A DNA stretch of 49,568 bases from NCBI GenBank assembly GCA_003252515.1, contig QKDR01000143.1, positions 1 through 49,568 of the forward strand, written 5' to 3'. This document shows positions 1 to 49,568 of this stretch, in pieces. The DNA comes from Candidatus Delongbacteria bacterium (GTDB taxonomy: Bacteria > UBA4055). Both the position numbers and the translations under genes were made by a program. Numbering within the stretch: position 1 is the first letter of the stretch; the number at the start of each line of letters is the position of its first letter. The notes under the pieces were generated by a model. That model did no database searches and was not told the origin of the DNA. It was given only the letters and a program-made list of their open reading frames with translations.

Positions 1-339
1 GCAGTCTTTCAGCAGTTCCAGCCCGATCCCCTTCGTTTTAAGAAAGTTCTTTGCTTTTTGAACAGCTGCCGGCTTATCTATAGTAATAAGGACTACTCTG
101 AGCCCATTCTCAGAAAATTCTTTTGCGAGCTTATCAAATTCAGGAAGCTCTTCTTTACAAGGTTTACACCAGCTTGCCCAGAAATTCACCAAAACCGGTC
201 CTTTTGTGATCAGACTGTCCAGTTCAGTATATAAACCGTCAGTATTTTCGAGCCTGAATGAAGGGGCTTTCTTTAGATCATCCTGACTAAATGCAATAAA
301 AGACAATATTATTAAAATTACGATTATGAATTTTTTCAT
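1..339 (-). CDS. TlpA/ResA-family thiol-disulfide oxidoreductase (partial, runs off the window start)
   Basis: Not in the ORF track. Manual translation from ATG 339 (GGAG RBS upstream): MKKFIIVILIILSFIAFSQDDLKKAPSFRLENTDG...GPVLVNFWASWCKPCKEELPEF. Signal peptide plus WCxPC motif. Confidence 0.9.
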   Translation of the reverse strand, partial: MKKFIIVILIILSFIAFSQDDLKKAPSFRLENTDGLYTELDSLITKGPVLVNFWASWCKPCKEELPEFDKLAKEFSENGLRVVLITIDKPAAVQKAKNFLKTKGIGLELLKDC

Positions 340-369
340 AATTATACTCCTTAAAATAATTCTTCCGTA

Positions 370-398
370 AATTTATTGTCTAATTACTTTTTTGTCAA
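370..398 (-). promoter_or_regulatory. Putative sigma70 promoter of the tlpA-like gene
   Basis: TTGACA (398-393), 17 bp spacer, TAAATT (375-370) on the minus strand. Confidence 0.5.
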
Positions 399-511
399 TG
401 AAAATATAGTAACTTCTATATATAACATTGAAAAATCCCATAAATAAATTCTTTGATTATTTATTCAATTTTATTATTTTTACATCGCTTACTAAATAAA
501 ATGAGGTTCTG

Positions 512-2197
512 ATGAAAATAGTAGAATGCGTACCTAATTTCAGCGAAGGCAGAAATATGGCTGTAATTGATCAGATAACTGACGAGATCAAAAAAATTAA
601 AGGAGTAAAACTGCTTGATGTGGATCCCGGTTTTGATACTAACAGAACTGTGGTAACGTTCGTCGGTGATCCTGAAAGTGTAAAAGAGGCAGCGTTCAAT
701 GCTGTAAAAAAATCACATCAGCTGATAGATATGACCAAACACAAAGGTGCTCATCCCAGATTCGGCGCCTGTGATGTCTGCCCGATCATCCCGGTAAGCG
801 GTATTTCTATGGATGAGTGTGTTACTATTGCCAGGGATCTGGGGAAAAAACTGGGTAAAGAACTTGATTATCCGGTTTATTTTTACGAATATGCAGCCAC
901 AAAGAAAGAAAGAAAGAACCTCGCATGGGTCAGACAGGGTGAGTATGAGGAACTTGAATCCAACCTGAAGCAGGCAGACAGAGTTCCGGATGCCGGTCCC
1001 TGTAAGTTTCAACCGAAAGTTGGCGCAACTGCTGTCAGCGCTAGAGATTTTCTTATCGCCTACAATGTAAACCTGAATACGAAAAACGCAAAACTTGCAC
1101 ACGACATAGCTTTGAACATAAGAGAACAGGGCCGATTCCTTAAAGATGAAAATGATAAATTCGTAAAAGACAAAGAAGGAAATAAAGTCAAACAGCCAGG
1201 TATTTTTAAGAACTGCAAGGCTATCGGATGGTATGTTGACGATTATAAAAGAGCTCAGATCTCGATCAATCTGACAAATTTTCATATTACATCAATGCAC
1301 GATGTTTTCGATGAAATTTCCAGACAAGCCACAGAAAAAGGATTAAGAGTTACGGGAAGCGAGATAGTAGGAGTTGTTCCGAAAGAAGCGATGATAAAAG
1401 CCGGAATTCACTATCTTGAGAAACAGGGATCATGCGCCGGAGTTGACGACAGCGAGCTGATCAAGATCGCTGTTCAGTCCCTGGGATTGTCAGATGTCGC
1501 AGAGTTCAGAACCGATGAAAAGATTATTGAGTACATGATAACATCCGAAGGAAAACTTGCAGATCTGACAGTATCCGGTTTCTGCGACATGCTTTCTTCT
1601 GATGCACCGGCTCCGGGCGGGGGATCAGTAGCGGCCCTATGCGGTACTCTTGCAGCGAGCCTGGGGGCGATGGTAATGAACCTGACATACGGGAAAAAAG
1701 GATACAGGCAATTCGACGATGAGGTGAACGTACTGGGGAAAGAACTTCAGCTGCGTAAATCCGAACTGCTGTATCTGATAGATGCCGACACTGAAGCTTT
1801 CAATGTCCTAATGGACGCTTTAAGCGCTAAATCAAAGGCTAAAAGCTCTGATGATGAAATAGAACTCAAAGAAGCTGAAAAGAAATATTACGATGCTACA
1901 GTTCTTGCAACTGAAGTCCCGCTTAAGGTCATGTCGAAGATAATTGAATTGGCCGCACCTTTGAAAAGAATCGCCGAGATAGGCAATGTAAACGCCGCCA
2001 GCGACGCTGGGGTCGCTGCATTACTCATCCAGTCGGGAGTAAAAAGTGCAGGGCTTAATGTCAAGATCAATCTGTCGGGATTCGACAGCTCGGATGAGTA
2101 TAAAAACGTAACTCTTAAAAAAATGAACGACATACTTTCTTCAGTTGACAGTCTTACTCAGAGTATATTAGAAATAGTAGACAGCAAGATCAAATGA
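512..2197 (+). CDS. ftcd: Glutamate formimidoyltransferase / formimidoyltetrahydrofolate cyclodeaminase (bifunctional)
   Basis: N-terminal VECVPNFSEGR and HKGAHPRFGACDVCP (transferase); C-terminal SDAPAPGGGSVAAL and GNVNAASDAGVA (cyclodeaminase). Confidence 0.95.
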   Translation: MKIVECVPNFSEGRNMAVIDQITDEIKKIKGVKLLDVDPGFDTNRTVVTFVGDPESVKEAAFNAVKKSHQLIDMTKHKGAHPRFGACDVCPIIPVSGISMDECVTIARDLGKKLGKELDYPVYFYEYAATKKERKNLAWVRQGEYEELESNLKQADRVPDAGPCKFQPKVGATAVSARDFLIAYNVNLNTKNAKLAHDIALNIREQGRFLKDENDKFVKDKEGNKVKQPGIFKNCKAIGWYVDDYKRAQISINLTNFHITSMHDVFDEISRQATEKGLRVTGSEIVGVVPKEAMIKAGIHYLEKQGSCAGVDDSELIKIAVQSLGLSDVAEFRTDEKIIEYMITSEGKLADLTVSGFCDMLSSDAPAPGGGSVAALCGTLAASLGAMVMNLTYGKKGYRQFDDEVNVLGKELQLRKSELLYLIDADTEAFNVLMDALSAKSKAKSSDDEIELKEAEKKYYDATVLATEVPLKVMSKIIELAAPLKRIAEIGNVNAASDAGVAALLIQSGVKSAGLNVKINLSGFDSSDEYKNVTLKKMNDILSSVDSLTQSILEIVDSKIK

Positions 2198-2217
2198 TTT
2201 TCAAAGTAACCGCCAGT

Positions 2218-2246
2218 AAAAAAGGAGATCGTGAGATCTCCTTTTT
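2218..2246. terminator. Bidirectional intrinsic terminator between convergent ftcd and the dnaE-like gene
   Basis: AAAAAA-GGAGATC-gtga-GATCTCC-TTTTT. Confidence 0.85.
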
Positions 2247-5226
2247 ATTTTATACCAATATAAAAGGGGACCTCTTTTAAAAGAAATTTCAACTTATACA
2301 AATTCAATTCATTCAGGTCTATTTTACCATTAAGTCCCAGCGCCTGTTTTGTATCAGAGAAATAAAGTTCCAATGAACAGTTCCCTTTATCAGAGATAAA
2401 CTTAGAGATCCCGTCGACAATACTGTTATCTTCGCTTTCGATTGATGCGTAGAGTATAAAATGATGGTTTTCATAAATATTTTCTATTCCGTGCCCTACA
2501 CGACCGGATCCGGGTTTCAAGAAACTGCAGAGTTCACATATTTCAGCTTCGGAAGAAGTAAATACAAGCCCTGTGAATTCGTCCTCAAAGTTCTTCTTTT
2601 CTTCTACGGTAAAATCCGTGGCGGAATCAACAGATATTTCGATTTCTGATATTTCGAAAAGCTCATTCTGGAGAGTATCTTCTTTTTTTATAGATTTATA
2701 ATACTTGTCGTTCATTTCGGACAATTCTTTCCGGTTTCTGTTAAAAATATCGAAGAACCCTATCTTTACAAGAATATCTATAGTGTTATGCCTTATTAAG
2801 TTCTTGTCGCATTTTTCTATGAAGTCCTGAAATGACATAGGCTCGTACTCATTAATGAAATCGAATAAATAATCCGAAATTTTCTGTGATATCCCTTTTA
2901 CACAGTAAAGAGGCAGAATAACATTCTTATCTTTTATTTCAGCTTCTTTATTCAGGCTGAGAAGTGATATCTTAATGAATTTGTAACCTGAATCTTTAAG
3001 GAATTTTATATATTTTCTCCATTCGCCGCCTGATCTTACTTCCTTTTCAAAAATGAATTTAACAAAACGGTCCGGATACTTTTCTTTCAATTCCAGAATT
3101 CTTAACGCTATCACTGTTTTAGCGGCGATCTCTGACAGAGAAAGGTAAAAAACGGTCGGTTGAACGGCTGCTCTTATATATTCACACTTCTCAGTACAGT
3201 TTTTGTTCTCTGATAACAGATTAAGTATAGAATTGAACTGGATCAGACTTGTTGATTCAAGTAGTCTTCTTTTCAATGAAAGGGTTTCTTTTGATGAGAA
3301 TAGTTTGTCGCAGATATAATAGAACTGCTCTTTGAAGACAATGAATCCCCGGGTGATCTGGAGCTCTTTTTTATACCTGATGCCCGGGGCCCCCGGAGAT
3401 TGCCTGTTCAAAAGAAAACTGAGATTGGATCTCCCGGACTCAAGATAAATTATCAGGTTGCAGAATGGATCTTTGCTCAGTTCAAGATATTTTTCTCTCA
3501 TATGGCTGTAGCTGAAATACGGTATCATCGCAAGATCATCTGAAATAATCTTTTCTGTCAGCTTCTCAGAAATCTTATTAAGGCTGGTCTCTACGAGAGG
3601 TCCCAGTTCAAAGTGCCTTCTGAGATCCAGGTAGCCGTTGGACTCGATATTTATATTCCATACTCCGAAATATCTCGCTGTACTCATGTTATAAAATGAA
3701 ACATCCAGCGGCATTTCATCGGATCTGGATGTTACAGGCAGTATAGTTTTAACGTCTTCACCACTTATTACTATCTGATTCGTATTCGTATTATAATTTC
3801 TGAAAACATCATCAAAATTTACAGCTACTTTAAGTATCTCTTTCTGGTCGGGATATTTTTCAAAAAGATCTTTAACTTCCTTGCTGTTCAGGATTTCCTC
3901 AAGCTGACCAGTCGATCTAAAATTCTGTTTATAATTCCTGAGAAGTATTTCAGACAGTTCTTTACTAAGCCCGTATTCAGATGTTAAAGTATTAATAATA
4001 GCCGTAAAGTGCCATTTCACATAATCGCTCAGAAAACAAATCCTGTCTGCAGGAAATTTACCGGCCAGATATTCGAATAGCTTATGACGGCTTTCCGGAG
4101 ATACAATAACAGTGATCTGAGGGTGGATCTTCTTGTTCGCCAGAACAGATCTGTGATAGTGATTTGAAGTGAAAACAGGTGTGGAAAGAGAAAGTCCGAA
4201 CAAATATGCAAGATGCAGGTCACTGATAAAACCCGAGAAGAAAATATCACGAGCGTAAATATTATAGAATTCCTTTTTTGCTTCGAGCATGAACAGAATA
4301 AGCGAAGATATATTATGTTTTCTAATATAAGCGAGCTCTTCAGTTATTAATGATTTCAGGACATCACTTTTGTCGTCAAACAGCAATTTCGTTTCAGCTT
4401 TAAGTGTTTCAAAACTCGAATAGTCGATCTTCCATTTAATATTAAGATCAGGATATTTAACAGGGACTTCTTCGAGAATGAAATGACATGACTTAGCTAT
4501 TTCAGACACATTTTCTACAGTTTTGTGATCGAAAATACTGTTTAAGTTTTCAACATTCTGTAAAAATTGATCCCGGTAATGCCTGATCTGCTTCGTTCCT
4601 GAAAATCTCGAAGCCATTTCTTTAAGTTTATGGTCACCTTCATTCAGATAATAAACAGGATTACATCCTAAAAGACGGATCCTGCCGGCTGAACTCATAA
4701 ATGACAGTTTTTCAGAAATCAGATTACTTTCAGATTCCTTCTCAGAATTGCATACAAAATATAAATCATTGATATCAATTCCTGTTACGGTTATTCTTTT
4801 CAGGATATATTCAGGATCATCTTCAGTTTCAACACTTTCTGAAAGAATATCTATTTTATACAGATTGATACAAATAAAACAATCGTGCAGAACTGAGATA
4901 TCGTCAACCAGACAGTAGCAGTATTTTTTATCATATCTGAATTTACGGACCAGATCAAGAACACTTTTATAACCGGAATAGTTTTTTATCAGCAAAGATA
5001 TCCTGAAGTATTTATCATTTTCGAGCCTGCAGAAGAAATCTGTACCAATTATAGGTTTGATGCCGAAATCAAGACATTTTGTATAGAACTCCGCTATACC
5101 TGAGAAATTACCATGGTCAGTCATCCCGAGAAATTTGACGCCTTTGCTCCTAGCATTGGTAACAAGGTCATCGAATTTTATCGTTCCTTCCGGTTTTGTA
5201 TACTGGCTGTATATTATAAGCGACAT
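2245..5226 (-). CDS. Highly divergent DNA polymerase III alpha (DnaE) paralog, predicted catalytically inactive
   Basis: PHP N-terminus (LGMTDHGNFSG...GIKPIIGTDF), TRGFIVFKEQ, LKEKYPDRF, HhH LYCVKGIS and clamp motif QNELF occur in DnaE order. The GRGS, PDxDxD and KxDxLG motifs are replaced. Confidence 0.85.
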   Translation of the reverse strand: MSLIIYSQYTKPEGTIKFDDLVTNARSKGVKFLGMTDHGNFSGIAEFYTKCLDFGIKPIIGTDFFCRLENDKYFRISLLIKNYSGYKSVLDLVRKFRYDKKYCYCLVDDISVLHDCFICINLYKIDILSESVETEDDPEYILKRITVTGIDINDLYFVCNSEKESESNLISEKLSFMSSAGRIRLLGCNPVYYLNEGDHKLKEMASRFSGTKQIRHYRDQFLQNVENLNSIFDHKTVENVSEIAKSCHFILEEVPVKYPDLNIKWKIDYSSFETLKAETKLLFDDKSDVLKSLITEELAYIRKHNISSLILFMLEAKKEFYNIYARDIFFSGFISDLHLAYLFGLSLSTPVFTSNHYHRSVLANKKIHPQITVIVSPESRHKLFEYLAGKFPADRICFLSDYVKWHFTAIINTLTSEYGLSKELSEILLRNYKQNFRSTGQLEEILNSKEVKDLFEKYPDQKEILKVAVNFDDVFRNYNTNTNQIVISGEDVKTILPVTSRSDEMPLDVSFYNMSTARYFGVWNINIESNGYLDLRRHFELGPLVETSLNKISEKLTEKIISDDLAMIPYFSYSHMREKYLELSKDPFCNLIIYLESGRSNLSFLLNRQSPGAPGIRYKKELQITRGFIVFKEQFYYICDKLFSSKETLSLKRRLLESTSLIQFNSILNLLSENKNCTEKCEYIRAAVQPTVFYLSLSEIAAKTVIALRILELKEKYPDRFVKFIFEKEVRSGGEWRKYIKFLKDSGYKFIKISLLSLNKEAEIKDKNVILPLYCVKGISQKISDYLFDFINEYEPMSFQDFIEKCDKNLIRHNTIDILVKIGFFDIFNRNRKELSEMNDKYYKSIKKEDTLQNELFEISEIEISVDSATDFTVEEKKNFEDEFTGLVFTSSEAEICELCSFLKPGSGRVGHGIENIYENHHFILYASIESEDNSIVDGISKFISDKGNCSLELYFSDTKQALGLNGKIDLNELNLYKLKFLLKEVPFYIGIK

Positions 5227-5229
5227 CCT

Positions 5230-5853
5230 CTAGATCACCTCGAATTTCTTTTTAATGATCTCAACAGTTTCTTTATCTGAAGATCTTAGTATTCTTATTT
5301 TTTGTATATCACAATATAACTCTACGATCGTAGAGGACTTACTGCCTCCCGTTTTACCTCTGTATATATGGTCAACAGATTTGTCCCATCTTGAAATTAT
5401 CATTTCGATATCATTAAGATCGGGTTCGCCGGAAATATTAACGCTGGTACTTATTATACCTGTTCCCAATGCCATTGTGATATCACGTACTACACCAAAA
5501 TCCGTATATCTTACTGCAACTTTTTTATAATCTGATAAGAACTTGTATCCTGAAGAAGGATTTTTATCCGAAACAACAGTAATTCTGCCGGGCCACAACT
5601 CTTCTTTCAGCAGGTATTCCGTGAATGAAATCAAGAAATCGTTAAAATCAAAATACAGTTTCAGTCTTTCGGGAGATGAATCAAGTATTATAAACGGTTT
5701 CTGATCTCTTTTTTTTAGTTCCTGAAGCCTTTTGACTGCATCTTTATTGCGGGGGTCGCACGAGAGTCCAAAAATGGTATCGGTAGGTATAATTACTATA
5801 CCTCCGTTCTTAATGGTCTGAATTGCGGTATGAAGCTCATTTTTGTCTTTCAT
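5230..5853 (-). CDS. tsaC: L-threonylcarbamoyladenylate synthase (Sua5/YrdC/TsaC family)
   Basis: GGIVIIPTDTIFGL, KKR...KP, WPG, STSVNISG, SSTIV motifs. Confidence 0.9.
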   Translation of the reverse strand: MKDKNELHTAIQTIKNGGIVIIPTDTIFGLSCDPRNKDAVKRLQELKKRDQKPFIILDSSPERLKLYFDFNDFLISFTEYLLKEELWPGRITVVSDKNPSSGYKFLSDYKKVAVRYTDFGVVRDITMALGTGIISTSVNISGEPDLNDIEMIISRWDKSVDHIYRGKTGGSKSSTIVELYCDIQKIRILRSSDKETVEIIKKKFEVI

Positions 5854-5895
5854 ACCGGATTATAAGAATTTTTTTTAAAAGAAAATAGAAAAATA

Positions 5896-6429
5896 TTAAA
5901 TATCGTAACCTATACCTTTAAGCCAGTTACCTACTTTCTGCCTTACTTCTTCATGATAATAATTATCCCACCTTTCCTTGTCGCCGATATGTTTGACAAG
6001 AACTTCCTCGATCTCTTCCAGTGATGCGATATTTGCAATTGATGTATTTATTGTTACTTTAAGGTCCTCGTTAAACCCGTCTATAGAATTCATGTACTTT
6101 TCTATTATTTTTTTCACTTCCATGATAGTGATCGTCGGGATGGGTTCGTAATCATCCTGCTTAATGAACCTTATCCTTTTAATGAGTTCTTTTTCATCTA
6201 CTTCTTCATTTGGTGAATAAATTTTTTCATGGTACATATCATCGTCTTCCGAATCGTTACTCCACTCCTCTAAGGCTGTCAGCTGCTGCTCATAATCATC
6301 TTCTACGCTCGATGCGATATTTTCGTCAATGTAGACGATCTCGCCGGTTTCTTTGTTGAGATAATAAGTTATATCTTCCGCTTTCTCATGCATCGCCCGG
6401 ATGATTTCATCAATATCTAGATCTACCAT
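5896..6429 (-). CDS. UPF0158-like acidic protein of unknown function
   Basis: YYLNKETGEIVYI near the N-terminus and W..Y...VR....WL...G at the C-terminus, typical of UPF0158. Confidence 0.7.
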   Translation of the reverse strand: MVDLDIDEIIRAMHEKAEDITYYLNKETGEIVYIDENIASSVEDDYEQQLTALEEWSNDSEDDDMYHEKIYSPNEEVDEKELIKRIRFIKQDDYEPIPTITIMEVKKIIEKYMNSIDGFNEDLKVTINTSIANIASLEEIEEVLVKHIGDKERWDNYYHEEVRQKVGNWLKGIGYDI

Positions 6430-6537
6430 TTATAATCCTTTATTTAATTTCACACGGAATTTTTCGACAAATATATCAATTATGATAAGACAATGTCAAT
6501 AGAAAAATTCAATAAAATTAATGAACAATTTTAAAAT

Positions 6538-8874
6538 TCACTGAAGGGGATAACCTACAGACAGAAAAATTCTGTTGTTTTTATTGATAATCCCATTGCC
6601 TGCCGTAATACCGAACCCGGCTTCTATAGGCGCAAGTTTAGTATTAAATATGATCCCTGTATAGAACGAATTCAAAAATCTTCTGTAGTTCCATTTAATT
6701 TCCGGTTCATCAAACCAGAACGCGTTCAGGTAATATGCTGCAGAAAAATACAGATCAAATAGCGCCGAATCTTTTATAAGAAGATCGTAACGGTTCTTTA
6801 TTCTAAAATACTGAATTACCGAATACTCCTCAAAAGAAGTTCCGGGGATAGTTTTTATCCCGCCGATCAGATATCTTTCATTAAATGGGACAAGATTATC
6901 GCCCGTACCTCCCGACACACCAAGTTCCACATTTAATTTTCTGAAAATATTTTTATATCCGGACAATTCCCACCATGTTTTCTGGAATTTCATCAGATCA
7001 TCGAAATCATACATGCCGGTTTCAATATTCCATGAGAAATAAACGCCTTTGCTCGGTACGACATTATCGTTCCTGCTGTCCGCCAGGATCCTGAATATTC
7101 CGGACGTTCTCTCATTCGAGCTTGCACCGTTGTCTATGAATTCCTGTATGATCGTAAACATCCCCTGATAATTGTCGAAAATCTGGAACCCCAGATTTAG
7201 ACCGGCTCCATATCTTTCTTCTTCATATCTGAGGTCATATAGCTGTTCATGATCCGTATCGTAAAAATTTCTTTCTTTGATCTGATAGTACGGCATTACT
7301 TCAAAAAAAAGAGTTGATCTTTTCATGAAAGGATTATAGTGAGAGATCTCAATTCTGTTAAAACTTTCACCGAAAGTAATACCAGCATAAATTTCTGCTC
7401 TTTTGCCGTAAACATTTTTATTGGCAACCTCAACGAGTCCGAGAAAACCTCTGTCTGTCTGATAATTTGCCCCTAATCTTATCAAGTGATACGGTTTTTC
7501 TTCAACGATGAAAGTTAATTCACATTTTTCCCGGTCCAATTCATAATTTACTTTATGAAAAAGTCCGGTACTATACAGATTATCTACCGAATTCTCCAAG
7601 TCATTAATATTTAAAGGTTTTTCAGTTGATACAGTAAGTTCTTCTCTAATGAATTTTTTTCTAGTGGAAGTATCACCCGTAATTCTTATACTTTTCAGAC
7701 TGCCTTCCTTAATCAATAAAGTATCAGGTTCACCCTCAATATATGACACATCACAAAGCATATATCCTTGATTTCTATAAAATTTTCTCACTGCGGCAAC
7801 AGCTTCCCTATCGTTCAGAATGCCGTTCAATTCTTTTATTATTTCATCTTTATCAAAAGAGCTGACGCCTGTGATTTGTGGAAGATGATCTATATTTGAT
7901 ATTATTTTTTGAGACTTATGCTCTTCATCTCCTACCAGCTTTCTTATCTCAGCGATCTTTTTATCTGTCTCAATATATCCGAGTCGTATCAGTGAATCAG
8001 GATCATTAAGTTCGGTTACCGAAACATCTTCAACATCCGGTCGTAATACAATGCCGGCGTTTTCCAGACTTTTCTCAATATTGGATTTTGTCATCAGAAT
8101 TGATATCCTGTCTAAAAGCTCAATAAAATTATATTCTCTGGATTTGTATGGAGAATCATGAGTTGTATTCGATGCAATGACCACATCGCATTCATCAAGT
8201 ACGCTTACAGGTATATTATCTGTCAACCCTCCGTCAAGCAGCATCATATCTTTATATCGAACAGGCTTAAAAAGACCGGGGAACGACATTGAACCGAGAA
8301 TAATCAGAGGCAGATCCCCGTTTCTGAATACCACTTTCGAAGAATTCTGAATGTCGGAACAAACAATTCTGAGCTTGTATTTCAATTTATCAAAATCATT
8401 GCTGCAGTATTCAGAACTGTTCACAAATGATCTGATTTTCTTTAAAACCTTGTGCCCGTTATTCAAAGCATTCGGCAGCTGGATCCCGGATTCAGTGAGT
8501 TCGAGCTCAACTACTGTTCTGTCCGATGTTTTCTTAATATAATTCTCGGTCATATTCCTGTCGGGTTTATTAGTAAAGACCTCCTGACTGTCGGATTCTT
8601 TTATCATCTTCTCGATCTGATATGTATTATAGCCCAGGCAGTACAAACCGGCTATCATTGCTCCCATGCTTGATCCGGATATCATATAAGGTTCAATACC
8701 TTCTTCTTCCAATCTTCTGAGCACACCAATATGAGCAAAACCTCTTACGCCTCCGCCTGACAGAGCTATCCCGATCTTAGGATATTCCTGAGAATTTACT
8801 TCAACTTCATCCGGAACTGACGAATATAGCAAATTAATTAAGGTCAGTAATATTAAAACAATTATTCTGAACAT
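6538..8874 (-). CDS. Patatin-like phospholipase fused to POTRA and Omp85-type beta-barrel (PlpD-like)
   Basis: Signal peptide; LSGGGVRGFAHIGVL, GSSMG (GxSxG), DGG; POTRA-like segment (IRITG...LYSTGLF...VEEK); C-terminal IFLSVGYPLQ barrel strand. Confidence 0.88.
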   Translation of the reverse strand: MFRIIVLILLTLINLLYSSVPDEVEVNSQEYPKIGIALSGGGVRGFAHIGVLRRLEEEGIEPYMISGSSMGAMIAGLYCLGYNTYQIEKMIKESDSQEVFTNKPDRNMTENYIKKTSDRTVVELELTESGIQLPNALNNGHKVLKKIRSFVNSSEYCSNDFDKLKYKLRIVCSDIQNSSKVVFRNGDLPLIILGSMSFPGLFKPVRYKDMMLLDGGLTDNIPVSVLDECDVVIASNTTHDSPYKSREYNFIELLDRISILMTKSNIEKSLENAGIVLRPDVEDVSVTELNDPDSLIRLGYIETDKKIAEIRKLVGDEEHKSQKIISNIDHLPQITGVSSFDKDEIIKELNGILNDREAVAAVRKFYRNQGYMLCDVSYIEGEPDTLLIKEGSLKSIRITGDTSTRKKFIREELTVSTEKPLNINDLENSVDNLYSTGLFHKVNYELDREKCELTFIVEEKPYHLIRLGANYQTDRGFLGLVEVANKNVYGKRAEIYAGITFGESFNRIEISHYNPFMKRSTLFFEVMPYYQIKERNFYDTDHEQLYDLRYEEERYGAGLNLGFQIFDNYQGMFTIIQEFIDNGASSNERTSGIFRILADSRNDNVVPSKGVYFSWNIETGMYDFDDLMKFQKTWWELSGYKNIFRKLNVELGVSGGTGDNLVPFNERYLIGGIKTIPGTSFEEYSVIQYFRIKNRYDLLIKDSALFDLYFSAAYYLNAFWFDEPEIKWNYRRFLNSFYTGIIFNTKLAPIEAGFGITAGNGIINKNNRIFLSVGYPLQ

Positions 8875-8982
8875 AGGCGAAATATAATTATTACTTTCAT
8901 TTTAAGCAATACTGCAAAATAGCGGGTTTGTTGTTGTCAAAGCTTCATTTTTTCTATATCTTACAAAAAAATCACGGCTGCA

Positions 8983-10158
8983 ATGGAATATATCGAATTA
9001 AAAAATAAAAAGTTTCTTGTTCCCGAAATGTTTTCAGACAAGATCAGCAATTCCTCGTCTTTCAGCGTCTTCAAAAATCACGAGGTCGAGAATACAGGAA
9101 AAATTATAAAAGAACTTAAATCGGGACGTTTTATACTTTTAGAAAATACCGATCAAAGAACTGTAGATAATCTTTACAATATAATTCTGCGAAGGATCAA
9201 TGAATTGATTTCATTTGACGATAACAACAGAATAAGATCGAAAAGTTTCTCCAGGAACAGAAGATCAGAATTCAGCAATGTCAAGAATGAGATACTGAAC
9301 AGGCTTCTGATAATTGCAGAAAATAACAATGTAATTTCTTTCAAATCCGGAGATACTTCTATCAGGAATCTGATATCGTTCTGCGGGCAGGAAATATATA
9401 GCTATAAAAGTGAAGTTTATATTGTTCCGTACAAATTTTTAATAGAACTGGAAGAGTCGTTGAAATTAACTGCTCAAGTTAATTCTATCAATACCGGGAT
9501 CTCTGCGGGAATTAATGTTCTGCTTCCAAAGTCACAGGAAACTACTGAACTGTTCAAAGCCGCGATGCTTTCTCAGGATGACAGATCTTCAAAAAAAATA
9601 CTGGACATGGGATGCGGCTCCGGCGTTCTTACGGTCCTCTCCGACAGCATATACAGCAATTCGGAAATTCATTTTACGGATATTCTGCCTGAATCTATAG
9701 CATCCACTATCTATAATATAGAAAACATTACCGGAACAGGATTCGATTTTGATGATGAATTCATTTCATGTAAAACCGATTCGAATAAAATTATCTGCCG
9801 CAGGACCGGTGACCTGTTCGAGCATGTTGAAGACAAGTTCGATGCGATATTTTTCAATCCCCCATGGATAAACGCAGAAGCCAGGAACAGGTCTGAGAAA
9901 GCTTTGAACGACAAGGATCAGATAGTACTAAAAAGATTTTTAATACAGGCTAAGAACGCACTAAAACCAGGCGGTAGTATAATTTTATCATATTCAGATA
10001 ACAGCGGTGAAAAGGCTGTAGCGAATCTTGACGCTCTCATATCGGAAAATAACTTCAATATATGTTTTGAAAAAGCTGAGAGAGTTCAGTCTTACCAGTC
10101 CGGCAGAAAGTGGATGAAGATATTAGTCAGGATACTGAAGAGGAAAGTAAATGAATAA
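8983..10158 (+). CDS. Class I SAM-dependent methyltransferase (MTS/HemK-like) with long N-terminal extension
   Basis: LDMGCGSG motif I, FFNPPW motif IV, LKPGG. Confidence 0.8.
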   Translation: MEYIELKNKKFLVPEMFSDKISNSSSFSVFKNHEVENTGKIIKELKSGRFILLENTDQRTVDNLYNIILRRINELISFDDNNRIRSKSFSRNRRSEFSNVKNEILNRLLIIAENNNVISFKSGDTSIRNLISFCGQEIYSYKSEVYIVPYKFLIELEESLKLTAQVNSINTGISAGINVLLPKSQETTELFKAAMLSQDDRSSKKILDMGCGSGVLTVLSDSIYSNSEIHFTDILPESIASTIYNIENITGTGFDFDDEFISCKTDSNKIICRRTGDLFEHVEDKFDAIFFNPPWINAEARNRSEKALNDKDQIVLKRFLIQAKNALKPGGSIILSYSDNSGEKAVANLDALISENNFNICFEKAERVQSYQSGRKWMKILVRILKRKVNE

Positions 10159-10969
10159 TAGAAAATTTTATTTTTTTCTGCTGATCCTTGCTATATTTTT
10201 GATGTGGTATATTGTAATACACCGCGATGAAGCGAAAATGGCATCGTTAATATCTCCTTTAGAACCTTCTGAAATACGACATGTTCTTTGGGGATATCCT
10301 GTTAAGGAAGGCGTGATGATATTTGAATATGAAGGTTATACTTCGGGATATGATACTTTAAGACTGAACCCTCTATGGATATCCTACAATCTGAAAAAAG
10401 AATACATTAAGGGCAGAAAATATCTGAATATAAGAAAATTCGCTCCGGACCCGTCACTTGATAAAAAACATACTGCGGCGGACAGCGATTTCAGGAACAG
10501 CGGATTTGACAGAGGACATCTCGCAAGGCAGTCAGATATGAAAGGCAGAAGCGAACAATGCGAACTTCAGTCACTCTATTTTACTAATATCTCACCTCAG
10601 AAACAGAACTTTAACCGTAAGACATGGAACAACCTTGAGATGTCCGTTGACAGACTTACAGAATATTTCGGACAGTCCTGGATAGTAACAGGTCCCTACT
10701 TCGATAACGACAGACAGTTAATTAAAAACCGGGTCGAGATCCCGGACGGATTTTACAAGATCGTACTCCTCGACACACAGGAAGGTATTTATCCTCTGGC
10801 TTTTGTTCTTGATATGGATGACTCGGGAACTGATATTGAAAAATACACAGTCTCGATCGACAGCGTCGAGAGCCTGACGGGGATAGATTTTTTCAGTGAG
10901 TTAAATGATCCTGATGAAGATGCCATTGAATCAAAAGTTCTGAAAGTTCCGTACCATTGGAAGAAATGA
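10151..10969 (+). CDS. DNA/RNA non-specific endonuclease (NucA/EndoG family), N-terminal membrane anchor
   Basis: SGFDRGHL, TNISPQ...FNRKTWNNLE, IVTGP, IPDGFYKI, VESLTGIDFF. Confidence 0.93.
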   Translation: MNNRKFYFFLLILAIFLMWYIVIHRDEAKMASLISPLEPSEIRHVLWGYPVKEGVMIFEYEGYTSGYDTLRLNPLWISYNLKKEYIKGRKYLNIRKFAPDPSLDKKHTAADSDFRNSGFDRGHLARQSDMKGRSEQCELQSLYFTNISPQKQNFNRKTWNNLEMSVDRLTEYFGQSWIVTGPYFDNDRQLIKNRVEIPDGFYKIVLLDTQEGIYPLAFVLDMDDSGTDIEKYTVSIDSVESLTGIDFFSELNDPDEDAIESKVLKVPYHWKK

Positions 10970-10989
10970 TCAGTTTTCCTGCCCGGTGC

Positions 10990-11700
10990 TCATTTTATAA
11001 TATCTATCATATCTTCGACCGCTTTTCCGATACCTGTAAAAACTGATCTGGCAATTATCGAATGTCCTATGTTCAGCTCCTCGATCTCTTCTATCTGGAG
11101 AATATCTTTTACATTATGATAATTAAGACCGTGACCGGCACTTACTCCAAGCCCGGATTTCTCTGCATATACTGCCGCTGCCCTTATCTTTTCGAACTCT
11201 TCGATAATCTCCGATTCGGTTTTCGCATTGGCGTAATGCCCGGTATGTATCTCGATCAGATCAGCTTCAATGGAGGAACACTGTTTGATCTGGGATATAT
11301 CGGGATCAACGAAGATGGACACCTTGATACCTGCGCTTTTTAATCTGAATACTATATCCCTGAGATGGTCTTTTAGCGAGATCACATCAAGACCGCCCTC
11401 AGTTGTAAGTTCTTCCCTCTTTTCCGGTACGAGGGTCACCATATCCGGTCTGATCTTGGTCGCTATCCTAACCATTTCGTCATTTCCTGCCATTTCCAGA
11501 TTCAAATGGCTGTTGACAGCTTCCCTTATACGTCTCAGATCTTCGTCATTTATATGCCTTCTGTCTTCGCGCAAATGACATACGATACCGTCAGCGCCGG
11601 CAAGGTCGCAAAGGATCGCCGCTGCTACAGGGTCCGGTTCGTAAGTCTTTCTCGCTTCTCTTAAAGTCGCGATGTGGTCAATATTAACACCCAGTCTCAT
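10990..11700 (-). CDS. pdxJ: Pyridoxine 5'-phosphate synthase
   Basis: LGVNIDHIATLR, HLREDRRHI, ELTTEGGLDV, AGHGLNY, LNIGHSII. Confidence 0.97.
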   Translation of the reverse strand: MRLGVNIDHIATLREARKTYEPDPVAAAILCDLAGADGIVCHLREDRRHINDEDLRRIREAVNSHLNLEMAGNDEMVRIATKIRPDMVTLVPEKREELTTEGGLDVISLKDHLRDIVFRLKSAGIKVSIFVDPDISQIKQCSSIEADLIEIHTGHYANAKTESEIIEEFEKIRAAAVYAEKSGLGVSAGHGLNYHNVKDILQIEEIEELNIGHSIIARSVFTGIGKAVEDMIDIIK

Positions 11701-11717
11701 TTTATCCTCCAGGATTA

Positions 11718-12455
11718 TTACCCTCTATATAGAGCGTTCTTTTTCATACCGCCCTGATGAACTCCGCCGGGCTGCATCATTCTTTTGGCGGAAGGTCTTT
11801 CAAGCATGAACTGATACCACGATTCTCCAAAAGATTTCATCCTCATCTTTCTGTTGTTTTTCAGTTCCAGTATATTCGATTTTATCCTGTCGTCTGCTTC
11901 TTTCAGTTTTTTATTGCCTTCCTCGAGTATTTTAAGCGCATCCTCTTTTTTCCCGGTCTTTTCAAGGCAATATGCATATAGCGCCCATGCAAGACCTTCT
12001 TTCTTTCCGGAAGTAATTACGGTCTTAAAAGACTCTTCCATTTTGTTATAGTTCTTTTCGTTCATATATATCACTGCAAGCATACCTTTCGCTACCCAGT
12101 TCATTGATGAAGCTTTCATTAGTGATTCTCTGGCTTTCTCGTTGTCTTTCCTAATATAATGTATCATTCCGATCATGCCATATATCTGTCCGACTATGAA
12201 AGGACTTTTCTTCCCGAGTTCAAGTCCGCTTTCATAGATCCTTAGAGCGCGGTCGAAATTTTGGGAATATAAAGCTTTCTGAGCTTTCTGATTTAGTATC
12301 TCCAGTTCTTTTGAAGCCTTTCTTATAAGAATAATAAAAACTGCTGTTGCAAAAATGATCCCGATCAGTATAGAGAATGATAAATTATCTAAAAGATAAT
12401 ACATTCCCGCTGTTACGGCGATCAGGGTCAATATTGTTATCAGAATATTTCTCAT
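11718..12455 (-). CDS. Membrane-anchored TPR-like protein
   Basis: Two N-terminal hydrophobic helices followed by helical TPR-like repeats. Confidence 0.6.
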   Translation of the reverse strand: MRNILITILTLIAVTAGMYYLLDNLSFSILIGIIFATAVFIILIRKASKELEILNQKAQKALYSQNFDRALRIYESGLELGKKSPFIVGQIYGMIGMIHYIRKDNEKARESLMKASSMNWVAKGMLAVIYMNEKNYNKMEESFKTVITSGKKEGLAWALYAYCLEKTGKKEDALKILEEGNKKLKEADDRIKSNILELKNNRKMRMKSFGESWYQFMLERPSAKRMMQPGGVHQGGMKKNALYRG

Positions 12456-12465
12456 TTATTTTGTC

Positions 12466-12921
12466 CTATTTGTGATATTTTTTGTTGTTTATAATGCTGT
12501 ATGCTCTGTATATCTGCTCTGCCAGAAAAAACCTGATCATCTGGTGAGTGAAAGTCAGGGCTGAAAACGACAGTCTATGACTGCATACGTTTCTTAATTT
12601 ATCACTGACACCTTCAGATCCCCCGATAATAAATACTATACCTAGTATTGATGAATCCCTCTTTGATCTTATCATCTCTGCGAACTCTTCCGATGTCGGA
12701 CTGTTCCCTTTTATATCCATGAGAACAGTAAAATAACCTGCGGGAATATTCTTAATAAGCTTATCGCTTTCAGTATCCGCAGGATTTGATTTTTCATCTT
12801 CTTCTTTCAGATATAATTCATCAATTGACACATACGGGTTAAGAAGCTTTTTATACCTTTCGATTCCCTCGATAAGGTATTTATGCTTGGTCTTTCCTAT
12901 ACCCAGGAATAATATCTTCAA
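12466..12921 (-). CDS. rlmH: 23S rRNA (pseudouridine1915-N3)-methyltransferase
   Basis: FIIGGSEG, LSFSALTFTHQMIR, EQIYRA...YHK. Confidence 0.95.
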   Translation of the reverse strand: MKILFLGIGKTKHKYLIEGIERYKKLLNPYVSIDELYLKEEDEKSNPADTESDKLIKNIPAGYFTVLMDIKGNSPTSEEFAEMIRSKRDSSILGIVFIIGGSEGVSDKLRNVCSHRLSFSALTFTHQMIRFFLAEQIYRAYSIINNKKYHK

Positions 12922-13100
12922 TTTTCAAACTGCTCTTTTTCTTCCTTAACGATCTTTATTTTCTTTATCTCGTTACTGTTAAAAAAGTATTCGTAGAGTC
13001 TTATAATATCTTTAACATCTCGTTTTGAGAGAGTGCTGACAGCATAGAAAGACGGTGCTTTTTTACTGTTGTCTATTATCGGTAAAAGTTTATTTATCAC
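12918..13100 (-). CDS. Small hypothetical protein (60 aa)
   Basis: GTG start; its stop overlaps the rlmH start by 4 bp; fills the gap after a terminator. Confidence 0.45.
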   Translation of the reverse strand: MINKLLPIIDNSKKAPSFYAVSTLSKRDVKDIIRLYEYFFNSNEIKKIKIVKEEKEQFEN

Positions 13101-13175
13101 TTCATGCCCTTTGTTTTTTTAGCGCCCTAAATATATGAAATCGGGTCGGGTTTCGCAAACTTAATTTTTTATTAT

Positions 13176-13200
13176 AAAAAAAGCGGCCGAAGCCGCTTTT
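13176..13200 (-). terminator. Intrinsic terminator after the sigma/anti-sigma operon
   Basis: AAAAAAA-GCGGC-cgaa-GCCGC-TTTT on the plus strand, giving a 7-U tract on the minus strand. Confidence 0.85.
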
Positions 13201-13218
13201 ATATTGATCTGACCTGTT

Positions 13219-13746
13219 TTATTCTCCTGTGCTGACTTTCAGCCTGAGCTCTTCGTCTTCAGTTACATTCTTACCCAGACTTTCTAAAGAATCGGTTACG
13301 GTTTTGTCGTCGCTTTGGTCGTATTCTGATGCAACAGACATTCCGGAAGTACCTGGCTGGATCGAGTTACTATTATTTAAGTCAAGAATTCCTAGAGAAC
13401 TGACATATATGAAAGCTATCACTATTGCAGCGATACCAGAAACGTAATATACCGCTCTTGAAAAAAATGGAATTGACCTGTCAGCTTCTTTTTCTGAACT
13501 TTCTGCATTTACCTGCTCGATCTGACGAATCTTCGACCAAAGCCTTTCATTAAAATCAGCAGATACGCTGACTTTAGATAAGGATCTGATTTTATCCGAA
13601 ACAGATTTAATATCAGCTATAAGACTTTCGCAGTCCGAACAGCCGGCTAAGTGTCCGGATAATTCACTGTCCACAGTATCTGCAATAAAATCAATTTCAG
13701 TGTTCTCGTTTTTGATCATTTCTTCTATTCTGCTGCATTTGTTCAT
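13219..13746 (-). CDS. Zinc-binding anti-sigma factor (ZAS), single transmembrane helix
   Basis: HLAGCSDC (HxxxCxxC), one TM segment, directly downstream of an ECF sigma factor. Confidence 0.85.
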   Translation of the reverse strand: MNKCSRIEEMIKNENTEIDFIADTVDSELSGHLAGCSDCESLIADIKSVSDKIRSLSKVSVSADFNERLWSKIRQIEQVNAESSEKEADRSIPFFSRAVYYVSGIAAIVIAFIYVSSLGILDLNNSNSIQPGTSGMSVASEYDQSDDKTVTDSLESLGKNVTEDEELRLKVSTGE

Positions 13747-13771
13747 TTTATACTCCGGTCGCTTAAATTAT

Positions 13772-14350
13772 TTATCTAATGTAGTCCGTTAAAGCATCCC
13801 TCAAATTCAGCCTTGCTCTGTTCAGCCTTGATTTCACCGTGCCTGTAGGAATATTAAGAAGCGCGGCGATCTCTTCGTAGCTCATTTCATCTATATCTCT
13901 GAGCATTACTATTTCACGGAACTTTTCTTCCAGACTGTCTATTGAACTCATGATAATATCTGAAAGTTCATTTTTCATTACATCACCGTCTGTTGATGAG
14001 TGTTTATCCTTTATTTCGTAATCATTTTCTCCGTCTTTACCTGTTATTGAGAACGAATTCATCTTCCCTGACCTTGAAAGGGCTGTTTTGGCAAGATTAA
14101 TCGCAATTGTATAGATCCATGTCGATACTTTTGCTATTTCTTTATACTTATCTTTATTCAGATAAACCCTTACAAATGTATCCTGGACAATATCCTCTGC
14201 CGATTCTCTGTCTTTCATATAATAAAATATATGATTCATAAGTTTATTCTTGTACCTTTCGACCAGCTCGGAATAAGAATTCTCATCACCGTTCTGGAAT
14301 CTCAGCATCAGATCTTCATCTGAAAGTCTTTTTAGATTTTCCATGCTCAT
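13772..14350 (-). CDS. ECF-family RNA polymerase sigma factor (RpoE/SigW-like)
   Basis: AEDIVQDTF, STWIYTIAIN, MSYEEIAALLNIPTGTVKSRLNRAR. Confidence 0.95.
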   Translation of the reverse strand: MSMENLKRLSDEDLMLRFQNGDENSYSELVERYKNKLMNHIFYYMKDRESAEDIVQDTFVRVYLNKDKYKEIAKVSTWIYTIAINLAKTALSRSGKMNSFSITGKDGENDYEIKDKHSSTDGDVMKNELSDIIMSSIDSLEEKFREIVMLRDIDEMSYEEIAALLNIPTGTVKSRLNRARLNLRDALTDYIR

Positions 14351-14381
14351 TTCCTGCTCTTTCCAGCAATTAAACTAATTA

Positions 14382-15341
14382 TTATTTATTTTGTTCTGTA
14401 GAATCATTTACATAGTCAGGTTTTTGATAAGTCAAATAAAAAATTGTTGTAAGAATTATTTCTGCGAATGAAATTATTATCCTGTGAATCCAAGGAAGTA
14501 CCAGTGCGTATTCAAGAGGTATAAAACCGCTTAACCAGAAAGACATAGCTCCCTCTCTTACTCCAATTCCCCCGGGAGCGAAAAAAGCAATAAGTCCCAG
14601 CGTCCAGCTGATAGGGAGTATAAACAACACTTCAGGATTTCTTATTATCGACAAGCTGGTATATGAATTTACTAATATTATGAAAGTAAAACTCATCAAG
14701 ACCCAGTTCACCGTTTGAAAAAGAATGAAGAGAATATAATTTCTTTTTGACAGAGAATTATCAATTTTTTCTCTATTGAATTTCGATAAGAAATAATTCG
14801 ATGATCTTAGAAAGAACGAAGGGAACCAAAGTACAAAAAAGAATACCGCTGTAAGAATTATAGTTATATGATATGTATTTGGAAACCGTCCTCCACTGCT
14901 TTTTATAAAAAGAAGAGAAAGTCCCATTAAAAGACCCAATCCGTTTGAGGCTATTTGGGAATAGAGTACACTCTGAACAGCCTTGTTTTTTGATACGCCT
15001 TCAGCCGCTGAGAAATAAACTAGTCCCGCTAGCTGAAGAACTTTACCCGGAATATATCTGCCAAGATTTGAGACAAACCATATTTTCAAAGCAGGAAGGG
15101 TGTTGATCTTCCCTCCAAGTGATCCGATAAGGAATTTCCACACAAAAACCGGATAAATTAGAGATATGAATACTGTGAGGACTGCCATGAACATATATAC
15201 AGGATCATAACTGCTGAAATCAGTATCTTTTAGCTTGTCAATATTTCCGCTTATATTGCTTATGACGAACCATATTACGGCGCTAAACAATAATATCTTT
15301 ATTATTCCTGTTAAATATTTCAGATGCCTTTTGTCTGTCAT
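14382..15341 (-). CDS. Lysylphosphatidylglycerol-synthase TM-domain / flippase-like membrane protein
   Basis: SNLGRYIPGKV and APGGIGVRE motifs, multiple TM helices. Confidence 0.85.
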   Translation of the reverse strand: MTDKRHLKYLTGIIKILLFSAVIWFVISNISGNIDKLKDTDFSSYDPVYMFMAVLTVFISLIYPVFVWKFLIGSLGGKINTLPALKIWFVSNLGRYIPGKVLQLAGLVYFSAAEGVSKNKAVQSVLYSQIASNGLGLLMGLSLLFIKSSGGRFPNTYHITIILTAVFFFVLWFPSFFLRSSNYFLSKFNREKIDNSLSKRNYILFILFQTVNWVLMSFTFIILVNSYTSLSIIRNPEVLFILPISWTLGLIAFFAPGGIGVREGAMSFWLSGFIPLEYALVLPWIHRIIISFAEIILTTIFYLTYQKPDYVNDSTEQNK

Positions 15342-15486
15342 TTAAACCTCTATCACGCAGGAAATCAAATATAATTAAAAAATCATAGTTACGCTATTTA
15401 AAAAACATTAAAGTATTCAGAGTGTTTACACCTTGACAAACATGTTTTTTTTAATTTTATTTATGAAAAATCCGGGATTTATTTTT

Positions 15487-16512
15487 ATGATCAAATTCGG
15501 CTTAATTGGATGTGGAAGGATATCTGAGAATCATTTCAGAGCTGTAGAGCAGGTGCAGGATGCGGAAATAATTACATGCTGCGATATTGACGTTGCCAGA
15601 GCAAGAAGCAAAGCTCAAGAATTTCGTATCAGCTCGTTTTATGAAAACTATGAAGAAATGATAGATAAAGAACAGATAGATGCTGTTATTGTTTGCACGC
15701 CAAGCGGTCTCCATCCTGAAATAGGAATAGCATCAGCTTCAAGAAAATTGCATGTTGTAACCGAAAAACCTATGGCGACTGATCTTGAATCGGCTGACAA
15801 GCTTATTCAGACATGTGATAAAAATGACGTCAAATTATTCGTTGTCAAGCAAAACCGGCTTAACTCAACAATGAAGCTTTTAAAAAGTGCTATAGTAAAA
15901 AACAGATTTGGGAAAATTTATACAGTACAATCCAATGTATTCTGGCAGAGACCCCAATCTTATTATGATCAGGCAAAATGGAGAGGTACCTGGGAATTTG
16001 ACGGTGGCGCGTTTATGAACCAGGCAAGCCATTATGTTGATGCATTATATTGGTTAATCGGTCCGGTTGATCATGTTATGGCAGAAACTGCAACAATGGC
16101 AAGAAAAATAGAAACTGAAGATACCGGATCAGCGATATTAAAATTCAGGAACGGCGTAATAGGTACGCTTAATGTCACGCTGCTTGTATATCCTAAAAAT
16201 CTTGAAGGCTCCATAACTGTACTTGGTGAAAAAGGGACAGTCAAGTTGGGAGGTATTGCTGTAAATAAAATCGAGAAATGGGAATTCGATGAGTTCGACG
16301 AAGACGATACCTCTGTTTTTGATTCAAGCTACCAGACACCAAATGTTTACGGATACGGGCATCTTCAATATTACTACAACGTCATCAAAGCTCTGAAAGG
16401 TGAAATTGAACCAGATATAGATGGAAGGGACGGAAGGAAATCACTTGAAATTATTAAGGCTATATATTTATCCGCAAAAGAAGGTAAAAAAATCGCACTG
16501 CCCTTAAAATAA
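15487..16512 (+). CDS. Gfo/Idh/MocA oxidoreductase, WbpB/WlbA-like UDP-sugar 3-dehydrogenase
   Basis: IGCGRIS, TPSGLH, EKPMA, VVKQNR, WRGTWEFDGGAFMNQASHYVD. Start moved to ATG 15487 (MIKFGLIG) because the upstream codons overlap a TTGACA promoter-like element. Confidence 0.88.
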   Translation: MIKFGLIGCGRISENHFRAVEQVQDAEIITCCDIDVARARSKAQEFRISSFYENYEEMIDKEQIDAVIVCTPSGLHPEIGIASASRKLHVVTEKPMATDLESADKLIQTCDKNDVKLFVVKQNRLNSTMKLLKSAIVKNRFGKIYTVQSNVFWQRPQSYYDQAKWRGTWEFDGGAFMNQASHYVDALYWLIGPVDHVMAETATMARKIETEDTGSAILKFRNGVIGTLNVTLLVYPKNLEGSITVLGEKGTVKLGGIAVNKIEKWEFDEFDEDDTSVFDSSYQTPNVYGYGHLQYYYNVIKALKGEIEPDIDGRDGRKSLEIIKAIYLSAKEGKKIALPLK

Positions 16513-16519
16513 TTTATTT

Positions 16520-16705
16520 TTAAATATCTTTTTCTTTGACTTCGTCCTTTAAAATTGTTGTATTTTGTTTCATTTTCCTTATTTCGGCAAGCAATTCATC
16601 CTGATTGAAAATATTGTGCTTAAGAAGCACTTGGATCAAAGCTTCGATCGTGATCGTATTAGTAAGTGACAGTTTCTCTAACGAAAGATCTATTTTGGGC
16701 TCCAT
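16520..16705 (-). CDS. Small hypothetical helical protein
   Basis: EALIQVLLKHNIFNQDELLAEI amphipathic pattern. Start may be 16705 or 16732. Confidence 0.55.
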   Translation of the reverse strand: MEPKIDLSLEKLSLTNTITIEALIQVLLKHNIFNQDELLAEIRKMKQNTTILKDEVKEKDI

Positions 16706-16814
16706 GGCATCTTTTTTCTTGAACGACAGCATTTTTTCTCCGGAATTTATAATTTGATTATTTAGTCATGTTATGCTATATTAGCTGTCCGGAATATATG
16801 AAAGCTGGTAAATT

Positions 16815-17378
16815 ATGGCAAGATTTTTATTTCTGATACTCATTTCCGCAATGATGTTTTCCTGTTCCGATATATTCTCGACAAGAGATCCGGAAGATCC
16901 GGAAGGTAATACAGGAAATAATTTAAACGAATCAGTTTCAGAACTTCAGATAAATTTCAAAACTTCTTTACTTGGTCTGGACCCTTACCTTTATGAATCT
17001 TTATTTATCAACCAGATCATATCAGAATATAGCTATACTTATATTTGTGAAGCATATGACACTGAAGCATCAATCTTCCGGGACTGGACAATAGAAAATG
17101 AAAAAAAATTTCTGACCGGTCTTAAAGTTTCGGAATACTCGATATCAGATATTCAATTCGTAAGCGGACCTGTCGACGAGACTGCTGATTCAACTTCTCT
17201 TGATATAGAATATTCTATGAAAATAACTACACCTGCAAATGAGTTTTCAGTTAACGGCAGTTTTATATTCGATCTGATCAAGGTCGACGGACATTTCTGG
17301 TATATCAGGAAATGGAGGGATATTTCTTCTCAGGATCAGACGAGCTTCAGCAAGCTGAAAGAACCTTACGCTTTCTGA
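16815..17378 (+). CDS. Putative lipoprotein
   Basis: Signal peptide with lipobox MFS-C; C-terminal WYIRKWRD strand reminiscent of NTF2-like folds. Confidence 0.7.
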   Translation: MARFLFLILISAMMFSCSDIFSTRDPEDPEGNTGNNLNESVSELQINFKTSLLGLDPYLYESLFINQIISEYSYTYICEAYDTEASIFRDWTIENEKKFLTGLKVSEYSISDIQFVSGPVDETADSTSLDIEYSMKITTPANEFSVNGSFIFDLIKVDGHFWYIRKWRDISSQDQTSFSKLKEPYAF

Positions 17379-17401
17379 TAATGAATTACCATACAAATAA
17401 G

Positions 17402-17430
17402 TTGACAAAACCGAGTGGTTTTTTTATATT
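17402..17430 (+). promoter_or_regulatory. sigma70 promoter of the tRNA-Arg operon
   Basis: TTGACA, 17 bp spacer, TATATT. Confidence 0.75.
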
Positions 17431-17454
17431 CGATACTCTTTAAAATAGACTATT

Positions 17455-17527
17455 GCTCCCGTAGCTCAGTGGATAGAGCAGTGGTTTCCTAAACCATTGG
17501 TCGGAGGTTCAACTCCTCTCGGGAGTA
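17455..17527 (+). tRNA. tRNA-Arg (anticodon CCT), CCA not encoded
   Basis: Cloverleaf: acceptor GCTCCCG/CGGGAGT, D arm GCTC/GAGC, anticodon arm GTGGT-TTCCTAA-ACCAT, T arm GGAGG-TTCAACT-CCTCT. Confidence 0.96.
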
Positions 17528-17581
17528 CAAAACGAGCGAGGGAGTAAACCTTGTAAAGGCAACTCCTCTCGGGAGTACAAA
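17510..17581 (+). repeat. 22-bp direct repeat of the tRNA-Arg 3' end
   Basis: CAACTCCTCTCGGGAGTACAAA at 17510-17531 and 17560-17581. Confidence 0.95.
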
Positions 17582-17613
17582 GCTATAACTTTTGCATCAA
17601 ACAGGAGACGGAT

Positions 17614-18282
17614 ATGAATATCAAGTACAAAAGAAAACCTGAAAACGAAGAAATGATGGCGGTATATGAGTTCTTCAAAAAATACAGGAACCATATAATG
17701 TCGGCTCTGGTTATTATTGCCGTGACGATCTTAGCCGTAAATTTTTATTCATCAAATAAACTCAAGAACGAAAAAATATCAGCTGACAAACTTTTTGAAA
17801 TCAATAAGGCTTTTCAAAACGGAGAGGATGACACTGTAATATCAAAAGGATCAGAATATATAGACAAATACTCAGGATATGACTCTGCAGGAGATATCCT
17901 GATACTTATCGCAAAATCCTACATGAAGAAAAATGATACTGACGGAGCTGTTTCTGTTCTTGAGAAAAATATTTCTCTTACATCAAATGAGACATTTAAA
18001 TTTTCTGTATTGAACCTTCTCGGAGGTCTTTATATGGATAAATGGCTTGCTGAAAAAAATCCTGATCTGGCAGAAAAAGCCGGTGATTATTACATGAAAG
18101 CGGCAACTGCTGACAGAGAATTACACAAGGACAGAACATTATACTATGCAGGCAATTGCTATTTACAGGCGGGAAAAATAGAAAAAGCAAAGAAAACTCT
18201 TAAGTCTTTGTACGACCGTTCAAGAGATCTGGAATATAAATTAAGAGAACAGGTTAAATATCTTTACGAAAACCTTGACTGA
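17614..18282 (+). CDS. Membrane-anchored TPR protein (YfgM-like)
   Basis: GGAG RBS, single N-terminal TM helix, TPR-like helices. Confidence 0.7.
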   Translation: MNIKYKRKPENEEMMAVYEFFKKYRNHIMSALVIIAVTILAVNFYSSNKLKNEKISADKLFEINKAFQNGEDDTVISKGSEYIDKYSGYDSAGDILILIAKSYMKKNDTDGAVSVLEKNISLTSNETFKFSVLNLLGGLYMDKWLAEKNPDLAEKAGDYYMKAATADRELHKDRTLYYAGNCYLQAGKIEKAKKTLKSLYDRSRDLEYKLREQVKYLYENLD

Positions 18283-19015
18283 TAATACCTTATCAGGTAA
18301 CGGGCAGATAAATTCTGCCCGTTTTTACTTGAATGATAAACCTAACATCAATCTGGCTGTTGTTTTTTCTTTTTTATTTTCGAGCGTGCTTTTTTTTACA
18401 TTTACACATTCCGTTTTACCGGCAATAATTTTTCTGTCTGTTAATACAGCTGCCGCTTTCTTTAAGAAAAATATATATTACAAGATTCTTATCCCTGTAT
18501 GGAATTACAGGATATTCCTTCTTTTCTCATTCTTATTTTCATTTTTGATGTCACATGATTTATTATCGTCTTCAAGACTATCTCTAAAATTCATTGTACT
18601 AATTTCCTTAAGCATATGGATGAATTACTTAATAGATTTTAAAGAGTTGCTCTTTATAATAGATAAAATGGGTACAAAAGTACTCCCTGCGTTTATTCAA
18701 CTCCATTTTATAAAAACCGTAAAATCTTTACTGCTGAGTATCGAATACACCCTAGAAATGATTTCTCATATCAGGGATCATAAGAACATAAAAACGACGA
18801 TGTCCGCAGATAAATCTTTTATCCGCAAAAATACTGAAATCTTTCTTTTACAATTCAACTTGGCTTTCAGTAAAGCCCGTGATCTCGAGATCAGGGATTT
18901 GAACTCTGAACATACTCATCAATATTCTTCCGCCGGTTATCAGCTAAGCAGATCTGATATTGCAGGAATTATATTATCATTGACCATTGTATTTCTTATC
19001 CCGTTCTCATCATGA
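18275..19015 (+). CDS. Divergent EcfT/CbiQ-like membrane protein
   Basis: About four N-terminal TM helices, a soluble helical region ending AFSKARDLEIRD (compare RA..L..AMEARG), a final TM helix, and position immediately upstream of truA. Confidence 0.5.
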   Translation: MTDNTLSGNGQINSARFYLNDKPNINLAVVFSFLFSSVLFFTFTHSVLPAIIFLSVNTAAAFFKKNIYYKILIPVWNYRIFLLFSFLFSFLMSHDLLSSSRLSLKFIVLISLSIWMNYLIDFKELLFIIDKMGTKVLPAFIQLHFIKTVKSLLLSIEYTLEMISHIRDHKNIKTTMSADKSFIRKNTEIFLLQFNLAFSKARDLEIRDLNSEHTHQYSSAGYQLSRSDIAGIILSLTIVFLIPFSS

Positions 19016-19740
19016 ACATAATGCTGAAAATACAATATGACGGAACGAATTTTTTCGGTTCTCAGATACAACCGGCAGGACGAACTGTTCAGGGAGAACT
19101 CGAATCTGTTCTTAATCAAATGTACTCAGCCAGGATTGTCACTGTCTTTTCTGGCAGAACTGATTCGGGAGTACACGCCAGAGAGCAGGTAGTGAATTTT
19201 CATATACCCGAAAGTAAAATTCCGCCGGAAAAGATATTTCATCCTCTGAATAGCCTTCTGCCCAACGATATACTTGTGATTTCTTCAGAAAAAGCTGATG
19301 ATGATTTTAATTCCAGATACAGTGCAAAAATGAGGACATACAGATATTTTTTCGGAAGGGAGCATAACCTTTTCAGAGAGAAGTATTCCCTCATATGTCC
19401 GTACGATATAAAGATCGAAGAACTCAACACTGCCGCTCATATTCTTATCGGCAAGAAAGATTTTCAGTCTTTCTGTTCATCGAATGCAGAAGTCAACAAT
19501 TATATTTGCAATGTAAAGAAAATACTATTCTTCAAATATAATGACGAAGTTGTTATGGAGATTACAGCTGACAGGTATCTTCAGAACATGGTCAGGATCA
19601 TCGTATCTGTATTCCTTGAATTTAACAGAGGAAAAATATCACAAAATGATATCTTGAACATTTTAGAAAAAAAAGACAGGCGGTCAGCACCCAAGACTAT
19701 ATCTCCTAAAGGCCTGTTCTTGTGGAAAGTCGATTATTGA
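19012..19740 (+). CDS. truA: tRNA pseudouridine(38-40) synthase
   Basis: IQYDGTNFFGSQIQP...TVQ, SGRTDSGVHA, YLQNMVRII, PKGLFL. Confidence 0.96.
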   Translation: MNIMLKIQYDGTNFFGSQIQPAGRTVQGELESVLNQMYSARIVTVFSGRTDSGVHAREQVVNFHIPESKIPPEKIFHPLNSLLPNDILVISSEKADDDFNSRYSAKMRTYRYFFGREHNLFREKYSLICPYDIKIEELNTAAHILIGKKDFQSFCSSNAEVNNYICNVKKILFFKYNDEVVMEITADRYLQNMVRIIVSVFLEFNRGKISQNDILNILEKKDRRSAPKTISPKGLFLWKVDY

Positions 19741-21500
19741 TCAGTAAAAATCACAGGCATAAGTGTCAAAGGTTTATTGCCGTATAACATGATCATTCTG
19801 ATATTTTCAATTTCGTCTGCAAAATAACCACTGTCTTTAAACGGAGTTTTGACAGCAGTCTCCATTCCTTCGGTACTGAATATCTTTTCAGAAAAAGACC
19901 TGTTCTCAGGGAACCCGATAATATCATAATTCTCAATACCGGCTAACCTCGCCGCTTCTTCTATTGCAGAATTAATACCGCCGATATCATCGACAAGCCC
20001 GTTCTCTTTCGCCTGTCTTCCTGTCCATATCTGTCCCTGAGCGATCTGTTCAAGGCTGTCTGGATCAATGTTCCTTCCTGAAGATACTCTTCCCTTGAAT
20101 TCTATATATACTCTCTCCATCGCTTTTCTCATTATTTCGCTGTCTTCTGCCGATTTTTCTTTTGTCAGATCAAAAATATCCGAATATTTTCCGCGTACTA
20201 TTTTTTCGTTGTTGATCCCGATAGAATCAAGCATTTTTTTAAAATTGGGGATCATTGAAACTACGCCTATCGATCCGGTGACAGTATACGGATCCGCGAA
20301 TATCCTGCTTCCGTGACAGGATATATAATATCCTCCCGAAGCTGCGATCGAACCCATTGAAACGACAACAGGCATATCACCCTTCAGATTGATGATCTGT
20401 CTGAGAATCTTCTCAGATGCCAGAGCTGATCCTCCCGGCGAATTAACCCTTAGTACAACTGCCTTGATCTTATCGTCTTTTCTTATCTTTTTCAATATTC
20501 TGTCGAACTTGACAGGATTAATTACCGGCTCTGAAAACGCTGTCTCCTCATCAGAATCGACAATATTTCCTTCCGCATATATGACGGCAACTCTTTCCGT
20601 ATTATCATACGTTCTTTCTCGACTGTAATCTTCCAACCTCACCAACTGCTTTTCACCGATCATCCTCTCTGACAACATCTTATCGTACGGGAGTAAACGG
20701 TCTACAAGATCCATCTCCAGGGCTTCCTCTAGAGTAATTAATACTATTTCACCGTTCATCACCTTTTTAAAAACTTCAGCTTTCTCCAATTTTCTTTTTT
20801 CAGAAACGGTACCGGTAAAGAGATCAAGCCTGTCATCAATTATCCTTTCAATACTTGTTCTGAACTGATCGGACATTTTATCCCTTGTAAAATTCTCACC
20901 CGATCCTTTGTATTCACCGATATGAATAACCTCAACATTCATTCCTATCTTATCACCTATATCTTTGAAATACGGTACGCTTACGCTCATTCCGTTAAGA
21001 AGAATAGTAGCAGAAACTGAAGGATCGGCAATTATTTCGTCTGCTGAAAGCGCGGCCAGGTAATTACCTTTATCGAACCCGCTTCCGTAAGCTATGATCT
21101 CTTTATTATTTTCCCGGAATTTATTAAGAACATCTGAAAGTTCATGAGTATGCTCAAACGAAAGTTCCCAGTTGTCCAGGTCCAAAATAACACCTTTTAT
21201 CCTTCTGTCTTCTGAAGCAAAACTTACTTTCTGGAGAACTTCACCGAAAATTTGTTTCTTTCTGCTCAGATCACCAGGTGTAAAATCTTCAATATCAATA
21301 ATTTCAGATGGAGCTTCTAAAATATCAGAAGAAAAACTCAGTACCAAATATGACTCGTAAGGGATTGTTACATTTTTAAAATTTTCATATGATAATTTAG
21401 CGACAAAAGCCATTATAAAAAATATCAGAACAGCAAAAACTATAATGACTGTGAAAATAGTTTTGAAAAGCCACTTCAATGCATCACTTAATGTTCCCAA
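19734..21500 (-). CDS. sppA: Signal peptide peptidase SppA (67K type)
   Basis: LRVNSPGGSALASE, SMGSIAASGGYYIS, TGSIGV, GQIWTG; tandem S49 domains. Confidence 0.95.
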   Translation of the reverse strand: MGTLSDALKWLFKTIFTVIIVFAVLIFFIMAFVAKLSYENFKNVTIPYESYLVLSFSSDILEAPSEIIDIEDFTPGDLSRKKQIFGEVLQKVSFASEDRRIKGVILDLDNWELSFEHTHELSDVLNKFRENNKEIIAYGSGFDKGNYLAALSADEIIADPSVSATILLNGMSVSVPYFKDIGDKIGMNVEVIHIGEYKGSGENFTRDKMSDQFRTSIERIIDDRLDLFTGTVSEKRKLEKAEVFKKVMNGEIVLITLEEALEMDLVDRLLPYDKMLSERMIGEKQLVRLEDYSRERTYDNTERVAVIYAEGNIVDSDEETAFSEPVINPVKFDRILKKIRKDDKIKAVVLRVNSPGGSALASEKILRQIINLKGDMPVVVSMGSIAASGGYYISCHGSRIFADPYTVTGSIGVVSMIPNFKKMLDSIGINNEKIVRGKYSDIFDLTKEKSAEDSEIMRKAMERVYIEFKGRVSSGRNIDPDSLEQIAQGQIWTGRQAKENGLVDDIGGINSAIEEAARLAGIENYDIIGFPENRSFSEKIFSTEGMETAVKTPFKDSGYFADEIENIRMIMLYGNKPLTLMPVIFTDQ

Positions 21501-21514
21501 AAAGCCCTCCTATT

Positions 21515-23110
21515 CTACTGTGAAATATTCAGGTAATTGATCTCACCACTCTTTATATTGATGAAATCAGGCAGTATTCTGTAAGTAACTTTATTATATT
21601 CCAGCATATCTCTGAAAACCAGTATTTTTGAAAGTGAAATACTTTTTAGAGAGAATATTATACTGTTAACCTGCTCTATTTTTATTATTTCTCTTATATT
21701 ATCTATATTACCTAATACCGCATATTTATCTATACTTTTGCCAAGGTATTCCTGACCTGTGTCAACATACCCGATTATACTTTTTCCTTCGTTAGCCAGA
21801 ATATTGTCATATCCGGTCAGTTCACTTGAAACATCATCTATACCTACAATAAGCGTTTTATCCAGGAAAAATCGTATCCTTCTTAACAGAATATATCTCC
21901 AGACGAACATTAGGCCTGTTGTAATTGCCAGCATAACTGCAAGGATTACTCTGGAATAAGCAAAGATCTTCATAAAATAAGTTATGCTCATCGATAAAAG
22001 AATAAAATAGCTTACTGAAAATATAAATTTCTTATATGAGAACTTAAACTCGCCGTAGAGTTTTGAGAAATAGAAGATCAGAAGAAGTATCAGGATATAA
22101 ATAAGTGAGACTCCGATATACATATCGAAGCTGATCGTGGACTTGCTTTCCGCATCGATTTTATCAAGAAATATTAGCACGGGCCTGTAGAACAGCAGTG
22201 CCGCCCATAATCCTGTTACATATGACAGAATATCAATTATCGGTAAAAGGTACATTCTGAATATTATCTTTCCTATCGAAACAAGAAAGGAGAACATAAT
22301 GGCAATGTCAAGAATGAACTTAAAAAATAAAGAATATTTCGATGTATAGTTTTTCTTTACGAATATCTTCATTGAATCAAAGAAATATTTCCTTAACTTT
22401 ATTTTATCTTTCTTGGAGCTCTGTCCCCTGTAATGAACAATTTCAGAAATCGGTACATATTCTATCTTATAACCTTGCCGTTTTATCTGATAGCAGAAAT
22501 CAATATCCTCGCCGTACATAAAATAATCTTCCGGCATTAATATCCCTTCGTCTATGATATTTCTTCTTAAAAGCATGAATGAACCTGATACGGCATCAAC
22601 TTCAGCTATCCTGTCGTCTTCCAGATATAGAAGGTTGTAGCTTGAGAACAGTCTCGAATTCGGGAACAGTTTGCTCAAACCGGAAAGATGACAGAAAGAA
22701 TTCCATATGGTCGGGAAAGATCTGTGACAAGAGGCGTCCAAAGTTCCCTCCGGACCTATGATCTTACAAGTTACAAGACCGGTTTTTTCATTCTTCTTAA
22801 GATATTCTACAAGCAGATTGACGGATTTCTCTTTTACGATGGTATCGGGATTGAGGATCAGTACATAATCACCTTTCGCTATCTTAAGTCCCTGATTATT
22901 CGCTTTCGCGAAACCGAGATTCGAATCATTGTAAATATAGTTTATATCATTGAACTTTGAAAGAATATGCTCTCTGCTTCCGTCTCTGGAAGCATTGTCG
23001 ATAATTATGATTTCATAACTGAGATTGCGGACAGTATCTTTCAAAGATCTGATAGTGTTCTCTAGGAAATATTTAACGTTATAATTGACTATTACAACAG
23101 AAAGGTCCAT
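21515..23110 (-). CDS. GT2 glycosyltransferase with C-terminal TM helices and CoA-binding-like domain
   Basis: SVVIVNYN, DNASRDGS, NLGFAKANNQG, LNPDT, FMYGEDID; C-terminal KTLIVG...IIGYVD. Confidence 0.9.
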   Translation of the reverse strand: MDLSVVIVNYNVKYFLENTIRSLKDTVRNLSYEIIIIDNASRDGSREHILSKFNDINYIYNDSNLGFAKANNQGLKIAKGDYVLILNPDTIVKEKSVNLLVEYLKKNEKTGLVTCKIIGPEGTLDASCHRSFPTIWNSFCHLSGLSKLFPNSRLFSSYNLLYLEDDRIAEVDAVSGSFMLLRRNIIDEGILMPEDYFMYGEDIDFCYQIKRQGYKIEYVPISEIVHYRGQSSKKDKIKLRKYFFDSMKIFVKKNYTSKYSLFFKFILDIAIMFSFLVSIGKIIFRMYLLPIIDILSYVTGLWAALLFYRPVLIFLDKIDAESKSTISFDMYIGVSLIYILILLLIFYFSKLYGEFKFSYKKFIFSVSYFILLSMSITYFMKIFAYSRVILAVMLAITTGLMFVWRYILLRRIRFFLDKTLIVGIDDVSSELTGYDNILANEGKSIIGYVDTGQEYLGKSIDKYAVLGNIDNIREIIKIEQVNSIIFSLKSISLSKILVFRDMLEYNKVTYRILPDFINIKSGEINYLNISQ

Positions 23111-23122
23111 TTAAGAATCCGT

Positions 23123-23866
23123 TTATTTCTTCCCGAAAATATAAGGAAATCTAAGCTTCCATACCATTAATATAGCTTCTCTGACAATCGCCTTACCCAT
23201 CTTGGAATTACCGTCCACTCTGTCTGTAAAAATTATAGGCATTTCCTTGATCCTGAAATCTTTTTTCCAGGTTCTGAAGTGCATTTCGATCTGAAAAGAA
23301 TAGCCGTTTGAATGAATATTGTCAAGGTCTATTGATTCTATTACTTTTCTTCTGAAACATTTGAAACCTGAAGTCGCATCTTTTAAAGGCATTCCTGTAA
23401 TTATTCTTGTATAAAAAGAAGCACCAATGCTCAGAAGCAACCTTTTCAACGGCCAGTTAACCACATTTACACCCTGAATATACCTTGAACCGATCACCAG
23501 ATCATAATTTTTTATCTCTTTCAACAGCCTTGAAACATCTTTCGGGTCATGTGAAAAATCGCAGTCCATCTCAATGATCAGATCATAATCCCTTTCCAGC
23601 GCGTATCTGAATCCTTCAATATATGCAGTTCCAAGCCCCAGTTTTCCGGAACGTTCTACCAGATGAACATTTTTATTATTTATAGAAATTTCTTTAACTT
23701 TAGTGCCGGTGCCGTCAGGTGAATTATCATCTACAATGAGAACATCAGGAGCTTCCGGTAATCCTGTAACAGTGCTTATCATTTTTTCAACGTTCTCGAT
23801 TTCGTTGTATGTTGGAATAATCACTAAGGTCTTTTCAGATCTTACATCCTTTTCTTTTGAACTCAA
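23123..23866 (-). CDS. Polyprenol monophosphomannose synthase (DPM1-like GT2)
   Basis: IIPTYNE, VDDNSPDGT, KLGLGTAY, MDCDFSHDP, GYSFQIEM. Confidence 0.93.
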   Translation of the reverse strand: MSSKEKDVRSEKTLVIIPTYNEIENVEKMISTVTGLPEAPDVLIVDDNSPDGTGTKVKEISINNKNVHLVERSGKLGLGTAYIEGFRYALERDYDLIIEMDCDFSHDPKDVSRLLKEIKNYDLVIGSRYIQGVNVVNWPLKRLLLSIGASFYTRIITGMPLKDATSGFKCFRRKVIESIDLDNIHSNGYSFQIEMHFRTWKKDFRIKEMPIIFTDRVDGNSKMGKAIVREAILMVWKLRFPYIFGKK

Positions 23867-24311
23867 TCAATTTCTCCTTAAAATTATTATCCGATAAAGC
23901 CAGTATCTGCACCGCAGTAATTGCCGCATTCTTTGCTCCGGCATTGCCTACTGACAAAGTCGGTACAGGAACACCGGCCGGCATCTGAACCATCGAAAGC
24001 AGAGCATCGAGCCCGTCCATGATACCTCCTTTCATAGGTACTCCAAGAACAGGAAGTACCGTATGAGCCGCTACGACCCCGCCGAGATGAGCCGCCATAC
24101 CGGCTGCTGTTATGATCACTTTTATTCCTCTTTTGTCAGCATTCCGTGCGAACTCAGCCACTTCATCAGGATTTCTGTGCGCCGATAATATCTTTATTTC
24201 ATATTCGGTTCCGAAATAATTAAGATAGTCCTCACAGTTCTTCATTGTTTCAGAATCACTGGGACTTCCCATAATTATTGCTACTTCAGGCATCTTTCCT
24301 CCATGTTCCAT
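23835..24311 (-). CDS. purE: N5-carboxyaminoimidazole ribonucleotide mutase
   Basis: IIMGSPSD, SAHRNP, AGMAAHLGGVVAA, LLSMVQMPAGVPV. The true start may be the second Met (24293). Confidence 0.96.
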   Translation of the reverse strand: MEHGGKMPEVAIIMGSPSDSETMKNCEDYLNYFGTEYEIKILSAHRNPDEVAEFARNADKRGIKVIITAAGMAAHLGGVVAAHTVLPVLGVPMKGGIMDGLDALLSMVQMPAGVPVPTLSVGNAGAKNAAITAVQILALSDNNFKEKLIEFKRKGCKI

Positions 24312-24507
24312 ATATGTTATTTTACTTATTTTTTCAGCGTTATATTATAAATCTCCTGAATGAGAAAGTTCAATAATAAAAAATTAATCCGACTTATGCA
24401 AATAAAATGCACTGAATTTTATGAGAATTTTTTATGATATATTTCATTTCTTTTAAGAATATGTTTGCTTATAATTAATAAAATTGAAAAAGTGGAGAAA
24501 ACTGTAA

Positions 24508-26043
24508 GTGAAAACTATATTAAAAGTGGTATTATTAACAGGATTGTTAGGTAATTATATTTGGGGAACGACGATTGACGATCCTGTCGGAATAGGCAGG
24601 ATAAGTTTTTTGTCCGCAGAATGGGATAATGCCTACAATATTGATATATCAAGAAATACGATCTCAGAACATATTTCAAGAAACGAAGCTACGGTCCTTT
24701 TTATGTTCTATGCATGTATGTCCTGAACAGGATTAGCGATACTGCCGGAGGCAGTCAATCTTCAGAAGGCATTAAGATCGCAAAAAAACAACCTCCAGTA
24801 TTTCACTGTTGGAGGTTCTACAAATATTTCACGATACGAAGAGCTGCTTGAATTTAAGATCATTAATGACCTCTATTTCCCTTTATCAACTTTTTTTGAA
24901 CTCGGATACCTTTATACAGATTATTTCCCGAATACATTCACTTTCATTGGTAAATACAATCATATAATCGGCACTCTGGATGCGGACGCGTCAGTTGAAG
25001 ACATCGAGATAATGCTGAACAGAACTGCCTGTACTTTCAATGATATTTATGCCTTGAAATTCAATGACAGGCTATTACTTACCGACACAACAGAAACGAT
25101 CAATCTGAACGAAATATTTTATATCGGAGATATATCGAATGTTGAGTTTCAGATCAAGGAACAGGATAATCTGATTCCTGTTGTATCAGAGATAGATGGC
25201 AGTAAGCTTATTTTAAATAAAACTGACTTTCCGGGTTACGCCAGACTTAAAATTATAGCCAAACCTAAAGATAAGAAATATTATTGCCAGTTCGACCTTG
25301 AGATAATTAATCCGGGGTCTATGTATGAAGATTTTGAATATTCTGATTTCAGCGAATCATCTTTACCGTGGATAAACGATCAGCGCGAGCCCTGGTATGT
25401 AACAAACGAAGCTTCTTATCTCGGATCTTCATCATTACGGTCAGGAAATATCCTGCCCGGTCAATCATCTTCTGTCGGCTTTGATCTTGATCTGAAAGAG
25501 CCCGGCACTTTAGTTTTTGCTTATAAAACATCTACTAGACCTTATTTTGACAGGCTGATATTTTCAATAGACGGGCTGATTATTTCGGATCTTGAAAGTC
25601 CGTATCTCTGGTCTGACATGAACGATTGGAGAGTTCTTTCTTACAGCATACGTGCGGGAGAAAGATCAATAAAATGGGAATATAAAAAAGATGTTTATGA
25701 CCCGATGAATGAAGATGCTGTATGGATTGATGCTGTAGTAATACCTGATAAATTTAATAAGAACAGTATCTCAGCTGTTAACGACAAATCTTTATTATAT
25801 GCGCATCCGAACCCGTTCAATCCTGTTACGGAGATCACATTTGAGCTGCCTGACAAAATCCATTCTGAACTTATAATCTTTGATTCAAAGGGAAGAGAGG
25901 TCGAAAAATTATTTAGCGGAGACCTTGAGAAGGGTAAATATAATTTCAGCTTTAACGGAAGCAGATATTCAAGCGGTTTATATTATTCCGTCTTAAAATA
26001 CGGGAACAAAGTTCTGACGAATAAATTAATTCTGACTAAATAG
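24508..26043 (+). CDS. Predicted exported selenoprotein: signal peptide, thioredoxin-like CxxU domain, beta-sandwich domains, T9SS-type C-terminal sorting domain (511 aa, Sec73)
   Basis: ORFs 24508-24726 and 25012-26043 share a frame. The only stop is TGA 24724-24726 in C-M-S-U. The 95 codons between are open (TGLAILPEAVNLQKAL...YFPNTFTFIGK). A SECIS-like hairpin follows; the tail reads YAHPNPFNPVTEITFELP...SGLYY...KLILTK. Confidence 0.8.
24729..24762 (+). promoter_or_regulatory. Candidate bacterial SECIS element
   Basis: Lower stem AGGATT/AATCTT, upper stem ACTGCC/GGCAGT, apical loop GGA starting 21 nt after the TGA. Confidence 0.75.
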
Positions 26044-27361
26044 ATTTCATCAGATAATCATTAAAGTTCTTCCCTAATTCCGTATACAGATCATACAGCT
26101 TTTTAACACTTGCCTTTTCCACCCACTCATCCGCTCTATGTGAATTCCATCCTACAGGACCGCAGATGATAACAGGGATTTCAGGATTATAACGTCTGAA
26201 CACATTCTCATCCGCAACTGAATATCCCATATTATAGTTTCTGAATCTTCCGACCTTGTTGACACATTCTCTTACATAATTTGTAAACCGATCGTTCGAA
26301 GGTGTAAGATATGCTTCGCTGTAAGGTGTCGGTCTGTCCTTTAATCTAATACCTGCTTTCTTTACATTGCCTTCGATAGTCACCGGTTTCAGAATTTTCT
26401 TTTTATACAATCCGGCAATAAAATGTTTTAGAGTTCCCCTCAGTTTTCCAATATTCGTTAGTGGTGTAAAAGTACAGTCTATTACGATTCTTCCCGATGA
26501 CGGTATGGAAAGGCTTTCGTTACCGCAGTCAATTTTAGAGATGAACATGGATCCTTCAATCTCGTCGACAGCAAATTTATCAGGAACTTCTTCTGAATTG
26601 AATCTGAAAACATCTCTATAGTCTTTCCTGAACTTCTCGAACTCAACGCAGAATTTCGAAGCCTCAACTGCGGCATTAATAAAAGTCGGGTGTCCTGAAA
26701 TGGCTCCGTGCCCGCCCGTTCCGAAGAAATCCAGCTCGAACTCACAGCGTCCCAATCTTCCTATTCCTATTGTACCGTATCCGTAGAATTTATTGGGACC
26801 GTCCCCGATCTCAGGAACTACGACCGCTTTAACATCATCCATAAATGTGTTTTGTGCCAAAACGTTAGCACCTAGAGAATAAAATTCCTCATCTGCTCCG
26901 AATGCCACTTTGATCTTATAGCCTACAGGATCAATATTTTTAAAAGCCGTACTGATGACAGCAAGACCCGCCTTCATATCGTTTGACCCAAGACCCAAAA
27001 TGACCTCCCTGTTCTTACCCTGAAAATTTACTTTACCGGCCTTTGGGGTAAGAGCGCTTTTCTTTGACTTCCATGGTTGTGACGATACTGTATCGGAATG
27101 TCCGTAAAAAAGTATTGAATTATCACCCGATCCTTTCTCTCCAAGTATATTATAGTACTTCTTACCGTTTAGATCTTCGTGAACGAATTGTTTCTCTACT
27201 TTAAATCCTGCTTCTTTCAGCTTTTGAGATAAGATATTATTGATCTTCGTTTCATTTCCTGAGAGATAATATTTTCTATTCTTCTTACCTATCTTGAACG
27301 GATTTCTGGAATCTGTCTTGATAAGCTCCTCTAGCACTTCTATAACTTCATTTCCGGCCAT
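26036..27361 (-). CDS. M20 family metallopeptidase/deacylase (ArgE/DapE-like)
   Basis: GHSDTV, GLGSNDMKAG, DEE, PE, HRADE metal-binding motifs. Confidence 0.88.
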   Translation of the reverse strand: MAGNEVIEVLEELIKTDSRNPFKIGKKNRKYYLSGNETKINNILSQKLKEAGFKVEKQFVHEDLNGKKYYNILGEKGSGDNSILFYGHSDTVSSQPWKSKKSALTPKAGKVNFQGKNREVILGLGSNDMKAGLAVISTAFKNIDPVGYKIKVAFGADEEFYSLGANVLAQNTFMDDVKAVVVPEIGDGPNKFYGYGTIGIGRLGRCEFELDFFGTGGHGAISGHPTFINAAVEASKFCVEFEKFRKDYRDVFRFNSEEVPDKFAVDEIEGSMFISKIDCGNESLSIPSSGRIVIDCTFTPLTNIGKLRGTLKHFIAGLYKKKILKPVTIEGNVKKAGIRLKDRPTPYSEAYLTPSNDRFTNYVRECVNKVGRFRNYNMGYSVADENVFRRYNPEIPVIICGPVGWNSHRADEWVEKASVKKLYDLYTELGKNFNDYLMKSI

Positions 27362-27427
27362 AAACCCTCTCCTTCGAATATCTATTCCTGTATTATATAA
27401 AAAATGTCATTGTTTTAACAGCGAAAT

Positions 27428-28636
27428 ATGGTTTTATTTCGGATCGTAAATTTAAGAAAGGTACGACAAGTGGAAAATTCAACCGGTCAGGAAATTACGA
27501 AAAAGAAGTTTGACTATCCTACAGTATTAACGGTTTCAGTTTCACATCTGATCTCAGATATGTATTCGGCATTTCTGGCACCTGTTCTGCCTCTGCTTAT
27601 AACAGGCCTCGGCATTTCAAAATTTCAGGCCGGCATGCTTGATTTCGCCAGAAAGATCCCGTCTCTGCTCAATCCGCTTTTCGGAATGATCGCAGACCGT
27701 CTGGACGCAAAATACTTTCTTATATTAGGCTCCATAATAATCACTGTATCGATGAGCCTTCTGGGACTTGTAGGCGACTTTCCTACGTTGTTCATACTTA
27801 TCTTCATAGCCGGCATAGGCACCAGTATCTATCATGTTCCCGGTCCGGTCATAATCAAAAAAGTTGCTCCGGAAAGACTCGGTCTCGGAATGAGCTTTTA
27901 CATGCTTGGAGGCGAATTCGCGAGGACAATGGGACCGCTCGTTATCTTATCTTCCATCAGTATGTGGACATTTGAAGGAAGCTGGAAGGTAATGCCTCTT
28001 GGCCTTGCTGTCGCGGTTTTTCTATATTTTAAGGTCAGGAAGATCGAAGTGCACAAGAAAAATACGAACGGGAACGCTAGACTCCGTGATTATAAAAAAT
28101 ATATTCGGTTCTTCATCATCATAACAGGAATAGTCGTATTCAGATCAGGTATGCATTCAGCTCTTACATTATATCTTCCGACGTACATGACCTCAAAAGG
28201 CAATTCGTTGTGGCTGTCAGGGATCTCGCTTTCAATTCTGCAGTTCGCGGGAGCAGCCGGTACTTTCACGATAGGGAATCTTTCTGACAGGATCGGCAGA
28301 AAAAAAACACTTCTTATACTTTCCGTGCTCAATCCGCTGCTTATGCTCGCATTTATTTATTCGTCCGGGATATTACTTTTTCCGGTCCTTATACTTGCCG
28401 GATTCATACTTTTCGGCAGCAATCCAATAATTCTGGCTCTTGTTCAGGAAAGAGATTCTGAAAATCTGTCTTTTCTGAACGGTACATATATGACCATAAG
28501 CTTTGTGGGAAGTTCCGCAATGGTGCTGACAGTGGGTTATTTATCCGACATTTTCGGCCTTGATGCCACTTATCTGACTACCGTATTCCTTTCCGTCGCT
28601 GTCATACCTTTTGTTTTGATGCTCAGAACTAAATAA
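27428..28636 (+). CDS. MFS transporter (Fsr-like)
   Basis: About 12 TM helices; SHLISDMY, GMIADR, GNLSDRIGRKK. The true start may be GTG 27470. Confidence 0.9.
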   Translation: MVLFRIVNLRKVRQVENSTGQEITKKKFDYPTVLTVSVSHLISDMYSAFLAPVLPLLITGLGISKFQAGMLDFARKIPSLLNPLFGMIADRLDAKYFLILGSIIITVSMSLLGLVGDFPTLFILIFIAGIGTSIYHVPGPVIIKKVAPERLGLGMSFYMLGGEFARTMGPLVILSSISMWTFEGSWKVMPLGLAVAVFLYFKVRKIEVHKKNTNGNARLRDYKKYIRFFIIITGIVVFRSGMHSALTLYLPTYMTSKGNSLWLSGISLSILQFAGAAGTFTIGNLSDRIGRKKTLLILSVLNPLLMLAFIYSSGILLFPVLILAGFILFGSNPIILALVQERDSENLSFLNGTYMTISFVGSSAMVLTVGYLSDIFGLDATYLTTVFLSVAVIPFVLMLRTK

Positions 28637-28806
28637 AAAGAGCGTAAGTTCGTTCTTAGTCGTAAAAACAATATCTTTATTTGATCAGAACCATTTTCCT
28701 GCTTACAGTATTATCTCCTGATTCTAAAATTTTTGCTAAAACTATATTATTACGTATTTAAAGTCAATTCTAAAAATCATCCGGCAATAATTAAAGGATA
28801 AATTTC

Positions 28807-28835
28807 TTGACTTAAAAAAACACAGGAATTATATT
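28807..28835 (+). promoter_or_regulatory. sigma70 promoter of acpP-fabF-rnc
   Basis: TTGACT, 17 bp spacer, TATATT. Confidence 0.7.
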
Positions 28836-28874
28836 TCAACCGATTTAAAATAACCAACAATCAAGGAGAATAAA

Positions 28875-29111
28875 ATGTCGGTAGAACAAAGGGTAAAAGA
28901 AATCATAATGGACGAACTTGGCGTTGACGAAGCAGCAGTAGTTCCCGGAGCATCTTTCATCAATGACCTGGGTGCGGACTCCCTCGCGACAGTAGAACTT
29001 GTAATGAAATTCGAAGACGAGTTCGATATAAAGATCGAAGAGGAAGACGCGGAGAAGATCACTACAGTCGGATCGGCCGTTGATTTCATCAAAAAGCAGC
29101 TCGGCGAGTAA
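28875..29111 (+). CDS. acpP: Acyl carrier protein
   Basis: DLGADSL phosphopantetheine site; AAGGAG RBS. Confidence 0.97.
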
Positions 29112-29135
29112 TTGTTCATATAAATAAATGAAAAG

Positions 29136-29163
29136 TAAGGGAATGAATTTTCCCTTATTTTTT
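29136..29163 (+). terminator. Internal terminator-like hairpin between acpP and fabF
   Basis: TAAGGGAA-tgaatt-TTCCCTTA-TTTTTT. Confidence 0.6.
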
Positions 29164-29186
29164 ATCACTCCGAAGATTAATTAAAA

Positions 29187-30443
29187 ATGAGTAAATTTAT
29201 GAAAAGAAGGGTTGTGGTTACTGGAATGGGCGTTTTTTCAACGCTCGGAACAGATGTTGAGGAGTTCTACAATAACCTGCTTAACGGAGTATCGGGAATA
29301 TCTTCGATCGAAAGGTTCGACACTTCCGAGATATCCGTTAAAATAGCGGGAGAGATCAAGAACTATGATCCCGAAAAATATTTTGAGAAGAACGAGGCTA
29401 AAAGGCTCGACAGGTTCACACAATATGCCCTGATCGCGGCAGAAAGCGCTATGAAAGATTCAGGTCTTGATCTGGACTCAATAGACAGGAACAGGTTCGC
29501 GGTTATAACTGCATCAGGTATCGGCGGAATGGAGACATGGCAGTCAAACCATAAGATACTTCTTGAAAAAGGCCCGCGCCGCGTAAGCCCTTTATTCATA
29601 CCTATGATGATCTCGGATATCGCCGCCGGCAGGATCTCGATGAAATGGGATCTGAAGGGCCCGAACTTCTCCACTACATCCGCCTGTTCATCATCCGGAC
29701 ACGCTATCGGTACTTCGTACAGGACAATACAGTACGGCGACGCTGATTTCGCTATCTGCGGAGGAGCCGAGGCAGTCATCACCGACCTCGCGATCGCCGG
29801 ATTCGCCAACATGAAAGCGCTGTCTACAAGGAATGACGAACCTCAGAAAGCAAGCAGACCTTTTGATAAAGACAGGGACGGCTTCGTTATGGGAGAAGGT
29901 TCCGGTATGCTGATTCTGGAAGAATATGAACATGCAGTCAAAAGAGGCGCGAGAATATACGCAGAGATCGCGGGTATCGGTTTTTCGGGTGACGCGAAAG
30001 ACATAGTGGCTCCGGACCCCGAAGGCGACGGAGCTAAAAGAGCTATGCTCGCAGCTGTTGCCGATGCCGGAATAAAACCTGAGGATATCGATCATATAAA
30101 CACACACGGTACTTCCACACCTACCGGAGACATTCCCGAGACTCTGGCAATAAAAAAGGCTTTCGGAGATCACGCATATAAGATCGCTATTAATTCTACT
30201 AAATCAATGATAGGGCATCTTTTGGGTGCGGCTGGAGCTGTAGAGCTCATCGGTACTATTAAGGCCGTTCAGACAAACACAGTTCATCCTACCGTTAATC
30301 TTGACAATCCGGAGCTTCCGGTATGCGATCTCGATTATACTCCGAACAAGTCCGTAAAACGAACAGTTAATTATGCGCTCAGCAACACTTTCGGTTTCGG
30401 AGGACACAACGCCTCAATACTCGTAAAAAAGTTTGAAGGCTAG
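29187..30443 (+). CDS. fabF: 3-oxoacyl-ACP synthase II
   Basis: RRVVVTGMG, TSACSSSGHAIG, NTHGTST, KSMIGHLLGAAG, SNTFGFGGHN. Confidence 0.97.
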   Translation: MSKFMKRRVVVTGMGVFSTLGTDVEEFYNNLLNGVSGISSIERFDTSEISVKIAGEIKNYDPEKYFEKNEAKRLDRFTQYALIAAESAMKDSGLDLDSIDRNRFAVITASGIGGMETWQSNHKILLEKGPRRVSPLFIPMMISDIAAGRISMKWDLKGPNFSTTSACSSSGHAIGTSYRTIQYGDADFAICGGAEAVITDLAIAGFANMKALSTRNDEPQKASRPFDKDRDGFVMGEGSGMLILEEYEHAVKRGARIYAEIAGIGFSGDAKDIVAPDPEGDGAKRAMLAAVADAGIKPEDIDHINTHGTSTPTGDIPETLAIKKAFGDHAYKIAINSTKSMIGHLLGAAGAVELIGTIKAVQTNTVHPTVNLDNPELPVCDLDYTPNKSVKRTVNYALSNTFGFGGHNASILVKKFEG

Positions 30444-31233
30444 ATTGTTCCGTAGATTTTTACAACGATTTTTCAGCAAAGACCTGAATATACCTCAGAA
30501 ACTCCTTGATAACATCAGGGAGCTTGAGAATTTTCTGCGTTATTCATTTACTGACAAACACCTGCTTCTTCAGGCGCTTAAACACAGATCATACGTCGCG
30601 GGAAGCGGCGAAAGCAGAAAAGAATCTAACGAAAGACTTGAATTTCTGGGCGATTCGGTACTTAACTTTATTGTGGGTAAACATTTTTATGAACAATACA
30701 GTGAAAAACAGGAAGGCGAACTGACCAAAATGAGATCTGTACTCGTTTCAGGAGGGAATCTGAGCGATACAGCAAGAGAGATCGGTCTCGGCAGATTTAT
30801 TCTTATAGGGGAATTCGAGGAAAGATCGGGCGGCAGAGATAAGGACTCTATCCTCGAGGACTGCATGGAAGCCCTTATCGGTGCGGTCTATCTGGACGGC
30901 GGAATTGAAAGAACATCAAAACTGATAGAACGGATCATTCTTGTAAAAGCGGTTGAAAAATTCGGCAGTAAAAAATATTCGAACTACAAATCGGAACTGC
31001 TTGAACTTGTTCAGTCGTACGGATTTTCCCCGCCCACTTACGAGACGGTTAATACTGAAGGTCCGGAACACGAGAAGACATTTACAGTGAACGTTCTTAT
31101 AAACGGCAATATCATTGCTGAAGGTATCGCTAATTCAAAGAAGAAAGCCGAACAGGAAGCCAGCGCCAAAGCTCTCGATTTGATCTCGAACGATGAAAAC
31201 ATACTGAAGATGATTAAAGTATCTGAAGAATAA
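30433..31233 (+). CDS. rnc: Ribonuclease III
   Basis: NERLEFLGDSVL, EALIGAVYLDGG, C-terminal dsRBD (GPEHEKTF...SKKKAEQEAS). Confidence 0.97.
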   Translation: MKARLFRRFLQRFFSKDLNIPQKLLDNIRELENFLRYSFTDKHLLLQALKHRSYVAGSGESRKESNERLEFLGDSVLNFIVGKHFYEQYSEKQEGELTKMRSVLVSGGNLSDTAREIGLGRFILIGEFEERSGGRDKDSILEDCMEALIGAVYLDGGIERTSKLIERIILVKAVEKFGSKKYSNYKSELLELVQSYGFSPPTYETVNTEGPEHEKTFTVNVLINGNIIAEGIANSKKKAEQEASAKALDLISNDENILKMIKVSEE

Positions 31234-31257
31234 TATAGAATGAAAATAATACAAAAT

Positions 31258-31290
31258 AAAAAAGGCGGTTTCTCTGAACCGCCTTTTTTT
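31258..31290. terminator. Bidirectional intrinsic terminator between rnc and rplT
   Basis: AAAAAA-GGCGGTT-tctctg-AACCGCC-TTTTTTT. Confidence 0.9.
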
Positions 31291-31291
31291 C

Positions 31292-31636
31292 TTACTTAAC
31301 GCTTTCCACGAGTTTTTTGAAGCCTTCAGGATCTTCCACAGCCATAGCGGCAAGGACTCTCCTGTCAAGATCGATATTCTTAAGAGACAACTTGTGCATG
31401 AATTCGGAATATGACAGCCCGTTAAGTCTTGCTGCCGCATTGATCCTTATTATCCACAGCTCCCTGAATTTTCTTTTTTTGACTTTTCTGTCTCTGTAGG
31501 CGTACTGACCCGCCTTCTTGGTCGCGTCGTAAGCGGATTCTATTAGCTTACTCCGTCTTCCCCAATAACCTTTAGCGGCCTTTAAGACCTTCTTTCTGCG
31601 GTTACGGGAGGCTACTCTTGTGTTAGCTCTTGGCAT
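31292..31636 (-). CDS. rplT: 50S ribosomal protein L20
   Basis: [38 protein letters not shown]. Confidence 0.98.
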
Positions 31637-31661
31637 TTTTTCTCCTTCGTTTCAGCAATTA

Positions 31662-31859
31662 TTAATTGCCTTTGATTAATTGTCTTACCTTTACGGAATC
31701 TACAGCTGCTAAGATCCCTCCTCTTCTGAGTTTCCTTTTTCTTTTTGCGGACCTGTTGGTGAGAAGATGGCTTGTAAAAGCGGATCCGATCTTGACCTTT
31801 CCGCTGGCGGTCAGCCTCATTCTCTTCCTTGCAGCCCTGTGTGATTTGATCTTGGGCAT
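31662..31859 (-). CDS. rpmI: 50S ribosomal protein L35
   Basis: MPKIKSHRAARKR...TASGKVK...HLL...KRKRKLR; lies between infC and rplT. Confidence 0.97.
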   Translation of the reverse strand: MPKIKSHRAARKRMRLTASGKVKIGSAFTSHLLTNRSAKRKRKLRRGGILAAVDSVKVRQLIKGN

Positions 31860-31883
31860 TTTTACTCCTTGCTCGTTTTTGCG

Positions 31884-32426
31884 TTATTTCTTCGTAAGTA
31901 TCATTGAAATTCTTCTGTTCCCTTCCTGTTCGATATCTTTATCGATCTTCGCTATGTCCTCAATAAAACCGAAGAAAGTCTTTAAAAGTTCCATTCCCAT
32001 TTCCCTGTGGGCGATCTCCCTTCCCCTGTACTGAAGGAACACTTTAACTTTATTGCCTTCCTCCAGAAACTCTCTTGCTTTTTTGGACTTTATCTCGATG
32101 TCGTGATTATCAATATTTACCGACATTATCCTTATCGTCTTCAGAGAAACAGTATGCTGTTTCTTTTTGCTTTCCTTCTCTTTCTTCTGAAGCTCGTAAC
32201 GGTATTTGCCGTAATCGATTATCTTGCAGACCGGAGGATTTGCCTTGGGCGCTATTTCAACAAGGTCGAGGCTCTTTGATACAGCCATTTCCAGTGCTTC
32301 TTTGCTTGTGACTACACCTACCTGCTCTCCGTTCTCGTCTATCAGTCTCACCTTTTCATGAGTTATAGCATCATTGATGTTGAGCTCATTTTCATCTTTC
32401 TTTTTAAAAGCGAAGCCTTTCTTAAT
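31884..32426 (-). CDS. infC: Translation initiation factor IF-3 (ATT start)
   Basis: VRLIDENGEQVG, LDLVEIAP..PPVCKIIDYGK, RGRE. The frame extends upstream through INDAI to ATT at 32426-32424, preceded by GAGGTG. Confidence 0.95.
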   Translation of the reverse strand: MKKGFAFKKKDENELNINDAITHEKVRLIDENGEQVGVVTSKEALEMAVSKSLDLVEIAPKANPPVCKIIDYGKYRYELQKKEKESKKKQHTVSLKTIRIMSVNIDNHDIEIKSKKAREFLEEGNKVKVFLQYRGREIAHREMGMELLKTFFGFIEDIAKIDKDIEQEGNRRISMILTKK

Positions 32427-32447
32427 ACCGCACCTCTTTGATTTATT

Positions 32448-34379
32448 TTACAGTTCGAGTTTATATCCTTCGGGAAGAACTCTTCTGTTTCTTTCATCCT
32501 TTATCTTTCCGATGAATGAATCCAGGTCGAATTCACCGATATTTCCTTTTTTATGCTGTCTGACGGTAAATACGCCCGTGTCTTTCTCTTTTTCTCCGAT
32601 CACAAGCATATAAGGAACTCTTTTGACGCTCTCTGCTTCTCTTATCTTGTAGCCGATCTTTTCGCTTCTCTCGTCAAAATCGACTCTGAAACCCTCAGAT
32701 ACGAATTTATCCATTACCTCTTTTGCGAAATCGTTGAATCTGTCGCTGACTGGCATAACAGATATCTGGATGGGAGCAAGCCACAGAGGAAAGAATCCAC
32801 CGAAATGTTCCAGGATTATGCCGAGGAACCTTTCCAATGAGCCGTAAAGAGCTCTGTGGATCATTATTACTCTTTTTTTATCTGAATTCTCATCAATATA
32901 AGTCAGGTCGAACCTTTCAGGCAGGTTCATATCCAGCTGGACCGTGCCGCACTGCCAGGCTTTTCCGAGCGCGTTCCTGACGTAAATATCGATCTTGGGA
33001 CCGTAGAAAGCCGCGTCACCTTCGTTTATCACGTATTCCTGTCCGTATTCCTCAAGCGCAGAACGGAGACCTTCTGTCGCTATCTCCCAGTCCTCAAGCT
33101 TTCCTATATATTTCTCGCCTCTGGTTGACAGCGCCAGCGAGTATTCAAGTCCGAATGTTCTGTATATCCTGTCGGTCAGTCTGATTACGCCGAGTATCTC
33201 GTCCTTTATCTGATCGGCTCTCATGAATATGTGGGCATCGTCCTGAGTAAATGCGATTACCCTGAACAGTCCGGTCAGCGCGCCCGAGAACTCTTTTCTG
33301 TGAACGTGTCCCAATTCTGACACTCTAAGCGGAAGTTCTCTATACGAGTGAAGTTTCGATTTATACCAGAGCATACCGCCCGGGCAGTTCATCGGCTTCA
33401 GCGCGTTCTCTGTCTCCTCCATCTCTGTCACGAACATGTTGTCCTTGTAGTTCATCCAGTGGCCCGAAGTTTCCCAAAGCGATTTTGTCATAAGCTGAGG
33501 GGTCTGTATCTCCTGATAACCGTCTATGTTGTGCTCGTATCTCCAGTAGTCTATCAGCAACTGTTTGACGATAACGCCGCTGTGGTGATAGAACGGGATG
33601 CCGGGCGCTTCGGGATGGAAGCTGAACAGATCGAGCTCCCTGCCGAGTTTGCGGTGATCCCTTTTCTCAGCCTCTTCCCTTATCTTTAAGAACATATCGA
33701 GTTCTTCCTGAGACGGGAAGCTGATACCGTATATCCTCTGGAGCATGGCGTTCTTCGAATCTCCGCGCCAGTAGGCTCCTGAAGTTGAAAGTGTTTTGAA
33801 CTTTTTGACAGAAGAAGTGCTTATCAGATGCGGTCCGCGGCACAGATCGGTGAATTCGCCGTTGGTATACATCGAGATCGTCTCTCCTTCCGGCAGAACT
33901 TCGATCAGTTCGACTTTATATATCTCGTTCTTTGATCTGAAAAATTCGAGAGCCTCTTCTCTGCTCACGACCTTCCTTTCGAACTTCTGGTTCTCTTTAA
34001 TTATCTTCTGAACTTCTTTCTCAATCTTCTCCAAATCCTCGTCAGTAAACGGTTCGTGTTCGAAATCGTAATAAAATCCCTGCTCGATCGAAGGCCCTAT
34101 GGCGACTTTTGTTCCCGGGAAAAGCCTTATTACGGCCTGGGCCATTATATGAGAGGTCGAGTGCCAGTACACATCTTTGCCTTCCTCGTCAGAAAATTTC
34201 AGGAATTTCAATTCGCAGTTATTATCTATTTTAGCGGTCAGGTCTGTCAGCCTGCCGTCTATTTTCGCTATGACGGATTCCTTTGCTAAAGCGGGACTGA
34301 TGTTTTTAGCCACTTCTATTGCCGAAATTCCTTCATCGTATTCTTTTACGTTCCCGTCCGGGAATTTTATCTTTACCAT
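32448..34379 (-). CDS. thrS: Threonine--tRNA ligase
   Basis: TGS N-terminus, DLCRGPH, RDHRKLG, KPMNCP, AAFYGPKID, HRALYGSLERF. Confidence 0.98.
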   Translation of the reverse strand: MVKIKFPDGNVKEYDEGISAIEVAKNISPALAKESVIAKIDGRLTDLTAKIDNNCELKFLKFSDEEGKDVYWHSTSHIMAQAVIRLFPGTKVAIGPSIEQGFYYDFEHEPFTDEDLEKIEKEVQKIIKENQKFERKVVSREEALEFFRSKNEIYKVELIEVLPEGETISMYTNGEFTDLCRGPHLISTSSVKKFKTLSTSGAYWRGDSKNAMLQRIYGISFPSQEELDMFLKIREEAEKRDHRKLGRELDLFSFHPEAPGIPFYHHSGVIVKQLLIDYWRYEHNIDGYQEIQTPQLMTKSLWETSGHWMNYKDNMFVTEMEETENALKPMNCPGGMLWYKSKLHSYRELPLRVSELGHVHRKEFSGALTGLFRVIAFTQDDAHIFMRADQIKDEILGVIRLTDRIYRTFGLEYSLALSTRGEKYIGKLEDWEIATEGLRSALEEYGQEYVINEGDAAFYGPKIDIYVRNALGKAWQCGTVQLDMNLPERFDLTYIDENSDKKRVIMIHRALYGSLERFLGIILEHFGGFFPLWLAPIQISVMPVSDRFNDFAKEVMDKFVSEGFRVDFDERSEKIGYKIREAESVKRVPYMLVIGEKEKDTGVFTVRQHKKGNIGEFDLDSFIGKIKDERNRRVLPEGYKLEL

Positions 34380-34427
34380 AATGCCTCTTCTCTATCGCGC
34401 GTTCCCTTTATTCTTAAAAAGCCTGAT

Positions 34428-34456
34428 AATATATGTCTTATCTCGCCCCAAGTCAA
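34428..34456 (-). promoter_or_regulatory. sigma70 promoter of thrS
   Basis: TTGACT (34456-34451), 17 bp spacer, TATATT (34433-34428). Confidence 0.7.
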
Positions 34457-34465
34457 GAAAAATCA

Positions 34466-34981
34466 TTACTGTCCGCTCTCATTCTTCTTTTCAAAAAAAA
34501 TATAATGAATTATCAGGAACGCCATACCGACTGTCACAAAGGAATCAGCTATGTTGAACACGGGCCACCTTTCCATAATAAAATCAGGAAAATCGCAGTC
34601 GATGAAATCGACCACTCTTCCCGTAGATATCCTGTCGACAAGATTTCCTGCAGCACCTCCCAGAATCATACTAAATGCCCACAATTCTGTTTTCTTTTTA
34701 ATATCAGTCTTAGCTATAAGCCAGATGATCGCCAGTGATGCCGCGATTGAAACCCCGGAAAGAAAATATCTGCCGCCGAGTTTAATGCTGAAAGCGATAC
34801 CTTCATTGTAGGCCAGAGTGAACCTGGCGAACTCTTCGCCGACGGCTTTTACTGAGTTTCCTTCGATGCCTGACAGATAATTCTCAAAAAAATTCTTTGA
34901 TATCCTGTCCGCGGCCACTATAATAGCCGAAACGGCAAAAAATGCCGATCTGCTCCGGAAAGATCCTAGAAAGCTTTTCAT
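34466..34981 (-). CDS. lspA: Lipoprotein signal peptidase
   Basis: YNEGIAFS, GGAAGNLVDR, VVDFID, WPVFNIADS. Confidence 0.96.
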   Translation of the reverse strand: MKSFLGSFRSRSAFFAVSAIIVAADRISKNFFENYLSGIEGNSVKAVGEEFARFTLAYNEGIAFSIKLGGRYFLSGVSIAASLAIIWLIAKTDIKKKTELWAFSMILGGAAGNLVDRISTGRVVDFIDCDFPDFIMERWPVFNIADSFVTVGMAFLIIHYIFFEKKNESGQ

Positions 34982-34990
34982 ATCCGACTT

Positions 34991-35365
34991 CTAGTCTTTC
35001 CTTTCCTTGTTCGCTTTGCAGTCGAAACACAGTGTCGCGTGAGGGACTATTTTGAGTCTTTTCTTGTCTATGAGCTTACCGCATGACCTGCATACTCCGT
35101 AATTCCCTGTCTCTATCCTTCTGAGAGCCCCTTCAAGGTTCGTGATGAATTTTCCCTCTCTCTGAGCCATATAGAAATCGAGCTCTCTCGCCTGATGCTC
35201 AGTACCGAGCTCTTCGGAATGGGTTTCACCGGTCTGATCGACAATAGACTCGGAGTTATTCGCTATGTTGTGATCGATTATCTCCTTTGTTTCTTCGATC
35301 TGTTCGAGAATGATCTTCTTGAAGACTTCCAGCTCGGATTTGCTGTATTTCATCTTTTCGGCCAT
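34991..35365 (-). CDS. TraR/DksA C4-type zinc finger protein
   Basis: ALRRIETGNYGVCRSCGKLIDKKRLKIVPHATLCFDCK. Confidence 0.93.
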   Translation of the reverse strand: MAEKMKYSKSELEVFKKIILEQIEETKEIIDHNIANNSESIVDQTGETHSEELGTEHQARELDFYMAQREGKFITNLEGALRRIETGNYGVCRSCGKLIDKKRLKIVPHATLCFDCKANKERKD

Positions 35366-35390
35366 AGGTGCTCCTCTGTTTTTATAGCAA

Positions 35391-38300
35391 TTAATTTATT
35401 TTCTCTATCGTCAGAACGCAGTCAAGACCGTTTATGTCAAGATCGTTTCCGCCGTCTTTCAATTTTTCATCCCTCTCTATTGAAACGCTCAGGGTTTCAG
35501 ACGCTATGTAGTCTTTCTGCTTCGCTATTGCTTCGCTCAGTTCATCTCCGGCATTGAATCTTACTTTTATCCTGTCGGATATCTCGAAGCCGTTGTCCTT
35601 TCTCATGTTCTGTATCCTGTTTATCAGCTCACGTGCGTGACATTCCGCTAAAAGCTCAGGCGTTATCGTGGCGTCCAGCGAAACAGTTATATCACCTTCC
35701 GATGCGGAGAATATACCGGGTTTCGATTCGTGCTGAACTGTCAGGTCCTCAAGAGATACAGATTCGCCTTCGACGGTTATAGTACCGCCCTGCTCGACCG
35801 CCCTTATATCTTTCAGGGTAAGCGCTGATATGCCTGCCGCGATATCCTTTACTTTCGATCCGAATTTTTTTCCGAGTGTCCTGAAGTTCGGTTTCGCCGT
35901 TATTTTAGCCAGCTCTTCTTCGTTCACGATCACGGTTACATCTTTCACGTTAAGCTCTTCCTTTATCAGCTCGCTGTATTCCCTGACCGCATTCTGGGTT
36001 ATTTCTCTGTTGGCTACGACAGTGAAGTTCGAAAGAGGCTGTCTTATCTTTATATTCTTCTCGTTCCTGAGCACACGCCCAAGTCTTACCGCAGTCTCTA
36101 CGAAGGACATTTTTTCTTCGAGCTCCCTGTCTATGAACTTCTCATCAACTTCCGGATAGTCCCTGAGGTGTACCGAAGGAGCAGCGTTCGGGAAAGCTGT
36201 CAGCTCGAGGTTCTGATACATCTCCTCGGCCACGAACGGCATTACCGGAGCTATCAGTTTTGTCAATATCGAGAGTACTTCGTAAAGTGTCTCATACGCA
36301 TGCAGTTTATCCTGATCGTTGCCGCTTTTCCAGAATCTTCTTCTGGACCTTCTTATATACCAGTTGGTCAGGTTATCTATGAAGTTAACCATCGCGGGAA
36401 GCACATTGTAAAGCTTGTATGCGGACATCTGCTCGTTGACCTCTTTGGTTAAACTCTGCAGGTACGACATTATCCACCTGTCGAGGTCGTTGGTCAGATC
36501 TTCGGGTTTGAAATATTCGGCCTGTGGTTTCCAGTTGTCTATGTTCGCGTATGTAACGAGGAAGCTGTAGCTGTTCCAGAGAGGGAGCATGACTTTTTTT
36601 ATCACGTCCATTATGCCCGATTCCGAGAATCTGAGGTTCTCCGCCCGTACAGCAGGCGAGTTTATCAGATACATCCTCATCGCGTCAGCGCCGTATTTGT
36701 CGAGTATCTCGGTGACCGGCGGATAGTTCTTCTTGGATTTTGACATCTTGCTGCCGTCCTCCGCCAGAACCGTACCGTTCACTATAACGTTGAGATAGGC
36801 GGGTTTGTTGAAGAGCGCTGTAGATATGACCAGCAGCTTATTGAACCATCCTCTGGTCTGATCTATACCTTCGGCTATGAAGTCGCACGGAAAATTCTCG
36901 TCGAACCTTTCCTTGTTCTCGAAAGGATAGTGGTTCTGGGCGTACGGCATTGATCCTGATTCGAACCAGCAGTCGAGCACTTCGGAAGTCCTTCTCATCA
37001 CTCCGCCGCAGGAACACTTCATCGTCATCGGATCTACAAAATGCTTGTGTATGTCTGTTATCTCTGATATGCCTGTTCTGTCCTTGAGTTCCTGCACTGA
37101 TCCTATGCACTCGGTCTGTCCGCATGATTCGCATATCCATACGGGCAGCGGCGCTCCCCAGTACCTGTTCCTCGATATGTGCCATTCCGGCATCTGCTCG
37201 AGAAGATTCCCGAACCTGCCGTATTTTATATTATCCGGTATCCAGTTTATCTGTTCATTATTCGCGAGCATATCCTTTTTTATCGGCTCGACCTCTATAA
37301 CCCAGCTGTCCGTTGCTTTCTGTATCAATCCGGTATCGCAGCGCCAGCAGTGCGGGTAACTGTGCTGCAAGGTATCGTGTTTTATCATCTTGCCGGAAGC
37401 TTTCAGGTCCTTTATTATCTGCTTGTCGGCGACTTTTATGTTTATGCCCTCGTAATCCGGTACTTCGGAATTGAACCTGCCCATATCGTCTATCGGGTTG
37501 AGCACGGGTATGTTATACTTTTTACCCGCCTCGAAATCCTCCTGACCGAAAGCAGGCGCCTGATGTACTATTCCGGTACCGTCCTCGGTAGAAACATAGT
37601 CAGCCTCTATTACGGTGTGTATGTATTCGTCCATGTCCTTGTAGTAATCGAACAAAGGTTCGTATTTGAGTCCGACAAGCTCTGATCCCGGAACTGTTTT
37701 GACAACTTCATACGTACCTTCTTTGAAGAAATGGGATATTCTGTCCGTAGCCATTACGAGAACTTTTCCGTCCTCACTGCTCTTTACTAATGAATATTCT
37801 ATACTGTTCTTGACAGCCAGAGCCGCATTTGAAGGCAGGGTCCACGGTGTCGTAGTCCATGCCGTCAGCCACAGGTTCTCCTCGCCTCTGACCTTGAATA
37901 TCACGGTCACTGAAGGATCCTGAACGTCTTTGTACTCCAGACTGGCTTCATGCTTTGAAAGCGGCGTTGAACATCTTGTGCAGAAGTGGTTGACCCTGTA
38001 CCCTTTCTTGACGAGTCCTCTGTCCCATATGGTCTTGAACACCCACCAGACAGATTCCATATACTCGATGTCCATGGTCTTGTAGTCGTCCACGAAATCT
38101 ACCCATCTTCCTGTCCTGTCGATTATCTTTTCCCATTCGTCGACATATTTTAATACTATGCCTCTGCAAGCTTCGTTGAATTTATCTATCCCGAAATCCT
38201 CGATGTCTTTCTTGGACTCGAAATTAAGTTCTTTCTCCACTTCGTATTCTACCGGAAGACCGTGGCAGTCCCAGCCGAACCTTCTCGAAACGTATTTTCC

Positions 38301-38525
38301 CTTCATCGTCCAGTATCTCGGTATCACATCTTTCAGCGTTCCGCCTACCAGATGACCGTAATGCGGCAGTCCTGTAGCGAACGGGGGGCCGTCGTAAAAA
38401 ACGTATTCTTTCTGACCCTTTCTCTGCTCAAGGGATTTTTTGAATATATCGTTCTTTCTCCAGAATTCCAGGACTCTTTCTTCTATATCGGGAAAATTTA
38501 CTTTTGAATTTACGTCTTTGAACAT
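35391..38525 (-). CDS. ileS: Isoleucine--tRNA ligase (type 2)
   Basis: DGPPFATGLPHYGH, WTTTPWTLPSN, EGIDQTRGWF, KMSKS; long C-terminus without a zinc finger. Confidence 0.97.
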   Translation of the reverse strand: MFKDVNSKVNFPDIEERVLEFWRKNDIFKKSLEQRKGQKEYVFYDGPPFATGLPHYGHLVGGTLKDVIPRYWTMKGKYVSRRFGWDCHGLPVEYEVEKELNFESKKDIEDFGIDKFNEACRGIVLKYVDEWEKIIDRTGRWVDFVDDYKTMDIEYMESVWWVFKTIWDRGLVKKGYRVNHFCTRCSTPLSKHEASLEYKDVQDPSVTVIFKVRGEENLWLTAWTTTPWTLPSNAALAVKNSIEYSLVKSSEDGKVLVMATDRISHFFKEGTYEVVKTVPGSELVGLKYEPLFDYYKDMDEYIHTVIEADYVSTEDGTGIVHQAPAFGQEDFEAGKKYNIPVLNPIDDMGRFNSEVPDYEGINIKVADKQIIKDLKASGKMIKHDTLQHSYPHCWRCDTGLIQKATDSWVIEVEPIKKDMLANNEQINWIPDNIKYGRFGNLLEQMPEWHISRNRYWGAPLPVWICESCGQTECIGSVQELKDRTGISEITDIHKHFVDPMTMKCSCGGVMRRTSEVLDCWFESGSMPYAQNHYPFENKERFDENFPCDFIAEGIDQTRGWFNKLLVISTALFNKPAYLNVIVNGTVLAEDGSKMSKSKKNYPPVTEILDKYGADAMRMYLINSPAVRAENLRFSESGIMDVIKKVMLPLWNSYSFLVTYANIDNWKPQAEYFKPEDLTNDLDRWIMSYLQSLTKEVNEQMSAYKLYNVLPAMVNFIDNLTNWYIRRSRRRFWKSGNDQDKLHAYETLYEVLSILTKLIAPVMPFVAEEMYQNLELTAFPNAAPSVHLRDYPEVDEKFIDRELEEKMSFVETAVRLGRVLRNEKNIKIRQPLSNFTVVANREITQNAVREYSELIKEELNVKDVTVIVNEEELAKITAKPNFRTLGKKFGSKVKDIAAGISALTLKDIRAVEQGGTITVEGESVSLEDLTVQHESKPGIFSASEGDITVSLDATITPELLAECHARELINRIQNMRKDNGFEISDRIKVRFNAGDELSEAIAKQKDYIASETLSVSIERDEKLKDGGNDLDINGLDCVLTIEKIN

Positions 38526-38540
38526 TTTATCCTCTGTTTT

Positions 38541-39200
38541 TTATTTTTCCATTAATCTGAAGCCTTTCGGTCTCTCAGTGATCTTTTTATCCAGTTTCTC
38601 GAGCTCCTTAATGGAAACGATCTCTTTTTCAGAGACCCTGGTACCTCCTATACTCGCTATTTCTTTCACTACTATCCCGCCTGTATTTTTTATCTGCTCA
38701 AGCATATTCCTGATGTTCTTTGAATTCTGATTCATTTTACCCTGCTGCCTTATTATCAGGTCGGAAGGGAATCCTGTCTCTTTCGCGATATACATGTCGA
38801 GATCCATATCCATACCCATTATAACCGTTTTAGCCGTATATTTTTCAGCGTTCCACGGACCGATCTTCTGTTTATCTTCCGTTCTTGTAAGCTTAAAATC
38901 TTTTATCTGCGAATCCGAACTTGCCATAAGCTCTTCCAGCTCTTTGAAAGTCCTTCTGAAATATGAACTGTCGATCGTATTGTAGAACGAGTATGATTCA
39001 TCATCCATATAGCTGAGACTTATATCATCTTTCAAAACTATCAGCTTGTCTGATATGTAGGTTTCCTGAAATGTCGTATCTAATGACCCGTTGCCGTCAG
39101 CGTCGGCTATCAGCATCTGTTTTATATAATAATCTTTTGAGAAAACTACTGAAACGGCCGCCGCCAGCAAAAGTATCTGTATTTTAGCTTTAAGACTCAC
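38541..39200 (-). CDS. Exported protein, DUF4412-like
   Basis: GTG 39200 with a GGAG RBS gives signal peptide MSLKAKIQILLLAAAVSVVFS; KLTRTEDKQKIGPWNAEKY and C-terminal P.GF pattern. Confidence 0.6.
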   Translation of the reverse strand: MSLKAKIQILLLAAAVSVVFSKDYYIKQMLIADADGNGSLDTTFQETYISDKLIVLKDDISLSYMDDESYSFYNTIDSSYFRRTFKELEELMASSDSQIKDFKLTRTEDKQKIGPWNAEKYTAKTVIMGMDMDLDMYIAKETGFPSDLIIRQQGKMNQNSKNIRNMLEQIKNTGGIVVKEIASIGGTRVSEKEIVSIKELEKLDKKITERPKGFRLMEK

Positions 39201-39302
39201 AAGTCTCTCCTTTAATTTAATAAACTGTCCGCTTTTCATTAAAGAAAAGTCAGAAAATATATAAAAGTTATGTAATAATATCAAGTTAAAAATTAAGAAG
39301 AA

Positions 39303-40571
39303 TCATAATCTATTGAACCAGCTGTTCCTGTCTTTTCGGACTTCTGACGATGCGTAGATTTTGTATTCTGTAAAAAATGTCGCCTGACCGTCGTAGACTG
39401 TAATGACGGCGGCGTAATACGACATTCCGTTCTTGTCTTTCGAATAGATAAGTTCGGCCGTCCGCTTGACATTGGGTTCAGTAATACCTTCGGATAAGTG
39501 TATTCTAAGCCTGTCGGCACAAAGCTTTACATCGCCAGTGATATCAATAACAGATTCTGATTCAGTTTTACTTACTTCACCGGCGTCAAATGAATAGTCA
39601 GTTCCGGTCAGCCTTATAAATTTTGTATCAATGCTTCCGACCGCAGAATTAAAAAACTCGGAAAATTTCATCGTCCTGTTGACCGCTGCCTGCTCATCAT
39701 CACGCTTCTCATAAAATACGATGTCGAGCGTAAAATCAGGAACGGGCTCACTGCATCCGCAGTTGAATATCTCCATATCTTCGGTTTCTGTCACTTCTGA
39801 GACGGTTTCTTTATAACTTTCAGTATTGGCAGTATCTCCGGTTTCTACCCGCATTTCTTCATCTGCAGTATTAATGGTCTCAGCCGATGCAAAAGTCTTC
39901 TGCGGCTGTATTTTCGGGTGGTCATTAAGCGAGAAGAACCAGCTCTTTTTATCCCTGAACGGGTCGGTGCCGATGTAGAATCTGTACTCGGGATAAAGCG
40001 AGAACTGGTCGTCGAAATATGTCAGCTTTGTCGAGTAATACGCATCATTATCAGGGCTTTTGCCCCATATCCATTCGAGAGAGCTTTTTTTGTCCGATTT
40101 CAGCGCAGTCTGTTCTATTATCTCCATTATCTTCTCTTTAGACCGGTAATCAGGCTCTTTATCAAGATCTTTGAAGGAATTGTCCGTAAGTTTAAAATTC
40201 TTCCCGTTATCCAGATCAAGCTTGTTTATACGCAGAATTTTCGCTTTTTCTGTGAGTTCACTTATGAAGTCCAGTATTTCGGAAACGGTCATCTCGGATT
40301 GTTTCTCTATGAAATATTTATGTTTCTGTGGTTTATAAATATCGACTTTGAACGGTCTGAATATCTTCTTTGAGTCGGAAATATTTTTTAAAAACTGTCT
40401 GATCTCCTCCTTCACGAATACGGATGACAGAGAATCGATCACTGATTCTATATATACTGAATCGGAATTGATCTTCTCGGCTCTTTCATCATAATCCGTC
40501 GGACCTGCAGAATAAACGAGCGTGAATATAAAAAAAACTGCCGTGAGTATTTTCTGATTTATTCGCCTCAT
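39303..40571 (-). CDS. Exported hypothetical protein with two internally repeated domains
   Basis: Signal peptide; two similar halves separated by an acidic, T/E-rich linker. Confidence 0.65.
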   Translation of the reverse strand: MRRINQKILTAVFFIFTLVYSAGPTDYDERAEKINSDSVYIESVIDSLSSVFVKEEIRQFLKNISDSKKIFRPFKVDIYKPQKHKYFIEKQSEMTVSEILDFISELTEKAKILRINKLDLDNGKNFKLTDNSFKDLDKEPDYRSKEKIMEIIEQTALKSDKKSSLEWIWGKSPDNDAYYSTKLTYFDDQFSLYPEYRFYIGTDPFRDKKSWFFSLNDHPKIQPQKTFASAETINTADEEMRVETGDTANTESYKETVSEVTETEDMEIFNCGCSEPVPDFTLDIVFYEKRDDEQAAVNRTMKFSEFFNSAVGSIDTKFIRLTGTDYSFDAGEVSKTESESVIDITGDVKLCADRLRIHLSEGITEPNVKRTAELIYSKDKNGMSYYAAVITVYDGQATFFTEYKIYASSEVRKDRNSWFNRL

Positions 40572-40622
40572 GACAGTAAAGTTAAGCTAAAAATGTTAAA
40601 AAACAAACCGTAATTTTATATT

Positions 40623-40928
40623 TTAGCAATCGACTACATCTCTGAGCTTTATTGTAAATCCGGCGCCGTAGAATTTTCTTTCGGTATAGTCGAGAACTGC
40701 TCCGCCGTATCTTTTAAGAAGCTCTTCGCTTCTGGGATCAACAAGGAATTCTATCTTTGATATATTCACAACTTTATCGTTATCGTTCTTTCCGTCAAGG
40801 GCGACGCCCAGTCTTGGTCCGCCTCAACCTATACCGTCAAAATATACTCTGACGAACTGGCCTTTATTTTCTTTCTGTTCCAGAACAGGTTTTATTTTTT
40901 CAATAGCAATATCAGTAACTTCCAGCAT
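40623..40928 (-). CDS. HesB/IscA-like selenoprotein (101 aa, Sec35)
   Basis: Manual translation: MLEVTDIAIEKIKPVLEQKENKGQFVRVYFDGIG-U-GGPRLGVALDGKNDNDKVVNISKIEFLVDPRSEELLKRYGGAVLDYTERKFYGAGFTIKLRDVVDC. TGA at 40826-40824; AGGGGG RBS. Confidence 0.92.
40796..40816 (-). promoter_or_regulatory. Candidate SECIS of the HesB-like gene
   Basis: CAA-gact-GGGC-gtc-GCCC-TTG bulged hairpin, loop G 19 nt after the TGA. Confidence 0.6.
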
Positions 40929-40995
40929 GAACCGCCCCCTTATTATCAATAACGCTAAATATAAGATTTGCTAACATATGTACACATGATAATTA

Positions 40996-42270
40996 TCATA
41001 ATTTATCAAACACCTCGGCAGGATCTTCTATATAAATCACTCTGTAACCTGTTTTTCTGGCGATATCGCTAATAGTAAGATCATCAAGTAGAAGGCCGTC
41101 GCTATTGATGCAGGTTGAAGGTATAAGAAGAATATCGTTCCCGTTCTCTGCTTTCCCAGCAGCTCTGATAATATCTTCCCCGCTTAAAAGACCTGCTACA
41201 GTAACAGACTTTCCGAATATTGTATTTTCCACCTTTACGAGTTCCGTGTTCAGTTTCTTTACCTTATTAAATTCAGTAAGAACATATTTTTCAAGTACGG
41301 GATAGAACAGTTCTCCTGTCACTATCTTAACGGTAGTCTGCGTTCTGACCGACTTGGGTATACCTTTTTTCGATTCTTCAAAAGCGTCGATGAAAAATCT
41401 GGTCATGCCGATACCGTCCTCATACTGAAGATAGCCTTCGTAATAGTCGGCGGAGGGGAAATTTTTTCCCGACTTCAGGTACAGTTCGTCGGCGCCGAAG
41501 ACGAAATTCGTACCGAGTTCCTTCAGGAACTTTTTATTGAATTTCGCGATAATGTCAAGGGTTTCTGAGGCGCACTCTTCTGAAACGGACGGTATTGAGG
41601 GAAGTTTTTCCCTGTGAGAGGTCAGACCGACAGGAACGACCGCCACCGACCGCACTCCCGGGTGAAAAGCCGCCAGATCGGATATCGTTTTCCTAAGGAC
41701 TTTCCCGTTATTTATTCCCGGGCACATAACGATCTGAGTATGTATCTCGATCCCGCCGTCAACGAGAACTCTCAGCTTCCTTTCGAATTCGTCGTCCTTC
41801 TTCAGTCCGAGCAGAACTTTTCTTACATCCTGATCCGTCGCGTGTACCGAAACATACAACGGGCTCAGCCTCATTTTGAGTATTTTGTCAATATCCTTCG
41901 AAGTCAGGTTCGTCAATGTAAAATAATTCCCGTACAGGAACGAATATCTGTAATCCTCGTCCTTGATGTAAAGCGTTTTTCTGAGATCTTTAGGATTCTG
42001 GTCGATAAAACAGAAAACACATTTGTTGCCGCAGTGTTTTATCCTAAGCTCTTCAGTTTCAATACCTTCCAGTTCATGTTGTCCAGCCTTTAATACTGCT
42101 TCAACACCGCTCCTTACCAGAATGATCTCCAGTTCGTCGTCTGCGGAATAAAAATTAAAATCGAGCGCGTCTTCAATAAGATTGCCATTGATACTTACTA
42201 TGTGGTCGTTCTTTTTAAACCCGCTGTCAGCAGCCGGGGAACATTTTTCTATTGAAGTGATCTTCAGCAT
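40996..42270 (-). CDS. DUF512 family PDZ-containing radical-SAM-like Fe-S protein
   Basis: N-terminal PDZ-like segment, CGNKCVFCF (CxxxCxxC), KDEDYRYSFLYGNYFTLTN, VVPVGLT, VTVAGLL. Confidence 0.92.
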   Translation of the reverse strand: MLKITSIEKCSPAADSGFKKNDHIVSINGNLIEDALDFNFYSADDELEIILVRSGVEAVLKAGQHELEGIETEELRIKHCGNKCVFCFIDQNPKDLRKTLYIKDEDYRYSFLYGNYFTLTNLTSKDIDKILKMRLSPLYVSVHATDQDVRKVLLGLKKDDEFERKLRVLVDGGIEIHTQIVMCPGINNGKVLRKTISDLAAFHPGVRSVAVVPVGLTSHREKLPSIPSVSEECASETLDIIAKFNKKFLKELGTNFVFGADELYLKSGKNFPSADYYEGYLQYEDGIGMTRFFIDAFEESKKGIPKSVRTQTTVKIVTGELFYPVLEKYVLTEFNKVKKLNTELVKVENTIFGKSVTVAGLLSGEDIIRAAGKAENGNDILLIPSTCINSDGLLLDDLTISDIARKTGYRVIYIEDPAEVFDKL

Positions 42271-45104
42271 TATTTGAAATATTTCATGAACGGTTTTTTC
42301 CAGGCGTTCTCGACTTCCGTCATATCAAGATCTATGAATTTCCCTTTGAAGTCTGTAGCCGACGCCCTGTATTTCGATATGGTCGTACCCAGCTGTGTCG
42401 CGTAACCGGTTTCTATAAGCACGTCCGCAGACTCCAGATCCTTCATCTCCACAACGAAAGCCGCCGGTACTTCCGCGAAAAGCGTCTTAACTTTATCGTT
42501 TACAAAGATGTCGAACCCTTTTTTACCGGCAATGCACATCTCCGCAAGGGTTATTAGCGCTCCTCCCTCACTGACATCGGACGCCGAAACGATATTGCCT
42601 TTTCTAATATTCTCATACATCAGTTCATACACTGCTTTCGCCGATTCCATTTTGACCTCAGGGACCTTTGTACCGAGCTGTCCGAGTTTGTCGAAGAATA
42701 TCGATCCTCCGAGCGCGGCGCCCGTGTAATCCCCGACGAGAAGTATTGGCGATCCGGACTTTTTAATATCCGGCGATATTGTTCTCCTCCAATCGTCGCA
42801 GACCGATCTTGCCGAAATGCATACGACAGGCGGCACCTCTATTGTAATTTCCTTGTTCTTATATGTTGAAGAGAGCGAATCCTTTCCTGAAATGATCGGG
42901 GTACCGAAATATTTACATGCTTCGGAGAGCGCTTCAGCCGTGCTGTAGAGATCGGCCAGATTCGCTTCGGTGGGTTTCGGCCAGATATGGTTCTCGATCA
43001 GAAAAGTCCGCTTCGGATCACCACCTAGAGCTATCACGTTGCTCAGTGCTTCATAGTATGCCCAAAGTGTCCCTTTGTACGGGTCGATCCTGTTCAGCAC
43101 CGGATTGAGTCCGTGACCGAAAACAAGCGCCGCGTCCGAATTTTTGAGCGGTTTCAGTACGCACGCACCGGTCGGACCGTCGTTGTTGACGCCGCAGAGA
43201 GGTCCTTCCACACAGGTTCCCTGAACTCCGTGGTCGTACTGCCTGATGACCGGTTCCTTCGAGCATACGTTTAAATGTGATATGATATCAATAAATGCTT
43301 CGTTGTAATTTATCTCCTCCTCATAGAACTCCGCGTCTTTGAGGTCGGTCTTCGGCTTCGTTGTCGCCGTGATCGTCTCGAGCGGCTGTCCTTTGTGCAA
43401 AAATTCCATATCAAGATCGCAGACCAGTTCGCCACCATCATAAATGGTGAGTCGTTTCGTGTCGGACGCTTCTCCGAGAACGAAATATTCGACATTATAT
43501 TTTTTACAGACGCTGTCGATCTTGTCGAGATGCTCTGCGGGAACTGTCGCCACCATTCTTTCCTGCGACTCGGATATCCACTTTTCAAATGAGGACAGTC
43601 CGGGATACTTTAAAGGTATCCTGTCAAGGTAAACCACGGCGCCCGTCTTCTCGCCCATTTCTCCGACGGCTGAAGAATAGCCTCCGGCCCCGCAGTCGGT
43701 AAGAGCGGTGAAAATATCCATATCCCTCAGTTCGAGAAGGCAGTCGAAAGTCCTCTTTTCCTCTATCGGGTTACCGATCTGTACGGCACCGCTGTTCAAA
43801 TTCGCGGTCTTTTCGGTCATCTCGGCAGACGAGAAGGTCGCTCCGTGAATGCCGTCCTTGCCTGTTTTTCCCCCGAAGGAAACGAAAAGGTCACCCTTTC
43901 TGCACTGGCCTTTTTTGGCATACTTAAGAGGGACTATACCGTCGGCGCCCACAAGAACAGTCGGCTTGGGTCCGAAATCGTTGTGAAAATGGAACGATCC
44001 GTTGTTCGTCGGAATACCCATCCTGTTGCCGTAATCCCTGACGCCCTCGATGACGCCTGTCAGTATCCTTCTCGGATGCAGACATCCGGGATATACGTCC
44101 TCAAGCTTCATGTCGGGATTGCCGAGACAAAATACATTTATTGACGAGATGTTCTTGGCGCCTTTGCCTGTACCCGCGATATCCCTCAGCACGCCGCCTG
44201 TTCCGGTCATCGCTCCTCCGTACGGGTCGAGTCCCGACGGCGAATTGTGCGTTTCGGCCTTGATGCAGATACCGTATTCGACACCGTCCGCTTCAGCGAA
44301 CCTGAATACACCGGAATTGTCCTCGAATTTTGATATCACATCGGGATGACCTATCGCCTTTTCGGTATTTCTCACAATCCCGATTATCGATCTTTTTTCG
44401 ACCCCGTCCAAAATAACCTTAGCCTTAAAAGTCTTGTGGCCGCAGTGCTCCGACCATGTCTGAGCCAGCGTCTCAAGCTCGACGTCGTATGCATCCCTGC
44501 CGAGTTCTTTATAGTAATTCTGAATAGTTCTCATTTCATTGAGGTTCAGGAACAGTTTATAATCAGAAAGTTCCATCAGTTCCTTATCGTTCATCTCTCT
44601 GACAGGGATCACCGCAGTCTTTTCGGCTTTAAGACTGACGAGAAGACTTTCAGGTACCTTTTTGAGTTCCATCTGTATCTGACCGTTCATAAGCACTCTG
44701 TTCTTTATGAGATCAAGCTTATCGCTGCCGATCTCGTCCCTGAAGGAATAAGTGTATGATATCATCACGGCTTCGGCATTATAACCTTTGTCTTTAAGTT
44801 CCTCTTTAATAGTTTCGGCTTCAGGGTTCATCACGCCCGGCTGGAACGCTATTTCAGTTCTTATCTTATGGCCGCCAAAAAATTCTCCGTTGACCTTATA
44901 TGTTTCTGTTATCGGGCATGCCAGTATCTCGCCGGCGATCACTTCAGCCTCATTTTCGCTGATCCCATGTATATAAAAATTCTTTTCGATCTTTATTTCC
45001 GAAAGCCCGACCGACAGGAATTCCTTAATGTTGTTGCGGATGTGCTTTTCTTTCGGGTCCTCGACTTTCGCCATTACCGTTATTTTCTGAATTCCGGCAG
45101 CCAT
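42270..45104 (-). CDS. purL: Phosphoribosylformylglycinamidine synthase PurL with N-terminal PurS-like region, no glutaminase domain
   Basis: QTWSEHCGHKTF, KAETHNSPS, DGIHGATFSS, SESQERM, ISGKDSL, DVSEGG. Confidence 0.94.
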   Translation of the reverse strand: MAAGIQKITVMAKVEDPKEKHIRNNIKEFLSVGLSEIKIEKNFYIHGISENEAEVIAGEILACPITETYKVNGEFFGGHKIRTEIAFQPGVMNPEAETIKEELKDKGYNAEAVMISYTYSFRDEIGSDKLDLIKNRVLMNGQIQMELKKVPESLLVSLKAEKTAVIPVREMNDKELMELSDYKLFLNLNEMRTIQNYYKELGRDAYDVELETLAQTWSEHCGHKTFKAKVILDGVEKRSIIGIVRNTEKAIGHPDVISKFEDNSGVFRFAEADGVEYGICIKAETHNSPSGLDPYGGAMTGTGGVLRDIAGTGKGAKNISSINVFCLGNPDMKLEDVYPGCLHPRRILTGVIEGVRDYGNRMGIPTNNGSFHFHNDFGPKPTVLVGADGIVPLKYAKKGQCRKGDLFVSFGGKTGKDGIHGATFSSAEMTEKTANLNSGAVQIGNPIEEKRTFDCLLELRDMDIFTALTDCGAGGYSSAVGEMGEKTGAVVYLDRIPLKYPGLSSFEKWISESQERMVATVPAEHLDKIDSVCKKYNVEYFVLGEASDTKRLTIYDGGELVCDLDMEFLHKGQPLETITATTKPKTDLKDAEFYEEEINYNEAFIDIISHLNVCSKEPVIRQYDHGVQGTCVEGPLCGVNNDGPTGACVLKPLKNSDAALVFGHGLNPVLNRIDPYKGTLWAYYEALSNVIALGGDPKRTFLIENHIWPKPTEANLADLYSTAEALSEACKYFGTPIISGKDSLSSTYKNKEITIEVPPVVCISARSVCDDWRRTISPDIKKSGSPILLVGDYTGAALGGSIFFDKLGQLGTKVPEVKMESAKAVYELMYENIRKGNIVSASDVSEGGALITLAEMCIAGKKGFDIFVNDKVKTLFAEVPAAFVVEMKDLESADVLIETGYATQLGTTISKYRASATDFKGKFIDLDMTEVENAWKKPFMKYFK

Positions 45105-45163
45105 AAATTTCTCCCTCCGGGTTGATTTTCGTGCCTGTTATCAGACACAATTACAGGTCTGAG

Positions 45164-45192
45164 AATATAAGATTTCAAAAGGATGTTTGCAA
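45164..45192 (-). promoter_or_regulatory. Putative sigma70 promoter of purL
   Basis: TTGCAA (45192-45187), 17 bp spacer, TATATT (45169-45164). Confidence 0.55.
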
Positions 45193-45229
45193 CATCATAA
45201 ATATACAAAAATTATTGTATAAAAAGTCA

Positions 45230-45258
45230 TTGACAGGAATTTTAACATACTTTATATT
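45230..45258 (+). promoter_or_regulatory. sigma70 promoter of the arcC-oxidoreductase-ndk cluster
   Basis: TTGACA, 17 bp spacer, TATATT. Confidence 0.72.
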
Positions 45259-45314
45259 GCATTTTCCTTTCCCGTGAAAGTGCGGAAGAGGTTGTTCATT
45301 TCAATAAATAATTA

Positions 45315-46277
45315 ATGGAAGATCAAATGTACAACAAAAGAGTTGTGATCGCGATCGGCGGTAATTCGCTGACTCCGACCGACAAATCAAACTGGATCGG
45401 ATCGCAGTACAAAAATACCAGAACGAGTATCGAATCCCTGATACCTCTCATAGACCAGGGTTACTCTGTGGCGATAACGCACGGTAACGGACCTCAGGTC
45501 GGCATCGCTCTGAAAAGGGTCGAGGAGACCAGGAGCACTTTGCCTGAAGTACCGCTCGGTGTTCTTGTAGCCGATACCGAGGGCAGTATGGGATACATGA
45601 TCGAGCAGTCGCTCCAGAACAAGCTTTTCGACAAAGGCCTGAAAATACCTGTGACGACCATTCTCACTCAGGTTATAGTTAATAAAGATGATCCCGCGCT
45701 CATCAATCCTACTAAATACATCGGCAGTTTCTATACCGAGGAGGAAGCGAAAAAATACGCGGCTGATTTCGGGTGGAGCGTCAAGAAAGACTCTGACAGA
45801 GGGTGGCGAAGAGTGGTCGGATCACCAAAACCTATCGATATTGTGAACAAGAATACTATAAAACAGCTTTTAGACCAGAAAAACATCGTGATCGCGGCCG
45901 GCGGAGGCGGGATACCGGTTTATCTCGACGAGAACAAACATTTTGAAGGTATTGACGCCGTGATAGACAAGGACATGGCCAGCGCTCTTCTCGGCAACCT
46001 TGTGGGAGCGGACGAACTCTATATCCTGACCGCAGTGAATAAAGTCGCGCTGAATTTCGGAACTCCTGAGCAGAAGAATCTTGATATAATGACCGCTTCT
46101 GAAGCGGATAAATATCTGAATGAGGGACATTTCCCGTACGGAAGCATGGGACCGAAAATGAAGTCGGCGATAATGTTCTTAAAGAACGGCGGCAAAAGAG
46201 TGATAATAACCGCGATAGACAAGCTTATGGACGCTATCGAAGGCAAAGACGGAACAAGTATCGTTAACGATAAATAA
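45315..46277 (+). CDS. arcC: Carbamate kinase
   Basis: VIAIGGNSL, THGNGPQVG, PTKYIG, RRVVGSP, GGGGIPV, AVIDKD, GSMGPK. Confidence 0.96.
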   Translation: MEDQMYNKRVVIAIGGNSLTPTDKSNWIGSQYKNTRTSIESLIPLIDQGYSVAITHGNGPQVGIALKRVEETRSTLPEVPLGVLVADTEGSMGYMIEQSLQNKLFDKGLKIPVTTILTQVIVNKDDPALINPTKYIGSFYTEEEAKKYAADFGWSVKKDSDRGWRRVVGSPKPIDIVNKNTIKQLLDQKNIVIAAGGGGIPVYLDENKHFEGIDAVIDKDMASALLGNLVGADELYILTAVNKVALNFGTPEQKNLDIMTASEADKYLNEGHFPYGSMGPKMKSAIMFLKNGGKRVIITAIDKLMDAIEGKDGTSIVNDK

Positions 46278-46299
46278 CAAACTCAAAGGCGGAAACTCT

Positions 46300-46575
46300 A
46301 TGAGTGAAAAGATCAATATCCCCGAACATTACGGGAGATGGGAAGCCGACATAACGATCGGAAAAAAGGAAGACCACGTCACCATCGGATACTGGAGAGA
46401 CGGCTGTAAGGGCTGCGGAATATGCGTAGACGTGTGCCCGAAAAAAGTCTGGGAAATAATCGAAGCGAAAGACAAGTGGAACGGTCAGGTGGTACAGGTG
46501 ACAGACGCTGCCAAATGCATCAAATGCATGCTTTGCGAGATCCACTGCCCGGATTTCTGCATCAAGATCTATTAA
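46300..46575 (+). CDS. 2[4Fe-4S] ferredoxin, delta subunit of 2-oxoacid:ferredoxin oxidoreductase
   Basis: CKGCGICVDVCP and CIKCMLCEIHCPDF. Confidence 0.93.
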   Translation: MSEKINIPEHYGRWEADITIGKKEDHVTIGYWRDGCKGCGICVDVCPKKVWEIIEAKDKWNGQVVQVTDAAKCIKCMLCEIHCPDFCIKIY

Positions 46576-46592
46576 TTAAAATTTAAAGAGGT

Positions 46593-47732
46593 ATGGCCTT
46601 GAAGAAATCAGTCAGATTTTACTCCGGAGCGGAGCTTGTGGGAAAAGCGGCTATAGACGCCGGCTGCAGGTTCTTCGGAGGTTATCCGATCACTCCCTCT
46701 TCGGAGATCGCGGAATACATGTCCGTCGAGATGCCGAAAGTGAACGGAACATACATACAGATGGAAGACGAGATAGGCGCGATGGGTTCTATTATCGGAG
46801 CTTCTCTTACGGGTGCGAAAGTGCTTACCGCGACAAGCGGACCCGGATTTTCGCTTAAACAGGAGAATATCGGTTACGCGTACATGGCTGAGGTCCCCTG
46901 CGTTATATGCAACGTGATGAGAGGCGGCCCGTCAACCGGGCTTCCGACAGCTCTCGCTCAGGCGGACATCATGCAGGCGAAATGGGGTACTCACGGAGAC
47001 CATCCCGTAATAGCTCTGACACCTGCCTATCTGGAAGAAATATACGAACTTACTATCAAGGCGTTCAATTTCGCCGAAATCTACAGGATGCCGATAATGC
47101 TTCTTCTCGACGAGGTAATAGCGCATCTCAGCGCCGCTATCGAACTGCCAAAGAAAGAAATGCTGGTAATAAAAGACCGAAGAAAACCGACAGTACCGCC
47201 GGAAAAATATTTCCCTTACGATACTGCTTATGGAGATGTTCCTCCGATGGCTAATTTCTTTGAAGGCTACAGATACCACGTTACAGGTCTGAGCCATGAT
47301 AAAACCGGATTCCCGACGACAGATCCGGATCTTGTTCAGGCGGATCAGGAAAGACATCTGAGAAAGGTAAAGGCGAACATCAATAATATTATAGACTATG
47401 AATATTATCAGATGAAAGATGCTGAAGTGATAGTTTTCGCATACGGTTCTACGGCCAGAGCGGCCAGAGTAGCGGTTGATAACGCGAGAAAACTCGGCAT
47501 AAAAGTGGGAATGATGAGATTCAGAGTTATCTGGCCTCTTCCCGAGACCGAGATACTCAAGCTCTGCAGCAAGGCTAAAGCGATAATAATACCCGAAATG
47601 AACATGGGCCAGCTCAGCGACGTGATAGAAAGATACGCCGCCGACAGAACGAAAATACTGAGAATAAATCATGTCGGAGGAGTTCCAATTCACCCCACCG
47701 ACATATGCAATGTAATAAAGGAGGCGATATAA
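46593..47732 (+). CDS. 2-oxoacid:ferredoxin oxidoreductase alpha subunit (KorA-like)
   Basis: GYPITPSSE, QMEDE, TATSGPGFSL, RGGPSTGLPT, PEMNMGQ. Confidence 0.95.
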   Translation: MALKKSVRFYSGAELVGKAAIDAGCRFFGGYPITPSSEIAEYMSVEMPKVNGTYIQMEDEIGAMGSIIGASLTGAKVLTATSGPGFSLKQENIGYAYMAEVPCVICNVMRGGPSTGLPTALAQADIMQAKWGTHGDHPVIALTPAYLEEIYELTIKAFNFAEIYRMPIMLLLDEVIAHLSAAIELPKKEMLVIKDRRKPTVPPEKYFPYDTAYGDVPPMANFFEGYRYHVTGLSHDKTGFPTTDPDLVQADQERHLRKVKANINNIIDYEYYQMKDAEVIVFAYGSTARAARVAVDNARKLGIKVGMMRFRVIWPLPETEILKLCSKAKAIIIPEMNMGQLSDVIERYAADRTKILRINHVGGVPIHPTDICNVIKEAI

Positions 47733-48592
47733 TGGCTTTCGAATATGAAAAATATCTCAGAATGGATAAGATCCCGCACCTCTGGTGCCCCGGATGCGGT
47801 ATAGGTGTCGTTCTTAAAGCGATGCTCAGGTCCGTTGAGAACATGGGCTGGGACAAGAACGATATAGCCTTTGTTTCAGGGATCGGTTGTACCAGCAGGG
47901 CGCCCGGATATATTGACTGCAACACTCTTCACACCACTCACGGAAGAGCTTTGTCGTTCGCAACGGGGATCAAACTCGCCCAGCCTGCAAAACATGTAGT
48001 TGTATTCTCGGGCGACGGAGACGCTACGGCGATAGGCGGTAATCATTTCATCCACGCCTGCAGAAGGAATATAGACATAACTCTGGTAGTTGTTAACAAC
48101 AACACTTACGGAATGACCGGAGGGCAGCATTCTCCGACCACTCCGATCGGATACAAAGCAAGTACCACGATCTACGGTAATATAGACCCCACTTTCGACA
48201 TCTGCCTTCTGGCTAAAGCGGCCGGAGCTTCGTATGTTGCCAGAGCTACAGTAAATAAAGGAAAAATGCTGGAGAAATATATCACCAAAGGATTTGAGCA
48301 CAAGGGATTTTCCGTTATAGTCGCGACAGCCAACTGCCACACGCAGTTCGGAAGAAAGAACAAAATGAGCGATCCGATCTCTGCGAGAAAATGGATCGAA
48401 TCCAGAGAGATCCCGATCGACAAAGCAAGAAATATGAAAGCCCTCGAACTTAACGACAAGATAATAACCGGAGAGTTCATCTCCGAAGAACCCGAACAGA
48501 CCTACTGGGAGAATTACAATCACCCGATCCACGAATATACTGAAGCATATCAGAGGATCAGGGAAAAAGCCCAGGCTCAGGACAAACATTAA
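47732..48592 (+). CDS. 2-oxoacid:ferredoxin oxidoreductase beta subunit (KorB-like, TPP-binding)
   Basis: WCPGCG, SGIGC, HTTHGRA, GDGD...NN, YGMTGGQ. ATG 47732 overlaps the alpha stop and follows GGAGG. Confidence 0.95.
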   Translation: MAFEYEKYLRMDKIPHLWCPGCGIGVVLKAMLRSVENMGWDKNDIAFVSGIGCTSRAPGYIDCNTLHTTHGRALSFATGIKLAQPAKHVVVFSGDGDATAIGGNHFIHACRRNIDITLVVVNNNTYGMTGGQHSPTTPIGYKASTTIYGNIDPTFDICLLAKAAGASYVARATVNKGKMLEKYITKGFEHKGFSVIVATANCHTQFGRKNKMSDPISARKWIESREIPIDKARNMKALELNDKIITGEFISEEPEQTYWENYNHPIHEYTEAYQRIREKAQAQDKH

Positions 48593-48612
48593 TTACGACG
48601 GAGACCAAAGGA

Positions 48613-49230
48613 ATGAAAACAGATCATTATGAAGCCCGTTTTGCCGGAGTAGGCGGTCAGGGTGTTATACTTGCGGGAAAGATACTCGCGTACGGCATGG
48701 TCAGCTTTGAGGAATGCAGAGCTATCGAAACTCCCACTTACACCGCTCAGGTAAGAGGCGGAGCCACCAAAGTTGATGTCGTTATAGATAAAAATCACAT
48801 TGAATATCCGAGGACCGAGAACCTTGATTTCTTTCTCTGCCTTCATCAGAAATCTTTCAACATCTACTTTAAGGAGATAAAGTCTGACGCTATAGTGGTT
48901 GTCGACCCTAACCTCACACCCAGCATACCTGAAAAAATCACTCAGAAGCTTGTACTTGTAGATCTTATAGATATCGCTAAGAAACAGATGGGTAAAACAC
49001 TTTATGCGGCCGTTATCGCAGTCGGTATTTTTGCGGGAATGACAAAAGTTATCAAAGAAAGCAATATTCAGAAAGCTGTTCTTGACAAAGCTCCAAAGGG
49101 AACAGAAATAGAGAACCTGAAAGCTGTAAAGCTTGGTCTTGAACTGGGTAAGAAAGCTCTTAGATCAAAAGACGCTATCGTGAAACTGACGGTGGAAGAC
49201 GCGTTCATTCCGCCCAACGCCGATAAATAA
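48613..49230 (+). CDS. 2-oxoacid:ferredoxin oxidoreductase gamma subunit
   Basis: FAGVGGQGVILAG, YTAQVRGG. Confidence 0.93.
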   Translation: MKTDHYEARFAGVGGQGVILAGKILAYGMVSFEECRAIETPTYTAQVRGGATKVDVVIDKNHIEYPRTENLDFFLCLHQKSFNIYFKEIKSDAIVVVDPNLTPSIPEKITQKLVLVDLIDIAKKQMGKTLYAAVIAVGIFAGMTKVIKESNIQKAVLDKAPKGTEIENLKAVKLGLELGKKALRSKDAIVKLTVEDAFIPPNADK

Positions 49231-49245
49231 ACCCGGGAACGAACT

Positions 49246-49568
49246 ATGCTTGAACTCAGTCTTTGTATGGTCAAACCCCATGCTTTCGCGACAAAAAAGC
49301 TTGGTACGATCATATCTATGCTTGAAAAAAATGATTTCCATATTGTCGGTATCAAATCCGTAAAGCTGACACCGGAACTGGCAAAAAGATTTTATTTTGT
49401 ACACGACGGTAAAGAATTTTTCGGAAGACTTACCGATTATATGAGTTCCGATACCGTGGCGGCTATTTGCGTTGAAAAAGAGAACTGCGTTGCCGATCTC
49501 AGAAAACTTGTCGGAGCCACCGATCCGGCAAAAGCCGAAGAGGGCACGATCAGAAGAACATGCGGTAC
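49246..49568 (+). CDS. ndk: Nucleoside diphosphate kinase (partial, runs off the window end)
   Basis: Manual translation: MLELSLCMVKPHA...FYFVHDGKEFFGRLTDYMSS...LRKLVGATDPAKAEEGTIR. Confidence 0.94.
   Translation, partial: MLELSLCMVKPHAFATKKLGTIISMLEKNDFHIVGIKSVKLTPELAKRFYFVHDGKEFFGRLTDYMSSDTVAAICVEKENCVADLRKLVGATDPAKAEEGTIRRTCG

What the first reader, a model, noticed from the sequence alone, without database searches (positions are those of the whole stretch)
2245..5226. Full-length but apparently catalytically dead DnaE paralog (pseudo-polymerase)
Seen in sequence: an uninterrupted 993-aa ORF collinear with DnaE. The replacements below come from my by-eye alignment to the DnaE consensus: PHP HxH becomes IIYS; TNDVHY becomes CNPVYY; GRGS..GSLVAY.LGIT becomes FSGFISDLHLAYLFGLS; catalytic PDIDID becomes PQITVI (P369, nt 4122-4105); HAAGVVI becomes NTNQIVI; KFDFLGL becomes NINIESN; YGFNKSH becomes FYLSLSE. 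Established knowledge: the three palm aspartates are essential in family C polymerases and are kept even in DnaE2/ImuC. Inference: a protein this divergent with no stop or frameshift over 3 kb is probably under selection for a non-catalytic role such as scaffold, replisome regulator or decoy. ImuB is an inactive family Y precedent; I know of no characterised family C equivalent.
Basis: partly seen in the sequence, partly recalled or inferred. Interest (0 to 1): 0.82.

Follow-up and report, generated by a model that had tools for sequence, protein, structure and literature searches.

The report
Conserved dead DnaE polymerase paralog
This gene encodes a full-length copy of the bacterial replicative DNA polymerase that has lost every catalytic residue yet is kept under selection across a whole candidate phylum, probably as a non-catalytic protein that docks on the sliding clamp.

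Summary
Window 2245-5226 (-) is an intact 993-aa ORF with the DnaE (Pol III alpha) fold.

- **Dead polymerase site:** profile-profile alignment maps the three palm aspartates to Q370, T372 and N526. 0 of 26 family members, and neither of two very divergent members, has an acidic residue there. GRGS, HAAG and YGFNKSH are also replaced.
- **Dead PHP site and lost OB:** only 1 of 9 PHP metal ligands is kept, and no OB fold is detected.
- **Extra copy:** a canonical dnaE (1248 bits) lies on another contig. All 16 genomes of the phylum (Candidatus Delongbacteria by record titles) have a canonical DnaE, and 15 also carry this paralog; the 16th lacks the whole gene block.
- **Under selection:** dN/dS is about 0.10 in the one unsaturated pair (canonical 0.04). 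The replacement motifs are themselves the most conserved segments.
- **Docking parts kept:** the HhH domain, a QxELF motif at the canonical clamp-binding position (L and F in 26 of 26), and a C-terminal domain weakly resembling DnaE's tau-binding domain.
- **Clamp model:** a complex model places QNELF in the DnaN cleft.

Best reading: a clamp-docking, non-catalytic alpha-like scaffold or regulator. My literature searches found no described equivalent. A second, independent dead DnaE family turned up in passing. Expression and biochemistry are untested.

The parts
2245..5226 (-). Whole ORF of the dead DnaE paralog (993 aa; stop codon at 2245-2247)
4492..5226 (-). PHP domain (residues about 1-245), metal site degenerate. 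At the nine HHDHEH[C/H]DH positions the protein reads I4 Y6 E13 H38 D63 R75 Y123 P190 Y192. E13, H38, D63, R75 and P190 are invariant in 26 of 26 members. This is the most conserved part of the family.
   Evidence: the motif is as quoted in PMC12926913 section 14. Domain borders are approximate and set by offset from recalled E. coli borders.
4024..4491 (-). Palm, first part (residues about 246-401), including FFSGF (329-333) in place of GPGRGS and YHRSVLANKK (357-366) in place of FERFLNPxR
4105..4122 (-). Former catalytic strand PQITVI (residues 369-374), aligned to PDIDID. Q370 and T372 replace the first two catalytic aspartates.
   Evidence: (strand E370-375)
3787..4023 (-). Thumb (residues about 402-480), the least conserved core region (1 of 79 columns invariant)
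3634..3786 (-). Palm, second part (residues about 481-531), with NTNQ (481-484) in place of HAAG
3640..3660 (-). Strand WNINIES (residues 523-529). N526 replaces the third catalytic aspartate (N in 25 of 26 members). E528 (25 of 26) lies two residues on.
   Evidence: (strand E523-529)
2977..3633 (-). Fingers (residues about 532-750). TRGFIVFKEQ (625-634) is shared with the canonical TYGxxVYQEQ. FYLSLSE (693-699) stands in place of YGFNKSH.
2683..2976 (-). Tandem helix-hairpin-helix / beta-binding domain (residues about 751-848; Pfam HHH_6 at 760-835, 31.8 bits)
2656..2670 (-). QNELF (residues 853-857), a candidate beta-clamp-binding motif in a disordered linker. It aligns with the internal clamp-binding motif of canonical DnaEs. 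Family counts: Q20/R5/H1 - x - E22 - L26 - F26.
   Evidence: (pLDDT below 50 for 849-865)
2248..2628 (-). C-terminal domain (residues 867-993) with a beta-alpha-beta-beta-alpha-beta core. It weakly resembles the extreme C-terminal (tau-binding) domain of Pol III alpha. No OB fold is detected between it and the clamp motif.
5227..5241 (-). Junction with the upstream gene: GAGGTGA (5235-5241, Shine-Dalgarno-like), tsaC stop TAG (5230-5232), then 3 nt before the ATG at 5226. This arrangement suggests translational coupling.
5230..5853 (-). Upstream gene in the same apparent operon: L-threonylcarbamoyladenylate synthase (TsaC/Sua5/YrdC family)
   Evidence: TIGR00057 124.5 bits, cut-off 123.2; the adjacency is kept in 8 of 11 other loci
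5896..6429 (-). UPF0158-family gene next upstream, very conserved (66-93% identity across 9 of 11 other loci)
2219..2246 (.). 12-bp hairpin flanked by an A run and a T run, between the convergent ends of the paralog and the FTCD gene (512-2197, +). Terminator-like on both strands.
   Evidence: a consensus scan only

Best explanation
The gene encodes a catalytically inactive paralog of the Pol III alpha subunit (DnaE) that has been inherited vertically throughout Candidatus Delongbacteria, alongside a normal DnaE.

It keeps the whole alpha architecture (PHP, palm, thumb, fingers, tandem HhH, internal clamp-binding motif, C-terminal domain). It has lost the three palm aspartates, the nucleotide-binding motifs, 8 of 9 PHP metal ligands and the OB fold.

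The proposed mechanism is that it docks on the beta sliding clamp through its QxELF motif. It may also dock on DNA through the HhH domain and on the clamp loader's tau through its C-terminal domain. There it would act as a non-catalytic alpha-like scaffold, placeholder or regulator of polymerase access at forks or repair sites.

Shown by computation: the fold, the loss of both active sites, the presence of a canonical DnaE, phylum-wide conservation, purifying selection, and conservation and position of the clamp motif. Inferred: absence of polymerase activity, clamp binding in the cell, tau and DNA binding, and the cellular role.
For: **Fold and collinearity:**

**Catalytic loss across the family:** 0 of 26 members have D or E at columns 370, 372 or 526. 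Position 370 is hydrophobic (L, V or I) in 15 of 26, which is incompatible with metal binding. The G001 and G002 forms also lack these residues. GRGS, HAAG and YGFNKSH are replaced.

**PHP site:** 1 of 9 signature residues is retained (signature from PMC12926913 section 14).

**An extra copy, not the replicase:** 16 of 16 phylum genomes have a canonical DnaE over the cut-off. It has an intact PHP, PDIDID and KMDFLG in 9 of 9 sequences examined.

**Distribution:** 15 of 16 genomes have the paralog. The 16th (G007, 91% complete) also lacks both flanking genes, so the block is unassembled there.

**Selection:**
- For the G009-G011 pair, dN 0.100, dS 1.017, omega 0.098, against 0.040 for canonical DnaE.
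- Identity to G009 is 61%, which lies between the neighbours FTCD (80%) and TsaC (53%).
- The family is one clade (SH-aLRT 100) whose branching broadly follows the canonical-DnaE tree.

**Clamp motif:**
- QxELF aligns with the canonical internal motif.
- L856 and F857 are present in 26 of 26 members and Q853 in 20 of 26.
- The motif lies in a disordered linker.

**Complex model (DnaN dimer plus residues 751-993):**
- Score 0.61 in three runs; best of 3 controls 0.02.
- The mark was reached by 58 of 80 solved complexes and 2 of 110 mismatched pairs in the tool's calibration.
- Runs agree in at least 95% of contacts, and partner pLDDT is 75-76.
- Residues 853-857 contact DnaN 171-176, 241-246, 346 and 363-368.
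- Solved clamp-peptide complexes exist, so this pass may reflect likeness to them rather than showing that this copy binds.

**Other docking parts:** HHH_6 is retained above its cut-off. The best structural match of the C-terminal domain is the homologous C-terminal domain of Taq alpha (Z 4.4, rmsd 2.8 A, 66 residues) and of E. coli alpha (Z 3.4).
Against: - No expression or biochemical data exist; no RNA run holds the gene.
- The clamp motif is weaker in the two most divergent members (G001 type NDLF without Q; G002 type QDDL).
- Gene neighbours are not replication genes (TsaC, UPF0158, patatin-Omp85, FTCD). The G001 and G002 contexts differ entirely (ABC-F, heptosyltransferase, SurA-type PPIase, subtilase). 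Context therefore gives no support for a replisome role.
- The segments replacing the old active-site motifs, and the PHP core, are the most conserved parts of the protein. E13, D63, R75, P190, N526 and E528 are fixed or nearly fixed. That pattern would also fit a repurposed binding or catalytic pocket rather than a plain scaffold.
- The C-terminal-domain match is below the aligner's usual noise level (no chain at Z 5 or more), and Foldseek gave no hit at E 0.001 or better.
- One fragmentary ortholog (G013, 109 residues at a contig end) has an in-frame TAA at codon 20. Another (G003) has a TAG five codons from the contig end. These may be assembly errors or local decay.
- I could not inspect model coordinates, so acidic residues near the old site in three dimensions (D336, E528) were judged from sequence and strand register only.
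Confidence: 0.6

Rival explanations
1. Repurposed enzyme or ligand sensor. The old palm pocket and/or the PHP cleft has been rebuilt into a new binding or catalytic site, for example for a nucleotide, a DNA end or a single metal. The protein's main job would then be that activity, with clamp docking secondary or absent.
For: The best-conserved 15-residue windows are PHP 8-22 and 36-50 (0.93 each), 515-529 STARYFGVWNINIES (0.86), 357-371 (0.83) and 328-342 (0.80), which are exactly the ex-active-site segments. The replacement residues are fixed: E13, H38, D63, R75 and P190 in 26 of 26 members, and N526 and E528 in 25 of 26. Nearly invariant polar residues (D336, H358, R359, K365, K366, N481, Q484) cluster in the ex-motifs.
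Against: These segments also form the structural core of the PHP barrel and palm sheet, so their conservation may be structural. No known catalytic signature is recreated. Only one PHP ligand is identical to the signature. No family library gave any alternative assignment.
Confidence: 0.2
2. Still an active DNA polymerase that uses non-canonical catalytic residues.
For: The overall fold, the HhH domain and the clamp motif are kept. E528 lies on the same strand face as the lost third aspartate, and D336 lies in the ex-GS loop.
Against: The DxD strand carries no carboxylate in any of 26 members and is hydrophobic at the first position in 15 of 26. The triphosphate-binding GRGS, HAAG and finger YGFNKSH motifs are all replaced. 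Scores against DnaE equivalog models are 143 bits against a cut-off of 1002. From established knowledge, the C-family palm is a Pol-beta-like nucleotidyltransferase that needs these three aspartates.
Confidence: 0.03
3. A decaying relic with no function (a pseudogene in the making).
For: It is very divergent from DnaE (17-19% identity). dN is 1.1 to 5.3 times that of the canonical DnaE, about 2-fold in most of the 36 pairs. Two fragmentary orthologs have an in-frame stop.
Against: There are 12 intact frames of about 1000 codons across 7 genera. Omega is about 0.10. Mean column identity is 57%, with many invariant columns. Synteny is conserved, and the start is RBS-coupled.
Confidence: 0.02
4. 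A mobile-element, phage or defence-system component rather than a chromosomal housekeeping-type gene.
For: The neighbouring patatin-like gene weakly matches PADLOC phospholipase effector models (33.4 bits). Phage DnaE-type polymerases exist (phrog_405 hit at 149.8 bits).
Against: The paralog itself has no PADLOC hit. The phrog hit is no better than hits to cellular DnaE models. The flanking genes are housekeeping genes in conserved order in 9 genomes. The family tree broadly follows the host DnaE tree. The patatin gene is a POTRA-Omp85 fusion typical of outer-membrane proteins.
Confidence: 0.03

Closest known systems
DnaE1, the replicative Pol III alpha subunit (E. coli, Taq, M. tuberculosis structures 2hnh, 2hpi, 7pu7)
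   Same: Same domain order and fold. The internal clamp-binding motif is at the same place. The HhH domain is kept. The C-terminal domain is probably homologous (weak). The best NCBIfam hits are DnaE1-type models.
   Different: All three palm aspartates, GRGS, HAAG and YGFNKSH are lost. 8 of 9 PHP ligands are lost. No OB fold is detected. The protein is about 170 residues shorter. Identity is 17-19%, and it scores far below every equivalog cut-off.
[quoted passage not shown]
   Same: A polymerase homolog without catalytic residues that keeps a beta-clamp-binding motif and is thought to work as a clamp-bound adaptor (abstracts of PMC6511836 and PMC11791113 as shown in the listing; passages of PMC12926913). 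This is the closest functional analogy.
   Different: It belongs to a different fold family (Y, not C). ImuB sits in a damage-inducible cassette with ImuA and DnaE2. Here there is no Y-family gene in the genome (PF00817: 0 matches, genome 95.9% complete) and no such cassette.
DnaE2 (ImuC), the error-prone C-family polymerase
   Same: An accessory second C-family paralog beside DnaE1. The PHP site is usually inactive and the C-terminal architecture is reduced (PMC3919608 passage; PMC12926913 section 14).
   Different: DnaE2 keeps the polymerase active site and is the catalytic subunit. This protein scores 66.3 bits against the DnaE2 model's cut-off of 939.
Inactivated polymerase modules in other families: the C-terminal half of eukaryotic Pol epsilon and inactivated archaeal PolBs (B family), and prokaryotic PolX proteins without polymerase activity (X family)
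   Same: Full-size polymerase folds with disrupted catalytic sites that are retained under selection for structural or other roles (titles and abstracts of PMC2669801, PMC4104785 and PMC9226535 in the listings; PolX passages in PMC12926913).
   Different: They belong to other polymerase families. The noncanonical PolXs keep an active PHP exonuclease, whereas here the PHP site is degenerate too.
A second dead DnaE-like family found here (P0161 plus P0186-P0197, metagenomic, unnamed)
   Same: C-family fold by Pfam. All 13 lack the DxD pair and the third aspartate, and most lack GRGS. They have no PF01336 OB domain in the precomputed Pfam lists.
   Different: They keep the N-terminal HLHTHS PHP motif and are much closer to canonical DnaE (27-33% identity over about 60% of the query). 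They form a separate clade (SH-aLRT 100). Their pairing with the Delongbacteria family in that tree may be long-branch attraction.

Membership tests
C-family DNA polymerase superfamily (Pol III alpha / DnaE fold) | PHP - palm - thumb - fingers - (HhH)2 architecture and fold | tested here: met
   Pfam PHP, DNA_pol3_alpha and HHH_6 are above their cut-offs. hhalign gives probability 100 over 861 columns. Foldseek gives E 8.6e-38 to 2hpi and TM 0.64/0.69 to 2hnh.
Active DnaE-type polymerase (DnaE1/DnaE2/DnaE3) | Three catalytic palm aspartates (PDxDxD and KxDFLG) | tested here: not met
   The positions read Q370, T372 and N526. 0 of 26 family members and 0 of 2 divergent members have D or E there.
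Active DnaE-type polymerase (DnaE1/DnaE2/DnaE3) | Nucleotide-binding and finger motifs (GRGS..GS, HAAG, YGFNKSH) | tested here: not met
   They are replaced by FSGFISDL, NTNQ and FYLSLSE, and the replacements are conserved in the family.
Active DnaE-type polymerase (DnaE1/DnaE2/DnaE3) | Score over the NCBIfam equivalog or superfamily cut-offs | tested here: not met
   Best hit NF004226 at 143.4 bits against 1002; TIGR00594 at 131.1 against 434.35; DnaE2 model at 66.3 against 939. The genome's canonical copy passes.
DnaE1 architecture | OB fold (PF01336) between the clamp motif and the C-terminal domain | tested here: inconclusive
   No PF01336 hit in P0001 or in the precomputed Pfam lists of P0002-P0027, while 6 of the 11 canonical hits in the same call list it. 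Only about 10 residues lie between the motif and the alpha/beta C-terminal domain. An Atlas feature search gave OB-containing fragments at 0.87-0.88, below the 0.9 lead threshold.
DnaE1 architecture | Internal beta-clamp-binding motif (QxxLF type) after the HhH domain | tested here: met
   QNELF (853-857) aligns to canonical QIDMF, SDSLF and DISLF. L and F are present in 26 of 26 members and Q in 20 of 26. The complex model scores 0.61 against a best control of 0.02 (it may be from memory of solved clamp-peptide complexes). Binding itself was not measured.
DnaE1 architecture | C-terminal tau-binding domain | tested here: inconclusive
   The best VIA-align match of the isolated domain is Taq alpha 1127-1201 (Z 4.4, rmsd 2.8 A, 66 residues), and E. 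coli alpha 1072-1156 gives Z 3.4, but no chain reaches Z 5. The best Foldseek hit is 2hpi at E 0.27. Tau binding was not tested.
Active PHP proofreading exonuclease | Nine-residue metal-binding signature HHDHEH[C/H]DH (PMC12926913, section 14) | tested here: not met
   The protein reads I Y E H D R Y P Y, so 1 of 9 is identical (H38). D to E and E to D swaps occur at two positions. The phylum's canonical DnaEs show intact HLHNHS..LDG, TDH, IIGxE and NDxHY in 9 of 9.
ImuA-ImuB-DnaE2 type mutasome component | Genomic association with imuA/imuB or a Y-family polymerase gene | tested here: not met
   The neighbours are TsaC, UPF0158, patatin-Omp85 and FTCD. PF00817 has no match in the genome, which is 95.9% complete. 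LexA control was not tested.
Anti-phage defence system component | Match to a known defence protein model | tested here: not met
   No PADLOC hit for the paralog, TsaC or UPF0158.

The most novel reading that the evidence does not exclude
The dead alpha is a genuine non-catalytic subunit of the Delongbacteria replisome. It would be an alpha-shaped module that occupies a sliding clamp and one tau arm of the clamp loader. In that position it could hold a clamp in reserve, gate polymerase exchange or couple the fork to another process. This would be the bacterial C-family counterpart of the inactive polymerase half of eukaryotic Pol epsilon. The second dead DnaE family suggests that bacteria have arrived at this solution more than once.
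Probability: 0.25. Interest if true: 0.88.

Novelty: new variant of a known kind. Interest (0 to 1): 0.72.

Why it matters
Inactivated polymerase homologs that work as scaffolds are known for the Y family (ImuB), the B family (the C-terminal half of Pol epsilon, archaeal PolBs) and the X family. Neither the two systematic surveys of bacterial C-family polymerases that I read in part, nor my five literature searches, describe one for the C family. Both surveys divide the family into PolC and DnaE1-3 only.

A dead alpha subunit that is kept for the whole history of a phylum, still carries a near-consensus clamp-binding motif and coexists with a normal DnaE would show that the bacterial replicase fold can also be turned into a non-catalytic part. 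It would give a concrete handle (QxELF, the HhH domain, the C-terminal domain) for asking what such a protein does at the clamp.

It also matters for annotation. Some source records label these proteins 'DNA polymerase III subunit alpha'. That label would miscount polymerase gene content in these genomes.

The independent second dead family hints at a wider, overlooked class.

Tried and rejected
- **Expression:** The look-up of sequencing runs listed no RNA holder. Only DNA runs that may be the source of this DNA were listed. Read laying was therefore not used, and expression is untested.
- **dN/dS:** NG86 gave a defined dS in only 6 of 36 pairs for the paralog and 2 of 36 for the canonical DnaE. 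Only G009-G011 (dS 1.0 and 0.47) is usable. All other pairs are saturated, and I draw nothing from them except the dN ratio.
- **Origin of the family:** the tree (42 rows, quick search, SH-aLRT only; unfinished, finished) puts the family on a stem of about 2.7 changes per column outside all canonical DnaEs, next to the second dead family (95). With two long branches this may be attraction. I could not tell an in-phylum duplication from an older or foreign origin. Rows were my own choice from the hits; PolC and labelled DnaE2 sequences were not included.
- **C-terminal domain:** Foldseek gave no hit at E 0.001 or better. The Atlas feature search gave 0.87-0.88, which is a lead only. VIA-align gave no chain at Z 5 or more. 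Homology to the tau-binding domain is suggested only by the position of the best match.
- **Three-dimensional check for compensating acidic residues:** model coordinates are not readable in the script box, so this was done by alignment and strand register only.
- **Gene context as a clue to function:** no conserved DNA-metabolism neighbour was found. PADLOC gave no hit for the paralog.
- **G007 as a true loss:** rejected, because both flanking genes are absent from that assembly too.
- **Regex screen of the 147 further hits of the representatives search:** 12 lacked a motif. 9 are family members or fragments, 2 were regex misses (KADFLG, KKDFLG), 1 has PDINLD (P0136, 775 aa, not followed up) and 1 is P0161.
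- **Literature:** five searches (and 53 for the phylum name) and passages or sections of PMC12926913 and PMC3919608 showed no palm-inactivated C-family group. The surveys' supplementary group tables could list unassigned or inactive C-family members that I could not see. Both surveys used isolate or complete genomes, which would not include these MAGs.
- **Promoter scan:** the number of sites found was no greater than in shuffled sequence (25 against 24.5), so no promoter is claimed.

Full report
**What is there.** Window 2245-5226 on the minus strand is one uninterrupted ORF of 993 codons.
- Pfam finds a PHP domain (65.6 bits), the DNA_pol3_alpha palm region (29.3 bits) and the tandem HhH domain HHH_6 (31.8 bits), each above its gathering score.
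- Every NCBIfam DnaE model is hit far below its cut-off. The best is 143.4 bits against 1002, and the DnaE2 model scores 66.3 against 939.
- The AlphaFold model built from a 26-sequence family alignment is confident (pLDDT 82.5, pTM 0.72).
- Its best structural matches are the solved Pol III alpha subunits: Taq 2hpi at E 8.6e-38, and E. coli 2hnh at TM 0.64/0.69 over 938 columns and 16% identity.

So the protein is a very divergent but complete C-family polymerase fold.

**The catalytic sites.**
- HMMER against PDB sequences aligns PQITVI to Taq PDIDTD.
- hhalign of the family (A1, 26 rows) against 12 canonical DnaEs (A2) gives probability 100 over 861 columns. It maps the genome's own DnaE D415, D417 and D569 to Q370, T372 and N526.
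- Across the 26 members these columns read Q11/L9/V5/I1, T16/S6/N3/I1 and N25/Q1, so none is acidic. The two far more divergent members from G001 and G002 (21-22% identity) also lack them.
- Both ex-catalytic segments are predicted as beta-strands, as in the canonical palm.
- GPGRGS, HAAG and YGFNKSH are replaced by FFSGF, NTNQ and FYLSLSE.
- The PHP signature is quoted as HHDHEH[C/H]DH in PMC12926913 (section 14, read in full). At those nine positions the protein reads I-Y-E-H-D-R-Y-P-Y, so only H38 is identical.

**It is an extra copy.**
- The genome (2.52 Mb, 183 contigs, 95.9% complete) holds a canonical dnaE on contig C152. It scores 1248.5 bits on TIGR00594 and passes two equivalog cut-offs.
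- All 16 species genomes of the phylum have a canonical DnaE above the cut-off. In the 9 I extracted, the PHP motifs, PDIDID and KMDFLG are intact.
- The genome also has DnaN, DnaX, a delta-prime-like gene and three DnaQ-type exonuclease domains, so the paralog fills no obvious gap.
- There is no Y-family polymerase.

**Distribution and selection.**
- A word-indexed search of 5.8 billion proteins returned 26 relatives at 28-61% identity. They are 978-1063 aa long apart from one 547-aa fragment. Where a source names them, the labels are 'PHP domain-containing protein [Candidatus Delongbacteria bacterium]' (5 records), once 'Clostridiales bacterium', or 'DNA polymerase III subunit alpha' (4 JGI records). 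Canonical DnaEs follow at about 20% identity.
- Whole-genome search found the gene in 15 of 16 genomes of the phylum, covering all 7 genera.
  - 12 are intact full-length frames.
  - G008 is split over two contig ends.
  - G003 is cut by a contig end, with a TAG five codons before it.
  - G013 is a 109-residue fragment with an in-frame TAA at codon 20.
  - G007, the one genome without a match, also lacks both flanking genes, so the block is simply not assembled there.
- A pattern-seeded scan of one genome per species for 185,579 species gave 14 loci. 13 are family members, all in MAGs of this lineage. The other is a weak PHP-only match.
- A profile search of 1.84 billion representatives shows a sharp score gap. 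Family members score 1122-1537 bits, the G001 and G002 types 271-296 bits, and ordinary DnaEs 237 bits or less.
- Synonymous sites are saturated in nearly all genome pairs. The one usable pair (G009-G011) gives dN/dS 0.098 for the paralog and 0.040 for the canonical DnaE. The paralog's dN is about twice the canonical value in most of the 36 pairs, with a range of 1.1 to 5.3.
- Against G009 the paralog is 61% identical. Its neighbours there are 80% (FTCD), 91% (UPF0158), 79% (patatin-Omp85), 53% (TsaC) and 48% (methyltransferase) identical. That is an ordinary rate of change for a working gene.
- In a 42-row tree the family, including the G001 and G002 forms, is one clade (SH-aLRT 100). Its branching broadly follows the canonical-DnaE tree, and it sits on a very long stem outside all canonical DnaEs. 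The origin is unresolved.

**What is kept.** Conservation is not uniform.
- The top 15-residue windows are the PHP core (8-22 and 36-50, both 0.93; 51-65, 0.85) and the segments that replace the old polymerase motifs: 515-529 at 0.86, 357-371 at 0.83, 620-634 at 0.81, 328-342 at 0.80 and 475-489 at 0.78.
- The thumb and the C-terminal domain are the least conserved.
- The replacement residues are themselves fixed: E13, H38, D63, R75 and P190 in 26 of 26 members, and N526 and E528 in 25 of 26. The dead pockets are therefore held in a new state rather than drifting. This is the main argument for the rival 'repurposed pocket' reading.
- After the HhH domain the family has Q-x-E-L-F (QNELF, 853-857). 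L and F are present in 26 of 26 members, E in 22 and Q in 20. The motif aligns exactly with the internal clamp-binding motif of canonical DnaEs (QIDMF, SDSLF). It lies in a linker predicted as disordered (pLDDT below 50 for 849-865).
- The phylum's canonical DnaEs have W-[DGE]-x-S-L-F there, without the Q.

**Clamp test.** I modelled a DnaN dimer (alignment of 15 phylum sequences) with residues 751-993.
- The score was 0.61 in each of three runs, and the best of three controls was 0.02.
- In the tool's calibration that mark was reached by 58 of 80 solved complexes and 2 of 110 mismatched pairs.
- The runs agree in at least 95% of contacts, and the partner's pLDDT is 75-76.
- The contacts are residues 850-857 and 861-866 against DnaN 148-154, 171-176, 238-246, 346 and 363-368.
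- Clamp-peptide complexes are well represented among solved structures, so this pass shows that the motif looks like a clamp ligand to the model. It does not show that this copy binds.

**C-terminal domain.** Residues 867-993 were folded alone (pLDDT 73.7; the core at fragment residues 50-127 scores 83-88) and give a beta-alpha-beta-beta-alpha-beta unit.
- Against 48,161 representative chains no match reaches Z 5. The top one is Taq alpha residues 1127-1201 (Z 4.4, rmsd 2.8 A, 66 residues), and E. coli alpha 1072-1156 is third (Z 3.4).
- The best Foldseek hit is also 2hpi, at E 0.27.
- Because the best match is the homologous end of the homologous protein, I read the domain as a degenerate DnaE C-terminal (tau-binding) domain, with the OB fold deleted. 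The scores alone would not carry this.

**Context.**
- The ATG lies 3 nt after the stop of a TsaC/Sua5-type gene and 8 nt after GAGGTGA. UPF0158 and a patatin-POTRA-Omp85 gene lie further upstream on the same strand.
- FTCD converges from the other side, with a terminator-like hairpin between the two gene ends.
- This order is kept in 8-9 of 11 other loci. In G001 and G002 the gene sits among unrelated housekeeping genes.
- Nothing points to an SOS cassette, a defence island or a mobile element.

**Interpretation.**
- The polymerase and PHP sites cannot form the canonical metal centres. This is an inference from sequence and from established knowledge that the C-family palm needs the three aspartates.
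- The gene is an old, selected, vertically inherited extra copy.
- The parts that remain recognisable are the docking parts of alpha: the clamp motif, the HhH domain and perhaps the tau-binding domain.
- The most economical mechanism is a clamp-docked, non-catalytic alpha-like scaffold or regulator (confidence 0.6). The closest functional analogue is ImuB, although the fold is different and there is no mutasome context.
- A repurposed pocket (0.2) is the serious rival. Residual polymerase activity, a decaying relic and a mobile or defence origin are each unlikely.

**Novelty.**
- The 2014 and 2026 surveys of bacterial C-family polymerases divide the family into PolC and DnaE1-3. In the passages and the section I read, they discuss inactive PHP, PolY, PolX and exonuclease domains but no palm-inactivated C-family group. 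Their supplements were not visible to me.
- Five full-text searches found none either.
- I therefore rate this a new variant of a known kind: an inactivated polymerase homolog, here for the first time in the C family as far as I could check.
- Its interest is raised by the second, independent dead DnaE family noticed in passing.

Noticed in passing
P0161 and P0186-P0197 (metagenomic proteins; not in the window): A second, separate family of DnaE-like proteins (13 clusters, 696-1123 aa, 30-35% identical to P0161). All of them lack the DxD pair and the third palm aspartate, and most lack GRGS. They keep the N-terminal HLHTHS PHP motif and are much closer to canonical DnaE than the Delongbacteria family. 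Host taxa and gene context are unknown.
   Followed up: partly
P0136 (775 aa, one search hit): A DnaE-like protein with PDINLD (second aspartate replaced by Asn) but the third aspartate and GRGS intact. It may be a partly inactivated or truncated polymerase.
   Followed up: no
G003:C187:10259-13006: One genome of the phylum (G003, 82% complete, 5% contamination) has an additional DnaE-type frame of 1038 aa scoring 486.7 bits (526.8 with its neighbours in the frame) on TIGR00594, besides its canonical copy. It could be a DnaE2-type paralog or contamination.
   Followed up: no
window 5896-6429 (-): The UPF0158-family gene in the same apparent operon is unusually conserved (91-93% identity within the genus, 66% at the deepest comparison, against 36-61% for the paralog). 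It has no NCBIfam or PADLOC assignment.
   Followed up: partly
window 6538-8874 (-): A 778-aa fusion of a patatin-like phospholipase with POTRA and Omp85 domains. It weakly matches PADLOC phospholipase effector models (33.4 bits).
   Followed up: no
window 26000-49568: G+C rises from about 0.35-0.37 (2-26 kb) to 0.41-0.49 in the last 23 kb of the window. The cause was not examined; it could be a different gene class, an island or a binning or assembly join. One tRNA lies at 17455-17527.
   Followed up: no
L021:3-329 (G013:C305) and L017 (G003:C329): The G013 fragment of the paralog has an in-frame TAA at codon 20 within otherwise well-conserved sequence. The G003 copy has a TAG five codons before the contig end. 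Each is either an assembly error or local decay in that lineage.
   Followed up: partly

Follow-up and report, generated by a model that had tools for sequence, protein, structure and literature searches.

A gene interrupted by an in-frame UGA in Candidatus Delongbacteria probably encodes a thioredoxin-fold selenoprotein with a type IX secretion tail

The window analysed here, a stretch of 49,568 nucleotides (contig QKDR01000143.1) from a Candidatus Delongbacteria bacterium, carries two open reading frames on the + strand, which under translation table 11 appear as separate: one of 72 aa (24508-24726, GTG start) and one of 343 aa (25012-26043, ATG start). As the preliminary description had noted, the two lie in one frame, offset by 504 nt, and the frame is interrupted only once, by a TGA as codon 73 (24724-24726; surrounding sequence ...VLFMFYACMS-TGA-TGLAILPEA). 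The 95 codons that follow, from 24727 to 25011, are free of stops, as had been claimed, and also lack a start codon, and the joined product indeed has 511 residues, with its stop at 26041-26043. With the GTG taken as Met, the N-terminus of the read-through protein is MKTILKVVLLTGLLGNYIWG. We propose that the locus holds a single gene with the following features:

24494 to 24497, + strand: putative ribosome-binding site GGAG, read from the sequence, 10 nt 5′ of the GTG start
24508 to 26043, + strand: proposed full-length selenoprotein gene of 511 codons and a stop codon, in which UGA codon 73 specifies selenocysteine (Sec)
24508 to 24567, + strand: putative signal peptide, residues 1-20
24589 to 25041, + strand: predicted TlpA/ResA-like thioredoxin-fold domain, residues 28-178 approximately
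24715 to 24717, + strand: TGT codon of Cys70, which probably pairs with Sec73 in a CxxU motif
24724 to 24726, + strand: UGA codon 73, probably read as selenocysteine
24738 to 24740 and 24758 to 24760, + strand: possible lower stem of the hairpin, seen in the window only
24741 to 24755, + strand: SECIS-like hairpin ACUGCC-GGA-GGCAGU, 6 bp with the loop GGA
25045 to 25311, + strand: predicted Ig-like beta-sandwich domain, residues 180-268 approximately
25321 to 25752, + strand: predicted Trp-rich jelly-roll domain (CBM/MAM-like), residues 272-415 approximately
25795 to 26040, + strand: T9SS type A C-terminal sorting domain, residues 430-511

The signal peptide was recognised by eye from a Lys-containing start and a hydrophobic core with no lipobox Cys; the same type of N-terminus is seen, again by eye, in 25/25 aligned relatives, and residues 2-21 are modelled as a low-confidence helix. 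One could take the TGA for a true terminator, in which case the locus would consist of a gene for a 72-aa secreted peptide and a separate downstream gene, or of a pseudogene. This is how the frames fall under table 11, and public gene calls split the relatives in the same manner: all 17 of 17 close database relatives are N-truncated, and short N-terminal fragments end just before the Sec position, as expected from the earlier warning that gene callers would divide this gene. However, the downstream frame would then encode a secretion tail without a signal peptide, and its preceding 95 codons would be startless.

Comparison across the phylum speaks further to this point. A search of the contigs with the single protein reached two distant loci, matching residues 240-392 only and hence not the Sec domain. 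A profile search of 16 genomes of the phylum found 58 copies of the N-terminal domain in 14 of them, with 1-7 copies in each genome that has it, and 57 of the 58 copies contain exactly one in-frame TGA, at sequence identities down to ~14-25%. A single TGA was likewise recorded for all 22 of the matches listed that reach the N-terminal domain. Among these copies are the 12 positional orthologs (35-52% identity), which can be aligned from the signal peptide through to the C-terminal residue and of which 12/12 retain the TGA; nine of ten loci have an M20 peptidase gene downstream and five of ten have purE upstream. The recurrence of the same TGA at the same site of the domain in 57/58 copies and 14/16 genomes is far beyond chance. 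The redox motifs of the 57 are UxxC in 43, CxxU in 11, CU in one and UxxxC in two, such that most paralogs carry Sec in first position.

The source genome is a metagenome-derived draft in 183 contigs, and an assembly or sequencing error might be suspected for this reason. However, 11 further orthologs, drawn from 11 other genomes (a genome is shared by two of the 12), have the TGA too, as do 45 paralogs, so that such an error is the least credible of the explanations considered here. Among the sequencing runs listed for the stretch there are two DNA runs, either of which may be its source, and no RNA run. Selection tells against termination as well. In nine of nine sequence pairs pN/pS is below 1 on both flanks of the TGA, ranging from 0.04 to 0.62 on the 5′ side and from 0.09 to 0.41 over the 95 codons on the 3′ side; for the seven closer pairs, the ranges are 0.04-0.18 and 0.09-0.25. 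These values indicate purifying selection on both sides of the TGA, including the codons that a terminator would leave untranslated, and in the structural models described below the predicted thioredoxin fold spans the TGA position. The reading of the TGA as a terminator thus appears already contradicted by the comparative data, and we consider it very improbable.

A translated TGA could in principle stand for an ordinary amino acid, either if the code is reassigned (to Trp or Gly) or by near-cognate read-through. The open frame agrees with this, as it would with any code in which TGA specifies a residue, and in itself is no evidence for it. In the source genome TGA is a normal stop: of 1050 long ORFs, 268 terminate in TGA, after which the next stop follows at a median distance of 7 codons, and only 4% of these 268 stay open for at least 100 codons beyond it; the genes for SelA, SelB and SprA have no internal stops. 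The genome also encodes the complete Sec machinery, whose presence had been proposed as a check: selD (356.9 bits), selA (528.4 bits), selB (380.9 bits) and a tRNA-Sec (56.1 bits) all score above their curated cut-offs. Together with the SECIS-like hairpins described below and with Cys as the aligned residue in homologs, this makes an ordinary amino acid at codon 73 a reading that we hold to be quite implausible.

The nature of the aligned residue requires some care. It had been suggested to look for TGA or Cys at this position in homologs, and besides the TGA of the orthologs we found seven proteins of the same layout that carry a CxxC motif (CASC, CGPC, CGGC, CTYC, CGPC, CVPC and CMSC), of which 5/5 that were scanned have a T9SS tail. 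In both alignments, 7/7 of these Cys forms have the first Cys of their CxxC in the column that is occupied by Sec in the UxxC groups. No Cys-form ortholog was found for the window protein's own branch (group A, CxxU), and the placement of U73 relative to CxxC depends on the method, since one alignment (A1) sets it at the second Cys and the other (L-INS-i) within a 4-residue insertion. Of the 11 aligned group A sequences, 10 have Cys at the position of the likely partner, Cys70; a tandem paralog (L039) has Gln there and Cys at position -1. Taken together, the comparative data strongly support one gene whose UGA is read as Sec.

Bacterial SECIS elements, as described in the bSECISearch literature, are hairpins shortly downstream of the UGA with a G in the apical loop. 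The hairpin at 24741-24755 begins 14 nt after the UGA and its GGA loop begins 20 nt after it, and the window gene accordingly has both the downstream hairpin and the G-containing apical loop. In an alignment of 14 sequences, pairing in the 8-pair helix amounts to 87.5%, as compared with 67.6% in shuffles, and none of 500 shuffles reaches this value. The covariation score is 0.499 versus 0.139 in shuffles (0/500 reach it) and stays at or below 0.165 when the pairing partners are slid, and three pairs of the helix occur with 3-6 pair types each. Two other covariation measures on the same 14 sequences are not significant, namely the pairs changed on both sides (four, reached by 325 of 500 shuffles) and the further pair types (11, reached by 50 of 500). 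Invariant synonymous sites also mark the hairpin: its codons CCG-GAG are the same in 14/14 sequences, at genome usages of 0.41 and 0.36, while the hairpin core doubles as the code for the conserved residues P-E-A.

When a segment of fixed position after the UGA was ranked against the in-frame segments of the same gene, it fell in the top 5% for 10/12 genes of group A and 2/2 of group C. This test gave no support in group B (1/9) and group D (0/3), and in group D the failure can be attributed to longer hairpins that start nearer the UGA, so that the fixed segment truncates them. The 86-nt fold after the UGA, taken whole, is not more stable than shuffles (z = -0.23), and the local hairpin is the only informative part of it. 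The selD gene of the same genome shares the CC-GGA-GG apex with the window hairpin, and both selD and an FdhA-type gene have GC stems with loops that start with GG, 17-19 nt after their UGAs. A strict scan of the genome for NNNCC-GGA-GGNNN after TGA gave 23 hairpins, with long frames on both sides in the window gene only; it is unfit as a selenoproteome finder, because it misses selD, whose stem is bulged. A cruder scan for TGA, hairpin and nearby Cys returned 58 sites, which are mostly noise but include the window gene, the C146 paralog and an FdhA-type gene.

With respect to the fold of the N-terminal region, for which a structure prediction had been recommended, profile searches against the PDB matched 2l5o (1.9e-5), 2m72 (2.1e-5) and ResA 4nmu (7.3e-4). 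An AlphaFold2 (AF2) model of the domain folded separately reached a pLDDT of 89.5 and a pTM of 0.85. Foldseek returned ResA 1su9, TlpA-ScoI 4txo and DsbF 3ios among 72 matches at E<=0.001, with TM-scores of 0.5-0.6 when normalised to the query and up to 0.72 when normalised to the target. These predictions support a thioredoxin fold like that of ResA/TlpA. No thioredoxin-family model of Pfam or NCBIfam matched the window protein even at E<=1.

The redox site deviates from the canonical form. Of the order of hydrophobic strand, CxxU and LPE helix proposed at the outset, the CxxU is present, but in the model it does not sit at a canonical helix N-cap, and the helix starts only at P80, seven residues after U73. 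U73 itself is modelled at a turn, where confidence is lower than anywhere else in the domain (block pLDDT of 68 in the whole model and 82 in the domain model), and the Sec adjoins a branch-specific insertion of 4-5 residues. The proposal that YFPNTF provides a cis-Pro had to be given up, as this proline (P141) is not conserved, being present in one of 11 aligned group A sequences, that of the window alone, and is off by one column from the position that is Pro in 12/12 group B and D paralogs. In the cis-Pro column proper, the window protein has Asn, and Pro occurs in 0/11 group A and 0/2 group C sequences versus all 12 of groups B and D.

This leads to a different view of the chemistry, in which the protein is a genuine selenoprotein and T9SS cargo, but the branch to which it belongs, with its CxxU, insertion and absent cis-Pro, is not a protein-disulfide oxidoreductase. 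The Sec might instead give the protein a peroxidase activity, serve in the handling of polysulfide, elemental sulfur or selenium, or form part of a Sco-like metal site on the cell surface. The distribution of cis-Pro among the groups fits this view, as does the presence of ScoI, peroxiredoxins (BcpB, PrxQ, AhpC) and glutathione peroxidases in the Foldseek list at similar scores. We know of no electron donor outside the outer membrane, and the want of a known reductant relay there would favour substrates that bring their own electrons. Reduction of polysulfide by a Sec enzyme of the periplasm has been shown experimentally (PMC13510729). On the other hand, the nearest matches in sequence and fold are of the ResA/TlpA type, the paralogs retain classic W/G-U-PGC motifs along with cis-Pro, and we identified no peroxidase or Sco signature; among 25 members of the family, the thioredoxin-type Pfam matches were Redoxin in four, AhpC-TSA in three, and Thioredoxin and Thioredoxin_8 in one each. 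We therefore regard this alternative as unlikely, though it deserves far more weight than any reading of the TGA other than Sec, and for the window protein we favour a catalytic role as an extracytoplasmic thiol/disulfide-type oxidoreductase.

Beyond the thioredoxin-like domain, the AF2 model shows an all-beta Ig-like domain (block-mean pLDDT ~88-93) that no family model matches. In a Foldseek search with the whole 511-aa model, beta-sandwich matches dominate, with TM-scores of ~0.2 and nothing on the N-terminal domain; the matches to the jelly-roll domain are CBM51/INT 7jrm, CBM4 3k4z, MAM-Ig 2c9a and CBM22 4xuo. This jelly-roll module is common to T9SS-tailed cyclophilins and to proteins of ~1160 aa in the same genomes.

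The C-terminal tail HPNPFNP...SGLYY...KLIL, which ends in KLILTK, had been taken for a T9SS-type sorting signal, and residues 434-508 do score above the curated cut-offs of both PF18962 (27.7 bits, cut-off 27) and TIGR04183 (27.5 bits, cut-off 23). A sorting-tail match is found in 25/25 relatives, and the source genome encodes many other tailed proteins. Of the two T9SS genes named as a check, sprA is present above cut-off as a 2101-aa open frame, but the PorV-like gene, at 206 bits, stays below the cut-off of 250. A PorU-like gene lies in two pieces at contig ends, with 397 and 145 bits, both below the cut-off of 420. From the tail and this machinery, export to the cell surface would be expected. 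In its sorting domain, its putative N-terminal signal peptide (seen by eye) and the SprA of its genome, the protein resembles T9SS type A cargo, from which it differs in being a likely selenoprotein and in stemming from a candidate phylum outside Bacteroidota. The preliminary description had linked such tails to the FCB group, but the lineage label here, Candidatus Delongbacteria, is filed by NCBI under 'Bacteria candidate phyla' and not in that group.

How does this protein relate to known systems? Its best matches in fold and profile, ResA, TlpA, DsbE and DsbF (1su9, 4txo, 3ios, 4nmu), are active outside the cytoplasm, as is predicted here, and have a signal peptide or membrane anchor. However, these are single-domain proteins with CxxC and cis-Pro that reside at the inner membrane or in the periplasm and depend on CcdA or DsbD for their supply, whereas the window protein has CxxU, belongs to a branch without cis-Pro and bears an outer-membrane secretion tail. 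Sec-containing TlpA-like or thiol-disulfide isomerase-like selenoproteins (cd02966; UxxC and UGC forms) are listed in PMC13188914 and PMC9312934, as far as the available parts of these papers go. They share with our family the TlpA-type thioredoxin-fold domain and the Sec in the redox motif, which in most paralogs here is also UxxC. By description, which is the level of this comparison, the window protein differs from them in its CxxU with the 4-5 residue insertion, the missing cis-Pro, its 511-aa multidomain build and the T9SS tail, and the available texts of the two papers make no mention of secretion, T9SS, sorting, signal peptide or periplasm. The portion of PMC13188914 available also lists CxxU selenoproteins of thioredoxin fold, the SelW-like PF10262 and Trx7/PDZ NF041199. 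The window protein is like these in having CxxU in a thioredoxin-like fold, and neither model is among the Pfam/NCBIfam matches of the 25 members at E<=0.01.

A precedent for export is offered by MccSep (ExtKL) of Geobacter sulfurreducens, which PMC13510729 describes as a periplasmic multiheme selenoprotein whose signal peptide is cleaved and whose gene had also been annotated as two ORFs, one on each side of the UGA. This case shows that selenoproteins can cross the Sec translocon. Unlike the window protein, MccSep has a pentaheme cytochrome c fold, stays in the periplasm and carries no secretion tail (PMC13510729). The architecture had been thought undescribed, and in agreement with this we found no curated model (Pfam/NCBIfam) and no paper that describes it. 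Among the article texts covered by our literature search, none presents a T9SS cargo as a selenoprotein.

In our preferred reading, to which we assign a probability of about 0.82, 24508-26043 is one gene for a 511-residue thioredoxin-fold selenoprotein that is exported by the T9SS. With the hairpin at 24741-24755 as their guide, SelB and tRNA-Sec would insert selenocysteine at UGA-73. The signal peptide would take the chain across the inner membrane via the Sec translocon, and the type A C-terminal domain would then hand it over to the type IX secretion system, with SprA as translocon, for display on the cell surface or release. Cys70 and Sec73 would cycle between selenol/thiol and selenenylsulfide, such that the ResA/TlpA-like domain would act as an extracytoplasmic thiol/disulfide-type oxidoreductase, while the Ig-like and jelly-roll domains may form a stalk or a binding module.

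Taken one step further, up to seven T9SS-displayed Sec oxidoreductases on or beyond the outer membrane could represent the first selenoproteome at this location. Sec might have been kept there in 57/58 copies since a selenol stays reactive and reversibly oxidisable without a cellular reductant relay. Together with the T9SS-tailed cyclophilins, which are built on the same C-terminal module, these proteins might constitute an extracellular protein-folding or redox toolkit, or a surface system for sulfur and polysulfide. We put this broader picture forward tentatively, and would sooner bet against it than for it.

Most likely, the family is large, undescribed and expanded in a little-studied candidate phylum. 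The selenoproteome of this phylum is probably undercounted, because the public gene calls inspected here are all cut at the UGA, so that database entries lack the signal peptide as well as one half of the catalytic domain. In this context, the CC-GGA-GG apex that the window hairpin has in common with selD may be a lineage-specific SECIS signature, which could be used for re-annotating these genomes.

Thioredoxin-fold proteins are the commonest kind of selenoprotein, and to our knowledge those described so far are cytoplasmic or periplasmic. A family with both Sec and a secretion tail would place selenium chemistry at the cell surface, and this begs the question of what the reductant and the substrate of a surface selenoenzyme might be. 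It would also provide an evolutionary test of the retention of Sec versus Cys, in that Sec is kept in 57/58 copies while the partner Cys shifts its position around it (UxxC, CxxU, CU, UxxxC).

The window gene (24508-26043, forward strand) is most likely a genuine selenoprotein gene that has been mis-split by annotation. A 72-aa ORF with a GTG start (24508-24726) and a 343-aa ORF (25012-26043) share one forward frame, and between them lie the TGA at 24724-24726 and then 95 codons without a stop. The read-through product has 511 residues, starts like a signal peptide and ends in a tail of the PNPFNP type, and the ORF map thus bears out the preliminary description, which had claimed these two ends and one frame broken by a single TGA. 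A possible ribosome-binding site is:

10 nt upstream of the GTG start, forward strand: GGAG, read from the sequence

The splitting by gene callers that had been predicted is seen in all 17 close database relatives, which are 343-438 aa long and lack the N-terminus. Among the best 150 matches of an exhaustive profile search, 15 are proteins of 66-101 aa whose match stops at profile position 48-52, with Sec at 53, and more than 20 others begin just past the Sec position; the two short N-terminal fragments inspected both terminate in ...ACYS. At its 3′ end, the window gene overlaps the 3′ end of a convergent M20 peptidase gene (26036-27361, minus) by 8 nt (26036-26043).

Both sides of the TGA were compared in nine gene pairs, for which uncorrected pN/pS was 0.04-0.62 in the mature part upstream and 0.09-0.41 in the following 95 codons. 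The two highest values belong to the two most divergent pairs, and the other seven lie at 0.04-0.18 upstream and 0.09-0.25 downstream. Otherwise, TGA is a stop in this genome: it terminates 268 of 1050 long ORFs and is followed by a median of 7 codons to the next stop (at least 100 codons in 4%), as compared to 11 codons after TAA (14%) and 16 after TAG (17%), and the reading frames of selA, selB and SprA are free of internal stops.

When 61 genomes were searched in all six frames, 12 full-length relatives with 35-52% identity and a further 10 with 22-29% came to light. Each of these 22 has exactly one internal TGA, while the stop-free matches listed in this search all start at query residue 122 or later. 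The 26 genes extracted from 15 genomes sort into four groups: A (12 genes, the window gene among them, with motif xCxxU except for a tandem paralog reading QFCU), B (9 genes with G-U-xx-C, of which one is on another contig of the window's genome), C (2 genes, TFS-U-GSMC) and D (3 genes, U-xx-C). The second family member of this genome is:

C146:925-2427 (locus L044), forward strand: group B gene of ~515 aa with motif G-U-STC, cis-Pro and T9SS tail

When a profile of the N-terminal domain was run against 16 genomes of the phylum, 58 domain matches were obtained in 14 of them, comprising 43 UxxC, 11 CxxU, 1 CU, 2 UxxxC and 1 Cys form; the 31 TGA-bearing matches among these that were newly examined are UxxC without exception. 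As to whether homologs carry TGA or Cys, one TGA is kept in 57 of the 58 copies, and the sole TGA-free copy has Cys, reading WCVPC in a 717-aa open frame (G008:C80:16946-17362; locus L084, protein P0087). The group A genes are positional orthologs, as their neighbors show: of 10 loci compared, 9 have the M20 peptidase gene convergent downstream and 5 have purE upstream. In the related genomes, family members often stand in tandem, in arrays of three (genome:contig G009:C50, G012:C355, G003:C19, G011:C74) or two (G003:C18, G006:C51, G015:C31, G012:C334), which points to recent local duplication.

The window's genome encodes the Sec machinery that the preliminary description had asked after, with selD (356.9 bits), selA (528.4), selB (380.9) and a tRNA-Sec that scores 56.1 bits with the Rfam model (gathering score 47), though ARAGORN flagged none. 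Two further genes with an in-frame TGA are:

C165:7199-8119 (locus L001), forward strand: selD, itself a selenoprotein gene here, with one TGA; apex CC-GGA-GG as in the window gene
C7, TGA first base 5528 (locus L092:8-2710), minus strand: FdhA-type molybdopterin oxidoreductase in a stop-to-stop frame of 901 codons, Pfam domains confirmed

The loop of the selD hairpin (...GUCC-GGA-GGAC...) lies 17 nt past its UGA, and in the FdhA-type gene the context ...HCARL-U-HS is followed by the hairpin GGCC-GGUCU-GGCC. Another candidate in-frame TGA (C139, minus, 43070; ...GGTCVF-U-PPD) has 153 open codons after it.

Bacterial SECIS elements are marked by their distance from the UGA and a G in the loop. 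The window gene contains:

24741-24755, forward strand: hairpin ACUGCC-GGA-GGCAGU, 14 nt after the UGA

The 14 genes of groups A and C all have this spacing and the invariant core GCC-GGA-GGC. The core codes for P-E-A, but among the synonymous codons CCG and GAG are taken in 14/14 genes, whereas their frequencies in the genome are 0.41 and 0.36. The flanking stem pairs covary (CUG/CAG, CAG/CUG, AUG/CAU, AAG/CUU), and alignment pair 24-38 takes six pair types. Paired cells amount to 87.5%, with 67.6 +/- 3.3% in shuffles (matched by 0/500), and covariation scores 0.499, with 0.139 in shuffles (0/500; slid partners at most 0.165), though such tests are inflated by the relatedness of the sequences. 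Two coarser measures were not significant, namely pairs changed on both sides, matched by 325/500 shuffles, and the number of further pair types, matched by 50/500. The post-UGA segment ranks in the most stable 5% of its own gene's in-frame segments in 10/12 group A and 2/2 group C genes, and in only 1/9 group B and 0/3 group D genes. The hairpins of groups B and D are unlike that of A and C: in B the sequence is GAGGC-AGUUUC-GCUUC, which in L044 follows the UGA at 15 nt, and group D and the further UxxC genes have long stems capped CGGC-GGC-GCCG. The selD and FdhA-type hairpins of the same genome lend independent support to the SECIS reading.

A Trx-like N-terminal domain had been claimed, and both the structure model and a sequence profile agree with this. 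The full-length model reached pLDDT 85.6 and pTM 0.65, and the N-terminal domain alone 89.5 and 0.85. The latter gave 72 structure matches at E<=0.001, among them ResA (1su9, 2f9s, 1st9), the TlpA-ScoI complex (4txo), DsbF (3ios), Bacteroides thiol-disulfide oxidoreductases, peroxiredoxins and glutathione peroxidases, and a sequence profile matched TlpA/ResA-type PDB entries at 1.9e-5. Of the proposed "LPE helix", the helix itself stands, beginning at P80, but in the model the motif does not sit at its cap, and U73 lies at a turn. The suggested cis-Pro-like YFPNTF does not hold: P141 is one column off and unique to the window protein, and the cis-Pro column is Pro in 9/9 group B and 3/3 group D, but in 0/11 group A and 0/2 group C aligned sequences. 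Residues 180-268 are modelled as an Ig-like sandwich and 272-415 as a jelly-roll similar to those of CBM and MAM domains.

Seven matches spanning the Sec position have the same layout with a CxxC motif; one is named "thiol-disulfide isomerase/thioredoxin" by JGI, and the five that were scanned all have a T9SS tail and weak Thioredoxin, Redoxin or AhpC-TSA matches. In both alignments, the Sec of groups B and D falls on the first Cys of these CxxC forms. For group A, the correspondence is ambiguous: MAFFT auto pairs C70 with the first Cys and U73 with the second, and L-INS-i places U73 within a 4-residue insertion; no Cys-form ortholog of group A was among the homologs found.

As for secretion, both tail models, TIGR04183 and PF18962, accept the window protein and 25/25 relatives, and the genome encodes SprA and many other T9SS-tailed proteins, such that the T9SS claim stands for these parts. 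It is less complete for the PorV-like gene, at 206 bits below the 250-bit cut-off, and for a fragmentary PorU-like sortase gene, whose pieces fall below the curated cut-off because the gene is broken over two contig ends:

C8:13780-15669: PorU-like piece at a contig end
C108:32-1354: PorU-like piece at a contig end

At five loci in related genomes, cyclophilin-type isomerases also carry the module that starts near residue 180 and runs to the end (L051 and L055 were domain-scanned, and L052-L054 look alike). These proteins of ~510 aa have a signal peptide, a prolyl isomerase domain, and the Ig-like, jelly-roll and T9SS parts, and since the cyclophilin domain carries the window protein's C-terminal module, they would represent a second kind of folding catalyst on the same scaffold. 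The module is also found on proteins of ~1160 aa in related genomes.

Around the window gene lie genes of housekeeping type (purE, glycosyltransferases, M20 peptidase, MFS transporter, FabF, RNase III, ThrRS), and no operon link to them was seen at this locus. The sole RNA gene found in the window by ARAGORN and Rfam is a tRNA-Arg (CCT) at 17455-17528. Most named relatives of the window ThrRS in the range of 64-84% identity go by "Candidatus Delongbacteria bacterium", and Clostridiales is the label of two MAG entries at 83-85%. One family member carries the Delongbacteria label, which an outer-membrane secretion system would fit better than Clostridiales. NCBI puts Delongbacteria under "Bacteria candidate phyla" and not in the FCB group, which the preliminary description had named in connection with PNPFNP tails.

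The architecture had not been recognized as a described family, and the searches agree: the N-terminal domain of the window protein is without a matching NCBIfam or Pfam model, and the full-text literature searched gave nothing relevant linking selenoprotein or selenocysteine with type IX secretion, T9SS, Ignavibacteria, Delongbacteria or Delongiibacteriota ("Delongbacteria" is found in 21 papers, with one or two mentions apiece in the 15 listed). Term searches of two selenoproteome reviews show TlpA-like proteins with Sec (cd02966; UxxC, UGC) and several CxxU families, and the terms secret*, T9SS, sorting, signal peptide and periplasm are absent from both (PMC13188914, PMC9312934). MccSep of Geobacter sulfurreducens is an experimentally shown periplasmic selenoprotein that bears a signal peptide (PMC13510729), and export of a Sec protein therefore has precedent. 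T9SS display of a Sec protein is, as far as our searches reach, without precedent. We infer the chemistry, substrate and final location of the window protein, and its gene belongs to a family of TlpA-like selenoproteins with secretion tails that extends across the lineage. Within this family, the branch of the window protein is an atypical variant with CxxU.
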